Origin: Rhizodiscina lignyota
Taxonomy: Eukaryota
Assembly (NCBI GenBank): GCA_010015805.1
Contig: ML978123.1
Span: forward strand, 1,860,001-1,924,000
Direction: 5' to 3'
Length of the DNA stretch: 64,000 nucleotides
Notes under the pieces: generated by a model
The model's input: only the letters and a program-made list of their open reading frames with translations
What the model was told of the DNA's origin: nothing
Databases searched by the model: none
Translations under genes and position numbers: made by a program
In this document: in pieces, positions 1 to 64,000 of the stretch
Numbering within the stretch: the stretch's first letter is position 1
Layout of the letters: every line of letters begins with the position of its first letter

Positions 1-819
1 GAACGGCCGCGTTATCAAGTCCGTACCCATCCGTGCAGCAATGTGAAGTGCGCAAGCTGACTCCCTGACAACAGATTACATCGACCAGCAGCAGTATATC
101 ACTAGGATGGACGAGCGTGCTACCGTTCATAACAACGACTTCGTCGGCTCCTTCTCCTACAACATCTTCGTCGGCGTCTTCGTCGCCACCATCTTCGGCA
201 GCGCCTTCTTCTTCGACCTCTTCTGGCCTGAGCGGTTCGAGTCACGCGCCGTCAAGCTAGCATGGCGCATCTGCTCGGTGCTCTGCATCGCCTTCACCCT
301 CTCCGCCGCGCTGCTCCTCACCATCGTGCTCTCAACACACACTGCGAAGATCACAGGCGTGGATGCCGCCGAGGCGCGAGAGCTGCTTATCCGGTCGAAG
401 CCGAACGAGCCGCTCGTGTATAAGCACAACAAGCGCGGAATCGCCAGCGTCGTCTTCATCTGGCCCGGCTTCATCGCCACCATCGCGAGGTAAGCTTTTG
501 CCCTCATCGCTGACCCGGTAGTTCCCGCTGACACAAAGCACACAGCACGGTACTGCTCTGGCACTCCCTCGCTCACATCGACACCTACGGCCCGTTCTCC
601 TCGCACGCCCGCCCGAATTGCAAGGACGATTTCGAGCTGCCGAGTGAGCCGAACCCTGATGCTACTTCCGCTGCCGCTGCCGCGCTCGGCTCGTCGAGCC
701 CGCGCGTGCCGTATGACGTCGACGACACGGGCGTCCCGACGCCGCCAGAGAAGGTGCACCAAGCGCATGCCATAAGGTATTCCATGCCCTATGAGCAGAC
801 GAAAGTAGTCCAAGTCTAA
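1..819 (+). CDS. Multi-pass membrane protein of unknown function, 5'-truncated by the window edge
   Basis: Introns 19-74 (GTCCGT..CTGAC..CAG) and 490-545 (GTAAGC..GCTGAC..CAG) join ...GTAALSNYIDQQ...FFFDLFWPERFES...GFIATIASTVLLWHSL...; several hydrophobic segments; stop TAA 817-819. Confidence 0.75.
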
Positions 820-1885
820 TATGACTGGGCCTGTACAACGAGTACGAGAAAAGGATTTAGCTGATATAATGTGGGGACACAGTGGAAGGCACAGTGTCTG
901 ATGATCGATATGTCGTATGGAAACTTTGGACTTATTGCCGGACGCACTTCTGCACGAGGAGAAACTTGGCAATACTGCCAAGGGAAAGATGTCCTTCTAG
1001 TTTTATTCATGTTGGGAGCTCCATCTGGTTAGGTTCCGGTGTTCGCAAGCGCATGGCAGCACGACTACTTCGATCGGATTGGTTACCTCTGCAGACGGAC
1101 GACGCATCATTCATCACCATCAACGCTTGCACGTCACTATTCCCGGAGCACCATCCAGAATACAAGGTCGTGGTTGGGGTTGAGCTTTCTTTTGTTATAA
1201 GCGTTCCACGGAATATGGGCTTGACCCCAGCAGCATGTTTCCTAAGCGGGCAGTGTGGCTGGCGACGAAAGGATAAGGAACGGAGAGCATAGCGACGGCG
1301 TTTGGGCATTCTTACTTTTTAAGAATTGGCTTGTCGAGTCAGGGGGAGTGTTCATTCCTTTTCCTCAGTATTACTGCTGCATGGTAATCAGTAGTCATCA
1401 ATGTTGGCGTTAGTCATGGGCAGATCACCGAAACGAAATGATGACGAGAATTACCGCGCACACAAGCCACAGGCACCACCAGTTCACTGTTCCCGTGAGG
1501 ACGCATCGCTTTCTTGCACTTTCCCAGTAGAGACCACGTGTACACCCGCAGCAATGACGCGTTCAGTATATTCTTCGTGATACTCGCCCCCAACGTACAA
1601 CATTGATGGCTTTTCGGCCGTGATGACTCGCCTTTACCCACATAGCCAGAGAAAAGCCTAGAGCGTTCAAAGCGCGGTAGCGATGCCCTCTCCCCAAGCC
1701 TTCAAGCTATTCAAACACCGTTATCTGCATCCCATTCTGTCCACTGGGCTCGCCGATCCACGGAAGTCCCTGCATACAGCTCTCTGCTAGACTGCTACCG
1801 CTCTGCCACCGCTGCTTCATACGGCGGCCTCCGCCTGGGGAGGGATCGGTCGGCACATGGTGGGTTGGGGAGCGAGCGCAGCGGC

Positions 1886-2774
1886 TCAGACAGTCCGTCG
1901 ATCCGTCATGACCCTGACGATGCACCCGACGCCGGCAATCTCGACCAGCTTCTCGTGCCAGCTCAGCAGCACGCCCATCGTGTGACCGCTGCCCTCGCCC
2001 GCGCCCACCCTGCCCTGGATCTGCGAGAAGCCGCCGGTCGCCTGCCGGGTCATGGTGCCTTTGGAGCCGCTGGACGGGGAGGCCTGGGCCATGCCTTTGT
2101 ATCTACGCAGGGCAAATGTGTCAGCAATTTGTAACGCAGTGGCTTGTAAAATGGGCTGAGGGATACTGTTTGTGGGGAAAGGTGTGCGTGGTTACTGATA
2201 CAGAGCGGATTACGCGAAGAGGAGGGGGAGGGAGGGAGAGGGTCCATACATGTACTTCATGAGGCAGTCGACCAGCTCCGTGCCGCCGTCTGATTGGTAT
2301 ATGCGCGTGAGGAGGGGTGTCATTTCGGACTGGCGGATGGACTGGAAGATCTCCATGACCGTAGCGAGGTGGATGTCCTGTTCAAAGCAGCGCGATCTCG
2401 TCAGCCCAGGGCCCATTTCCGCTGTAAGCGCGCACGGGAAACCACAGCATTGCTCCTCCACGAACTTCGCCACCCCGAGGCCGAGCAATGCTGCCTTCGC
2501 GATGTCGAAGCTAAAGCAATGCAACCTCAACCCACCGCTCTAGACTGACCTTTGCTTTCTCATCACCCCCGTACGGCGCCATCTCCAGTGCACCTCGCAA
2601 CGCGCCTTCGCTGTCCCCGCCCCGTAGCAATTGCCGTATCTGGCCGGCGAGCGACTGCACGTCGGCCGCAGAGGCGGGCACGAGGCCGGGCGTGAGGGTG
2701 GAGAGGTCGAAGTTTGCGGCGCTGTCGGGATCGAGCGCGTCGATGTTGATGGTGCGCCAGTTCACCTGCGACAT
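1886..2774 (-). CDS. ARC15: Arp2/3 complex subunit 5 (p16-Arc)
   Basis: Three exons (2774-2550, 2377-2250, 2102-1886): MSQVNWRTINIDALDPDS...DCLMKYIYKGM...LLSWHEKLVEIAGVGCIVRVMTDRRTV, typical ARPC5 motifs. Confidence 0.93.
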
Positions 2775-4047
2775 GGTAGCGACGGAGGCCCGAGGACCAA
2801 AGGTGCGCGCGAGCGAGGAGCTATGGGAGTCGGTCTGTGGAATATGGGTCGGGACGAAAGCGAAGGCGGCCGTGAGGATGGAGCGCTATGTATGTGGTGG
2901 TGAGCGCGGCTCTGCCCCGCGGACTGGAGGTGATTTGGATTCTTCGCAGTTGCGGGCTTGGCCGTGATGGAGTGAGGTTCAATTAACGCTTGGATGTCTG
3001 CACGCTCACCAGCCAGATTGGGGTTGGGCGGCGCATGTGTGGAAGATTCTGTCGTGGTTCTGCGAGCGGCGCTATGTGGGGCTGCCAAGCCCTGCCCTTT
3101 CTTCACCCTAACCCATCGTCATCCCTTATTCATCTGCCAATGCGCTGCATGGCATGGCATGGCAGGGCACACAAGAGCGTCCCTTAAGTCGTTCACGCAA
3201 GGGTGCTGCGACGTTCCGCAGCAGCATGCAAAGGGCGGAATTATGGGCCCGCCGCCAAGTTATCTAGATCTCGCCTCTGCAGCGACACGTCTTGGACGGG
3301 ATGACAATAGTCAGAAGCTGAAGCTGAGAAGGGGTCGCTGATGTGAAAAGCAAGGTTTGGTGAAGGTGCTCGTCGATTACAAGGATACTATTGCTCTATC
3401 TGCCTGTCTCAGCCGCACTCGCACACAACCGGATAGAATGGCCATAATCCCTCGCTGTGCAAGCCCTCCTCGGCCATGGTAATCAGCCAGGCCCAGAGCC
3501 TCGCGCAATACAGCTTCCATTCCCGCAACAATGATGAAAGCAAACATCTCGCCGCTAATCGTACAATGATCCACCTCTTTCCGGAATTTGCGACATTGTG
3601 CAGCGCGAGCCGCAGGGGAAAGCAAGTCTATCTAGGAAGCAAATAAAAAAAGTAATATATTGTAATTCAGTCTGTAGGAAAGGGATCCCTTATCTCGCGC
3701 AACATTGTGTATTCTTCCAGGAGTGTGCGCGCAAGCGACGAGCCAAATATCCCAGCCATGTCTATCCGAACGCCGCCGAATGGGAAAGAGAAAGTGCTTT
3801 TGAAATGAACCGGATGCCGCTGAAACAATATGGGGTATATGAAGCAAGGAGGGCCGCTGGTCGCTCAAGAACGCAAAAAGCACGCTGTCGGGTGGGGGTG
3901 CTAATGATACAAGTGTCGAAGGGATGGGTCGGTGGGTTGTGAGTGCTGATTGCTGTGTGTCGTGCGATTCGAGGGATTTCCGCTGGTGTCGCGTCGAGGA
4001 AACGGGTAATTACAAAGTGTGGTGGAAGTTGGTGTCGCGAGCCCCAA

Positions 4048-4524
4048 TTAGGAAGTTGCGAGACGAGGCCGAGGCAAGCTGCAAGGATCGATGAAGCGCA
4101 GGAGAAAGTGGTGGTGCCGGAATACGAGTAAGAATGAGGCGATGATGATGGTTCGGATGGATTCGAGAAGGTTGGATGACAGCAGGGCTGCAGCTGGCAG
4201 GGGACGCGTTAGTAAGACTGCGAGATGGCGTGTTCCGGCGAACGGCGGGATGCTACTTACTGCTTCGAATTGGATGGAGTTGTCGTTAGCCGCATAGATC
4301 CGTCCACTCTGTCGCTCCGCCAGAAATAGCCGTCAAACGTGAGTGGGTGGCATGTTCTGGAGTCGCCAGCTCCCGAGACGAAGAGAGGAATGGGGGCGCC
4401 GCGACTGCATGAAGGCAGAGTGCTACCTGCCAGTCGGCGGCGGCGGTTTTGGCTTGGGCGTGCCGGTAGTGTCGTAGGCTCCACGTCCCATATTCATCGT
4501 GGCGTCTTCTTCTCTCAAGATCAT
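4048..4524 (-). CDS. Putative small protein gene (33-80 aa depending on splicing) with a candidate stwintron
   Basis: TATATA at ~4561-4556; CCACC-ATG at 4524; MILREEDATMNMGRGAYDTTGTPKPKPPPPTG; two branch-point/acceptor sets downstream (GCTAAC 4290-4285 with CAG 4262-4260; ACTAAC 4213-4208 with CAG 4196-4194). Confidence 0.55.
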
Positions 4525-7500
4525 GGTGGAGGGGATGTGCGGGTGATGAAGTGCCTATATACCACGGGCGTTGTCAGCCTAAAGTCTTATGACGAGTTCG
4601 TCAGCATTTATTAGCGTTCTGAGTCACTCACGCGCAGGTCACGGCGAGGCAGCCGTTAAGGTGGATATTCTCTGGGCTTCTGTGGCCTTGCAGGCGTGGC
4701 GATGCTACCGCTTTGGTGACACGCGATGGAGCTACCTTTGCGCACCGGCAGAGCGGTGCTTGCTGAGTTTACCGAGAACGAATGCAAATGCTGACTATGC
4801 GTCCGGTAATTGCGATGGAGGCTCCGTGTCTTTGTAAGGTGGGAAGGGTTGCAGAAAGGAGTGTGTCGCGCGCAGATGCGTCGACTTTGTGTGAGTGAGA
4901 GTGTGAGTGTGAGTGGGTAAGGGAGAGAGACGAGAGGCTCGCAGTGCTGAGCTGACGAAAGGATGGAATTTTGAAATGGAAATATTTTTTCTGTGGACGG
5001 CAGCGCGCCGGCCAGGTTTTATTAAAGATTGCGACGGCGAGAGGCCCCCCTTTCTTTGCTAGAGCCTGGCAGGAAACATCCACGCAGCAAGCGAGACACG
5101 CAAATTGCAGAGCTGGCGCCCGGGCGTGTGAGTGATGGCACCGACCAGGGCGCCGGGTAGTTTCAAAAGAAGAAATCCAGCCTGTTGGAGCGGTTCCTGC
5201 ATGCCGCCAGCAGGCGGCGGACGCTAGGTCAACGCGTGGAAGTGGAAAGGGAGCGATCAGCCATCATCCATGCTCGCCGAAGGCGCAGCAGGAGTGCGAG
5301 TGTGAAGGGCAGCCCGCCGAGGGCCAATGTGCGCCGCGCCTTTGCATCTGGCCGTCGGTATTGGCCCTGGGCCCGACACTTCACACGCCTTTTCCAGCCT
5401 GGCTAAAGAAGCGTACGTAGCAGCACAGTCACACTCACTCCGCTCGCACACTCACTGACGTGGAGTTGCCTCTGCTTCTGCCTGCCCTCGCGTATTGGCT
5501 TTTGCCATCTGTTTCGCGGCCCAACGGCCAGAAAAAGGACACTGACACAGCTGCCTCCGCGACGTGATACAAGTCGCACTGGACGGTCAAAGCGACGCAT
5601 CGCTGTCAGACAAATCGCAAGTCAGGCTGGCCTCAGTGTACAGCGTGTCTCGAATCCCGCTTCCGCCCCCATAGTGACTAACCCTATCGATAGATGCGCA
5701 ATATCTGAATTGGGAGGCCTCCTCTCGAACTAGCTGCACCCATGTCGACTGTGTATATTGACACTGTGACAGAGCCTGAATAAGGGCCAGTAATCTGATT
5801 AGCATCGGCACTTCCAAGAGCTCGAGCATGCAGCGGCATCTATTCACTCCCTCCCTCCCTCTCTGGAGATGAAGCCGTATACCGTGTAATGAAATGGACC
5901 TCCCCCTCCCCCTTGAGCATCAGCCACTATCCCAGCTCTCCCCCGTGCTCCGGTCTGCCTCCCCGATCCACCATCGTCCGCCTGCCTGCGAGGCTAACAA
6001 CGCCATCCGCAATCCATTCCCCTGGGAACCACTCCACTTTCTCAGCCTCTTCACCTCGTCAACAGAGACCCAGATCCTTGGTGCAAGGCCGTAAAATTCT
6101 CCTTTCGTTTGCCCTCGTCGCTGGCGGACGTGCCTGACAGGCTGAGGTGGTCCGACACAGGTCTGCAAGTCCCGCAAAAAGAACGGTTTGGATGCTTCTG
6201 TTGCAGATTGGCTTGCTTCTTTCCTTCCGGGTGGGAAACCCACAGACGCTGGCCCGTCCGCCCGCGGCAATGAAGCGCAATGTATTAGAATCCGCGCAGA
6301 ACAATTTCAGGTTCAGCTTTGATGACGCCGGCTCGTTTGTGTGATTTGCATCGGGGTTGTTTTGTGGACTGCCTGCTTGCTTCTTCTCGACATGCCATTG
6401 TGTTTTCTCGTACTGTAACACCACTTAATGTGAGAGATTGCGAGAACAGAATGTGATAGGTACGAACTCCTGCCTATCGCCCAGGTGGAAGCAAGTTGCA
6501 GAAGAATCGCATCAGAGCTTCTGGAAGATCGTCCTCACACTAGTAGCTACTACTAGGCAACTAGCTTGAAGCTTGTAGAGGTAGCTTTTGATGTGCCCCA
6601 GAAACCACTTCTGCAGGGCGGCCAGGGCCGATCGCCTTCGGACTGTCCCATTCTCCGTTACAGAGCGTAGCATTCGGTGAGTCAGGCATTTGCAAAGAGC
6701 ATCGGATGAGGCCCGTGGAGCTCGAATGCCGGACGGGTAATGTCTTCAGGATTTGCGGCGACAAAATAGCCGCAAGCGCGGTGTCACCTTGGAAAGGGAT
6801 GCCAACTGCCGATGACATCGTTTCCTGGGCAGCAGTCCTCTGTCGTCCTTTTTTTAGCGGCCGTGGGAAATGCGACCAGGAAGGAGGAGCTACAGCAAAC
6901 GGTCCGCCTCCCGTAATTGCAACCTCGCTCCCCGAAGCGGGCCAGCGGGCGCGGCACACCTCCCGAACAAGTCCGCAGACGATCTTTGTGCGACGAGTCA
7001 ACCTTCGATTTCGATGGCAGCCGCATCGCGTGTCTCACGCGACAAGATCTGCACACCCTTGCCTGCCAGAGTTCCATCCGCTCCACTGCCCTTGACTCGA
7101 CTAACTTTCTGTCGTGCAAGCAACTCCACGCTCCGTGACTTCTCCCTCCTCGTATGCGACAGCTTTGACTTTAGCCCCCGAATTTCGCTTGAGCGAGCGT
7201 TCGCGCTCGTTTGAAAAGGACCACAAGAACCTTGCGCGAATTTGCTAGCCACGCAAAACGCCACCAGCCCTGCTGGCCCCCCATTCAAACAGCGAGAAAA
7301 AGCAATCGGCATGGACTAGTTTCCGGGAGGCATTTCCGCGCCAAACGAAACAGACCAGTCGTCTTTATTCCGCACCGCAAGAAAGCCCTCGTCGCCCAAT
7401 GCTCCCAAAACACGCACAGGAGCGTCACTGCGTCTGGAACGATATGCAGGTCCCCGTAACCCCTGGGCGGGAGGTTGCAGACTTCCACCCAACGCGGCGC

Positions 7501-7806
7501 TGCCCCCTTTTGATCTGCCCGGGGATGTCGGCAGGACGCAGCCCGTTTCTCATGGCTGACAGCCACACATGCAGCTAATGGCTTTGGGAAGTACCAAATC
7601 CCACTCTGCTGGAACGATGCTGCCACAGCGCGATAGGAACATTTGCGGCCCACAATCTTTTTTGGACGTCGTTCGCAAGAATCCCACGTCGGCCCACGTG
7701 GAGATGTTGTTTGGTGGGCAGCCGTGAGGGTTTGCTGGAGAGTGCGGTGCTGAGCGCTCTGATAGGACCGATTTCTTGCTCCTCCCACGCAATGCGTGAG
7801 ATCTGA

Positions 7807-8648
7807 TTGAACCGCAAGTCGAATACGGATTGCATTTGTTTCGTGGGAAGCTATCACCTTCCCGTGTTCTGCAACAGTGATGGTGAGCGTGGTGTTGAAT
7901 GGTCCTCGGATGGTGTTTGTTCCAGATGCGCATCCAAATCCTTCCATCCCGTAAGAAAGAGCATATCACCAGCTTCCCGTATTCACCTCATTCACCATGG
8001 ATCCTACGCGGGACATGCTTTAATTTGACCCGCGCTGGCTTCGACCATTGCGCTGGAGCGATAGACGAATTGCTGTCCACGTCATGCTGATGTTAAAAGT
8101 ATTGGAGGAGGGAAAAGGAAGGTGAGTTGAATATGTTTAAGAAAGCGTTTGCATCCTACAGTATGTGTGAGTGGCGTCAAATTATCCCGCGCATGTTCAA
8201 ATACGATGCCGAGGTGATTGAGCAAGTCAAGTCCAAGTAAAGCTTAGTCAAACCGGTTCATGACGTTGCTGGAGTTTTGCGAGCAGCGAAAAGCGAAGAG
8301 TTAGACAAGGTGAGACGGTGTACTCTTCACTGCGTGGGTGCGTGCAAAATTCAATCGCACAGCCGAAATTGCTATATCTTCGCGCAGTGATCGCAGCATC
8401 AACAAGAACATGCGCAGGATCTTCCACAACTTGAAAAGACCGAAGTCGAGACGGGCGAAGCCGAGGGTCTCCAGCTTACACAAAGGTCACAAAAGCGGCT
8501 GGAGGAAGCGATTGAGTCGAAGGTGTTTTCGGCCTCGGCTGCCAAAGCTGCGAGGAACGAGCCAGTGGACCTCTCGAGCCTGTTGAACATAGAAGACAAA
8601 GAAGCTGCGGCAGCTCCGCGATTGAGGAAGAAAGCATCTGCAGAGTAG
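7807..8648 (+). CDS. Possible multi-exon hypothetical protein; exon structure uncertain
   Basis: Donors GTGAGT 8122 and GTGAGA ~8310, acceptor CCTACAG ~8161; protein-like last exon HQQEHAQDLPQLEKTEVE...RLRKKASAE*. Start and phases not resolved. Confidence 0.3.
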
Positions 8649-9986
8649 TAATTTACTACTCGGCAGGAGATGACCTGATCTCGAAGCAACTGAACAGCAG
8701 CCACGTGAAGCCGAGCACATACCGTTATCCGACGTTCATATCAAGGCTTTCGTGCTAGATGGGAAATGCAAGTCGGGCTCCCGGCGAAGTCCGTGTTGAT
8801 GATACAAGCACTGTGCCGAAGTGGTGGTGGAGGAGGAGTGCCTTGTCGAACATGGCCTCGAATTCATTGAAGCAAGCGGCGGAAGAACACCACAAGCCAA
8901 AGAACACGGTGCTATGGCAGTGCGGCCCAGCTATCGCCCGACATTCAGACTTGCAAGCCTTTCGAATTTTCTGCTTACATTTAGCACCAAGTCCACTGCT
9001 TCAAGACTCACAGTCATACTTAGCTACTCGAATTCAGCACTTGAGCTTCCCGTCGAAATCATCTGGAGAGCTCTTGTTCATTATTCTGATCAACGACCCC
9101 CACAGCTCTGTCCCTGTACACATCGCACAAAATATCCACCGCAACTCTCACTTCTTCTCTCCAAACATACTACGAATATCGAGTACCATTCAAACCTCTC
9201 TCCAGAAGCCTCTCTACTCCAACGCTTTCGTCGTGCCCATATCCAGAACAACCTCTCACCTACCGAGACTGCAGAGCACCTCCTCACATCCGCGCCTTTC
9301 CAATGACCCATACCCGTCCTGTCGGAATCCTCATGCCAGGCTCAGGAGACACATTACCCTTACTTCACACGCTCCTTGCGACCCTTGCAGTCACTGCCAT
9401 CATTCCACCCGCCCTCGACATCTCACGCGTACTTCAGGTGTGACCGGACCGGCAGAGTTCCGCTCGGAATCGTGAGTCTCGTAAGGAGAAAATGTCATCA
9501 ATACGGATGCAACGCTGAAAGTACAGAGCGAAAAGGTGCCCGAAGACGTGACAGCAGCACGAGACATTTAACAAGGTGTGACATAAACTCAAATGTCAAA
9601 GTAAGATAGCACGGAGGTACAGATACATTCAGCTCTCCGGCAGGGGTAGGGATATCTTCGTTCGTATGTACCCTAGTTGAGAACGAGGACTTGTACGACT
9701 CGGACGAAACGACATGAGCTCGATAACAATGATAGAGGCAAAGGGCGAAGGACAGATTCGGGGCTGGGAACTGGATCGACTTGCACGAAACGTCACTACG
9801 TTTTCTTCCATGAATACGAATAGGCGGACACGGTAATTGAGTGAATGAACTTCTCTGGTATTTCCCTGGATCCCTTTGGTACCTAGGAAGCCACCGTACC
9901 CTAACTCACAGCCGCCAGAGAAAGTAAAATACCCGCAACGCATGCCTACCCATGATGCTTTTCGAATGTATCGCGTATAGCACCGT

Positions 9987-10603
9987 CTACTGCTCGGTCT
10001 GGAAGTAGTTCAGCAGCACCGAGCGCTCCTGAGACTCTTCACCCCAGTCCCTCACGACGACACACGAGCAGTTGACAACCTTGCGAGCGTTGCCTTCACG
10101 GTCGATTTGGCCTAGCAGAGCCGGTGCATTAGTTTCCGTGCAGAGAAAGACCTCAAAAGGCCCCACAACGGAAGCTCGCCTCGCGGCGGCAAGACTTACA
10201 GAGACCGGCCCATTCGCCGAGCTGCTTTCCATCCGGCACCTTGATCAACGGGATCTTGTGCTCGCTGCAGAGCGCCACCACCAGCTTCTTGTAGGCCTCC
10301 TCCTCGCACGCCTCGTTGAGCACGCACATGTGCGCTTGGCGTCTGTCCAGAGCTTTGCTTGCCTCCTTCAATCCGCGTGCCAGGCCATCGTGGATGAGCG
10401 CGATCTTCAAGACACCTTTCAGGGCCTCGAGAACGCTCATCTGACCTTTGCTGCCGCCAGCTTCGGCAGATACTTCGACTTCCTGGGGGTCCTCTTCCAC
10501 GACGGGCGAGGTGGGCTCTTCTCCGTCCGACTGTGAGGGAGCGGGAGAATCAGCCTGCTACATCGTAAAAACTGCTTCGAGGAGAGAAGGGTTGGCTTAC
10601 CAT
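9987..10603 (-). CDS. RPS12: 40S ribosomal protein S12 (eS12)
   Basis: [40 protein letters not shown]...GEWAGL...[18 protein letters not shown]; first coding exon is ATG alone (10603-10601) followed by GTAAGC; second intron ~10199-10112. Confidence 0.97.
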
Positions 10604-11561
10604 GATGAATGTTTTTGACAAGTCGGATGATCCTCGAAGAGTTTCGGTTGGATTGATGTTGTTGAAAGGGGCATGTAAAATTTGAGCTTGGGATTTTGAA
10701 GCAGCCAGGGCAGCTTGTGCCGCAGGCCGCAGCCGCTAAGCGAGAGCACCACGTGACTTGCGCTAACTTAAAAATGGCATCATAGCATGCGAGTCGCCAT
10801 CAACAATCCACCAGAACGTTCTCACGGCGATAAGTAATTGATTACGGCATATGACACAGTCATGGTGGCACCTTGTGTAATAGTATAGTGTGAAGCAAGT
10901 GAGAAGATTCGGGGATTTACGACATAAGGGCAGTGGCAATGAAGGTCGCAAGTTCAACGGATTTAATTGGATGGCAATGCTATGGATATATTGGTTGGGT
11001 AACTGAAAGCTGCACTTGAGACCTATTGTAAGAAAGATACAAGGTCATCTTAATATTTCGGCATTCAAAGGGACGCACTTATGCGTCCGCTACGACTATT
11101 CAAGTAGTACGCCTGCTCGTCCTCCTTCAAGTATCTGATAGTAAAGAGTAGTGATAGCAAAGGAAACCATGGGCAGTCACGAGCGTAAAAAGCTCGGTGG
11201 TGGTATAGTTGAGTATGAAACGACATTCACAGAATCCCGCACTCGCCTCCTAAGTGCTAAACACGCAACCCACTCCCAGCGCTAGCCAAACAAAAGGAAA
11301 TCAAGAGTCGCTCGTGAAAAAGGAGACAATTGATGAAACTGGCCGTCCGCCGATGAAACGCCACAAATTGAGACAAGAACAAGAAAGGCCGGCTTCGCTT
11401 TTGGCAGGAAGTGCTGTACAACCGGACGGCTTGCGTGGATTATAGTAAAGCAGTGACAAGAACGCTAGGTATGCTCCACCAGCGGAGATCAGAAAGTCTA
11501 TGTCCAAGGCATTGGAACTGGTATCAACAGTCTGAAATCATATGTTCGAAAGGAACGCCAT

Positions 11562-13434
11562 TTACATGACGATGCAGCACGCACATCCACCCTTCTCTTT
11601 CTTCTCTGCATTCGCGCCGTTTGTTTCTGGGTCCTGCATCCTCACCACGTCTAAGGGCTTCGGACTTGGGACATTACGGCTGGGACTTCCGGGTGGATGT
11701 TTTGGGCTGTTGAGACTCGGCATGAGGTTGTATCCGCCATGATCTGTGCCGCTTGTACCGGGTCTACCGTTGCTTGTCGCCGCACTTGCTCGCTGGTTGA
11801 GTGGTGGAGCAAGAGGCCAGCTGGGCGTGTCGTCGTCTTTCTCTCTCGAGTCAAGGAAACTCTCTCTTCCAAGGAAACTCTCCCTTCCAAGGAAACTCTC
11901 CCTTCCTAGGAAACTCTCCCTTCCTGTATAGCGATTGTTCACAGATGGTTTGCGCTCGGGCTTGACAAATTCTTCGGTGTTGAGGAGACGGAAATCGCGA
12001 TCGTAGACGCTGCCAGTCTTGCCTTCCTTCTCCCACTGCTCTTGTGCCATTCGCTTCGCGTGGGTGGGAAGCATTTGCTGATCGGGAGGTAACCTTGGGT
12101 CAGGCTTATACATACTCGCAATCCATGGAGGATCACCTTCGGGAGTCATATGGCTAGTGGATGGACGGCCTGACGAAGTACCGGGACGTTTTGTTGGAGA
12201 GCTCGTAGAAGCATTTCTTGACTTTTGCGAGCTTACATTGCGGCTCGCCATGCCACTCGACTTTCGATTTCCGGAAGTGGGATTTGCCTTAGAGGGAACT
12301 CGACCTTTTGGTGAAGATTTCAGAGAAGAGTTGGCTTCATCATGATTGGGTGGCGTGGATGGTTCATCTCCTTCCTGACTTCCCGCGCTGCCGTCGTCTA
12401 TTCCGACAGACCAGCCTCCGCTGCCATTGCGGCTCCGTGGAAGTGGGGAGTCTCGTTCAAGGAACGTCGCAGGTACGGGCAGCGGGCTGCTCTTTTTGAC
12501 CGGTATACGGGACGTGCTCGGACGCACCTGCATGCTCTGGCGATTCATTATTATTTCTCTCTCTGCAGCCACTTCCTCTGGCGTGCGGAAGTCGAACTCC
12601 ATTCCAATGCCATCACCATCCTCCTCTTGTACCGGGTCTGGAGATATTGTGCGCTGCCGCTTGTCCAGAGGGGGTGCTGGAGCTGGACCGTATACGCCGG
12701 TGAAATCTTCGACCCGAGGACTCTCGACCTGTGGCTCGCTGAGGATTTCGCGTCTCTGCCTCGAGGAAGATCTACTACTTGTGGCACGGCTGGCGGTATT
12801 ACGCGGAACTCTAAATCCAGCTTCCTCCAGTTCCCGACTCTCAATTTGGGCCAGCTTGTCCCTGTGTATCCAATTTGAATCATCCTGTTCCGGGTCATAA
12901 ACCCTGAGCTTGCGCTTATTATCTCCACTTCCATGGTTGGGTTGGATGGGTTTGCTCTCTGAATTCGTCTTGTACAGATCACCAAACTCATCCGCACCGC
13001 CATTCGCACTAATGTTGCTAGTCTTCTGCGTCAAAACATTGGCTTGTCCAGATTCGGTGGATTGTGAAGATTTTGCCGTTCGCGATGATTCCATAGTATT
13101 CGTACGCTTGTTAATGCCGTTTCGTTGCTGGGCAAGAGGTTGACGGGAATTGTTCAAGGCCTGTTTAGAGGAAACATCGGGGTCTACGTGTTTGGGGTCA
13201 CCGATGGCGACGTTCTGCGGAGCATTGACCATTAGCAAATACACCCCAAATGATGTGACAATATCCGACGTAAGAATTCTTAAGCCCATGGCGAGTGAAT
13301 CGCAATGAGTGACATCGTAGACAGATGCAACATACCTCGCTGTCGACCGGCACTGCGTAGTCCCAACTTTGGCCATGAGAACTACTCGGAGGTGTCAAGG
13401 TCGAGATTGGCTGCGACGCAGAGACGGTAGCCAT
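11562..13434 (-). CDS. teaR: Prenylated cell-end marker receptor, TeaR/Mod5-like
   Basis: Start MATVSASQP at 13434, intron 13335-13215; blocks DSNWIHRDKLAQIESRELEEAG and EGDPPWIASMYKPDPRLPPDQQMLPTHAKR; C-terminal CaaX box CCIVM. Confidence 0.8.
11853..11924. repeat. Coding minisatellite, 18 bp x4 (GRESFL x4 in TeaR)
   Basis: Unit AAGGAAACTCTCCCTTCC repeated four times with single substitutions. Confidence 0.95.
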
Positions 13435-14822
13435 CTGCGGCGCAGCTCTTCACGTTGCCCAGTGGTGCAATATCGTACGCCGGAGTCGCTGTCCACGTCA
13501 CGTAGTCCGCTAGCTGTGTTGTAGGAATCGTGTAGGAATCGTGATCGTCGGGTATGCGAAAGGAGTCGCTTTCGGGATGACGCGCCGGCGTACCACTTGC
13601 ACTCGATACGTAGTGTAAGAAGCAAGTGACTGCGTTCCTTCGCTTGAAGTGATACTGTGTTGCTAGATCATCGAGTCGCGGTTCGCGCCATATGAGGTAC
13701 GCGACGACGTTGGTTGTCGCGGCGTCGGCGGGCCTCAGCCTCAGTCTCAGCTATCGCAATTGGCGCTGGGCGGAGAAGGCGAGCATTCGAAAGGCTTCGT
13801 TCGGTCGGAGGTCGCAGTCAATACTTTCTAAATCGGTAATGCGGGTGACTGAATGCAGAGGGCGGGCTGCCGTTGGATTGTCGAATAGCGATGGGGCACA
13901 GGGGCTGCGAGGTGTGAAGGTTGTGATGCCGCGATGCTGTTGGCTGTGGCTCACACGCGCGCATAGACCACCGCTCATGACAGTTTGGGCGCCACTCCGC
14001 TGCCTCCTGGCGCGACTTTAATTTCGAAGGAGCCGTAAAATTATTCGAGACGGTTTCGAATCGAATCCTTCCGCGCCGCACCGAAGTTCTATCGAAGATC
14101 TTGCAAAAGCAAACCCGCGTCTGCAGTTTGCATATATACTTGTTCCCGCAAGCTGCTCTTCAGAATCGCACATCACATCGCAGTTCTCCAGGCCTGTGAC
14201 GGCCACGAGGCTAAACGAAATGACATATGACCGCTAAGCCTTAAAGGAGATTTTCATACGAGCATGAAGCTTATTTCCCACTCCATGTCCAATCGCCCTA
14301 TTAATTTGACCCATGTATTGCCTTTAACCGCACATCGTCACTTCATCCTCTATCTCCTAACCGGCTTCATTCCCGCTGACGAGGATGTTGCTTGATTCCA
14401 ACGAACTTGGACACGAGCTGAGCCCTATCAAATCCGCTGCCCTATTATACCCTAGCCCTATATAATGTGATGCGACGACTCTGGCTTGTACAGCTCTACT
14501 TGCGCAGGAACTCAGTTAGGAGACGGGCGAGAGTTCAGCACTCCTGCATTGCGCTTACGCTTGGATAAAGCTGGTAGCTTTATGCCGATTGCTCTTCTTC
14601 GAAGAAATGAATAAAACAAAATAATCTGGAGATTGGGAGAAGAGAGATCGTAGATTCGTTTGCTTTGTATGCCTATTTTAACTCCATTTTCAGCAGCAAA
14701 GTGTGTAAAAACCCCAGAACTGCTCCCCTCAGGCTCAAATTCGTCATTTCATGGTCGAGTTCTCCCAGCCTTTCCAGTTAACCACTTTCAATCATTTTGT
14801 GAAGTGTCACTTCCGCAAGCAA

Positions 14823-16658
14823 TTAATCGCTCCTCTCCCTCAGTCGCACCCAAAGTGGGCCTTTGTGCCAAAGGTAGAAGCAAAGCTGCTCCTCCATCCA
14901 CCTCCTGCTCTCCTGCTTCAACTCAATGTCAAATCCCCAGAGCAACTTCACCAGAATCATTCTCATCTGCGCCCAAGCGAATTTCTCCCCCAGGCACTTT
15001 CTCGGGCCACGAAAGAATGGTTGACTTGCGTCGAAGTTATCCGAGCCCATCGCAGGCGTTCCGTTTGGCATGTCCAGCCAGCGGCCAGGATCGAACTTAT
15101 CGGGAGAGGCGAAGTTGGACGCATGGCGCGCGCAAGCGTAGAGACAGACACGCACGACAGTACCCTCTGGGACGAAATAGCCGTCAACCCGCGCGCCGCC
15201 GAGAGGAGCAAGGCGAGGTACTCCCATTGGGACGGGTGGATACAGGCGTAAACCCTCACTGATGCAGGCGTTCAAGAATTTCATGTCCCTCGTGCTGGCG
15301 AACGTGATATCGGAGTCGTTGAGGAAGGAGTCGCGAATCTCAGCAGTGAGGCGTTTGAGCACATCCGGTGACGTGCAGAGGAAATACAAGATACCCGACA
15401 AAGTGGTGGCAGTTGTCTCGCTTGCAGCTATTATCATGAAGTGAGCATTCGCATCGAGTTCATCCCTTGTCATGCCCGAAGAAACTTTCACCCCGGGGGC
15501 GTCCTTCAAGATACCGGTCTTCAGAGCAGGTGTCATCCAATCTTTCAGCTCTGTTCCTTGGGCCAGCCTGGTCTCTACTTTGGCGCTAACGTGATCGAAG
15601 TGCCACCTCATCTTCTGTCGTTGGATCTTTGAGAGCTTGCTCCGCAGGTATTGAATCCAGTCCGGCCCGATGATACGTGCCAGGGTTTCGAGACTCGACT
15701 GCGCCCGGATGTAGTCGAATATGAGCTTGATCCATGGATGGAGTCTGCCATTTTGCATGGAGCAGAACGATTCGCCGAAGATGAGTTGTGCACCTATGTC
15801 GAAAGTCGCGGCATTGAACCACATTTTCATGTCAACGTCTTCACCTTTCTTGGCTCCAATCGGCGAATCCCTCTCCGAGACGGGCTGGCTCCGGTCAGCG
15901 CCATCAGAGTTTGTAGAAGAGGAACCTTCGGCTGTTTTGCGAAAGACACTTTCACCAAGCTTTTCGTACGAATCAGTTTCAGAGCCCTGACTACTCAGAG
16001 TCCTTCCTGAGAGGGCGCGCTTCTTCAGCTCATTGATGAAAGTATCAGAAAGAGAGGCAACAACACCCTCGTGCGCTCGAACGGCCTCGTCTGTGAAAGC
16101 TGGTGCGATTGTTCTTCTCATCCGCTTGTGATCGTCATCGTCACGAGCGCTATTCAGGTGACGTGTACCGTTGGGGGTTGGGGAATACAGTGCAGGATCT
16201 TTCGAGAATGCGTTAGTGTTGAAGACATCTTTGAACGCTTGTGCCGTGTTGAACGAGAGCTCGTTTGGTGCGATGCGAACGACAGGGCCATAACGATTGT
16301 GCAATGCGAGAGTATCCGTATGATTGCGGCCACGGAGTTTCGACAATTCATGTGGAATAGGAGACATCGCCCAAAGAAGAGGTCCGGGATATGCAGCAAG
16401 AGGCGAGCGGAAGACGTTGTAGACCGCATTGTATGCAAATATGACCACAGATTCGATGACCGGAAGCAGGATGGAGTAAAAGAGCACGACTTTGAGTAAA
16501 GCCCCGGCACTGTTGGTATTCCACCAGCCATACATGGTCATCAAGTACTTCAAGAAGGCATAAGTGAGAGTCCCGAGTGCCAAGTGCGAAGAAAAGTGCA
16601 GCGCCACACTCTTGAGGTCGACGATTGGAGGCGGGTGCCGACGTTTGTGAGAATCCAT
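14823..16658 (-). CDS. Cytochrome P450 monooxygenase (resembles CYP65-type enzymes), single open ORF, ~611 aa
   Basis: YPGP hinge, YGPVVRIAPNELSF, I-helix AASETT, K-helix EGLR, FDPGRW, heme motif FFRGPRKCLG; likely start MDSHK at 16658. Confidence 0.92.
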   Translation of the reverse strand: MDSHKRRHPPPIVDLKSVALHFSSHLALGTLTYAFLKYLMTMYGWWNTNSAGALLKVVLFYSILLPVIESVVIFAYNAVYNVFRSPLAAYPGPLLWAMSPIPHELSKLRGRNHTDTLALHNRYGPVVRIAPNELSFNTAQAFKDVFNTNAFSKDPALYSPTPNGTRHLNSARDDDDHKRMRRTIAPAFTDEAVRAHEGVVASLSDTFINELKKRALSGRTLSSQGSETDSYEKLGESVFRKTAEGSSSTNSDGADRSQPVSERDSPIGAKKGEDVDMKMWFNAATFDIGAQLIFGESFCSMQNGRLHPWIKLIFDYIRAQSSLETLARIIGPDWIQYLRSKLSKIQRQKMRWHFDHVSAKVETRLAQGTELKDWMTPALKTGILKDAPGVKVSSGMTRDELDANAHFMIIAASETTATTLSGILYFLCTSPDVLKRLTAEIRDSFLNDSDITFASTRDMKFLNACISEGLRLYPPVPMGVPRLAPLGGARVDGYFVPEGTVVRVCLYACARHASNFASPDKFDPGRWLDMPNGTPAMGSDNFDASQPFFRGPRKCLGEKFAWAQMRMILVKLLWGFDIELKQESRRWMEEQLCFYLWHKGPLWVRLRERSD

Positions 16659-17323
16659 CTTGAAGTCGCTGCGGAGAGAAGTTGGAGTTGAATGAGAGAG
16701 AGAGCTCGAGGTTGATGACGAGGACCTTGAGAGAAAAGAGATACATGTGAAAGTATAAGCTGGCCTCGACTGGGAAGGAGTGTGACGTGACCTCATCCGG
16801 TGAGGCAGTCACTCGCTACTTTAGCGAGGCATTGAGTTTCATTAAGCGGGTAAGGAAGGCACCATTGTACCTCTACTACGTGACCACTTGCTGAGTTGCC
16901 AACCTTGATGGCTGCTACCTTAGTCAAACCTTGATGGCATATGAAGGAAGTAGAGCCAGCGCAAAGAAACCTTAAGAGACAACCCGAGAGAGGAACCGTG
17001 AATAACCGATATGATTCTATAAATATATCGAAAGGTCACATCTAACGAGGAACACAGAAGTGGACATGAATATGCTTGAGAGCTGCCTTGAGAGCCAATG
17101 GAACGTAGCGTACCCTCATAGACACCTGAGCTTTGAATGGGCGGCACTCTACAACTCAGACATAGATCTAGGGGCGATGATCGGTTCACTCAATGAAGTG
17201 AGATTTCCGATTGAGCGATCCCCTCCACAGTAACAATGCTGCAGGAGTTCGAATTCGATGCCTCCATTCTCCTCATCCTGGTCAAACAACATTTCGCCGG
17301 CTCGAGAACAGGTCAAACCACCT

Positions 17324-17998
17324 TCAGTTCTGACGAGGCTTCACAATGCCGTCATGGACAATGTAATAGACAATAGTACTATCATCATCCACAGTAGCAA
17401 GCAGAAGCCGTTTTACTTCTCTCCATCTGCCTGGACTCTGGATCGGCCCTTCGGAAGGGGGATTCTCTGCGAGCAATCCATCATTCGAGGGACCCGGATC
17501 CGGTGGCACGGAGCAGATGACATCGAAGACAGTTGCCATTCTTCGTAGCGACCACATCTCCCCAATATGCGTCGGAAGTACCCACTCCCTGACTGGCTGC
17601 GGAGTTGTTTCAGGGTCATCATCGTCTTCTGGTATAGTAGGTGGGACAGTATCCGTAGTGCTGTCTGTTACTTGACGCTTCTCTTGTGCCTTTCTTCTCT
17701 TCTTCCGCTCATCATCCAGCCTGATGAATTCGATTTGCTCATCCGGATGGACATACAGTCTCCTTGGTGGCATCCCAGAGAGCAGTGGTCTCGACATCCG
17801 AGCATATGGGGCTGTCGGTGAATGCGTGTGTAGTTTGAGCTGGGTCCATCGATGTTGATGTTGGAGATTATGGAGCACCTGGAGTGCGAGATTGCAGTAG
17901 TGGTCCCAGTCAGATAGTTCATCGTCAACTGAATCTAGGACGTAACCGTCCGAGGCCATCAACTGCTGTAAGGCCGACGAAGCCCTTCTTACAGCCAT
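17324..17998 (-). CDS. SEN15: tRNA-splicing endonuclease subunit Sen15
   Basis: QVLHNLQHQHRWT, PPRRLYVHPDEQ, EWVLPT and C-terminal LLATVDDDSTIVYYIVHDGIVKPRQN, typical of fungal Sen15. Confidence 0.9.
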   Translation of the reverse strand: MAVRRASSALQQLMASDGYVLDSVDDELSDWDHYCNLALQVLHNLQHQHRWTQLKLHTHSPTAPYARMSRPLLSGMPPRRLYVHPDEQIEFIRLDDERKKRRKAQEKRQVTDSTTDTVPPTIPEDDDDPETTPQPVREWVLPTHIGEMWSLRRMATVFDVICSVPPDPGPSNDGLLAENPPSEGPIQSPGRWREVKRLLLATVDDDSTIVYYIVHDGIVKPRQN

Positions 17999-18633
17999 GA
18001 TGCGCTTGACGAGGTCGACTTCCAGGAGCTGAATGGAATCTGCCGGCCGTAGGGCTGGTGAGAATTTAGAGCCAGATCCCCCGCACGTGCGTCTGGGGAA
18101 CGATAACGACAGTTCAGATTCGCTACCGCAACCCTTTCCCCTTTCGTTGAAGCGGCCTGATGATTAAGTTGCCCGATGGTGCGTACCAAGCAGGCCGCTT
18201 GCAGACGTTCTGCCAATTTCTTCTTGTTACGGAAAAGCGCCAATCCTACCGGCCGGGAGTGCGCCTCGCGTTCTGTGCGCAACTTTGTACGCGCGGGCAG
18301 ATGGCCACCAATTCTCCTCCGCCCTTACGATGGAAAACCTCAATCCGCCTACTGTTAACATATACGATGCGCCCTCTCTTCGCGACATGAAGTGACGCAT
18401 TGAAAGGCGACAGTGGCAAAGTACGCCCGAGCTAATTGGCTCCTGACCAACAACGCAACACCACGCTAAGGAATCCAGTCCCAGTCCCAGAATCCTGCGC
18501 CACGAAATACGAATGAGGCGTTGATCGCAACAGACCTGCATAACCGTGTATATACTGGTTCTTGCACGCCTAACTTTCACTTCATTGTCACCTCTCGAAG
18601 TTTTACTATTATTTGATATCTGCAATCGCAACA

Positions 18634-20359
18634 ATGGCAGACGAATCGCGAGGAGACTCGCCCACGAAACCCTCGACGTCCTCAGCTCCGCATGCACCCT
18701 CCCCGACAGCAAATTCGCCGACGATGAACCCTTCACAGGATGTCCAAATCGCTCCTGATGCCGAGTTTGATCCAATGCAACGCCATATATCCCGAAAGGG
18801 AAAGACATCCACCGTTGACACAATATCTTCTGTTGTGTCAGAGACTACGACACGCCTGCGTTCCGCCTCTGTTAAGTTAATGCAGACGGATCCACCTCTG
18901 GGTATGTGGGCCGCAAGTAGTATGGCTGCCGCTAGAGCACCTTCAATTGGTGAAGTTCGACGCGGCTATTTTGGCGAACAAGGATGGGGAGGAGAGGCAG
19001 CAGAGACGAGGCGAAGAGCAAGCGTTGGTAGCTTCACAGATGACGATGGACAGAGGGAAGGGCAGGGCCATGAGAGAAGCAGGCGGTGGACCGGTCGCAG
19101 ACGTAGTTCAGCGCAAAGTGGCAGTGGGAGCGATGGTGAAGGTACTGGCAAGAGAAGGAGAACGGTTGCTGCTGGGGCCCATGGCACTGAGCAGTTCCCC
19201 AAACTGGAGGAAGAGCCCACACTGGAGAGTGTCGCTACACCTGAGGTGGTTGAGATGATACCGACGCGAGACTTTAATGCGGAGGACAAGATAGAAAAGC
19301 AACGCCAAGCCGAGGGTAGCAAAGCAGAAGTGAAGAAGTCCCCTACGTTCGTCGAGGCACCACTACCGTCCTTCCTACGCCGCGATACCAGCGGCTACAT
19401 CCACCACCCGAAATTGCCGTGGACTACATCTACTGGAATCGCACTGTACGCTTTCTGGAAATGGTTTCTCACGCCCCTGGGTTTTCTCATCACTATCTAT
19501 GGCCTTAACGTCGTTGCGTGGGGTGGAATGCTCTTCCTACTGCTGTGCAATGCAGCACCAGCTATGTGCCATCCTACTTGCGACGATATCAATTCACCTC
19601 GGCGGATATGGCTTGAGGTGGATTCGCAGATTCTCAATGCATTGTTCTGTGTCACTGGCTTTGGCCTCGCACCTTGGAGATTCCGCGATCTTTGGTGGCT
19701 GATGGTGTATCGACTGGGCATTCAGGGCCGTTCAGCAACGCAACGACAGGTTGGACTCAGAAGGTTGGGTGGTATTCACAGCGGGTGGTTCCGACTGCCT
19801 GGAAGTGACCACTTGGGGCCACATGTTGATATTCCTATGAATGGAGAGGAACCGATTGTTGTCGAAAATCCGGCCATTCCAATCCCTGCGAGCAAAACGC
19901 CACCGGATCCGCTTACCGACGTGAGGGCACCGCCTACGAAGCTGTGGAAGATGGACTTCGTCATCTGGTGCAATGTTTGGAATACGTTCCTGCAGGCTTG
20001 TTTGTGTGGATTTATGTGGGGGAGAAATAGGTATTTTTCTATTCGCTGATCTGATTGAGGAGCCTCTCGCTAATTGTACCGATAGATATAACCGCCCATC
20101 ATGGGCTACTGGCCTCTTCATCGGTCTTGCTTGCGTTATTGCTGGTTTGGGTGGTATAATGATGTTCAAAGAGGGCAAGAAGGTCAAACGGGTAGAAGGC
20201 GTGCCTGTCCCGGAAGAGCAACAAAAGGCTCTTTTGGACCTTGAGATGCAGGTGGGATGGGAGAAGTCGAAAAGCACTCAGAAAGACAAATCGTCAGCGG
20301 AGAAGACGATCGGAAATGGCGGGGCTCCTGAAGTTTTGAAGCCGTCTTCTTTTAACTAA
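18634..20359 (+). CDS. DUF2985-type integral membrane protein
   Basis: WKWFLTPLGFLITIYGLNVVAWGGMLFLLLC...RRIWLEVDSQILNALFCVTGFGLAPWRFRD; intron 20031-20085; disordered N-terminus. Confidence 0.8.
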
Positions 20360-21077
20360 TAGAGATATACCGAGTATCAAATATTCGTCACCGTGATTGG
20401 TGTTACTGATATGCTCCACTTCACGGGATACCATCTTTTCAATCGTCGTGCAGCTCCCAGAGAATCTACTATGCATGTAGTTCGTGAAGTGCTTCTCTGT
20501 TGTCGCTGGAGACAGAGAGCCATTTCTTACGCTCGAACGGTGTCCCAACTTCGCGTGCACTCCGTGTGAGAGCCACTTCAATCTCATCTCTCTGACTTGC
20601 CAAGTGCAGTGTAGCCAGGTATTCCCGGCCTTCTTTTTGGCAGTGTAATTGATCCCGTGACTTAGACCGTACAAGGAGGCTTTCTTAATTTCAGGTACAG
20701 CAAGCCACGCCCTAAGTTTCAGCGCCATCGCGGAAGTGGACAAGCATCAACCACTACATCACCAACTATTCAACGCCACAGACACAACTTCCAACGCTCG
20801 GCAAGCCAAATATGCAGGCGCACTTGGATTTCCAAAATTGGGCTTCGTTGACAGATCGTCCACGCGCCGGCGGCGGGTGTCTCGACTCGCACGCCGCGTA
20901 GGAATGAGTTCAGCTTGAGTCTCGAGAGGAGGCAAGTCTTTCTTCTTTTCATTTCCGCTGTGAAGTTCTTGCGCTGTTCCCTCCTTGGGAGCTCTATCGC
21001 TCTCGTTCGTTCGTTCGTTGCCTTCGCTGCCGTCATTATTGCTCTGGAAGTCGTTCGTTCTGTTTCCTCTCCGCAAT

Positions 21078-22451
21078 ATGTCCTCTCCCCTCGCTCTTCT
21101 CATTTTCTCGGTCAGCCTTGCGCAAGTCTCTGCTATCAACTTTCCCGGACCGAGCCCGACTTTGTCACTAGAAGCTTTGCAAAGAGCTGCGGAAGGATGG
21201 ACACCGAAGCCGACCACCGCGCCTTTGCGCATTGACTTGATGCGTCGCGATGAAGCGTTTTACGATACTTGCGGGTGGGATCAGACGAGCGGAGCAGTAA
21301 CATGCCCGATCGGAACTTGCATGTTCTACGAACCCTCAGGTCAAATTGGCATGGCTGGATGTTGCACCTCGGGCGATTTGCAGAATTGCGGATGGAAGAA
21401 TACGTGTTATGACTACCGAGCAATAAGTGCTGGGAAGTGCAACTCGGATTGCTTCAGGAACAGCTTCGCAAGGCTGTGCAGCAACAAAGCAAGTCCCTAC
21501 TGCCAGGTGAGAATACATAGTCTGCCTTGTCTGGCAGTAAAAGTCGGCTGACACATACCGTTCAAGTCGTGGACATATCCGGCTGCTCAGATCAAAGATT
21601 ATGGCTGCGCTACCGATGGCGCGTCCACTTACACGACCATGGCTGAGTTCAGCACCGATGATTGGGGGTCGACGTATATTGCCGACCCAACAGTGCTCTC
21701 GAGGAAGGAGGTCACAGGATGGGAAACTACTGCCTCCGCGACGTCAAAATCAAACCCAGCTGCAGAGGCTTCACAGGCACAGACTTCAATCCAACCATCT
21801 CCAACCTCATCGAAGAGTTCGGTTCCTATCGGCGCTATCGCTGGAGGCGCTGCGGCAGGAGGTGTAGTCTTGATCGCCATCGTTACTGGTCTGATCATCT
21901 TCTTTGTTATGCGGAACAAGAAAAAGTCCAGTGCGAGCGGTGGACAGCCATATGCCCAAGTACCTCCTGGAGGTTCGGGGGTGTCACAAGATCCTCGACT
22001 GTCCACAGATCCCCGAATGTCTGCGTATCCACCACAAGGGCCACCAGAGCGTCCTCCGAGTCAGGAAGGGTACTTCACGTCCTCTGTTCCATCATATCCT
22101 CAAGATCAAAAGGAGGCTGTGATGGCCAACGTCTATCAAGTGCCAACTCCTACATCAAACGGCAGCAGCCCGCCTGTGCCTGACTACTACAAGCACTCCC
22201 AACCAACGTCGATGCAGGAAGGAGTACCAATGCAGCCAATATATCATCCGCAACACCCGCAACAACTCGCTCCAATGAGCAATACAACACCTCAAGGCTT
22301 CCACGAATTGCAAGCACCCGCAGTAAATAGCCAAGCACCTTATGCCATGGCTCCACCAGCAACGATGCCGAACCCGATGGCACACCGATACCCACCGCAT
22401 CAATATCCGCCGAATCAACAACATGGGGTGTGTGAAATGGGCTCTCCTTAG
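21078..22451 (+). CDS. Type-I membrane protein: signal peptide, Cys-rich ectodomain, S/T stalk, one TM helix, Pro/Gln-rich tail
   Basis: MSSPLALLIFSVSLAQVSA; about 10 Cys; intron 21507-21566; IGAIAGGAAAGGVVLIAIVTGLIIFFVMRNKKK TM followed by a basic stop-transfer. Confidence 0.85.
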
Positions 22452-23849
22452 TCGTAGAAGGATAACGGTCGACTTGCATTAATGCTGTGGAAATATCGCC
22501 AAGGTACGCTTGCATCGGAGTGTAAATACAGGGCTGGTGGAGCAAGGCGCAAGGTGTTTGCTTTGAACTTGCTCATCATTGATGTTTACGTCGCTTGGCT
22601 AATATAAATACTTCCTGTACATATTCCTGAGCGAATCGGAGGAGCCAGAGAGCGAAGCAGGGGTAGGACCAACGTCCTTCGCACGCATATCTCCTAGAAA
22701 TCTACGTTGCTATTCAAGGAGCCCTGGAATTAGCTATCTCGATCGAGATACTATTGGAGAAAATATCAAGTTCTTCGGGATCTCTCAATAGGCATTTGAC
22801 GCGGAGACAGGCAATCAGATCTGTGGAATGATATTCATCCCGAAGCTCAACTGACTCCAAACTAGAAATCTGAAAATGATAGAGCAACGGAAGAATCGGA
22901 GGAGCTTAGGCCTCAGGGCCTTTAGGGTAAGAGATATGTTTGATGGTCGCCGAGATCCATATACGTTTGTATTGAAAAGGCTGTAGATAGATACGCCAAA
23001 GGATGAGAAAGCCAGCAGCGCCTTGAACCAAGGGACCACTTTGTCGTACGATTAACGTGCCGGATCCTTGCAAGAATCAACCTCTAACGACTCCACATGC
23101 ATTTCAAGCCTTCACTAAGCCTTATGCTAGTGACTAATGGAGATCGTCCACAACGATCCTCCCAGTCCATTACTGGAGATATCCGGCGAGAAATGAAGTC
23201 GTGAATTTGCCAGCTCGAAAAAAATTCGTAGAATGTGTCTAGAAACTAGAGATGAAGTAAACTTGTCAATCGAGACGTTCAGATGACTGTGCAAAAATCA
23301 CCCGGCGCATTTTCGTCGGCGATCACAACCGGGCGTCCCCGAGAGGGCGATGAGGCTGAGACCCCCAAAAGCAGTCATCACCACCACTTTTTCGGCGGGT
23401 CCAAGTCACACACTCTTGCGAAACGCACGTAGCATTGCCATCGCAGTACGCCTGCCGAGACGCCAATACGAGCGATGGCACGCGGATTCCTTCAATCGCG
23501 CCGTGACATGGCGAAATACGCGTCTTTGGCGCGAACGATATTGAGCGCTGCTTAGTGACCGCTTCCTACATACTTTCGTGGGACCAGGGGTGCTAGCTGA
23601 GAGTTTCCGCTTCTGACGCCTACGCGCCCGAGATGCTAGATGGTCCTGGGCCTTCACGGTGAACCGTGCCTGGCTCCTTGTGGTATTTATTTTGGGTGAC
23701 TGTTCTTGATATAAGTACGTCCAGCCTCAGGCCTCCTGCACATTCTTGTGTTGACACAGCAGGATAATATCAAGCCCTAATAACAGACGCTACCCACCTA
23801 CTGTCGACATCAGGGTTACCACCACTACATCAGCACTACATCAAGACTC

Positions 23850-25155
23850 ATGTACTCTGCTCGTCAAGCAACGCACTGTAGAGCACTCGCATCTGGGAAG
23901 ACCGCTTCCCAGGTACTGAAGACGCTCAATGGCGCAGCGAGCACCTCACAGATAGGCTTCCGGCCCATCTGTATCTCTGTTCAACAGCACACGACGCCCT
24001 CCTCGCAGCGAAACTTCTCCGCCAACACTTCCGTCTCTAGAGTCAAGGAATATTTTCCGGCGCCGAATGCTCCTGGCATCCGCAAAACAAAAGCCGCTTG
24101 GCCCCATCCATTGTCAGTATCCGGCCTCAGTCCCCCAATTCGCGCCGAATCGTGCTGACTGGCTGACCAGCTACAATGACGAGCAAATGAAGCAGGTCGA
24201 GGTTGCGCATCGCGAAACACGAAACTTCTCTGATAGAGTCGCCCTCTTCGCCGTCAGGATTCTCCGATGGGGCCTTGACACTGTTTCCGGTTATAAACAT
24301 ACGAAGGCCGTTGCTCTGAACGAGACGGATCCAGAGGAGGCGCAGAGGCTGTATGGCATGACCGAGAAGAAATATTTGATCAGAAATGTGTTCTTGGAGA
24401 GCGTTGCTGGCGTACCAGGAATGGTCGCTGGTATGCTGAGACACTTACACAGTATGCGCAAGATGAAGCGCGACAATGGATGTAAGTCACTTTCAGTTGA
24501 AAGGCCTGCGGCGTCAACTAGGTTGCTATTCAACGCAAGCGAGAGCATAGCTGAAAGCTGTGTTTGATGCGCTCCAGCCCGTATTTCTTCAAATCAGACG
24601 ACTTGGTCAAACTTCAGGGTTAGCGGTGCTGACTTGCCGGCAGGGATCGAAACCCTTCTTGAGGAATCGTACAACGAAAGGATGCACCTGCTCATCTTCC
24701 TCAAGATGTATGAGCCTGGGCTATTCATGCGATTAATGGTCCTAGGAGCTCAAGGTGTATTCTTCAACGCGATGTTCGTATCCTACCTCATTTCCCCCCG
24801 TACCTGCCATCGGTTTGTCGGATACCTGGAGGAAGAGGCCGTCCTCACATATAGCAAAGAGATTGAAGCCATCGAGGGGGGCCGGTGTCCGGGCTGGGCG
24901 AACATGCAGGCTCCTCAAATCGCTATCGACTACTACAATATGCCCGAAGGACATCAATCGTTGAAGGACATGTTGTACTACATCAGAGCCGACGAATCCA
25001 AACATCGGGAGGTCAACCACACTCTCGGTAATCTGGACCAGAATGAAGATCCAAATCCGTACACGAGCGAGTTTACGGATCCGGAGAAGCCGCATCCACG
25101 CAAGGACCTTCAATTCCAGCGCCCAACCGGCTGGGAGCGCAAAGACATTGTCTAA
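23850..25155 (+). CDS. aod-1: Mitochondrial alternative oxidase (ubiquinol oxidase)
   Basis: Basic, hydroxylated presequence; [36 protein letters not shown] di-iron motifs; introns ~24113-24169 and ~24482-24643. Confidence 0.97.
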
Positions 25156-27198
25156 AGTCTTCTTTCAATGGCTTCTTCGGGAACTAGATGGTGTTTATGG
25201 CGTCGTCACTCCACTCTTACAAAATCAGCGAAGGCGTTGAAGGGCTACGGAAGCATACCGGGACGACATGGTCATCCCCTAACAACTATTTTGATTAAGG
25301 TCTCCTGACAGTATAATTTCATCGACAGGACCGTATTAACGGTCATCGTGGCCCTGACCCGATCCGATCGAGCCGCTGCTATGTATCTCCTGAGACCCTG
25401 ACCCCTTTTCATGTTCCACATCAAATCAATCTTTCCATTTCGTATCTTGACTCCACTTTTCCTCTACAGAGATTACTGCGTGCTGGAACATGGGCTTAGC
25501 AATTAGACCCATCTGGGCTTGTTTCCTTCGCATAGCATCGGCGTTTCCGCCGCACGTGGAAGTGATTTTGTGAGGATGTATGCATAACACCCATACACAT
25601 CTGCACCAGACTCTGCTTATGCATGCAGGGCGACCGTTTTTTCACACCAGGACTCCTTTCATATTCCAATTTCTCCTTACAAATTCTCTTCTCAATTACT
25701 GTAAGACCACTGTTTACACTCATTCCTGGATATGTTCCAGGAAGTAGTTCTCTGTAGTTACTCTGGCTTTCAATCTCGATGAGCCGAAAGGTTGTTTTGT
25801 TGCGGAGATAGGCCGGATATGGCGGGCAAGGATCGTCAGTTTCCCCGCGTAGTTGATGCGCAGTTACGCACAAGCCTCCAACAGACTCCGCCCCAGCCTC
25901 ACACGGGCGGGTAATGGAGCTTCCCCGTGTATTTGACAGGTCCAGCAGGTCTGTAACACGTTTTGCCTAAAGGTGTTCTGATTTTGGAAAGGGCAACAGG
26001 GTGCAATTCCCGATACTGGGGTCAGAAAAAGCACGAGTCATCCTCCCGAAACGGTGAAGCTACAGCTCCTCAGAGCTTCGGGCCGTAGCTTCAACGTCAG
26101 ACCAACTGCTGGTACTGGAGAGCACCCCACTGAAGCTTTGGGCTAGCTGCTGATTTAGCCTGGCGGGGTAGCTAGTGACGGAAGCGATTCCGATAATCCA
26201 AATTGTTAGCTCGATTGGTCTCAAATTGCACGACATCTTGTACCGTTTGCAGTTCATCGAAGCTTGTGAAGGGACGTTCAAAATAGCTATGAGCCTTCGA
26301 TGAGAGTGCTTCTGTTTTCGGACCTTTCTTTGCCTGGGCTCTTTCAAACCTTGCAACCCCGCATTCCGAAAGCTTGGGACTGGTCAAGGATTCGAGGATG
26401 TACCATGTCAAAAGCAAGCCGCCCACGTCCGCCCGTCTTGTTCAAACGTGGAACAGAGCCGTCTTGGATCTGTTGGCGAAAGAAATCCAAGACCGCCTTT
26501 CTATCGGGCGTTTTGCTTCATTGGCTCTGGCGACGGATGCGAGGCAATTACATGACCCTGAAGGCATCGCGGAACGTGGTCTCAGGCCTCGAATTTTGTT
26601 CTTGGAGAGGGGCAAAAACCTTGCAGAGCCTTCATGGTTCGCATGTGAGCTGAGATGGAGGCGTACTCCACGCGTCTAACCCCACAGTACTCCGTACCTC
26701 TGATCCCAAATTTGCGGTTCCGCGCCAATTGTCTCGAGGCGCATCTGCTACTCCACCCTACACCCTTGGATCCCGATCCTCTAATCCCTCCTATTTTGAG
26801 ATCCTTCACCCATTCGCGGATGTCGCTGAGCGGGGTTACCACTGCCCGTCATACATCTCACAGGCTCTGTGTGCACTTACTATGGGACTCTAAGCCTCTT
26901 TGCCACGGCTTTCCCCCCGCAAGCAAGCCTACCTCTCGCATTGGGCGTGCCTGGGGTCAAGGAATAGTGTCAAACCTGGCTCGGACAGCGATCTTGACCC
27001 TCCCTCGCCCCGAAGCGTCATGCGGGGTCGCAACTGGGGTGGGAGCTTCAGAAATGGAGCTTGGACGTCGGAGCTGACATTTAAGGGATGTGAAGCTCCC
27101 CAGAGCTCATCGATCCGATGACAGACGGGCTTCTGCATCGAATTGGCCTTGGAATATTCAGCAAAAAACATCGGACAGGTCCGGAACTAACAGCGAAA

Positions 27199-29602
27199 AT
27201 GACCATCCCCGAAGAAGTTGATATGTATGAACAGCTTCCGATGCACACCGTGATGGTGGCGACAGCTAATGTCTGAACAGCATCGTGTGCGGTGGTGGAT
27301 CATGCGGCTGCGTCGTGGCAGGCCGTCTAGCCAATCTAGACCACAACCTCCAGGTCCTCCTCGTTGAGGCTGGAGAGAGCAACCTGAACAACCCATGGTA
27401 TGGTGCACCATCGGGAGTGGCATTGTTGTGGAGCGGAAGCTAATGACGATCTCAGGGTCTACCGTCCGGGTATCTATCCCCGCAACATGAAGCTCGACAG
27501 CAAGACGGCTTCATTCTACTACTCCAGACCATCGGAATGGCTTGGTGGACGCCGCGCCATTGTCCCCTGCGCACACATTCTGGGCGGTGGCTCCTCCATC
27601 AACTTCATGGTATTTTCATGGGTGATACCAAAAATGCAATTGAAGCTAAACAGCTATACAGATGTACACTCGTGCATCGGCCAGTGACTACGATGACTTC
27701 CAGGCAAAGGGCTGGACCACGAAGGAGCTCATCCCACTGATGAAGAAGCACGAGACCTACCAGAGGTCATGCAACAACCGGGATATTCACGGTTTTGAGG
27801 GACCCATCAAGGTTTCCTTCGGAAACTACACCTACCCGATCATGCAGGACTTCCTCCGTGCCTCCGAGTCTCAGGGCATCCCCACAACCGACGATCTTCA
27901 GGATCTCGTTACCGGCCACGGTGCTGAGCACTGGCTGAAGTGGATCAACCGCGACACTGGACGTTAGTACAACCTTAAGCTTTCGCTTATTGTTTCCCTA
28001 TTCTAACAATACACGTCTAGGACGAAGTGACTCTGCTCACGGCTACATCCATAGCACCCGTGCCGTGTATGAGAACCTGCACCTAGCCGTCAACACCAAG
28101 GTCGACAAGGTCATCTTTGATGGCGACCGCGCTGTCGGTGTCCAGACCGTCCCAACGAAGCCGCTTTCCAATGCTCAGAACAAGCCTACGACCTACCGCG
28201 CCCGCAAGCTGATCGTCGTCTCCGGTGGCACTTTGAGCTCCCCGCTCATCCTCCAGCGCTCTGGTGTTGGTGACCCGAAGAAGCTCCGCAACGCTGGCGT
28301 CAAGCCTGTTGTCGACCTCCCTGGCGTCGGTCTCAACTTCCAGGACCATTACCTCACATTCTCTACCTACAGGGCTAAGCCTGATGTCGACTCATTTGAT
28401 GACTTCGTCAGGGGTGTGCCAGAGGTGCAGGAGAAGGTCTTCAACCAGTGGAACATCAACGGCACTGGCCCATTGGCAACCAACGGCATCGAGGCTGGTG
28501 TTAAGGTCAGACCAACAGAGGAGGAGCTGGATGAGATGGATAGCTGGCCAGTAAGTCATACTTCGGAGCATGATGGGGCTGGAATTTGCGCCTAACCTCA
28601 ATCACAGTTCCCCGAATTCAGGAGCGGCTGGGACAGCTACTTCAAGAACAAGCCAGACAAGCCAGTCATGCACTACTCTGTCATTGCTGGTTGGTTCGGT
28701 GACCACATGCTCATGCCCCCTGGCAAGTTCTTCACCATGTTCCACTTCCTCGAGTACCCATTCTCCCGTGGCGAGACTCACATCGTATCGCCGAACCCGT
28801 ACGATGCTCCTGACTTCGACGCCGGCTTCATGAACGACAAGCGTGATATGGCTCCTATGGTACGTTCTATTCCTGCTTGAAGAGCAGGACTTGAATTCAT
28901 ATGAGCAACGTTGACATTTTTTTTATAGGTCTGGGGCTACATCAAGTCTCGTGAGACTGCCCGCCGCATGGACGCCTATGCTGGTGAGGTCCAGGCTATG
29001 CACCCATTCTACAGCTTCGATTCCCCGGCTCGCGCCAGGGATATGGATCTCGCTACCACGAAGGCCTACGCTGGCCCCAATCATCTCACCGCTGGTATCC
29101 AGCACGGCTCATGGAGCTTGCCCCTCGAGCCAGGCAAGAAGCAAAGCGTGACCTACCTCAACTCCAACTCCCAGGAAATCTACGAGGACCTCAAGTACAA
29201 CAAGCAGGATTTGCTCGCGGTCGAGGAGTGGGTCAAGAGGCACGTCGAGGTATATTAATCCAACCAAATATAGTCAGTTTGATGGCCGAAGCTAATATAA
29301 TACAGACTACATGGCACTCTCTCGGAACTTGCAGCATGGCACCCAGGAATGGCAACTCCATCGTCAAGCACGGTGTGCTCGACGAGCGCTTGAACGTCCA
29401 CGGTACCAAGAACCTCAAGGTCGCCGATTTGTCCATCTGCCCAGACAATGTCGGTTGCAATACCTACTCCACCGCACTCCTCATCGGCGAGAAGTGCGCC
29501 ATGCTCGCTGCTGAGGACCTTGGCTACTCTGGCTCCGCTCTTGACATGAAGGTACCGAATTACCACGCACCGAGGGAGATCGCCAACTTGCAGAGGCTGT
29601 AA
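27199..29602 (+). CDS. Peroxisomal alcohol (methanol) oxidase, GMC oxidoreductase AA3_3
   Basis: MTIPEEVDIIVCGGGSCGCVVAGRLANLD FAD loop, GGGSSINFMMYTRAS, TTWHSLGTC, VGCNTYSTA; seven GT-AG introns; PTS1-like C-terminus QRL. Confidence 0.96.
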
Positions 29603-31095
29603 GGGATTTGCGTAGAGTGTTGCATGTGGGATGCGCGTGGAAAGGCAAAAAAGGATAATCCCAAATTGTGTATATTTTGCACGATAGTCAATGAATCACG
29701 AGTGCGGGTTGCGGCATGAACTTGCATTGACGTCTGCTTTGGCCCAATTGGATAGCCTACATAATCAAGGGTGGTTCATTGTTCACGAAGTCTTATCTCT
29801 CTTGGTGAAATGCTCCTGCAAAGTGATTCCATTGAGATTAGACCCCGTCACGCCACACAGAAGCAAAAGGCATCGACAGCGGATAGAGCACTTCGCAACC
29901 TCGCAGGCGAGCTGTCTGCCACGGCTGCTGCACAATGCGCGGAAGTCGGATGCGGGGGCTCCACGGTCATTCTTCCGGGGTATCGACATGATCCCTTGAA
30001 ACAGCTTTCTAACACTTGCGGCGCGTCTTTGCACATCCGACGCCGTGACTTGAGATTGATTTGTAGCTCCACGAGCTTCACTTCCGACCCCACCACATGA
30101 ACACTTGAAGTGCGGTTTCCGATACAGCACCCAGTCTTCCGACCTTTCGACATTGATAATTGAAACAGATTACACATCTACTCCAAACGGCCCCCTTCTG
30201 CTCCCATCGCATGCCTCGTATTGACATCCGACATCAGTGGCTCGACCATCACGACATCGGCTCTGACGCTGGTAACATAGCATGAAGGTAGATGGCACCT
30301 CATCCACGTTGAGCTCCCGACAAGTCGGCTACAAGCATCGCGATATCCAAGTACAGCCTCATTCTCCCGGTTGATTATAGAATTAGCCTTGAATACTGCT
30401 GTTGCTCTAAGCTTCGATCTCGACAGCTCTTCTCTCCATGATGCGGCAGCTCCGTGAAGTAGCAAGCGACACGTCTTAACCGTAGATCGAGACAGAATTG
30501 GAAGCTTTAGCTGATGTCACTGCACTTGTGAAATGCCCAACTCTACTGATTGACCGTCGAAGTGGTCTGTCGTCACAGCTTCTCAGAACATGCGCACATG
30601 GTGAAAAGCCACTTCGGCGAGCTCGGTGGGCTAGTACAAAGCCTAGTGCTACCGAACGGGCCGACCCGACACGAAGCGGCATGATTGGGTGTTCCAACCC
30701 TCCCCCTTTTGGTGTGTAAACAAACACGTCCCACCCGCACTGTGGAGGCAGCCAGCTCTCGCCCAGTCAAAACTGGAAACTGGTTAGCCCAATCAGCTGT
30801 CATAGTCTACTTCGCGAGCTCTGAAGCCCCGCATTCTCGAAAATTTGTGAAATTCCGAGCCCTTGACACTGTTGAACACCGTGGTGGACGACGTCCCACA
30901 AAATCAGAGTTTCCCTTTTGGCTTATTGTCGGAAATGTCCATTACATTGATAATGTTTGAATACTGCAACGGCGAAAGGAAGCAAGGAACTTCGACTCCA
31001 ACTGAATTGCAAGCTTTGTCAGTGGTCGGCAGACAAATGCACGAGGGCATAACTTAGTGAGGTTGAAATTCAAGCACATGGCGATCAGGATGGCA

Positions 31096-31126
31096 AAATC
31101 GACTCTAAATCGACTCTAAATCGACT
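31096..31126. repeat. 11-bp tandem repeat AAATCGACTCT x~2.8
   Basis: aaatcgactct aaatcgactct aaatcgact in intergenic DNA. Confidence 0.8.
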
Positions 31127-31914
31127 AGAACACAGCTGGCGACAAATTTAACAGTTGTTCTGTCACCAAGCTAGTTTATTTTAAGGCGCTGACCGGAGAG
31201 GAGGACGCATAACTTTCATGACGGATACCGCAAACGCGCGCAACGTCTAATTCGAGGACTCCTAGTTCAAGTGCGACTGGCGAGGATTCAACTTGAGTGC
31301 CGAATGTCCTCGAGATTCATCGGTGTGTGAGATTGTTGGCGTCGTGTTAGTCTGCGATCGCTACAGCGTGCCGCCGTGGCGGTCACTGGGTAAATCGACC
31401 TATCACCACAAGCAACTTGAGGACGAGAGGCTTCTATTGTGTCCAAAAGGACTTGAAAGGCACAAGCAGGGGCACAGATGTTGAGAGGCTCATTTGGAGC
31501 GTAACGCCATTGATGGGGGGGCTACATAATCATCACGCTGCTATCAAGGATCATTCCCCTAACTCAGGCCCCTCAAGTCTGGTGGAACGGAAGTAGAAAG
31601 TAACCGAGAGTCAATTTGTTGGTTGAATGCTGCTTCCGAGGAGGACTGGATGGAACGGTGGATTGTGGCGGCGATTTGAGAAGGTAAGGCGCTCTTGGTG
31701 AATGAGAAGCTGAGCTTTAAGCACGTCGTCGCGAAAGTCGCGAAGGTCTCCAGGCCTCGAAGCCGGATGTCAACTCTCGTTCTCGTAGGGGAGAAATACA
31801 GAGCGTTGACGATGATGGTGATAATGCCATTCTTCTCCAGAGCTGCTTGATGAAAGGGCCCCGCCGGGATAAGCCCTCCTCATTTACCACGACGTGTCTC
31901 TCCTGAAGTGTATC

Positions 31915-32565
31915 CTAAGCAGGCATACCGGAAATCGTAGTATCATTGCTTGAGATCCGTCCCCTGATGCGCAGCTCAGTATCACGCAGCACATTTTCCA
32001 TCTGTTCCCTTTCCAGCACTGTCACCATTGAATCCTGGGATAGATCCAAGCTGAAAGAATCAAGACCATGAAAATGCACTGCACTCTCCAGCAGGATATT
32101 TGTGTAGTACCGGACCCACGAATAATTTAGAATCACTATAGTCAATTTTAAGTGCCTAAGCTTTCCTGTCGACCCAAAATTGGCAGCAAGGCAATGAAGT
32201 AAATCTCTCGAGGCTCTTTCAATACAGAGCCGTTTGCTCCGGGTGTGCCAGACATAGGGGCCACGAACGTCAAGTCTTTGTATAGCATCAAGGGTTTGAC
32301 GACCGAAGAGCTCGACAATCCGTTTCATGTCTCCTAGCGTGAAGGAGACAGTTTTTGTGCTGAAGAAGAAATGCAAGGCTTCGTTTCGTATTTGTCGGTT
32401 CGTGTGAATCAAAGTGAAGACATCTCTTGGGTCGGATGACGCAAAGTGGGAAGATCGACATAGGTATAGGTGACTCTCGGGTGCGTAGGATTCGTAAACT
32501 CGAAGTCGGAGTTCGGTGGGGAGATCGAGAAATCGAAAAGGGCTGGCATTTGCATCGCCCGCCAT
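31915..32565 (-). CDS. F-box-like hypothetical protein
   Basis: MAGDANASPFRFLDLPTELRLRVYE and LIHTNRQIRNEA: the FLDLPxELRxxIY ... L..NRQIR.EA pattern of lineage-expanded fungal F-box-like proteins; single exon. Confidence 0.7.
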   Translation of the reverse strand: MAGDANASPFRFLDLPTELRLRVYESYAPESHLYLCRSSHFASSDPRDVFTLIHTNRQIRNEALHFFFSTKTVSFTLGDMKRIVELFGRQTLDAIQRLDVRGPYVWHTRSKRLCIERASRDLLHCLAANFGSTGKLRHLKLTIVILNYSWVRYYTNILLESAVHFHGLDSFSLDLSQDSMVTVLEREQMENVLRDTELRIRGRISSNDTTISGMPA

Positions 32566-33767
32566 TGGTTTTGTAGTTCGACTGTGCTGAGGATAGCTAA
32601 GGTCCACGAAGTGGGGTTGAGGTGAGAAAGTTAGAGAGCTCCGTGTGCTGAAAGGGAAATATTTATAGTATCCCAAATGTGTTATGATGCCAAGGAAGCT
32701 TGACGCTGTTAGTGTTTGTGTTACGTGCGATATTCAACAAGAGGTGAAGAGGAGAAGGTGAGTGTGGAAGAAGCACGGTGAGAGCTGAAGAAACACGAGC
32801 GCCAAAGTTTACAGTAATATCGAAATTCCTTGACACTCCGCGTACCGACCTTCGACTGTGTTTGATTAGCTAAGTGGCGTCATGAGATCTCAAGCAAGTT
32901 GCATAACAACACTGTGTAAAACTATGAACTTCAGAGCTGCACGGCGAGTTCCGCTGGGCCGATTGAGGAAGCCAGTAACACGTTCAATACCAGATAGGAG
33001 AAGCAGGGTCTTCATCTGCAGGCAGAAACACCACGGGCATCAACTTCTCTTGCACAAACCCCCCTGTCCCTGGAAAAGCGTTGAGTCTATCAATACTCTC
33101 CGTGATCCGCGAATGGGAGCTCAGGTCTTCGCCCTCCGTAGCCGCAATCAATTGGACGAGACACCCTCAAGAGGCGGAGGTGAACAGGAGTATCAAGACA
33201 CGACAGCAAAGAACATGCCTCCTTCGGTAGGGACAGCGAAAGAGATCTCAAGTATAACTCTGCGCGAGGCCGTAGATGAAAGTAGACATTGGTACATGAG
33301 CAGTCATTGGTACTGATTTGAACATTCACATACTGGACTGGAAACTTAAAGAGCAGCTAGACTTTAAATTGCATCTCAGCCAGACGTATGACGACGAACG
33401 AGGAAGGGCTTTTGGCGGCAATAGTGCCTTTCAACCACCAGTGTGCCTTGCACTTTTTGTCGGCGGCGATGAAAGCATGTTGATTGCTTCAGGAGTCCGA
33501 TCAAGCCTGCCACTCCTGTTGATTCTCATCGTAAATGGCTCCGAGCTGGACCTATTTCTGGCTGTCGCACTATCAATTTCTCATGTTTCATAAGCAAAGT
33601 TTGAGTATCTGCTGCTGCTCTGTGCGTTGTGGATGTTGACGAGTCACGAGTGTCGGAGATGATGAGGTGATTGAGGAAAGTGTTGCTGCCTAGCGACTCG
33701 CCGCTGATTCGCCCAGCCTCCTCCGAGCGGTCGAGCCCCGCAGCAGCCCAAGCTCTTTTTTCCTCCC

Positions 33768-33774
33768 TATATAA
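33768..33774 (+). promoter_or_regulatory. TATA box of the U1 snRNA gene
   Basis: TATATAA ending ~43 nt upstream of the ATACTT start, with a pyrimidine tract in between. Confidence 0.7.
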
Positions 33775-33816
33775 CCAGCCCTTCCTCCCTTTCGAATCGC
33801 CCTTTCCTTTTCTCTC

Positions 33817-34024
33817 ATACTTGTACGTCAAGTTGCCTCGCCCCCCCGAAAATTTCGAACTTTTTGCTGACAATGCTCACAGACCTTGTTGGGAACACCG
33901 TGATCAAGACGACGGTCGTTCTGTCAGTGCCGCCTGCATTGCACAACGCGGAGTGGCACTGGTATGAATCTCCTTCGGGGGCTTCACCGGCGCAATTTTT
34001 GCTGGCTTCCATCGCAAGATGACC
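33817..34024 (+). ncRNA. U1: U1 spliceosomal snRNA interrupted by a 60-nt spliceosomal intron
   Basis: Exon 1 ATACTT (33817-33822) plus exon 2 ACCTTG.. (33883-) gives AUACUUACCUU; stem-loop I ACCGT-GATCAAGACG-ACGGT (U1-70K loop); loop II ATTGCAC 33938-33944 (U1A site); stem-loop III with C(UUCG)G; Sm site AATTTTTG 33994-34001; stem-loop IV CATC-GCAA-GATG. 3' end approximate. Confidence 0.95.
33823..33882 (+). other. U2-type intron within the U1 snRNA
   Basis: Donor GTACGT, T-tract then branch point GCTGAC 33866-33871, acceptor CACAG ending 33882; size and signals match the mRNA introns in this window. Confidence 0.92.
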
Positions 34025-34649
34025 TCTTTTCATTGATGCTCCTGCCTGGCGTGGGAGGTTGAGGAAGGGATAGGGTTATCAAGCATCGTAGTCTAGCAGT
34101 ATTACATCGATGACAATTCTGGATTAAAGTTCCGCGCCTTATTGTGCAGACATACTGTGATGTTAAGTTCACTTTGATCACCGCGGCTAAGTGGCCACAG
34201 TGGTAACGGTGTGCTACCGACGGTACAGGAATTGAAATATGTACTCTGTCACAAAGTCTACCTACATAGAGTGCGAATTCATTCCCTCATTGGGGTACGA
34301 GCTCATGCGACGCAAATTTGTCTGGTGGTCGAGTATTTGGCATTACGAGGCCACTTTGACCCGAGGGCGATACAGCCCGTGCGTTTCGCTGGACGAAGGA
34401 TGGGTTCTTCACAGCGTTATATTCAGCGTTTAACATGCAGATGCAGACACCACTGCTCCGTCCAGAATTTCATTCCATTTCACCTATCTATTCTATGTGC
34501 ACACCGATACCCAAACGCCAGTTGCCTCGTTTGCGCCGCGGCTCGTAGCAAACTTTTACTTCGGTGCCAAACCTCCCACCAAAAAACGCACAAAGGGTAA
34601 TAGTTACTAGAGTACAAAGAAGCTTCATGAAAGATTACCTCGCTCAATC

Positions 34650-36691
34650 TCAATCCACCTTGATGGAGCCATATATCTTCAGGATGAACACCCACGCTGC
34701 AAAAAAGCCAATTGTGCCTGTAAAGCGTCAGCATTGAGGGTGACTTTCCACAGCATAGGATAAGACTCACCAGTGAGCACAAAGAACAAGAAGCTGATCA
34801 GCATGCTGTATCCTAAATACAGCACACCGCTCGTCCAGCTGGTGAAGCTCAAATCCTTAACCCAATAAATCATCGCGTAGATGAAGACATAGACTGCGCT
34901 TGCCCCCGCCGTGCCGAACGCGCGCCACTGCCAGTGATAGTTCTCCGCACAAAGCAAGAAGTAAATCATGAGAACGGTGATGGCGGCAGACGTGATGATC
35001 ATGAGTCCGAAACAGATAAAGAGGAAGCCGAACATGTAGTACACCTTGCTGAACCAGATACTCTTCATGATGAAGTACAGTTCGACGAAGATGGCACCAA
35101 AGGGCAGGACGCCGGCAAGAAGCATGCTTGGGATGGGGCGCATATATCCACCGCTTGGTGGAATCTGCCTTGGGATTTGGTTCGTCCTTGTGGGCGGGTC
35201 CGCGACGCGTGCCTTGAACCCGAGCCATGAACCAACGACGGACAGCGGTACGCTGATGACGAACCACATGATGACTAGCAGAAGCATGGTTGTGAATGGC
35301 ACAGCGCCAGACGCTCTGCGGGCCCAGACGAAGAGGTTGAGAAGGAAGAACACTGCAAAGACAATGCCGGGCAAGGCAACAGGCGTGTAGGCAAAGTTTT
35401 GTTTCCAAGCATCGCCGCCGAAGAACTTGTACACGCGCGCCGAGACGTAGCCGCCGACGAAGCCAAAGAGTGTGTAGAGGATGATCATTACGGTTCCGAG
35501 GAATCCGCGACTTGATGGACTGAGGAATCCCAGAAGTGCAAAGGCTTTGAGAGGTTAGTGAATTGGGCAGGGGGGAGAGTAGACGCTCTGCATACCAATT
35601 GTGAAACCTGCCATCATGAAAAGCTGCGCTCCGTTACCCACGAGCACACTTAGGAGGAGTGCATGCTTCGGAGGTCTGAAGACGTCTCCATGCACAAGTT
35701 TCCAGCCAGAGTCTTCTTGAACGCCGTCCTCGGCAACGCCAGTGCCTGACAAATCCTCCATTGCAATGTCTAACCGATTGTACCTCGCAAAATCTTTTCG
35801 TAGAGTACGGATGAGGATAGTGGAGACCATGCCAACTAGGAAGACAACGATGACCGCAGAGTTGATGAGGGAGAACCAATGGATACGCGGGTCGTAGACG
35901 TGCAGATACTTGTCCCATCTCGTAGCAAAGGAGGTTGGCGATGAGCGCCAATACACGCCGTACGTGAATGTGACTTCAGTGGGCGCATTGTTTTCCAAAT
36001 ACTGAGGAGTAGCCTCCTCACCACACTCAGCCTTATCCTCACTAATGTACTTGTTGGTTCCTCGTGACGAGGGCTTAACCTCGATTCCAACCACTCGGAA
36101 GGCATCTTTGCTCGCCTGATGGAACTCAACGAGAATGTCGTAGTGATTGTTCAGAATTGGTCTGCCGTCGACGCCCGACCCTAATGGGAACCCAATAGAT
36201 TCGTACAATGTGTCCGTCTGCAAGTCCTTCATGATCTGGCCCGCGGGTAGCCCATCAATCAGCCAGTTGATATCGTAGCCCTGTCGTATCCTCTGGTTTA
36301 CGAATACCGCGTGGTCGGGTTCATATTTCTGACGCTTACACACCGGCTTGCATGTCTCGTTAACACCCATCTTGAGCACGAACGGTGACGTCTGTATGCG
36401 GTCGCCAAAGAGGATGCTGCCTAGCGATTCTGATATCCATTTTGGTCCGTCTTTCGGCGCGCAGAAATGGAAGGCTGGGTGGTAGTAGTCGTAGGCATAG
36501 ACGGAGTGCACCTGCGCTGTGCCTTCTATGTCGGCGGGTGTCAGGGCGTTGACCTGTAATGGCACTTTGTCGCCGAACTTGTAGTTGGTTGGAGCGGCGC
36601 CAGGAAGGTAGAACGCGGACGCTGGAGTAGGTGTGAGGGAGAGGAGGGTAGAGAGCACGGAAAGCGCTGGCTGCGTATCTCGTAGTCTCAT
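34650..36691 (-). CDS. EMP70: Transmembrane 9 superfamily protein (nonaspanin)
   Basis: Signal peptide then FYLPGAAP, SESLGSILFGDRI, RIHWFS, EDSGWKLVHGDVFRPP, TNQIPRQIP, C-terminal IYGSIKVD; two introns. Confidence 0.95.
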
Positions 36692-37243
36692 CTTGCGCGC
36701 CGATTGTGAGCCGTTTGCAAAGCTGACTGCGGAGACGACGTGGAAATCAATCAGGCGCCCCAAATGGGCGGAAAAGCGTCAGCGGCCAGAGCGGTGGAAG
36801 TAAGGAGTGGTTGTTATGATTGACGGCAAGGCAGTTGCTTATAGAATCGGAAGAGAGGGCATATAAGAAAACGTAGTGGTTTCGTGAAGAAAGTTTGTGG
36901 GAAACTTATATGGCATGCGAGAATGAAGCTCGAGTCGTAAAAGTTACAGCTGTACGAATTACATGCCAAGCATTTCGGCGTCAGGGGTCATGCATATCAC
37001 TATTTCTGCAGCCCAGCCTTGGTTCGCCTGGAGAGCTGACATCTTGAGCATCAGGATGTCTTTATTTCTTCTTGTCTCTCATATTTGCATCAAGCTGCGC
37101 CACTCCAAGTGCACGCCATGACAGCGTGTATCGGAAGAACTAGAACTACAGTGCCCTCCCTGCGCCGAAAAAGAATACCTTCAATGCCGTGATATCATGG
37201 GGAAAAAGAGTTGATCGCTTTAGTTTTGGAGACCATGAAAGCA

Positions 37244-38296
37244 TCATACAAGTCCATCGTATAAAGACAGAGCAGAGACGATGGTCTCGTCTCGTTTCGA
37301 GCCCTCCTTGAACTCTGCCATATCGAGGCTGCCATTCTCGTCCTTATCCATCATGCGGAAGATTTTCTTAACGCGCTTTTCGGGCGTGTCCTCGTCTTCT
37401 GGAAGCTTGACCATCGAACCAACCTTTGGGCTAGAGTCAGCACCGCCATCACCCTCGACGGCGTTGAGGTAACCCACCATCTTGTATATCGCTTCGACGA
37501 TGGCCAGCATCTCATCATAGCTAATCTTGCCATCTCCATCAATGTCGTAGAGCTGGAACGCCCAGTCCAGCTTATCCTCCATCTTCCCTCGGCTCGTCAC
37601 GCTGAGCGCACATATGAACTCCTTGAAATCGATTGTGCCCGATTTATCCGCATCGAAGACGTTGAAGACGTAGTCTGCGAAGGACGATGGGTCGCCGAAG
37701 GGGAAGAACTGCTTGTAGATCTTTTGGAACTCCTCTTTGGTGAGCATGCCCGATGGGCAGTCCTTCAGGAAGCCTGGCGCATGCAGCGTCAGCTTGCCAA
37801 ATCTAGAGCTCCTTTATGCCGAGAGATTTCCCTACCCTTGTACCATTGCTGGAGTTCCTTCTTGTCAAAATGTGTTGCCTTCTGGAGCTCGGCCAGCTCC
37901 TGCTGTGAGAGCTTGCTTTGCCTGTTCGAACCGCGGTATTAGCCTCATGCTCAGCGTTACCTCAAAGGTGCGATTGCAAGGTGTCTAAGTGAGACTGAGA
38001 CATTGCGCTCTTGGTGCGGACAACTGAGAAGAGGCATCGATAACATGGTGTCCGGGGCAATAGCGCACTGGCTCTCAGCGATCCACCTGCGCCATCGCTC
38101 AGCGGAACTGGAGGCTTGTGCTGCGGCAGCCGGCCATTCGCATCGGATCAGTGATCGTAGGCTCTTCCTCCGTGCCCCAGCTGTGCCCCATAATCTGGGC
38201 GCATGCGCAACCTCCACGGAGCACGGTGTTTGTGGCGAGAGCAGTGTCGGAGTCAAGGAAGCGCAAGGAAATAAGGCAGACTCACTTATTTCCCAT
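37244..38296 (-). CDS. ncs1: Neuronal calcium sensor-1 / frequenin
   Basis: MGNKQSKLSQ (myristoylation start), [18 protein letters not shown] hands [26 protein letters not shown] and [13 protein letters not shown]; first intron 38285-37922 plus two short introns. Confidence 0.96.
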
Positions 38297-38966
38297 CGTT
38301 GCATAGATCCAGCACGCGACAAGTTACTCGGTAGACTCGGAGTAAAGGCAAGGGGAAAGTGGCGGTTATCGCGACTCCTGCGGGGTGGTTTATTGTATGA
38401 TTGCGATTGTACGGAGGTATAAAGGCGATCGCGGGTGGTCTGGGTCGGTAAGAAGTGTTCGATGTTGGTCAACAGCAAGTCAGATATCTGATTCGCTGGA
38501 GGGGCAATCACAGAAGAGGCGCAGCGCCCCAGCCCCAGCCAGCCGGAGACACTGACACTCTATGACGAAGCGAGCGCACCACCTTCGCCCGAAGCAACGT
38601 GGGACGGTGGGACACGGCAGTCAGTAATAATAAATGTACCGGCAATTCGCAGCGTGAAGCGCGTCGGAACTGGGAGGTAGTGGATAGCTATGAAGCTTTC
38701 AGGAGAGCATGCAAACGAGGCAGTCAAACATGCACATATCTGTGTGGCACTCGCTCGTTCATGTATGGGCGGCCGCTTGCCGCGTCTGACAATCGCGTAC
38801 ATGGTACCTGTCAGACTGCAATTCCACCTTCTCCGTCAGAGAGCATTTCAAAGCAATCAGAAAGCATAAAATACAGTGCGGCCGATAACTGAGCGTCCTT
38901 CTCCGAACATGTTCTCTCTGCGCGCCAAATGAAAATACTTAGAATGCTGGGAGTGCATCTACGGTC

Positions 38967-40199
38967 TCAAGACTTTCCCAATTCGGTAGTTTGCGCTTCG
39001 TTTTCTTCTCCTCCAACCAGAAGAGTCTCTCCAATATCGCACAGTCCAATCTCCTGTCCCCACTTCAGGCCAGCTTTCTCGCAGCACTCTTTCCACTGTT
39101 TTGGCGGCTCGCGTACGTCTTCGTAGTGAGCGGAAAGATTGCCTCTTATGGTGCCGTAATGCATTCCGATACTCCTCCTGCTCCGGACATCCTTATGGAT
39201 GCAAATGGAATCGTCCGGAGAGCAGTGGACGCGTGACATGAACTCCCGGGGCAAGAAGCAGCCGATGGGAAGGAGTGCGAGGTCGAATGGCCCGTACTTG
39301 TCTCCAATCTCTTTGAAGGCGGGACATGCTGGACGACTATTGATGGCTTCTTCACCTCCAGCGACGTCCGCTTCCGTAACAGCTCGGTATGCGGTGTCTC
39401 CTGCGAAGTAAATGTTTCTTCCGCCAACATCTCCACGCTCTTTCAGCACCCATGAGCACCACAGAGAGGAACCCATGCTCGTAGCATTCCTCCCGCTGAA
39501 ATGCTGACTCGGCGTGCACATTAAGGTCATACTTCCGACGCCATTGACCTCCAGAGAGGACTCATCCCACCAATCCAGCTCAGTGACGTCTCCTTCTGCG
39601 ATACCTACGCCGACAAACCACGCCTTCATCCCCAACCCTCCAAAGAAATGCACATTTCCCCGCCCTCGTGTCTTGTACACTTTCAGAATAGTCTCGTAAT
39701 CCAAATGATCGTAATGGTCATGACTTATCACCACGGCATCCACCTCAGGCACTTCTTCGAGGGTACACGGTAGAGGCACAAATCTCTTCGGGCCGCCGAT
39801 GCCTAGTGGTAACGGGCTCATCCGCCCAAAGACAGGATCCAGCAGTAACCTCACGCCTCTAGCGGATGCAGAGGAAGCACTGGTGGAAGTCTCAACGAGG
39901 AAGCTTGCGTGGCCAAACCACGTAGCCTTGAGACCATCTTTGCCTGCGCCCCAATCTGGTTTGCGTACCGTGACGAGTTCCGACGGGTCTGTTGGCACCG
40001 GGACAAAGTTGCGATTCGAGCTGAAGCGTGTTCTCAGCATCTGGCTAAATGAGCTCTTCGTACCGGCGGAAGGCCACGGATTGCGGAATGTAGTCGGCGG
40101 ACTGCCAACATGATGTGCAGGAGGTTCTGATGATTTGACTGCGGACCCGCGGACAGTGACTGCTATCGGACTCTGAGAGGACTTGGATAAAGGCGCCAT
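38967..40199 (-). CDS. NAPE-phospholipase D-like metallo-beta-lactamase
   Basis: FRNPWPS, TWFGHASFL, LDPVF, SHDHYDHLD, PSQHFSGR, YFAGDTAY, ALLPIG, GMHYGT; start at 40199 or 40265. Confidence 0.88.
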   Translation of the reverse strand: MAPLSKSSQSPIAVTVRGSAVKSSEPPAHHVGSPPTTFRNPWPSAGTKSSFSQMLRTRFSSNRNFVPVPTDPSELVTVRKPDWGAGKDGLKATWFGHASFLVETSTSASSASARGVRLLLDPVFGRMSPLPLGIGGPKRFVPLPCTLEEVPEVDAVVISHDHYDHLDYETILKVYKTRGRGNVHFFGGLGMKAWFVGVGIAEGDVTELDWWDESSLEVNGVGSMTLMCTPSQHFSGRNATSMGSSLWCSWVLKERGDVGGRNIYFAGDTAYRAVTEADVAGGEEAINSRPACPAFKEIGDKYGPFDLALLPIGCFLPREFMSRVHCSPDDSICIHKDVRSRRSIGMHYGTIRGNLSAHYEDVREPPKQWKECCEKAGLKWGQEIGLCDIGETLLVGGEENEAQTTELGKS

Positions 40200-40979
40200 T
40201 GTAGAGAAGTGTTGCAGAAACCGGAAACCATTTTCTGAAGAAGTGGAAGATGGTCGTGCTTTCATGTATTCTCGAGCGCAGTTGTTACCCCCGTTTAGGT
40301 TGCGGTCTATGACGACGACCGGAGGATTGCAGCTCTTATATCTCCGATACGTCCGTTGTTTGGAGATACAGATGGAATTGAAAGTTCTTCAATCTTTTAA
40401 ACTTATATCATTGATATTCAATGACATGTTTACTTCTATCGACATAGCTGCGGGAGAAGGCGCATTGGGTCTAATTTGTGGGGCCACTGCTCATACCCAG
40501 TCTATTATGGAATGCCACATCTTAAGACAACCCTGGAGAGTACTTCCACAATTCGTAGCGGGAGTATCTCTGAAAGTCTAACTCATTGGACTGGTCTTTT
40601 GTTGATGCAGCAATGAACTGCGGAATGGCCCTCATATGTTGATGCATATTATCACTATGCTCTTTGAACGTGAGTTTCCGGTCAGAAACTCAACGCCTTC
40701 TAAGCAGGATTGAGAACGAAATTAAAAAGTGCACACTGGCGAATCAGGATGCACGCATATTTATTAAGTGTTAATATGCATCGCTGCAACCTCGCAGCCT
40801 TTAACGCATGAGCAAGAGATGACGCCTAGAAGGAGCATGAAGAAATGAGCCATCGTTACCCGTCGGTCTCATCCTACCATTCACCTAAAGGCGATAGTAC
40901 AAATGCAACACGGCAAGTCATATAGGGCAGTCTGACCACCTCCGTTAGCAATGTCGCAGACACGCTGTCCTCAATCCTA

Positions 40980-41751
40980 TCAAGCGTCGATCTCTTCTTC
41001 ATCACTCGTCTCATCGAAGTTCGGCTTCTTGTTCTTCCTGCTAACAGGTTCGTCGTCGTCGTCTTCGTCGTCGTCTTCCTCTTCTTCCTCGTCCACTTTA
41101 CTCGCTGCACTGTCTTCCTTGTCACGCTCATATTTTGGTCGAGGAAGGGAGGAGCCCCTGGCGGACAGAATAGCTTCGAGATCAGGGAGAACAGAGATGA
41201 GTGCCGTGAATTGATCGATGGTAAGTGAAATACCCTGAAAGAACAGTTAGCATTCAACTCCATGCTGTGCAATGTAAGGGTAAGTAGATTGATAGTCGAG
41301 ACAGTTGCAAAATGCAATGGCATTGAAAGAAGCCGTAAATGGGGAAAGTCACCTTCTTTCCCGGCAGGGTCTTCCCGTCCTTCTCGTAATACTCCCGGAT
41401 GTTTACCAAGTCTTTGCCTCCATATTTTGACACCGTTATTCTTCGCATCTTGGAGAGCTAGAGTCCTTGTTAGTTTTGCTCGAGCCAAATCAAGCTTTAA
41501 AGGCGAAAGGCTGCATGAAGGATGTCTGGCGCTGCTCACGCCTATCAACGGATGATGCCATCTCCAGATATACTGACCTCAAAGTAGGGATTTCCTTCCT
41601 CATCCGTCTGCTTCGACAGGTTGACTTCCTGCTTTCCTTCGCGTCTTTTAGTCTCGTTTGCAGCAGCTTTTCTGGACTTCTTCGACTTCGGCGCGTCTTC
41701 AATGAAGCCCCCGTCCGACTCATACGCTTCAGAGTCGCGCTTTCGAGGCAT
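40980..41751 (-). CDS. SUB1: Transcriptional coactivator / ssDNA-binding protein PC4 (Sub1)
   Basis: Three exons; RRITVSKYGGKDLVNIREYYEKDGKTLPGKK|GISLTIDQF PC4 core; acidic tail. Confidence 0.9.
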
Positions 41752-42568
41752 CTTTCTGGGCGAGTTGTGGGCAAGGCGATAAGGAGATTAGTTCTGTTGG
41801 AATGTACTCGCTGAAGAGTCTGCGGGAAGAAACTTTGGATGATTTAAGACGCGTTTTAATATGACGCGTGGTCACGAGCAGCTTGAAGGTGCTACTTTAT
41901 CCGACGTTGTACCGAACACTATATCGTACTGGACCCCTGTCGGGCCCCACACTTCTAACCTCGCTAATCATTTACGCCACATTTCTCACTACCCTATTTG
42001 CTTCTCTCAGAGATACACCTACTATACGACCGTATATACACAATTTCTTAATGTCGCCGGATACAACTAATGCCATAGGCCCAATTCACAGCGGAGAGCC
42101 AAATGTGGAGTGCTATATTCAGGCTGTTCAATTGAAGATTACGAACTTAAGATGCGGAAAAGAGCCGCAGCAACTAAAGCTCGACACGGAAATCGGCAAC
42201 GGCGCTCCACTGAACGGCTCAACGGCCCAAAGTGATCCATGAGAGGAATGCCTTTCAGAGGGAAGCAAATCCGATATCCCCGCGCAAACCGATGATGCCG
42301 CCTATTGGGACGTTTAGTACTTGAAAAGTTTGGCATTACGTCCTACTTCGTCCCATGCTGACTGTTAACACTCTTCTTCAAATGACTTTCCGTGTCCTCT
42401 CAAATCTATTCCCGCTCTATCGTCTGAGTCTTCCATTCTCATGACGTTCATTTGACGCCTAGATTGTGTACTGCTTCGAAGATTCCCTTGTTGAACGTTG
42501 CACATGCCGAACCAGTGCTTTGTTCATTTGCATTAGACACAGTCTTTTCTCTACCCGTGTATCTCAGC

Positions 42569-44032
42569 ATGAGCGAGAAGTTATATGTCGCACATCCAGA
42601 TGAGGTAGTCACGACGATACAGGCAGATGATATTGGCGAGGAAGTTCAGCTAGATCAATATGAAGTTGAGAAACCCCCAGATGGAGGTTATGGATGGGTG
42701 GTAGTCTTTAGCGTCTTTCTCATCAATAGTTTCGTTTGGGGAGTTGCTGCTGTGAGTTTTTCTAATATATCTTGTTGATGCTGCGCTGACGGGATGACAG
42801 TCTTATGGCGTCCTGCTATCCTTTTACCTATCCAACAATGTCTTCCCGGGAGCGACAGCCCTGGACTACGCTTTCATTGGTGGCATAAATTTTGGCGTAT
42901 CAATGCTAGCCGCATCGCCTGTGACGATAATCGTTCGACGTTTCGGAACGCACGCACCCATGGTAGCAGGCATAATCTGCCAGTCTGGAGGCTATATCAG
43001 CGCTTCGTTTGCAACACAGATCTGGCATCTTTACCTATCCCAAGGAATTCTTGTTGGAATGGGTATGGGATTGCTCTTTATTCCGTCCGTTCAATGCACG
43101 AGTCAATGGTTCGACAAGAAACGGAGCCTTGCGAACGGAATAAACAGTGCTGGATCCGGCATCGGCGGCCTCATCTTTTCCTTTGCAACGGGTGCTACTA
43201 TCCAGCACGTCTCATTTCGATGGGCTCTCCGAGTGATCGGTATAGTGAGCGGTGCAATGAATTTAATCGCCACACTGCTTATTCGAAACCGAAACCACGT
43301 GATTAAGCCGGCCATGCGTGGGTTCGATTGGCGTCTTTTGGGGAGGGTGCAAGTCCTCCTGCTCCTGTCCTGGGGGTTTCTGAGTATGCTGGGATATATG
43401 ACGGTCAGTACCCGCGTCAAGCATAATGTCGCTTCTGCTTACAAGTGATGAAGGTGCTCTACTCATTATCTGCTTTTGGCAAGTCTATCGGCCTAACCAC
43501 CTCGCAAAGCAGCGCAATTACAGCCATTCTAAATCTCGGCACAGCAGTCGGGAGACCATTTGTTGGCATTTTGAGCGATCGTTATGGGAGAATGGAAGTG
43601 GCGGCATGGTCGACGTTCATTTGCGGCGTGTCGATATTCGCGCTTTGGCTGCCTGCAACAGGCTTCGCATTAACCATCGTGTTCGCCATCATCAGCGGAG
43701 CGTTCATTGGCACCTTCTGGATGGTAATTTTGACTCTAATGTTGTGAAGTTGTCGCATGCTGACATGATCTCAGACCATCAGTCCCCTCTGCGTCGAAGT
43801 TGTAGGACTGAAAGAGCTCCCATCGATGCTCTCACTTTCCTGGGCGACCGTTGTACTTCCCACCACTTTTGGTGAGGTTGTAGCTCTGCAGATCCGTCGA
43901 ACAGCCTCGGACCGAGAGTACCTCTACGTTCAGATTTATTCTGGGGTTTCATACCTGCTTGCGAGTCTCGCTCTGGGATGGTTATTGTATTTGCGCCGAC
44001 GTCAGCAGAGTGCAAATGCTCCAGCTGCTTGA
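42569..44032 (+). CDS. MFS transporter, monocarboxylate-permease (MCH-like) family
   Basis: PPDGGYGWVVV, QWFDKKRSLANGI, SDRYGR; about 12 hydrophobic helices over four exons. Confidence 0.92.
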
Positions 44033-45285
44033 GTTTTCTACCTCTCGGGAGGCTGGAGTTAGTTCCTATTCATATCTGGTACTTCAGGCCACGAAGGCTA
44101 TTCCAAAGACAATCCTGTCGACTGGCTCACCGGCTCCGAACCGTGTCTCGATGTCTGTCCTGCATCCAGTTCGACCCGTCAGGCCGGTTGAAATACTGGA
44201 GATTGTCATATACTTGTATCTTTGAGTATGCATCGGCCTCAAGCAAAGTCGGACCCCACAGCAGCTACTAATTGGGTTCTGTGACAAACAGAGGTCGCGA
44301 TCTCGAATATCTACAATATTGGCCGAAACAATCTTAAAGCACGCGGAACGCTACATTTGTCACCTTGTTCACATCACTCTCACGAACAACAATTACTGTA
44401 GCGCAGAATTTTACCCCGGAGCAGCAGGCACTTCTCGCGGAGGTGCTAGACGAGCAACGCCGACGCGGACTATGGCATACCTTGCCTAGTTAAACAAGCA
44501 TCCGTAGGCGAGAGACATCGTCCTCCAAGAGCTGGAAATGCTCGAACGATAGGTAGAACAACAGAGAGACCAAGAGGAGCAGGCTAGAGCAGCGTAGCAG
44601 GCCGAAGTGAGGCCCATCTCGCCAGACGGGCTGGACATTTCTACATCAACACTTTTACATCAATAGAAAGGATGTTCGCTCATGTATGACCCACCAATTG
44701 TGTAACACTTTCACACATCAAGCTAAAGTAATAGAAGATGCTTCAACCCAAATCAGCCGAATGCTTATTCATATTTGGGGACGCCACTAAATAACGACGT
44801 ACGCAACTTTCATTGAAGATGTAGACTCTTTGCATAATGACCTAAGAAAGCCCGATGGCAATAGTGTCGAATTTGAATTTAATGAAGCCGAACGCTTCAT
44901 AAGACTCTTTGCGTGTCGAACGAGTAGTTCAGGAATGGTTTGAAGGCCAAAGATGTGTAAGTGTCCTCCATATGAGGGCTCAAACATTTACTAGCCGGCA
45001 ATAGAAGCTCCAATGCAAATTGAATCGATGGATTAGAAACGTTTTAGACATTTGTCATTATTGTCTCCTGGAATATCAAGAGATAATTTAGTGTTATAAT
45101 GGATATTGGAACAGTGCGTGTTTAGTGAAGTGCCCGGAGGAGGGCGCCGAAAGTTAGGTTGGGGAGCACCTAGGAAGGGTTGGCCGTGTCCCCCCAATCA
45201 GATGAATGGAGTGTTCTACCGAGAGTTCTAACCTCAATGGCGTTTGCAACTTTCAAACCACTTCTTCTCATCAACATGACCCACA

Positions 45286-46325
45286 ATGGACGCGATTCTA
45301 GACGCGCAGTTCGCGCGCATTGAGACCGCCTTACAGAATCTAATAGATTCCATAACCACCTACAACCCATCTACCAGTGCGGCGCTTGACCTGGTCACTG
45401 CCGACGACGAGCTTAGCAAAGGTCTTGAACAGTGTAAGTATACTTTCCTACGGTCTCCGCTGCCTCAAATGTGGTTCCCGCGTCTAACCAGTGAACAGTG
45501 GCTCAGCACCAAGCCAACCATGCTCGAATCCTCTCCCTCCGCCGCACAGCCGGCCTCCTCGACGCCCAAGTGAAGAGCTCTCTCGCCCTCCTTGCAGACG
45601 CGAGGAAAGAGCTCACGCGCTCAACACTCACACCCTCTCAGGATGGCGCGCGCGATGTACCCTTCGACGAGCTGATTGCCTATGCGCAAAAGATCAGCAG
45701 ATACACCGTTCCGCCGACATACCGTCCGGCGCTGCCAATACCTCTGCGCAAGAAAGAGCAGGATGGGACAGCAGATGCAGACAGCGGAGCCGGGAAGACA
45801 ACACGCTCCGTGAGCGTGGTCGAAGAGGCGAATGCGGTTAAGATGGCGAATGGCACACCGTCTTCAAATCAACCCGGGACCAACACTCCTGCACATCCTG
45901 CGCCTGGAGACACGGCTGCGCCAGCGCCGGCAGAAGAGGCGGCGTTACCGCTAAGCGCCACAGTAGAAGAGGACAGAGGCATTGGCTGGGCGACTCTAAA
46001 TCCTGAACAGCGCGCCTGGGTGGACCAAATCTCGGAGTTGCAGTTTGTACCGTGGCCGCGCGATCAAGACGTCAAAGAAGGAGCGTTGGCACGCATACAT
46101 GCCATGGTGGAGAAGGGCATGGACCCTGCCACGATGACAAAGAATCATGCGGAGCTGGAGGAGGAGAAGAGGCTGCGTGGCGAACAGGAGCAAAAGGAAC
46201 TCGACGAGATGAGAGAGAGGAACAGAAGGGAGGCTCGGCCGCAAGCGCATCCTGAACCCCAGCAGAGTGTACAAAGTGGAGGAGCCTTCGCAGGGTTGGA
46301 TCTGTATGACCCCGATGAAGGCTGA
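45286..46325 (+). CDS. MED4: Mediator subunit 4
   Basis: LIDSITTYNPS, LAQHQANHARILSLR, VPFDELIAYAQKISRYTVPPT, FVPWP, acidic end FAGLDLYDPDEG; intron 45434-45498. Confidence 0.88.
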
Positions 46326-46525
46326 GGATTGCAGTCAGGGCTCACAGGCTTAAACACATCAATAGCCAGGGAGGTATATCATAACCAAATGCTCATTTTG
46401 CCTTGGTCTGACCAAGGATGATATCTCTCGCTGTAATGCAGCCGGAATCGCTTTTTAGAAAGCAAAAGAGTCCCATCTATGCCCTTTCTCAACACCGGCC
46501 CTCCAATGCACGCTCACAGATATGC

Positions 46526-48957
46526 TCACACGCGCCGGAAGAAGTAGATGTACGCAAACTTCTTCATCTCATCCACATCGACCGCTTTGGCAACCTTCTC
46601 GTCATTGAATAGCACCCACGACGTGCTGTTATCGCCTGGAACCTGTTTGCGAATGAAAGCGACGTAATGACTATAGAAGTTAGCTCCTGATTCGAGACCA
46701 GAAAGAAAGGCTCAACACGGAAGACATACCCAGCGTGAATTGAACTACCCTTATGACACACGATTGACTGGAGTTGGAATTTGGCCGGCAGTGTGTCACT
46801 GCCAGGGACACTCTTTGACTTCGCAGCTTGTCCATCGCCAGCATCAGCACTTTCATCCTCGCCAAAGTCGCCAGTGGCTTCCGGGTGGCTGAATAACCAG
46901 TCCACTGCCCTCTCCATGTCTCCACCCGTCTCCTTCAGTGCTTGCCTTGCTTGCGGCGCGTTGAAGCCCATATTTCCCAGGTTCTCGATCTTCTCAGGGT
47001 CTATCGCCGAGGACCCTCCGGAACCACCTTCGCCTGACAGATCCATTGGGGTATCGATATCTGGATCATCCATGTGGGCCATCACCCAGTTTAGCGCAGC
47101 TTCTGGATCTGCATTGCCAGTCGCATGCAGGGCCTTCTCGCTCCGTACACGAGGGAAGCCCATAGCTTCAAGCATTGACAAGGCCTCTGGATTCGGAACA
47201 AATTTGGTGCTAGATGACCCGGTCTCCTCAGGCAGTTCTTCCTCGCCTGGCTGGAGGCCGTTAGACTTGTATGCGTCGAATGCGAACGGCTCGTCGCCCA
47301 CTTCCACTGGGATGTCGAGCTTGGTAGGCACCCAATTGACAACCTCAAATCTACGCGCGTTGACGGCGAGCACGGTTGGGAAGGTCTTGAAGAGTGTGCG
47401 CTTTGAGAACCCATCGTTGCTTCCACATGCTTCGCACTTGTACTCGACAATCTCATCTGCGGTAAAGATGTCCAGACACTCTTTCAGCGTTACGGATTCG
47501 AACTCCTCTTTCTTGTCTCCCTCGCCATCGGCGGCACCGTTCGGTTTCCTTCGAATCGGTACTGGTACCGTAATGTTCTCTTGTTCGTCGACCTTGTAGC
47601 GCACTTTCTTGCAGGCTAAGCATTGAAGTCTTGTCTCCATAGCGAAGCGAAACTCATCAACCGGATCTGCCAAAGAAGCTATTTTTGAAGAGCGGCTGAT
47701 GTGCTGAAGAAGGTGAAGGAGAAATTCGAATGAGTCTTGCTGGCGCATGGTAGAGAATTCCTCATGGCCTCTGCCGAGTAGATGCTTTAGCATCGCTGGT
47801 GCTAGCCCCTTTTGATGAGGCACTTCTGGGGAATCTTCTGAGACGATGACATCGCTGTCAGGCTTCGAGTAGCGCCCTGAGAGCAACCCATCTGCTACCT
47901 TTCGCAACTGAGTCTCCAGGTCGTCTGCAGGCGCTGACGTGTCTGGCGGTGGATCGTCTGAGTGAAGGTAACGTTGAGAGAATTCAGGTATCGAAAAGAC
48001 CGACTGCAATACGCTGTTCATGTAGCAGCTATTGCCCAAGTTCTTCAGCCCCGTGAAACCGCTGCCAAAAAGTGGGCGCAGCTCCTTGCCATCTTCAGTG
48101 ACCATCGAAAACTCCCAGCGAAGATTCTGCTCAATCTGCATCTCCGTCAAGCTCTTTTCGGTCTTCTGTCGGTCCGCAATGTCAATGCCAAAGTTCGCCA
48201 AGTGTGCTACCAGGTCCGGATCTACCCTTTCCTCATTGCACGCATAGCAGTAGATATCCGCTGTTCCATCAGCGGTGAGAGAACCGAGTTTGACGGCAAC
48301 AGGATGATGGACCGCGTCGTGGTGCGATAACGCGTGCGAGTTGCCACCAACACCTCCATACTGTGCCCTTCCACATCCAAGGTTGCCACACGTGAGGCAC
48401 AACCACAAGTTCTCTTTCAGGTCGCACATGGAGCACTGTCCAAGCCCTTGCGACTCGATCTTCCTTGCCTCATCTTGCTCCAGACACAGTGTGTGTTCGC
48501 ATGCAATCATCTCCTGCTCCCATGCCTTCACTTCCTCTTGCCTGGCAAACGTGTTCGCCTTCAGCACCGCATCCACTACTTCTGCCAGCTTCCCAGAGCT
48601 CTTGTCCACATTGTCGACCCCGCACTCATAGCACTTCACGCTCGTTGTAGTATCATATCGATCCGCCTCCGTTTCGGCAGCGATGGCGAGCTTGGAAATC
48701 TTCTGTGGTGGCTCATCTCGGCTGACTTTCTTCCTCGTCCGCTTGATATTAAGGACCAGAGGGTGTCCTGTCTTCTGGGCATGCAGCAGCGCATGCTGGC
48801 GCTCCGCGACACAGCCTCCGTTGAAACAGTACAGGCATACATCGAGACCGGCGGGATCGTCGATGGAGTCAAAGCATTGGGTGCAGTCCTCACGATAGAC
48901 GGACTGGTTGGGCCCTGGAGGGCGAAGCTCAGCGGCGTTGACGTGCTTGCAAGACAT
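46526..48957 (-). CDS. UBP14: Ubiquitin C-terminal hydrolase 14 (USP5/isopeptidase T)
   Basis: ZnF-UBP domains, GLKNLGNSCY, two UBA domains (MGF), HAGHY across intron 46729-46671, FNDEKV. Confidence 0.96.
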
Positions 48958-49442
48958 TTTCAGAGCCTTGGTCGGAGGTTTGAGAGAAAATCCGAAAGTT
49001 TGTGTGTGTGGATGAAGCTACCCTGGAGCTTTTAGAAGCTTTCATGTGGAAGAGCAAACGCGAGCGGGAGAGTGACGTTTGCCTCGCGGTTTGCCCCCGC
49101 GCCTGCCATTTGGAAGCTGCCCCTCGTGCGAACCCCTGTCTTGCCACGCTCAAGCCACGATAGCGGCACCGGAGTTTTGGTGGCTGTGTTCCTAGAAGTT
49201 GAACATGCGTTGGGCACGAGTAGGCATGGGCAGTGTTTGCTCTGCAACAGATGCGAGAGAGTCTTTGAAAGCTTGATGGAATATGCTTTGGACAGTTTTT
49301 ATCGAACTTGCACAGGTTCAACACGCATATTTGAATTGACGGAAATGGATACGCATATTGGCAGCTTCAATTAATTTCGGTGCTTAAGGGTTAAGACTTC
49401 TATCCGTGCCAGCTTTAAAGCATGCTCGAGGACTGATGATAC

Positions 49443-52400
49443 CTATCTCCTGGTATTACTTGACCAGCTGATCCACTCGATGAACATTGCCGTCTGGACC
49501 TTCGAGTCTTTGCTCCTGTGCCATTGCTTCTGCGTGTTGCCATATATATCTGCAACACGATCATAGTTATCTTCATCCAGAGCCACAAGCACTTTCGCAA
49601 CGAAAAGACTGGCACGGCTGCAAGCACTGCCGTACATTTTCGCCGGGTATCTGCCCGCGCTATCATGAATCCCTTCCAGCAGTGCCCAAGCTGCCTCCAT
49701 ATCAGTTGGCACGGGAAGGTCCTTGCCCTTGCAACTGTCGAAGTAAGTCTTGAGGATCTTGAATGCTTTCTCAGCAAGCTGTTGGCTTGATGACGATCCT
49801 ATTAGATCCAACAGCGGCAGGATGAGGCCCAAGGCAAGTGGATTTGCGTGCTCTTTCTTCGTATAGATGGCGACCAGGTCGAGGGCTCGGTTCTTGAAGT
49901 TGATCATGCGTTCCTTCGCTTCTTTGCGGTCCTGTTTTTTACTGGTTGCGTCCCTTCTCTCCTTGAATATCTTTGCCAAGGCAGGCTCCAGTGCCATCAT
50001 TTGGTCGTCATCCATATCTTCGTCATCGGATTCGGAGTCGGCATCAGCCTGTTCGCCAGGCATCATCGTACCAAGAGTCTTCGCAAGAACAGCATCAAGC
50101 TTGAGCAACTCTTCCTCGTCTACCCCATCGTCTCCCATTTCTACGTCGCTGAGGTCGCTGTCGTTAACCGAGCTCCCATCAACCTCCGACCGGCTTTCAC
50201 CATTTTGCTCACCATGCCCATGATGTTCTTTCGAAACTTCTGCGTCTTCTGCGGCTGCTTCTCCTAGGTCTTCAGGGCCATCGACCACTTCAACATCGGA
50301 CATGTCCGAGGAGTCAGGTGACGATTCTTGGTTGCCAAGGCCATCAGCATTATCATCAAACAATTGCTGTTGGCCAGCCAGCGACTCTGGCTTCTCAAGT
50401 ATCTCAATCAATGATTGGAGACACTCTTCATGAAGGTGAGGCGCAAGCGATTCAAACACCGTTTCCGAAATCTTCCGAAGCAGTGCCGATTGCTTTGAAA
50501 GATAGCCGAGTAAGACTTCGACAAGTAGGAGAAACTCTTGAGAGTTGTCACCGCCCTCATTCTTCGATAACTTCGACCAACACTGACGAAGATCACTGAG
50601 TAACGAAGGAGCTTCTTCCTCTCTCTCCAGAACTTGTTTGATGGTAAGGGACAACAGTAGCTCGAAGGACTGTAAAACCTCTCTTCGCTGTCCCTTGCTT
50701 CGAGCTGACTCTTTCCGAATCTGCTTCAGGTTGCCAAAAGCTTCCCTTAGATCGTCCTCCAAATCACTGTCAACCTCAAAGCAGAGAGGTGACTTTTCAA
50801 TCCCCTTAGGTTCGACGTCAGTTAAGGCCTCTCCACGCTTGTGAGTCTTCTGGAGATTCAACTCGCAATTTTCCCAGACAGAGGTTATAACGAACCAAAC
50901 GCATAAGTTCATCGCCGTCGGATTAGAGGTCATAATCTTGTTCATACAACCGTTGAGACGAGTTTTGATCATCACTCGAGTTGCATCTGTGAAAGGTGGC
51001 TCAGGAATATCCTCTTCATTAGCATCATCCCTGGGGCTGAGGAAAGCGGCTCTGGCGAGTGTCGCAAGAACGAACATGACCCAACCTTGTAACTGATTTT
51101 GCTCAGTTAGATAGTTGGTATGGTTTCGGATGAGTGCGACGAATTTATCCGCAACATGCTGTCGATAAGTTTCGACAAATTCAATATTGACCTGCAGGTC
51201 TGGTCGAGAGAGGCGCTTAAAGAACATTTCGGACACTGTTATGAGAGAATCTTCGCTTGTTAATGATATGATGTCTTCGACTATCCTCGATTTTGTCCGC
51301 TGGTCAAAGTTCGGCGACTCCCACTCAAAGAGTAACCTCTGGAGAAAAAATGGCGCTGTAGAGGGATCCGCTTTGACACGACTCTTTATCGCTTCCAAGG
51401 GTCTCTCGGCAGCCACGTGAAGAAGACGCTCTGTGTCCGCCCTTTGATTTAGCAATGTTTGCATGAAGTTACGCCCAAGGATGTATTCAAGAGCCCAATC
51501 CGGAACTTTGGGAATGATGTGAGAGACAATTTGAAATCCCCATGACTTTCTCTCCGTAGTTGTGGCATCGCCGAAGAGGTTGTCGTCGATAAGCTTAATA
51601 CAGAATTCACTGAAATCGGTTCGTGCGGGACTACGACTTGGTGGCTTCGGAATACCTAAAAGCTCCTCGATGTCTGCATTTGCCTCAGGTGGACTGACTT
51701 CTGGATCCTCGGGCCCTTCGGTGACCATTTTATCGCCTGTCTCAAGTCGTTTAAGGTATGCCATTATGACAACGTCCCAAGCAAACGAAGCCTTCGGCTG
51801 TGAGCTCCCACCCTTAACTGTGCCATCTGCTGAATTGTATTTCGCAATTTTTGCGAGTGTCGACCAATTCTTCCGATGCAGCGGATCCCGCCCATACCAA
51901 GCACTCCCAGGGTAGTCTGTCCAGGCCATGTTTGTCCTGTCTTGTAATGCGAGCCAGATAGCAATAGCCTCTGGACAATTGATACGGTTATGCTTGTCAA
52001 GGCTCTCGAGGATAAGTGCTCCGATCTTCGAAGAATTCTCGTCGGCAGCCAGAGTACAGGCAGTGTCGTAGAGCACCTTGAGGCATGCCTCGCGAATCCA
52101 ATCCTTGTCACGTGCAATTTTGCAGAGCAGATCTAGAACTTTGGTCCACTCTTTGACTGCAATGCGTGGTCGCACCAGAATCGAAGATTCGATTATAGCG
52201 GAACATCCTGCGACGCGCCCAAGTATGTAATCTCTCTTCTCCTGCAATGCGATCAGGAACATGGATACAATCATTATAGAATCAACTTGAAATGTCTTAC
52301 CTGGCCAGATACTTTGCCTTCCGGCTGCGTTAATTCAGTGCCGAGTTTGATAATGTCTTTGATCGTGAGGGGAAAGCTCGCTATGCCTGGATCCACATAG

Positions 52401-52696
52401 ATATGTCGTAATAATTCCGTGAGGGCAGTGAAAAAGCCAGCCCGCGCAGCTTTTCGGCCGCTGCAAAGTCCTCTGATAAGTCGTCCAAGCGCCTTTTGGA
52501 TGTCTTCAGCACTCGATGTGGGCGGTTGAAGTTGCTGAAGCAGTGATTTTGCAGCTTGGATTCGAACCACGTTCACTTCGTCCGCGAGGTTGTCATAGAT
52601 TTTGGCAAGAACTTTGTCCTGCTCTGAAAAATCACGGCGTTTGCTGGGGCGCTCTGGAAGAGACTCGACAAGCGTATGACGTCTCTTTCGGCCCAT
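49443..52696 (-). CDS. POL5: Pol5 / MYBBP1A nucleolar ribosome-biogenesis protein (DNA polymerase phi family)
   Basis: RLIRGLCSGRKAARAGF, NFDQRTKSRIV, DMDDDQMMALEPALAKIFKER, NFKNRALDL; intron 52300-52242. Confidence 0.9.
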
Positions 52697-52878
52697 CGTG
52701 GATTGTTGTACATAGATGGATTGACAGTGTTTATTCCGTATAAAAAAGTCAAGACCGACTTTTTTCGAAGGTTGCAACGACCGGAACTGGGTTGTTCCTT
52801 CCCGACCTCGGCGTCCAATGATATTTCCAGTTTTTGGCTGGAAATATGTTAATCCGGTGCCGAGCCTCCCAGCCATGT

Positions 52879-52905
52879 CACGTGCTCCGCGCAGGCAGCG
52901 ATGAG
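52879..52905. promoter_or_regulatory. E-box CACGTG and PAC-like GCGATGAG upstream of POL5
   Basis: CACGTG 52879-52884 and GCGATGAG 52898-52905, ~200 bp upstream of the ATG. Confidence 0.45.
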
Positions 52906-55325
52906 CCAAACAATGAAGAATCACAGCCAAAAAAGAAAATAAAACAACACGTATTTTCTTAAAGGAAAAATACTGTCTAGATGCTGAAAAAAGGGGGAAT
53001 TAGAAATTAAAAGTACAAAACCCAACTGGCTCCCCAAATCGAAGACTCGGGGAGACAGTAAGGAAAACCAGACTGACTGAGTTTATTAGGAAGGGCGGGG
53101 GCCCTTTGCAGTTATGTCACTAGTTATTCAGTGCATGTCGAAAAACCACATTAGACCTAAAACTTAAATTCAATATAAATGTTCAGAATTTCCAAGCTGT
53201 TGACCTTAGTGTCAAGAGGTGCCCAGAACGTCCTAGCGCGTGAGCTCTCACTTCAATCAATGCACGAGAGTAATTTCAGGAGCGTGTTAACTCTTCGATC
53301 CAAGAAGGGCCTAGGGACCTCCTTCCTGCATCCAGTTCAGATGTGCGCAGTAACGATGTGTGGCCACTGGGCCGACACAATACCGGAAGGGACTCTGACC
53401 GCGAAAATAACCACTTCAACTTAAATACGGCAGATATTATCACGAATATGAAGATAGTAGGAGTCCGCGATAGAAGCTGATCTACTGCTGCAATCACACT
53501 CTTTGTCACAAATACTGGCTAAAATACTGTAGTAAAGCCAAAATTCTTCTCGCGCGTTTCATCACAAAGAAATTGACGCGCTATCACGTGCAAGACCAGG
53601 ATGCCTTCATACTGCAGCCCTGGCAGGTAGACTTGGGTGCCATGGAGACTCGAATCAGGCATTCAGAGAAATATCACAGATGATGTGGATGTCCATGAGC
53701 TGACTTGGGCAAATGAGGTTAAATATAGTCCCAGTTTTGTTCGGTTAACTCATTTCTCGCATGTAATCTTCTGCATCGCAATCCTCTACCCTGCCTTTCA
53801 TATTGACTCCGCAATGGCACCATCCTCAACAGTGTGCCTCATACGTCCATCCAAGGGCAGCTGGCCAAAAGACTACCATTGATTTTTGCTCCCACATCGT
53901 GCTCGTATTGGCTCAGCGGTACAAGAGTATCAGCGGCTGTCAAATAGTAGAGAATCTTTGCTAAAACCGAGTGACGGATTGGAAATGGAAAGAAGACCGC
54001 CGAATCGTGGCTACTTGTGAGAGCCCACTAACTCGGGCCGTACTCTACCCAGCGATGAGAATTCTTTGGTGGACATAGACAGGCAAGCTCAACCTGGCAG
54101 ATGGAACAGAAGAGTAGTAACAAGACGCCAGTGCAATCACAGGCTCCCCCAAAGGCATTGTAAGCTTAACCAGACCCACTGTCCGAGATCAATGGATTCA
54201 GAATATACCCCGGTGGTGCCGCGGAGGCCAAAGTATTGGATACCTTGGTAGAACTACTCGGTTGTTTGTCGATCTCCCGAACATTTCTACCGCGAAAGAG
54301 CATTCAATTGCTCCCAACGTCTGCTTCTAGCTCAGCCGGTAAGCTCAACATTCACGCCTGCAGGTCTTTGTAGGCCATACAAGTCTGATGGGTACTTCGC
54401 CCATTGACGGCTGCGGAGACAAATCCGGTGCCAACAATGGTCGCACGTGAGCCTAAGGAGGTTCCAATGGCAGGTCCGAAATCGGCCAAGCCCTGAAAAA
54501 GTTACGAAATCAATATGCAGGTGAGTTCAAGAATAACATAAATAGGAATACGCAAGAGAAAAGGCCTTATCTGTGAGGCTGAAAAGCGAAATCCGCTCCT
54601 GAAAGGCATGCTATACAAAAATGCTTAAAGGAGTTGGAACCTGTGAAGTCCTGAGAGACACGCGACACGAAAAACCTCAAGAAAAGCAACCCCAGATTTG
54701 CTCCCCCGCAAAACATCAGTGCACAGTTCCGTGAAAACATTTTTCATGCAGGGTGTGCGGGTAGGCCCCAGGGTTAAAATGACGCACGTGGGAAGTCAAC
54801 CTCTGTCAGGCGTTAGGTGAAGAATTTGCAAAGACACTGACCAATGTCCCTCAGAAAATATTGTCAATTCCATGAGGTTTGACGTGGGACATCTGGCAGT
54901 GCGGCGCATGGCGTAAGCCACCGGATGCACGACAAAGAAGCCGGCGCAGGGTTGTCGCAGCGCAATTGTCCAATGAGCTTGCCGAGTCATGTGGCAGTTG
55001 ACGAGCTGAACGAAAACCTTTCCCCCTTAATGGTGGTCTGAGGTCTCGCGAGAAAGAGGTCGATTGGAGGCCATCCGTGGGATACGGCTGTAGGGCTTGA
55101 CACTTGTAGAAATAAGAAAGATTTGCAGTGAGATCCGTGCGACGTTCCAATCCCGCACGCGGCGGCTCCATGCAATAGCTTGAGCCTTGAGCAGCACGAA
55201 ACGTGCCAGAACTCCGTACGATGGAGGTCAAATGTAATTCTGCAACATTGGGTTCTCTTTCATGCTGACCACCTTGGAGGACAGCGGGCACCATTTTGAA
55301 GCGGGCAGTGACAGTTGTATGACGA

Positions 55326-56142
55326 TTATCGGTCCAGGGTTGTTATCCGCCTAAATCTAGTGAATGCTGGGCTTTGGCGATGCTCTTGAAAGTTCGATCT
55401 CGAGCTGTTGCACCGTTGAACGACACCCGGTCCATCTCAGATAATGTCGACTCCTCTTATCTTTCTAATAGGACGTCCAATGAAGCACTGTCGAGCTCCC
55501 TTGGCGAGCTCCCTTGGCGGTCCGATCGCCAGTGACAATGGTGTTCCTCGCCGCGGAACCCAAGGAAGAGCTACGTCCATTGCGGAAAGGCAGCGCATGA
55601 CGTTGGCCCAATTAAGCCTAACTTTGCCTGTAAACGGCCGTCTTTTTTGCGTAAGGCGCTGATGAAACAGAAACTCCCAGAGATAAGGCTCTTGGTATCC
55701 TGTCCATCCCGTGCCAAGTGAAATGCGTCGCGGTCTTGGGAATAGGGCAGTTGACTTGAATGAAAGAAAAAACCGCGAAAATGAGCATAGTATGCACAAT
55801 ACCGTCTATGAAGTCATTTACAGGGTTGAAAGACGCAAATCCTGGGGAAAACAGATAGAAAGATAGCGATTGTGAAGAATGCCATTCTTATCAGTGGATG
55901 AGATTCTGTATGTGCCGGGGGCCAATCATAATTTTCCGCACTGATCGCCTCCTCCGGCACCTAAAGAGAATTCAGTACTCGATGCTGATGAGCCTAAAAA
56001 TCAGCTAGCCCGCACAAGCTCGGCCAGATCTGTCAGCTATGAGGTCAAACATACACGCCACGCCCCACGCTGCCGTTGCATGCACTCCGGGTTGAGGGAT
56101 GGCCCCAGCACTCAGGCGAATCGATGCCGAGCAAGGAGATAA
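55326..56142. promoter_or_regulatory. GATA-site cluster (AreA/NIT2 type) upstream of the ammonium transporter
   Basis: GATAA/GATAG/TTATC at about 55326, 55343, 55440, 55457, 55682, 55854, 55862, 55888 and 56138. Confidence 0.55.
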
Positions 56143-56379
56143 CAGTGGAGGCTCTTGTTGGCTGTCCGCTTGTTGACACTGACGTTTTAATCATGTAGCT
56201 TCCTCTAGTTCCCGGGCCATGCTCCCTCTGGAGAAGTAGAAAAGTTCTACGACTCTTCTCCGTCTTCTCGTCCCCACTCGCCTCTTTCTCACAAAGAAGC
56301 TCTAGGGGAATTGGTTTTCCTTTCAAGCCCCTTCACCACATACCAGTCTGCTAGCGACTGGTGGAAATCTTCGACAGCC

Positions 56380-58096
56380 ATGTCGTACTCCTGGGTTGGG
56401 CCTCCAGCTTCCTTCAATGGCACGAATGCAGCGGAGGGTGGTGACTCGAGTAAGTGGCTATCCCCAAAACTTCAATTGCAAAGGTTGCGCGAGAGCAGAT
56501 TTCGGCAGACGATGATGAACCGGAGCTGACTGTTATATGATAGACACCGAGAACTTGAACCAATGGTTCCAATCCGGCGACCAGGCGTACATCATTATTG
56601 CATCTGCAATGGTGCTGCTGATGGTACCCGGCCTGGGCTTCCTCTACTCCGGTCTCGCGCGCAGAAAGTCGGCCCTGTCTATGATCTGGGCATGTATGGC
56701 ATCTTGTTCGGTCATCACCTTCCAGTGGTACTTCTGGGGATACTCTTTGGCCTTTAGCCAGTATGCGACGAATGGCTTCATTGGAGATTTGCAAAAGTTC
56801 GGCCTCATGAAGACGCTGGGTGCTCCTAGCCCTGGCAGTCCGCTCATCCCCGACCTCTTGTACGCCTTTTACCAGATGCAGTTCTGCGCCGTCACCGCCG
56901 CCATTGTTGTCGGTGCCTGCGCCGAGCGTGGTCGATTGATACCGATGATGGTGTTCATCTTCGTTTGGGCTACCATTGTGTATTGCCCTATGGCCTGCTG
57001 GCCATGGAACATCAATGGCTGGGCTTTCAAATGGGGCGTTCTGGACTACGCTGGCGGCGGGCCTGTCGAAATTGGATCGGGCCTGAGCGCTCTCGCATAC
57101 TCTTGGGTCCTCGGAAGGCGTCAGGAGAAGATGATGCTCAACTTCCGGCCGCACAACGTTTCGCTCATCACACTTGGCACAATTCTGCTGTGGTTCGGAT
57201 GGTTGGGCTTCAACGGTGGTTCTGCCTTTGGTGCAAACCTTCGTGCGACAATGGCCTGCTGGAATTCCAACTTGACGGCAATGTTCGGCGCTATTAGCTG
57301 GGTACTTCTCGACTGGAGATTGGCTAGAAAGTGGTCCATGGTTGGCTGGTGCTCTGGTGCTATTTCTGGTCTTGTCGCAGCCACTCCAGCGTCTGGTTTT
57401 ATTACTCCTTGGGGGAGCGTTGTCTTGGGCATTGTCACTGGAATCGTGTGCAACTTCTCCACCAAAGGTAATTTCCATTCGCCCCATTTGATCATAAGGA
57501 ATGTCTCTAATAGTAGCTTTCTAGTCAAGTACTGGATTAGAATCGACGACGCTATGGACGTATTCGCTGAGCACGGCGTTGCTGGCATGCTCGGTCTCCT
57601 CGCGAACGGCATCTTCGGAGCCGCATACATTATCGGACTCGACGGCGTTAACACGGGCCTCTTCCCGGGCGGCTGGATTGAGCACAACTACAAGCAGCTC
57701 TATATGCAGTTCGCGTACATTTGCGCCGGCACCGGATACGCTTTCGTCATGAGCGCTCTCATTGCCTTTGTTATCGACAAGATCCCCGGTCTCCACCTAC
57801 GCGCATCTGAAGAAGCTGAGCTCCTTGGTATGGATGATGATCAGCTCGGTGAATTTGCGTACGACTATGTCGAGGTCCGTCGCGATTATCTTGCATGGAC
57901 ACCAGCAAAGGGCGAGATGCCTGAAGAGGGTCATAATATACCTCAGGGCGAGCGCCACGGCATTCCACAACACTCCCAGATGCTCGAGGGCAAGGAGCCA
58001 AGTGAGACCAGTGGGACAGAACACACCGGTATTGCGGGTGATCGCCATGCCGTGGCGGCCGAAGAAAAGCGTGACCCTGGCCATTCTGCTGTGTAA
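56380..58096 (+). CDS. Ammonium transporter, MeaA/Mep1-type
   Basis: LDYAGGGPVE (Glu at the first twin-His position), WFGWLGFNGGS, DDAMDVFAEHG, LGMDDDQLGEFAY; introns ~56450-56542 and 57468-57524. Confidence 0.96.
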
Positions 58097-58607
58097 TTGG
58101 AGGTTCCTGATGATATGCCGATGATATCGAGATCCTTTCTACAAGTGACTGGAAGCCGGGAGATTTGTCTGTTTTGGAGCGATTTGTTTTCAATATACCG
58201 TGTGAAGGCGCCCCTTTATATATATAGCCGCACTCATATCCCTTTTGGTTGTAATATATATTGCCTCCAGAGCGGAGTGAATATGAAAAGAAAGATACCC
58301 CACTTCTTATTACCCAACTTTCCGAAATAATTAAGAATTAGGAAATGCCGTCTACGTTCTCGTCCTGCAAAAACTCTCGACTACCGTGGATCGAGGGTGA
58401 GCAAATAACTGACCGCCGCGCAAGGTGTAACGCTCTCGGATTTCAAGGCAAGCGAGACTATCCCCGGAAGCTCAGCTGGACAAGCTACTCGCTAACACCT
58501 TCTCATATGAACTCACTAATGCGGAGCACCCTATTGGAAGTGATTAAAGTAACTGTAAGAGTAGCGCTGTAAACTGTTCGCTCGCTGGAAACTGGCTCAT
58601 TCATAGC

Positions 58608-60212
58608 TCAAAAATTACGCCAAGTGCGTCGCCACCAGGTATCTCGATTCCTCTCCATATCTGCGTGCTCGCTGGCCACAAACAACTGCTCAGCTTCGAG
58701 GTCTTTTCTCCTCCCAGCATCAAGATCAATTTCGTGAGCACGCCAAAATCTAGTCTTGAATACAAACTTGTAACCCAGGTATATGAGCGAAAACAGTGGC
58801 AACAGAATGTACGCATCAACGAACGTGCCCGCATCAAACGGACTCAACGTCGTCCAGCCCTGCACCAACGCCAGAAAGACGTTGGCAAACAAGCCAAAGT
58901 ACGCATTCCAGGGGTATGCGAATGATTTGAAGGGCAAGTCGCTCGGAGAGCGACCTTGTGCGGACCACGCCCGTCGGAATCGAATATGAATAAACGATAT
59001 TGCGCCCCAGACAAGAAAGGTCGAGACACCGCTCAAATTCACAATATAGGAATAAGCTTTGGCGGCACCAGTGCTGTTGTTCATCATCGATAATGCACCA
59101 AATAGGTTCGTGAACACGATGGCATACACTGGCACGCCGCGTCCGTTCGTTGCACCGAGAAATGCCGGAGCTTTGCCTTCCTGGGCCATGAAGAGCACTG
59201 TCCTGGAACCGATATAGATGGAACTGTTGATTGCAGACAGGCATGTTATGAAGATGAATGCGTTGATGAGATGGACACCGCCATGCCAACCAGCGTTCTG
59301 AATGGCAATAGTCATTGGACTCTGCAACGCACGGCCCCCGCCATTGACTAGACTGTCTGAGTTGGATGGGCAAGTGAGCCCAAAGAAGAATGCTGAGCCC
59401 ATGTAAACGAAGATGATGCGCCAGAGGACCTGTCGTATTGCAAGCGGCACGGCTTTGCCTGGATTCTTCGTCTCTGTCGCAGCCACTGCTACTGACTCGA
59501 CACCGGCATAAAACGTCGAACAAAAGACGAAGACCGTTGCAACGCCTCGGAATCCAGAGACCCAAGGGCCCGGGTTGTGCCAGTACTGAAAGCCTAGAGC
59601 ATGCTTCTGTCCAATGAGGCCGCCAGATGCGTAGATGATTGCGAAGATGAAGTAAGCGCATAGACCGCCGAGCTTGATCAATGCCAGCCAGAACTCTGCT
59701 TCGCCGAAAGTTTCAACGCCCAGCAGCTGAAAACCTAGGAAGAAGAACCAGAAGATCAGAAAGTAGCCCCATAATGGCACCTTGTCGCTCCAGAAGACAA
59801 AGATACTGGATATGACGTTGTATTCGTTCGCCAATACGGCCGCCCAGATGAACCAGTAGTTCCACCCCACAGCGCAACTGAAGGCCTTGTCGACGAAGCG
59901 ATCTGCGAGATGTGTGAATGCACCTCCGGTTGGATACAGCGTCGTCAGTTCGCCGAGCGACTGCATGATCGAGAAGGCAATGATTCCAATGACTCCAAAA
60001 CCGATGATTAGAGAAGCTGGTCCGCCGCTGGACAATGCTCCTCCAGATCCGACAAGCAATCCAGGTCCAATTATGCCTGCTAGCGCCATCATGCTCAGAT
60101 GTCTCGTTTTGAGGCCTCTTTTGACGCCGCTCTCAGGATCTATATGCTGAAAGTCGTCCTCATGGTTCAGGGCGTGCTCCGATGGCGGGTTTGAAATTTT
60201 CAAATCCGCCAT
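58608..60212 (-). CDS. Amino-acid permease (APC/YAT family), intronless
   Basis: LKTRHLSMMALAGIIGPGL, FGEAEFW, ETKNPGKAVP, 12 hydrophobic helices. Confidence 0.95.
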   Translation of the reverse strand: MADLKISNPPSEHALNHEDDFQHIDPESGVKRGLKTRHLSMMALAGIIGPGLLVGSGGALSSGGPASLIIGFGVIGIIAFSIMQSLGELTTLYPTGGAFTHLADRFVDKAFSCAVGWNYWFIWAAVLANEYNVISSIFVFWSDKVPLWGYFLIFWFFFLGFQLLGVETFGEAEFWLALIKLGGLCAYFIFAIIYASGGLIGQKHALGFQYWHNPGPWVSGFRGVATVFVFCSTFYAGVESVAVAATETKNPGKAVPLAIRQVLWRIIFVYMGSAFFFGLTCPSNSDSLVNGGGRALQSPMTIAIQNAGWHGGVHLINAFIFITCLSAINSSIYIGSRTVLFMAQEGKAPAFLGATNGRGVPVYAIVFTNLFGALSMMNNSTGAAKAYSYIVNLSGVSTFLVWGAISFIHIRFRRAWSAQGRSPSDLPFKSFAYPWNAYFGLFANVFLALVQGWTTLSPFDAGTFVDAYILLPLFSLIYLGYKFVFKTRFWRAHEIDLDAGRRKDLEAEQLFVASEHADMERNRDTWWRRTWRNF

Positions 60213-60756
60213 GTTGAGCAGCACTTCCTCTTTCTCGAATGCTTGAAAATGGAGAGAGGAAATGTTCGCTCAGTAGAAGAAGAATAGAATAAATACTGCA
60301 TCGTAGAGGACAAATGAAATATTATATGTACGTAAATCAAACCGTTTTCTTTCGTGGACCTCTCGCGTACTCAATCACACCATCGCACCAAGGATAAGCG
60401 CAATGCGCTAGTCTCAACGGACCGCCGTCTGTGTGGATGCAAAACTCCATCGCATGTCTTCTTTTGCGATGAATGAGATCCTCATTCGATACTCATGTTC
60501 AGCTGAGCATTAGACGGGAAGAGATGCTGGATGTGGGGTTCTCGTGGTCTTGGGAAGAAGAGCGGGAGAGGGCTTGACGAACGCGAGGGACGCTGGCGGA
60601 CGCTTCAGCGCACGCGACCCAAGAGCATCCGATATTCAACGCAAGCATGGCAGGTACATGGAAAAGTGCAATTGAGATGGTTCATCAATCACAGTGTCAT
60701 CGCGAGCAAATGGAGAGAGCGCGGTATATAGGTAATAAAATTCCGGCTTATGACGC

Positions 60757-61015
60757 ACGCGTTCACTCCCAACCCCGTTGTCGCGCTTAACGTGACGTGC
60801 ATCCAGTGCTTCGCGTCGCTCATTGGCTGAGTGCGGAGCATACTGCCACTGCGGATTTTGGCAAAAGACACGCTCGGATGTGCCAGGTCGTGGGGTAATT
60901 CTGAGGCATCTGGGCACGGGGAAATGTGCGTTCAAATACGCGTGGTGGTGATGATAGAGCGTGTGAAGTTGCAAGGCATTCAGGATGAGGCCTGATACTC
61001 GCAAAAACGCGAAAA
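60757..61015. promoter_or_regulatory. MCB/SCB-like elements upstream of TOS4
   Basis: ACGCGT 60757-60762, ACGCGT 60938-60943, ACGCGAAAA 61007-61015. Confidence 0.6.
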
Positions 61016-61421
61016 GATATCGCGAGCTGCGTTCAAAATTTGAGTATCAGGTGTGGCAGCTGCGGGACCAAGGAACGGGCGTGTGAAGTGCCTGCCCCTC
61101 GGATGCACTGCTAGCGCGAAGTGGGAGCTCGGTGGTAGGCACGCTCCAGCGCGTCGACCCAAAACTTAGCATTCCTCGACCACGACCTTCTCTGAAACTC
61201 TCCACTCTCCACCCGGTCACAACTTCGAGGCCTCCTTCAATTGACGTCCGCTGTCCTGTGCACCGCATTCCCAACACGGAAATGTAAGTAATTCCTGCTC
61301 CTTCGCGTGAAGTCGCTCGCTCTGTATTTTGAGTTTCGCTAACAGCTGCGCGCTCAGCATTCAAGTTTGAGGCAGAGTGAAAGCCCTCAAGAAAAGACGT
61401 GTATCGCGCGCTCCAGGCGAC

Positions 61422-63071
61422 ATGGACCTTGCCAAAGGCAAGCTGAACGAGGCTTTGAGCTTCGGCTTCATGTCGTCGCCGTCACGTCCTCAGGCGTCGC
61501 CGGCGCCGTCGCTGCTTCCGGCCTTCGAGCCTTCATCTTCACCACTGCCACACTCTCACAAACGTAAGCTCGACTCAACTCAAGATGTCGAGCCTAAGTT
61601 TTATCCTACTCCAGTCCCGACCTCTTCAACAGGCGTTCTACCCTCCTCTCCCGTGGATCGTCCTCAACTTCAGCGAGCCGTGTCGAACATGTCGGAGCGA
61701 GTCCCACTGGGCGCAGTCCCAACAATCGAACTTCCTCCAAACGGAGAGCCTCTTCTCCTAGGACGCTCTGGCAACTCTTCGAATTATCAATTGTCCGTCA
61801 ATCGCGCCGTATCTCGCGTCCACATTCGCGCAACGTACCATGAACCTGACTCTTCACACGCGTCAGGCTCCGTGCTAATCGAGTGCCTCGGCTGGAATGG
61901 AGCAAAGGTGCACTGCAAGGGACATATTATCCTGCTGGCCAAAGATGAATCGTTCACGGCGGATGTACCTGCGGCGGAGATCATGATCGATGTGCAAGAT
62001 ACGCGTGTCATCGTCGCGTGGCCTGGACACGTGCGGTCGAGGAGTGCTTCTGCTCAGTCAGACAGCACATGGGATGACAATTCTTCTCCGAGACGTGTGA
62101 TTAGGCCTACTCAGAATCGCATCGTGTCGAGTCCACCTGCGATGGAAGCAAGATCGATATCGCCATCGCCGACTCCCGTGAATCGCTCCAACGCGTCCGC
62201 CCTAGAGACCTTCAATGCGGCTCTTGATAGCAATGAGGCTCCCAGAGACCAGCCAATCGCGATATACGAGGATTCATGTTCTGATCCAGAGGTTGCAGAG
62301 GCCGACCGTCACGGAGGCGTGGAGTCGAGCCATGATCATGTGAAGAGCTCGCCTTCCAGCAGTCACTCGAGTGACGATCTCTCCGAGCATGATGAGGAGA
62401 ATGATCCGATCGTGCATTCATTCGGTCCTTTCGGTGAGAACATTATTCCTCGGCTGGAGTCTTTCTCGACGTCTGCTTCTATTCCGCCCCAGCGTCGTCG
62501 TGAGCCACTACAGGCAACTGGCAACTCCCCGCAGAAGCCTACGAGCACCGAAACTGCTCCCCGTCTCTCTTCACCTGGCCTTGGAGTTGGCCCCACTAGA
62601 TATCCCCCGCCCAAGAGGAGTTTTGACGAGAGCCCTGTGCGCAACCACGTCATCAACCAGCTGGCCTTCTCTCGTGTTCACGCTATCCCGTTGTCGACCA
62701 TCTTAGGAACCCTGCCGGCAGAACTCAAAGGTGTCGACGCGTCTTCAGCCACCTTTCACCCCAAGTCGCCGGCCGCTACCACGCTCACCAGCTCCGTGCT
62801 GAAGAACATCCTTGACGGGATCCCATGCGTTGGCGAGATCACTCGAGAGGGGAAGGATGCTGCTGGAAAGCCGCTTGAGAACGAGTACTACTATGTGCCA
62901 GAGATGGATGCTGACAGCATGCGTCGCGAAACTGTGGAAGGTAGTCGAGGTGGTGGGCTTCGCTCTGTTCGAAAGAACCACAAGGTATGATCATTGTTTT
63001 GGCTGTGATCAAAACATAAGCAGTTGTTAACGTTGCCGCAGCAATACTTCTGGAAGCGTCCGCGCCACTAG
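61422..63071 (+). CDS. TOS4: FHA-domain transcription regulator Tos4/Plm2
   Basis: YPTPVPTSSTG, LLGRSGNSS...VSRVH FHA domain, NHVINQLAFSR, GKDAAGKPLENEYYY, RKNHK|QYFWKRP; probable 5'-UTR intron from 61284; start may be 61422 or 61469. Confidence 0.88.
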
Positions 63072-63711
63072 GCTGTGTTTGACTTGCTGTCACTCGCAGA
63101 ACTCGGACTGCTAACACTCGACTCGGCATACCTCGAACGGATAACACGTCTCCAACTCTGGAGCCATGGACTACTCTCACAACCCGGTTTTCTTCTTTAC
63201 CTTTACTGTACTTGTTCACTTTCTTAACACACGACGACCACCAAACATGGTGTACCTCCAGGCATGGAGTCAGGTACGGATTTGGATACGTGTATCCGCC
63301 CCTCATCTCCCTCCACCCCGTTTGATGTTATTGGTGCGCATGGCATTGGACACGGCTCCTTCACGACGATCTTGGATTTCTCAGCGTCTCTTGTTTTCCC
63401 CGCATCTGCAATTGCATAGCGCAAGGTGTCTTTGAAAAGCATTTCCCAGCACTTCTCCTGTACCCCATTATACCCTTTCCCAATCTTGGTTTACACCCTT
63501 GGTCTTTGCTGTTGTTCATCCCCTTTGGCATTTGCAAGGCGTCAGGTGCACGTACTCACTGCGGTCTTTTGTCCTTCACATCGGTTTTTAAGACGGATCT
63601 TACTTCTTCTTGGACAGGGATTTTTCGCTTTGCGACTTGTTTGAATAGAGATGCTGCGCTTAGCGCTGTCATCTCTGTTACAAAGTTCGCATACGCCCGA
63701 TTCTGTCACCA

Positions 63712-63738
63712 TAGGATATGATAGGATAGGATAGGATA
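63712..63738. repeat. (ATAGG)n pentanucleotide microsatellite
   Basis: ataggatatgataggataggataggat. Confidence 0.7.
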
Positions 63739-63802
63739 CGTACTGGCAGCAACGTGCGCCGAATTCGGAATAGCAAATGTTCCAACTCTCTACTACTGGT
63801 TT

Positions 63803-64000
63803 TCACTCGTCAGTTTGCAGGTGTTTGATGGTGCGGATGATGTGGATGGCGATCGGAGAACTCTGGCGGACTTCAATGTTCCGCGATATGTGACAGACGA
63901 CGTGAATCACTGCATCGGAAATAGTAGAGTAAAACTTGCTAGACAATGTCCATAGACAAATGTCATTTGCTGTGAAAATGTCTAGGTCCACGATTGCAAA
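63803..64000 (-). CDS. Possible 3' end of a gene entering from beyond the window
   Basis: Frame is open from the window edge to TGA 63803; no recognisable motif. Confidence 0.25.
   Translation of the reverse strand, partial: FAIVDLDIFTANDICLWTLSSKFYSTISDAVIHVVCHISRNIEVRQSSPIAIHIIRTIKHLQTDE

Follow-up and report, generated by a model that had tools for sequence, protein, structure and literature searches.

Introns of the mRNA type interrupt several kinds of small RNA gene in fungi. For U1, the precedent is the gene of the basidiomycetous yeast Rhodotorula hasegawae, which carries such an intron 'in conserved sequences' (Takahashi, Tani and Ohshima 1996, J Biochem 120:677, as cited in the accessible part of the review PMC5855946). 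In the literature searched, outside the coverage of which most subscription journals fall, no other U1 intron is described, and the original prediction for the locus discussed here, which knew of no characterised case in the U1 of a filamentous ascomycete, agrees with this outcome. Introns are also found in the U6 genes of fungi (Tani and Ohshima 1989, 1991; Canzler et al. 2016). According to section 14 of the same review they are canonical and lie near functionally central sequences, and the accessible text adds that some species carry U6 paralogs with and without introns, splicing being mostly without experimental validation. What sets intron insertion in snRNA genes is called unclear in that section, which also considers that paralogs with and without an intron might serve regulation, and names the choice between neutral and regulatory snRNA introns as an open question. 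For the U3 snoRNA, the available part of PMC5832005 places the introns in the 5'-most stem-loop, reports them from most Pezizomycotina and finds them to vary between paralogs of one species. The earlier statement that fungal U6 and U3 genes are known to contain mRNA-type introns is in keeping with both accounts.

Two surveys of small RNAs, one in Aspergillus fumigatus and the other in Trichophyton rubrum, include U1 and, in the accessible portions of the two papers (PMC2377427, PMC3890542), mention no intron. The A. fumigatus U1 cDNAs are 132 nt long and the listed loci span 179-180 nt (PMC2377427, Tables 1 and 3, as far as accessible), while the T. rubrum U1 'cDNA' is given as 196 nt over a 196-nt genomic span (Table 1 in the available part of PMC3890542). 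As a side observation, the lengths tabulated in these parts of the two papers leave room for an unnoticed intron of approximately 50 nt.

The locus found at 33817-34024 of the forward strand of the window (the whole 64,000-nt stretch of DNA that was analysed, to which all coordinates refer) is, with good confidence, a functional-looking U1 copy belonging to a multicopy fungal family and containing a U2-type GT-AG intron between nucleotides 6 and 7. As in R. hasegawae, an mRNA-type intron is thus located in a U1 gene, but the present gene appears to stem from a different fungal lineage, of presumably Pezizomycotina-like character, and its intron is common to at least nine further distinct environmental U1 genes and coexists with intronless paralogs. 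The intron of the R. hasegawae gene reportedly also sits in the 5' arm. With A. fumigatus U1-1 and U1-2, as presented in the accessible part of PMC2377427, the gene shares the order of the stem-loops and the small size of the product (approximately 130 nt by northern analysis there, 148 nt predicted here). The features of the locus are the following.

33748-33753, + strand: CCAAGC element, a candidate promoter-proximal element at about -69 from the start (putative function)
33768-33774, + strand: TATA box TATATAA, at -49 from the presumed start
33817-33822, + strand: exon 1, ATACTT, the first six U1 nucleotides, with the presumed cap start
33823-33882, + strand: intron of 60 nt, spliceosomal-type, as indicated by its signals, by the paralog that skips it and by the same-site metagenome introns
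33823-33828, + strand: 5' splice site GTACGT, from the sequence
33867-33871, + strand: branch motif CTGAC, with the branch A at 33870, from the sequence
33880-33882, + strand: 3' splice site CAG, from the sequence
33883-34024, + strand: exon 2, from the Rfam alignment and the covariation among 11 genes, the 3' end being set where the model alignment stops, at 34023-34024
33883-33888, + strand: remainder of the 5' arm, ACCTTG, from the sequence
33902-33911, + strand: loop of stem-loop 1 (U1-70K), GATCAAGACG, from the sequence
33938-33944, + strand: loop of stem-loop 2 (U1A), ATTGCAC, from the sequence
about 33970-33981, + strand: hairpin of stem-loop 3, with TTCG at 33974-33977, from the sequence
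33994-34001, + strand: Sm site, AATTTTTG, from the sequence
34010-34021, + strand: short 3' hairpin CATC-GCAA-GATG, from the sequence
34026-34036, + strand: 3'-flank motif CTTTTCATTGA, a candidate snRNA 3'-end or termination signal (putative function)

Exon 2 also includes helix H. The Rfam U1 model RF00003 was found to match 33877-34023 over model positions 1-166 with 49.1 bits and no truncation (E = 1.8e-11 for a 401-nt stretch, 2.9e-09 for the whole window), and in the E-value scan of the whole window U1 was the sole RNA family matched at E <= 0.01. The tRNA search of the window returned no genes, and the stop-to-stop ORFs that overlap the locus, five in all on the two strands, were without a Pfam match. 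The U1-70K loop, the U1A loop and the Sm site are present in U1 order, and the core letters of these three motifs are invariant among the 11 distinct sequences that were compared. The proposed assignment of the locus to U1 was confirmed by the Rfam score together with the ordered motifs, and rereading of the + strand recovered every listed element at the place originally given for it. When Rfam was applied to the whole window at gathering thresholds no match was obtained, the U1 score of 49.1 being below the gathering value of 69.5, so that default annotation would not report the gene.

It had further been anticipated that a covariance model would probably truncate the 5' end of the gene and miss the intron. 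The intron is indeed missed, but the 5' end is not truncated, six intron bases being force-aligned to it instead: the Rfam alignment sets TCACAG, the last bases of the intron, opposite model positions 1-6, where two of the six agree with the consensus. The RF00003 model, therefore, neither truncates the gene nor sees the intron, and mis-assigns the 5' arm. Joining the exons would alter only these six misaligned 5' positions of the alignment.

The U1 5' arm is split after six bases, ATACTT (33817-33822) being separated by 60 nt from ACCTTG (33883-33888), and the branch A of CTGAC is 12 nt from the 3' end of the intervening sequence. The combination ATACTT-GTNNGT-N35-65-YAG-ACCT has a single match in the 64-kb window, whereas 100 dinucleotide-preserving shuffles gave no match. 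The generic signals GTNNGT..CTRAY..YAG give 25 matches in the window versus 37.0 +/- 7.4 in 50 block shuffles, a comparison that is uninformative on enrichment. When the exons are joined in silico an RNA of 148 nt is obtained, the first 8 nt of which are unpaired in the minimum-energy fold. At the level of DNA and of comparison between genes, the intron reading is supported, and the claim that an intron splits the U1 recognition arm is strengthened at this level by a paralog of the same organism that is without exactly these 60 nt and by 12 metagenome U1 loci that are interrupted at the same site.

Information on other U1 copies was obtained from a run search with 33790-34050, in which four (X24, X1, X3 and X4) of the 24 runs listed were compared with 33650-34150 at 85% likeness. 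X24, with contigs of up to 303 kb, approximately 34 million letters and a flat depth of about 156, is taken to be DNA data of the same organism, and the window itself may derive from it, which makes it non-independent for the window copy; its records 9 and 16 show no differences on the window flanks. Record 10 (21,835 nt, depth 152 versus approximately 156 of the single-copy flanks) was aligned to 33746-33822 with 6 differences and passes from 33822 directly to 33883, so that 60 nt bounded by GT..AG are skipped, with 58 letters on the short side of the junction, in a DNA-like contig. The likeness of this record to the window begins at 33746, just upstream of the region of the CCAAGC/TATA promoter. 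The alignment of record 14 (11,878 nt) starts at 33883 and shows 8 differences over 106 nt; directly before 33883 the record reads ...CTCTTCATACTT, and ATACTT adjoins ACCTTG. A contiguous 5' arm is found in two paralogs of the same organism, record 10 being an intronless U1 paralog with a similar promoter and record 14 a second intronless U1 copy with a different upstream region. Given these intronless paralogs in the same organism, at least two in number, the window copy is not the sole U1 source and could be dispensable or silent. The original prediction had placed against itself the case of an intact intronless U1 elsewhere supplying all U1 while the window copy is silent. An intact-looking intronless U1 was found in the form of the two X24 copies, an outcome that bears on their presence, the silence of the window copy being a separate matter.

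Intron-bearing copies also seem to be more than one. An X24 unitig of 101 nt (33807-33907), which has the whole intron inside, has a depth of 240.6 and two left and two right continuations. The left ones are record 9 and a contig unlike the window before 33807. On the right, record 13 shows no differences from the window, and in record 12 differences set in at 33908. Because the unitig has two contexts on either side, a second intron-bearing U1 copy with an identical intron is probably present. In record 12, the two sides of one pair of stem-loop 2 are both altered (G>A at 33936, C>T at 33949) so that the pair is kept, and G>C at 33908 falls in a loop, on a base that does not vary among the 11 aligned sequences. 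In all, the paralogs of records 12 and 14 differ from the window copy at 33908, 33917, 33923, 33929, 33931, 33936, 33949, 33957 and 33958, and the U1 genes of the organism are best described as a family of sequence variants. Depth sums in X24 reach 2461 versus approximately 156 of the flanks, a figure that is not a copy number and was taken only as a sign of several copies. A loose end before 33932 in X24 shows, in addition, a more diverged U1 copy with GATCATGAAG. The RNA run X1, along with X3 and X4, for which the label of RNA is a guess, matches only 33931-34008, which is outside the 5' part of the gene.

Metagenome contigs were scanned with the pattern ATACTT, GTNNGT, 35-65 nt, YAG, ACCT, 10-25 nt, GATCANGA, and 14 loci (L001-L014) were obtained. 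Twelve of them are U1 by Rfam, with an intron at the same site. Their RF00003 scores are 31.6-52.5 bits (E from 6.1e-11 to 6.5e-05), all below the gathering value of 69.5. The remaining two, L006 and L009, are chance pattern matches with neither a U1 match nor a branch motif, and were kept out of the alignments. L003, L008 and L014 are identical and the last two were dropped, so that the 12 loci amount to 9-10 distinct sequences; L002/L011 and L010/L013 are close pairs within the distinct set. The set of 11 distinct loci used for the comparisons consists of the window together with the metagenome U1 loci after removal of L006, L008, L009 and L014.

The donor, the acceptor and the exon ends were required by the scan pattern and are, therefore, ascertained features of these loci, while the branch motif and the TC preceding the gene were not required. 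Exactly one CTRAC per intron was found in 13/13 U1 genes, its branch A preceding the 3' site by 9-14 nt, and none in the two chance matches. Intron length varies between 55 and 69 nt in the 12 metagenome U1 loci, and the donors are GTGAGT, GTAAGT, GTTAGT, GTTCGT or GTGCGT. Besides the window copy, at least nine distinct U1 genes have an intron at the same site; its splicing signals are conserved among them and its sequence has diverged.

The extent of this divergence is indicated by the mean pairwise identities over 55 pairs: exon 2 gives 0.76 over its first 125 nt, the intron 0.58 and the 80-nt stretch upstream 0.54, the identity of the intron with shuffled intron being 0.48. In the closer pairs intron identity drops along with exon divergence, from 0.88 for L002/L011 (exon 2 identity 0.99) to 0.76 for L010/L013 (exon 2, 0.98) and 0.58 for L003/L004 (exon 2, 0.90). 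The alignment of exon 2 of the 11 sequences folds as U1 helix H and stem-loops 1-3, with 30 pairs in 5 helices; 93.9% of its 330 cells contain standard pairs, and 17 of the 30 pairs show changes on both sides, i.e. compensatory ones. None of 500 column shuffles reached any of the five pairing measures, and when the partners were slid by 1-3 columns pairing was at most 50.6%, the structure having been derived from the same alignment, which flatters this slid control. The 3' hairpin was not alignable across the 11 distinct loci. The window copy keeps all the U1 positions that are invariant in the 11-sequence alignment. Since compensatory changes keep the U1 pairing, the structure of U1 constrains the evolution of the intron-bearing genes, which behave as working genes and not as copies in decay. 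Furthermore, the intron is most likely old, because its site is common to U1 genes the bodies of which are on average 76% identical, and the intronless paralogs would then represent secondary losses.

Several signals in the flanks recur among the distinct loci. The sequence TC, within a pyrimidine-rich tract, directly precedes ATACTT in 11/11, and TATA-like motifs are found at -38 to -49 in six of the 11, with a seventh, that of L004, at -23. Six of the 11 (the window, L002, L003, L005, L007 and L011) have CCAAGC or GCCAAG at -66 to -79, and CCAAGC may, thus, be a promoter-proximal element of fungal snRNA genes. The spacing between CCAAGC/GCCAAG and the TATA box is approximately 20-30 nt, and L010 and L013 have GCCAAGA at -89 to -100. 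On the 3' side, a T-run followed by C-R-T-Y-R (CTTTTCATTGA in the window) is located 131-152 nt into exon 2 in 9/11 distinct loci (the window, L002, L004, L005, L007 and L010-L013). The same motif is found in loose ends behind 34003-34017, both of paralogs (X24) and of relatives (X3 and X4, which are from other organisms), and it is a candidate signal for 3'-end formation or termination of fungal snRNAs. GCCTTG is often seen some 15-20 nt beyond it.

The locus has neighbours on both sides, each on the - strand. On one side there is a 272-aa stop-to-stop ORF (31915-32733) with a weak match to the 2EXR domain (E 1.2e-4, 23.5 bits against a cut-off of 24.8), a family that is not known outside fungi. 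On the other side there is an EMP70 (TM9 superfamily) gene (34679-36778), which consists of two ORFs covering profile positions 2-283 and 281-516 that are bridged by a predicted intron of approximately 51 nt (35545-35595, - strand; GTATGC...CTAAC...AAG, with a non-YAG acceptor). The TAA stop codon of the first EMP70 ORF is inside the branch motif. The EMP70 intron, as predicted, resembles that of the U1 gene in its build, being short with CTAAC near the 3' site. Short CTRAC introns, the 2EXR-domain ORF and the approximately 34 million letters of X24 contigs are what suggests a fungus of Pezizomycotina-like character.

From these features a maturation pathway can be proposed. RNA polymerase II would start at the A of ATACTT (33817), approximately 49 nt past the TATA box, and the transcript would be capped. 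The donor GUACGU, six nucleotides from the cap, would next be paired by a U1 snRNP that is already mature, whether left from previous rounds or supplied by the intronless paralogs; by our own reading, five of the six positions of the donor GTACGT are complementary to the U1 arm. With U2 paired at CUGAC, the 60 nt would be removed and ATACTT joined to ACCTTG to yield a contiguous, single-stranded, donor-recognising arm, and the usual assembly of the Sm core would follow on AAUUUUUG. Only 6 nt long, the capped 5' exon is a very short one, and its splicing is assumed from the conserved arrangement.

The presence of intronless copies with a similar promoter in the same organism (records 10 and 14) lends itself to a different view, namely that the window copy, and perhaps all intron-bearing copies, are silent or decaying U1 paralogs, in which the 60 nt are a tolerated insertion, while the intronless genes do the work. 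The confinement of the RNA and possibly-RNA matches to 33931-34008 and the G>C change at the invariant loop position 33908 of the probable second intron-bearing copy are in line with it. However, the window copy retains its TATA box, start context and 3' motif together with all invariant U1 positions. In the second intron-bearing copy 33936 (G>A) and 33949 (C>T), the partners of a stem-loop 2 pair, have changed jointly, and the branch-point signals are retained in 13/13 genes. Nine other distinct same-site genes keep the U1 pairing by compensatory changes, which decay would not yield, and silent paralogs are, on the whole, an improbable explanation. Even less can be said for the possibility that the 60 nt stay in the RNA, either because a U1-like RNA starts in or after the insert or because an unspliced 208-nt RNA has another role. 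Rfam does align the last six bases of the insert, together with ACCTTG, to the 5' arm with no truncation, and the RNA matches, limited as they are to 33931-34008, contradict nothing in this scheme; but only two of those six bases agree with the model consensus, the full set of splicing signals recurs, spaced alike, in 12 further genes in which the insert has otherwise diverged, and ATACTT is placed exactly so that joining restores the universal U1 arm, an arrangement met in 0/100 shuffles. Retention of the insert is, therefore, regarded as very improbable indeed. The preferred reading remains that of a functional-looking U1 gene with a spliceosomal intron in its 5' arm.

The history of such an intron is a distinct issue. 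The site between nucleotides 6 and 7 might be a hot spot of repeated independent insertion, e.g. by reverse splicing into donor-paired U1, a process by which snRNA introns are explained in the literature, as set out in section 14 of the accessible part of PMC5855946. The introns of distant loci are barely above random in their similarity (0.58 versus 0.48 for shuffled sequences), and intron-bearing and intronless paralogs with promoters differing at 6/77 positions are found in one genome, as repeated insertion would allow. On the other hand, the site is exactly the same in every case, and in the closer pairs intron similarity tracks exon divergence (0.88, 0.76, 0.66), as vertical descent predicts. 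Furthermore, U1 departs before the active site forms (PMC5855946, accessible part). By taking into account both sets of observations, repeated insertion is judged unlikely, and an old intron inherited vertically, with secondary losses giving rise to intronless paralogs, would be the more likely account of these genes.

Among the known systems, the genes of U3 are similar to it in organisation. In both cases a small, capped, independently transcribed RNA is encoded behind a TATA promoter and is interrupted, in its 5'-most functional region, by an intron with canonical splicing signals; in both, a single genome can contain intron-bearing and intronless paralogs, and between clades the sequences of the introns are no longer recognisably alike. 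The difference is that here the interrupted segment is the donor-recognising sequence itself, so that maturation, unlike that of U3, would need its own product. With U6 the gene shares a canonical spliceosomal intron in a spliceosomal RNA and the coexistence of paralogs with and without it, but U6 is a product of polymerase III and part of the catalytic core, whereas U1 is made by polymerase II and leaves before catalysis. For this reason, the argument of 'proximity to active site', as found in the accessible part of PMC5855946, fits U1 less well.

That snRNA genes may carry mRNA-type introns was known, with a precedent for U1 dating from 1996. What is added is the finding of the same site in many environmental U1 genes, the presence of paralogs with and without the intron in one genome, and the fact that default models miss the genes. 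The last point has a practical side, in that a group of fungal U1 genes, those of the window and 12 relatives, is invisible to default Rfam, intron or not. Fungal U1 annotations may, thus, be systematically wrong at the critical 5' end, since such genes are missed by the thresholds and their arm is mis-assigned when a match is forced. From the biological point of view, the U1 5' arm finds donor splice sites, and here that arm would itself be assembled by splicing; the making of this U1 would, therefore, need U1. The locus also bears on the minimum length at which a capped 5' exon can be spliced. The paralogs with and without the intron, sharing near-identical promoters in one genome, provide a natural pair with which to distinguish between a neutral relic and a regulated supply of snRNA, the question left open in the U6 review.

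A broader and rather speculative proposal, to which only a low probability is assigned, is that the intron is an old, clade-wide feature of a large group of filamentous fungi, overlooked because these genes fall short of the thresholds of the covariance models, which also misplace their 5' arm, and kept by selection as a feedback of U1 on U1 or a quality gate. If this were true, part of the U1 pool would mature only by way of pre-existing U1, so that its output would be coupled to splicing capacity, the intronless paralogs would supply a splicing-independent baseline, and few of the capped 5' exons known to be spliced would be as short as exon 1 with its six nucleotides.

Follow-up and report, generated by a model that had tools for sequence, protein, structure and literature searches.

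Can a gene for U1 snRNA carry an intron whose removal calls for U1 itself, and, if it can, does the U1 supply of the cell hang on that removal? The question is raised by a locus on the + strand of the window (the whole stretch of 64,000 nt analyzed here), in which a U1 snRNA gene is split by an intron after its nucleotide 6. Exon 1 is ATACTT (33817..33822), equivalent to U1 nucleotides 1–6; the intron is a 60-nt GT..AG intron of the spliceosomal type (33823..33882), identified from the sequence and from an exact 60-letter deletion in a paralogue found in the public run X1; and exon 2 (33883..34070, 188 nt, with an approximate 3′ end) is the U1 body, assigned by the Rfam U1 model, the consensus fold and column mapping. 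An earlier reading of the letters without database searches (the sequence-only reading) had proposed an interruption after nucleotide 6 and a first exon of only 6 nt, and had pointed out that the unspliced precursor would lack the sequence pairing with 5′ splice sites. All three points held: ATACTT is read at 33817–33822, the intron at 33823–33882 separates it from the body by 60 nt, and the Rfam U1 body follows from 33883.

Starting from 33883, the + strand of the window reads ACCTTGTTGGG. The Rfam U1 model (RF00003) matched 33877–34023 on the + strand at 49.1 bits, with E values of 3.2e-11 in a 701-base search and 2.9e-09 in a whole-window search. Model positions 7–166 aligned from 33883 onward, and positions 1–6 (AUACUU) had to be placed on the six letters that end the intron, indicating that the U1 body lacks exactly the six letters standing 60 nt upstream. 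ATACTT fills these model positions left unplaced in the Rfam alignment, an assignment supported by the X1 paralogue, in which ATACTT is fused directly to 33883. When the genomic DNA of the whole window was scanned at the gathering threshold, there were 0 Rfam matches (49.1 bits for the window gene versus 69.5 for the threshold), the deficit lying at model positions 1–6, which are displaced by the intron, so that standard annotation would miss this U1 gene; all Rfam scores given here, for the window gene and for the metagenome loci described below, refer to unspliced genomic DNA only. The window contains a single instance of the pattern of ATACTT followed by GTRNG, then AG joined to ACCT, and then GATCAAGA, whereas 100 dinucleotide shuffles contained none. 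Neither a second U1 copy nor a member of another Rfam family was found in the window by Rfam search and sequence reading. Weak C/D-box-like matches at 33629–33694 (E = 0.87 and 3.9) were taken as chance.

Removal of the 60 nt joins ATACTT to ACCTTG and yields AUACUUACCU, the single-stranded, splice-site-pairing 5′ end that is characteristic of U1. In RNAfold predictions for exon 1 joined to exon 2, the first 8 nt were unpaired, a long-range helix enclosed three stem-loops, and the hairpin at the 3′ end extended to ~34070. The Rfam U1 match, the consensus fold and column mapping together placed stem-loop 1 at 33893–33921 (loop GATCAAGA at 33902–33909), stem-loop 2 at 33922–33964 (loop CATTGCAC at 33937–33944), stem-loop 3 at 33965–33986, the Sm site AATTTTTG at 33994–34001 and the 3′ stem-loop at 34025–34070. 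The U1 hallmarks are all present, namely a GAUCAAGA-type loop on stem-loop 1, a CAUUGCAC loop on stem-loop 2 and an Sm site of the AAUUUUUG form. The 3′ hairpin lies outside the Rfam alignment, which stops at 34023, and the mature U1 is probably ~194 nt long, exceeding the 166-position Rfam model; the likeness between the paralogues in X1 extends to about 34061–34067. This hairpin (34025–34070; columns 154–200 of alignment A2) is conserved among relatives of the gene, with 17 pairs, 5 of which have changes on both sides.

The host was assessed through a neighboring gene for a TM9SF/EMP70 membrane protein (34679–36763, − strand), which is split by a short intron. Its best named relatives, considering long gene models only, were from Botryosphaeriales (Dothideomycetes; 64–69% identity), followed by other Pezizomycotina, and the host is concluded to be a filamentous ascomycete, probably a dothideomycete. 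Other neighbors on the − strand are an ORF with a borderline 2EXR-family match (31915–32676; 23.7 bits versus a Pfam cut-off of 24.8) and a metallo-beta-lactamase-fold protein (38967–40265). None of these neighbors, all of them commonplace fungal genes, has an apparent connection with U1.

Relatives of the split gene were collected by scanning JGI metagenome contigs with the pattern ATACTT-GTRNG-(35–65 nt)-AG-ACCT-(10–25 nt)-GATCAAGA, which detects the intron-bearing form only. The scan yielded 11 loci, nine of which had a full U1 body behind the interruption. L008 and L011, identical to L003, were left out of Rfam scoring, and among the nine loci scored, seven matched Rfam U1 (31.6–50.4 bits), the misses being L005 and L006. 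These two match the whole pattern, have no U1 loops, Sm site or Rfam match, look coding, and were rejected as chance matches; the false-match rate of the search pattern is roughly 2 in 11. The nine true loci comprise five distinct sequences (L001; the closely similar L002, L009 and L010; the identical L003, L008 and L011; L004; L007), which stem from two sample series only, judging from the prefixes of the contig names. All ten intron-bearing genes stand below the Rfam gathering score of 69.5 (seven loci and the window gene were scored, and two are identical to L003), so genome annotations would be expected to under-count U1 genes in these fungi. A scan for the intronless form in a collection of prokaryote genomes gave 0 matches and is not informative on fungi.

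The interruptions of these relatives, 56–69 nt long, are all inserted at the same position in the nine metagenome loci, and their sequences are unrelated. Pairwise identity between distinct lineages was 0.54–0.70 for the introns, which are not alignable (with this scoring, unrelated sequences reach such values), and 0.78–0.91 for the U1 bodies. As a yardstick, Table 3 of PMC2377427 gives 78–94% identity between the U1 genes of one Aspergillus species and another. The conservation of ATACTT, GTRNG, AG and ACCT among the loci reflects ascertainment, since these elements were demanded by the search pattern. The branch motif, not required by the pattern, is informative in this respect: CTRAC was present in 10 out of 10 sequences (the nine loci and the window), with its A located 9–14 nt before YAG, and a branch motif at such a distance is expected by chance at about 0.012 per random intron by a uniform-base estimate. 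On these comparisons the intron position is judged to be genuine and conserved across a group of filamentous ascomycetes.

In the window itself, the donor is GTACGT (33823–33828), the branch motif CTGAC (33867–33871) has its A at 33870, 12 nt before the intron end, and the acceptor is CAG (33880–33882). The intron thus has all the features of a U2-type GT-AG intron, with a donor of the GTRNGT form, CTRAC near the 3′ end, YAG and a length typical of fungi (60 nt). Donors of the relatives were GTAAGT or GTGAGT in seven of the nine loci and GTGAGA in L009, compared to GTACGT in the window. In 5′ splice-site recognition, U1 nucleotides 3–8 face intron positions +6 to +1 as pairing partners. The sequence-only reading had noted that the donor of this intron is itself complementary to the U1 5′ end and that the insertion falls where U1 contacts the 5′ end of introns, and we reproduced both observations: GTACGT is complementary to ACUUAC at 5 of 6 positions, the mismatch being at intron +4, and the insertion is between nucleotides 6 and 7, inside the 3–8 stretch.

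Then, the substitutions in introns and exons were compared within close pairs of intron-bearing genes. Between L002 and L009, 7 of 56 intron positions differed and only 1 of 196 exon positions (Fisher p = 1.3e-4), and the other two close pairs gave p = 1.3e-3 and 9e-4 for intron versus exon differences; as odds ratios, the exons of the relatives vary 8- to 28-fold less than the introns. In the alignment of the U1 body, the loops GATCAAGA and CATTGCAC were identical in all eight aligned sequences, and the Sm site was constant across the eight except for one position, which is C in L003. Among 49 base pairs, 96.9% of the cells were paired, and 15 of the 49 pairs had changed on both sides compared to 5.8 expected, a value attained in 0 of 500 shuffles and exceeding the 1–6 of slid controls, where it should be noted that the pair structure is the RNAalifold prediction from the very alignment used for the count, which favors the structure somewhat. 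The window copy contributes to this picture at one pair of stem-loop 1, where its A-U stands against U-A in the seven other rows, so that pairing is kept by a double change. These patterns point to the selection expected of working genes, and if the intron-bearing genes are under such selection, the intron would have to be removed from their transcripts.

At the RNA level, contigs of the relatives' U1 from three metatranscriptome runs (X16, X22 and X24) cover 33920–34019 only, and splicing of the window copy is predicted from the gene structure. The U1 RNA contigs of relatives in X16 and X22 end at positions corresponding to 34005–34008, i.e. 4–7 nt past the Sm site, and continue into Illumina adapter; therefore, many U1 fragments in these two samples stop shortly after the Sm site and well short of the 3′ hairpin. 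These ends could represent a 3′-trimmed, Sm-protected form of U1 or a library artefact.

The copies of U1 in this genome were counted through the contigs of X1, the only public run that contains most of the stretch (0.78 of sampled words, compared to about 3 of 37 sampled words in each of the other, low-share runs). Its 15,746 contigs sum to 34.2 Mb, the longest being 303 kb, at a depth of about 156, indicating a DNA run of a fungus-sized genome. X1 carries the window locus with 0 differences over 33600–33836, 33807–33907 and 33979–34200, and may be the window's own sample, which is no drawback for counting copies. One record (record 2) is a 21.8-kb contig at a depth of 152 that follows 33746–33822 with 6 differences and then continues directly with 33883. 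In this record the 60 letters from GT to AG are skipped, and record positions 1–58 and 59–135 abut with no letters in between. Since this is a DNA contig, the precise absence of the intron belongs to a paralogous gene and not to an RNA, and we assign record 2 as a U1 gene that lacks the intron and has a homologous promoter. Another record (record 6), an 11.9-kb contig at a depth of 151, matches 33883–33988 and is preceded by a loose end that finishes in ATACTT; its upstream sequence is C/T-rich and unlike that of the window. We assign it as a second intronless U1 gene. Both intronless contigs are at single-copy depth.

The first of these paralogues also bears on the view that there is no intron here at all, in which the upstream ATACTT would be a coincidence and the RNA would start in or after the 60 nt, giving a U1 with a variant 5′ end. 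A gene with a homologous promoter has ATACTT joined exactly to 33883, which argues against coincidence, as do the absence of the pattern from all 100 shuffles and the occurrence of the branch motif at the right distance in every one of the ten sequences; moreover, we know of no function for a U1 without the end that pairs with 5′ splice sites. We regard this view as hardly credible.

The remaining U1 contigs of X1 were resolved by depth and by their connections. A 101-nt contig identical to 33807–33907 has a depth of 240.6, a separate contig joins it at 33807 from an unlike upstream sequence, and the path branches at 33908; the elevated depth together with the extra entry indicates a second locus with identical exon 1 and intron. 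A more diverged U1 body, with 20 differences and 10 gaps over 33876–34061, is located on a 35-kb contig. At position 33910, A is the letter of three contigs, whose depths add up to 450.1, and C accounts for the other 288.8, which fits two further contigs, record 5 (124.7) and one of about 164 inferred by subtraction. From the contig paths and the depths at 33910, the genome is estimated to hold about five U1 loci. Variant letters are shared among the X1 paralogues as a mosaic, with differing trios of contigs at 33910 and 33923 and four contigs at 33957, which suggests gene conversion within the U1 family.

This count answers the second half of the opening question. The sequence-only reading had proposed a self-dependent loop, in which U1 output of the cell is coupled to spliceosome activity, and had itself called for a count of U1 copies, naming additional intronless copies as the outcome that would contradict it. 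By construction, the RNA of the window copy cannot pair with 5′ splice sites before it is spliced, and splicing needs U1. An obligately self-dependent snRNA gene means that every U1 copy carries the intron, and two X1 contigs do not. The proposed count, run on X1, gave exactly the contradicting outcome (about five U1 loci, intronless ones among them), and the loop could not be upheld as a property of the cell: because intronless paralogues coexist with the split gene, the U1 supply of the cell does not depend on this intron, and the loop reading is left without its strongest premise. At most, the output of the window copy, and of the second copy with identical exon 1 and intron, would depend on splicing. 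The stress switch and the snRNPs of altered specificity that the sequence-only reading also envisaged are hypothetical.

We also looked into the sequence upstream of exon 1. A TATA box, TATATAA, is located 49 nt before the U1 start (33768..33774, + strand), CCAAGC is located 69 nt before the start (33748..33753, + strand), and a C/T-rich tract (33783..33816, + strand) ends in TC just before the start A. The stretch 33746–33822 is identical to the promoter of the intronless X1 paralogue at 71 of 77 letters. In four of the six distinct sequences (the window, the L002 group, the L003 group and L007), CCAAGC lies 66–78 nt upstream of ATACTT, and the hexamer is not present upstream in L001 and L004; its recurrence in relatives makes it a candidate proximal promoter element. 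L001, the L002 group, L003 and L007 have an A/T-rich TATA-like motif at a distance of 38–49 nt before the start, and L004 has one at 23 nt. The C/T-rich tract has a counterpart in all nine true loci, and a C/T-rich run also precedes ATACTT in the loose end of an intronless paralogue in X1; a role of the tract in start-site choice is putative. Together, CCAAGC, the C/T-rich tract and the TATA-like box may constitute the snRNA promoter of this fungal group.

If intronless copies suffice for the cell, the window locus might be a dead or dying copy, with all working U1 produced from intronless genes. Besides the presence of such copies in X1, this reading can draw on the letters of the window copy, which has C at 33910 and G at 33923 and departs from its paralogues at several body positions; at 33910, 33923 and 33929, for instance, three contigs each carry the letter found in some relatives. 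It is difficult to reconcile with the 8- to 28-fold lower variation of the relatives' exons compared to their introns and with the covarying stems, and in the window copy itself every stem, both protein-binding loops, the Sm site, the splice signals and the TATA box are intact. A dead copy is, in our estimation, very improbable.

A further possibility is that the intron serves as a control device, i.e. that the intron-bearing copies are selected because their output tracks spliceosome capacity, as feedback or as a stress reserve, beside constitutive intronless copies; unspliced pre-U1 might additionally assemble into inactive particles. The intron position persists in six distinct sequences whose bodies are only 78–91% identical, the loss of the intron is evidently possible since X1 paralogues lack it, and a second X1 locus has the identical stretch 33807–33907 with exon 1 and intron; conservation of the intron across a clade beside intronless copies could thus mean that it is selected. 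The same idea has been raised for U6 paralogues with and without introns in a review (PMC5855946). However, all three splice signals (donor, branch and acceptor) stay close to consensus in every copy, as in a constitutive intron rather than a weak, regulated one, and the persistence can be neutral if paralogues swap sequence by gene conversion, as the mosaic in X1 hints. Overall, control through splicing seems unlikely to us. We likewise assign a low probability to its more specific form, a two-tier U1 family, in a clade of filamentous ascomycetes, in which the intronless genes are constitutive and the split copies are selected so that part of the output follows free splicing capacity. If the two-tier reading were true, splice-site recognition would have a natural homeostat acting on its first step, and it would be proven that six nucleotides between cap and donor are enough of a 5′ exon for a spliceosome.

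We prefer the explanation that the window locus is a working member of the U1 family with the intron as a tolerated passenger, and we consider this explanation as a whole to be quite probable. The locus would be one of a small U1 family (about five loci) in a filamentous ascomycete and would be transcribed from a TATA-containing promoter with a predicted start at A33817. The primary transcript would run from the 6-nt exon 1 through a standard 60-nt intron of the spliceosomal type into the U1 body of 188 nt; excision of the intron by the spliceosome would produce the canonical single-stranded 5′ end, AUACUU followed by ACCUUG, and the spliced RNA would then mature as any U1. Lying between U1 nucleotides 6 and 7, the insertion point is old and common to a clade, the intron being kept in genes whose mature part is under strong purifying and structural selection. 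Most likely, then, the intron is an efficiently spliced, presumably neutral passenger and not a control device.

As to the origin of the intron, the gene shows a feature of snRNA introns of the reverse-splicing type, namely an intron in the part of the snRNA that contacts the pre-mRNA, and the insertion site agrees with the idea of reverse splicing, followed by reverse transcription and recombination, as put forward for U6, U2 and U5. Divergence among the introns of the six distinct sequences is too great for tracing them. According to a review (PMC5855946), U1 leaves before the active site forms, which makes the U1 case awkward for a reverse-splicing account.

Introns in snRNA genes have served for 35 years as clues to the RNAs at the heart of the spliceosome and to the origin of introns. 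The locus described here extends U1 introns to filamentous ascomycetes and places one inside the sequence that pairs with 5′ splice sites, at a position kept across several lineages. Copies with and without the intron, side by side and with homologous promoters, constitute a natural experiment on the function of snRNA introns, and a capped exon 1 of 6 nt is an extreme test of the minimal 5′ exon for the splicing machinery. For U1 introns, we found a single earlier report, from 1996, in which Takahashi, Tani and Ohshima (J Biochem 120:677) are said to have described introns within conserved stretches of the Rhodotorula hasegawae genes for U1 and U5. The U1 gene of R. hasegawae resembles the window gene in having a spliceosomal intron in conserved sequence of a fungal U1 gene, discussed under reverse splicing. 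It differs in that R. hasegawae is a basidiomycete yeast, whereas the host of the window, judging from the neighboring gene, is an ascomycete of Pezizomycotina, and in that the intron position of the window gene is common to six distinct sequences and coexists with intronless paralogues. No description of a U1 intron in ascomycetes was found in the literature searched, whose coverage was mostly without subscription journals, and the U1 intron of filamentous ascomycetes, with its 6-nt first exon, is apparently undescribed so far.

An intron in the U6 snRNA gene of Schizosaccharomyces pombe was reportedly described by Tani and Ohshima in 1989, and Canzler et al. are said to have listed many fungal U6 introns in 2016. 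These U6 introns are alike in being mRNA-type introns within a functionally central snRNA sequence, removed by the machinery to which their own RNA belongs, with canonical signals and unconserved intron sequence. In S. pombe, the sole U6 gene carries the intron, which makes self-dependence obligate there, as stated in the same review (PMC5855946); unlike S. pombe with its U6, the genome of the window has intronless U1 copies. The two RNAs also differ in their roles, since U6 lies at the catalytic center and U1 departs ahead of active-site formation. For the U3 snoRNA genes of fungi, introns were reportedly found by Myslinski in 1990. The fungal U3 genes (Canzler 2017, PMC5832005) are, like the split U1 gene, independently transcribed from TATA promoters, with a capped RNA and a spliceosomal intron near the 5′ end, and they are multi-copy, with paralogues evolving in concert; unlike U1, U3 acts outside the spliceosome, so that no self-reference arises. 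Compared with the canonical intronless U1 (RF00003), the window gene shares the 5′ end, stem-loops 1–3 with their conserved loops, the Sm site and the 3′ hairpin, and it differs in being split after nucleotide 6 and in scoring below the Rfam gathering threshold. The two U1 genes of Aspergillus fumigatus (PMC2377427) are likewise similar to the present one, with genomic spans of ~180 nt compared to ~194 nt here and membership in a small multigene family.
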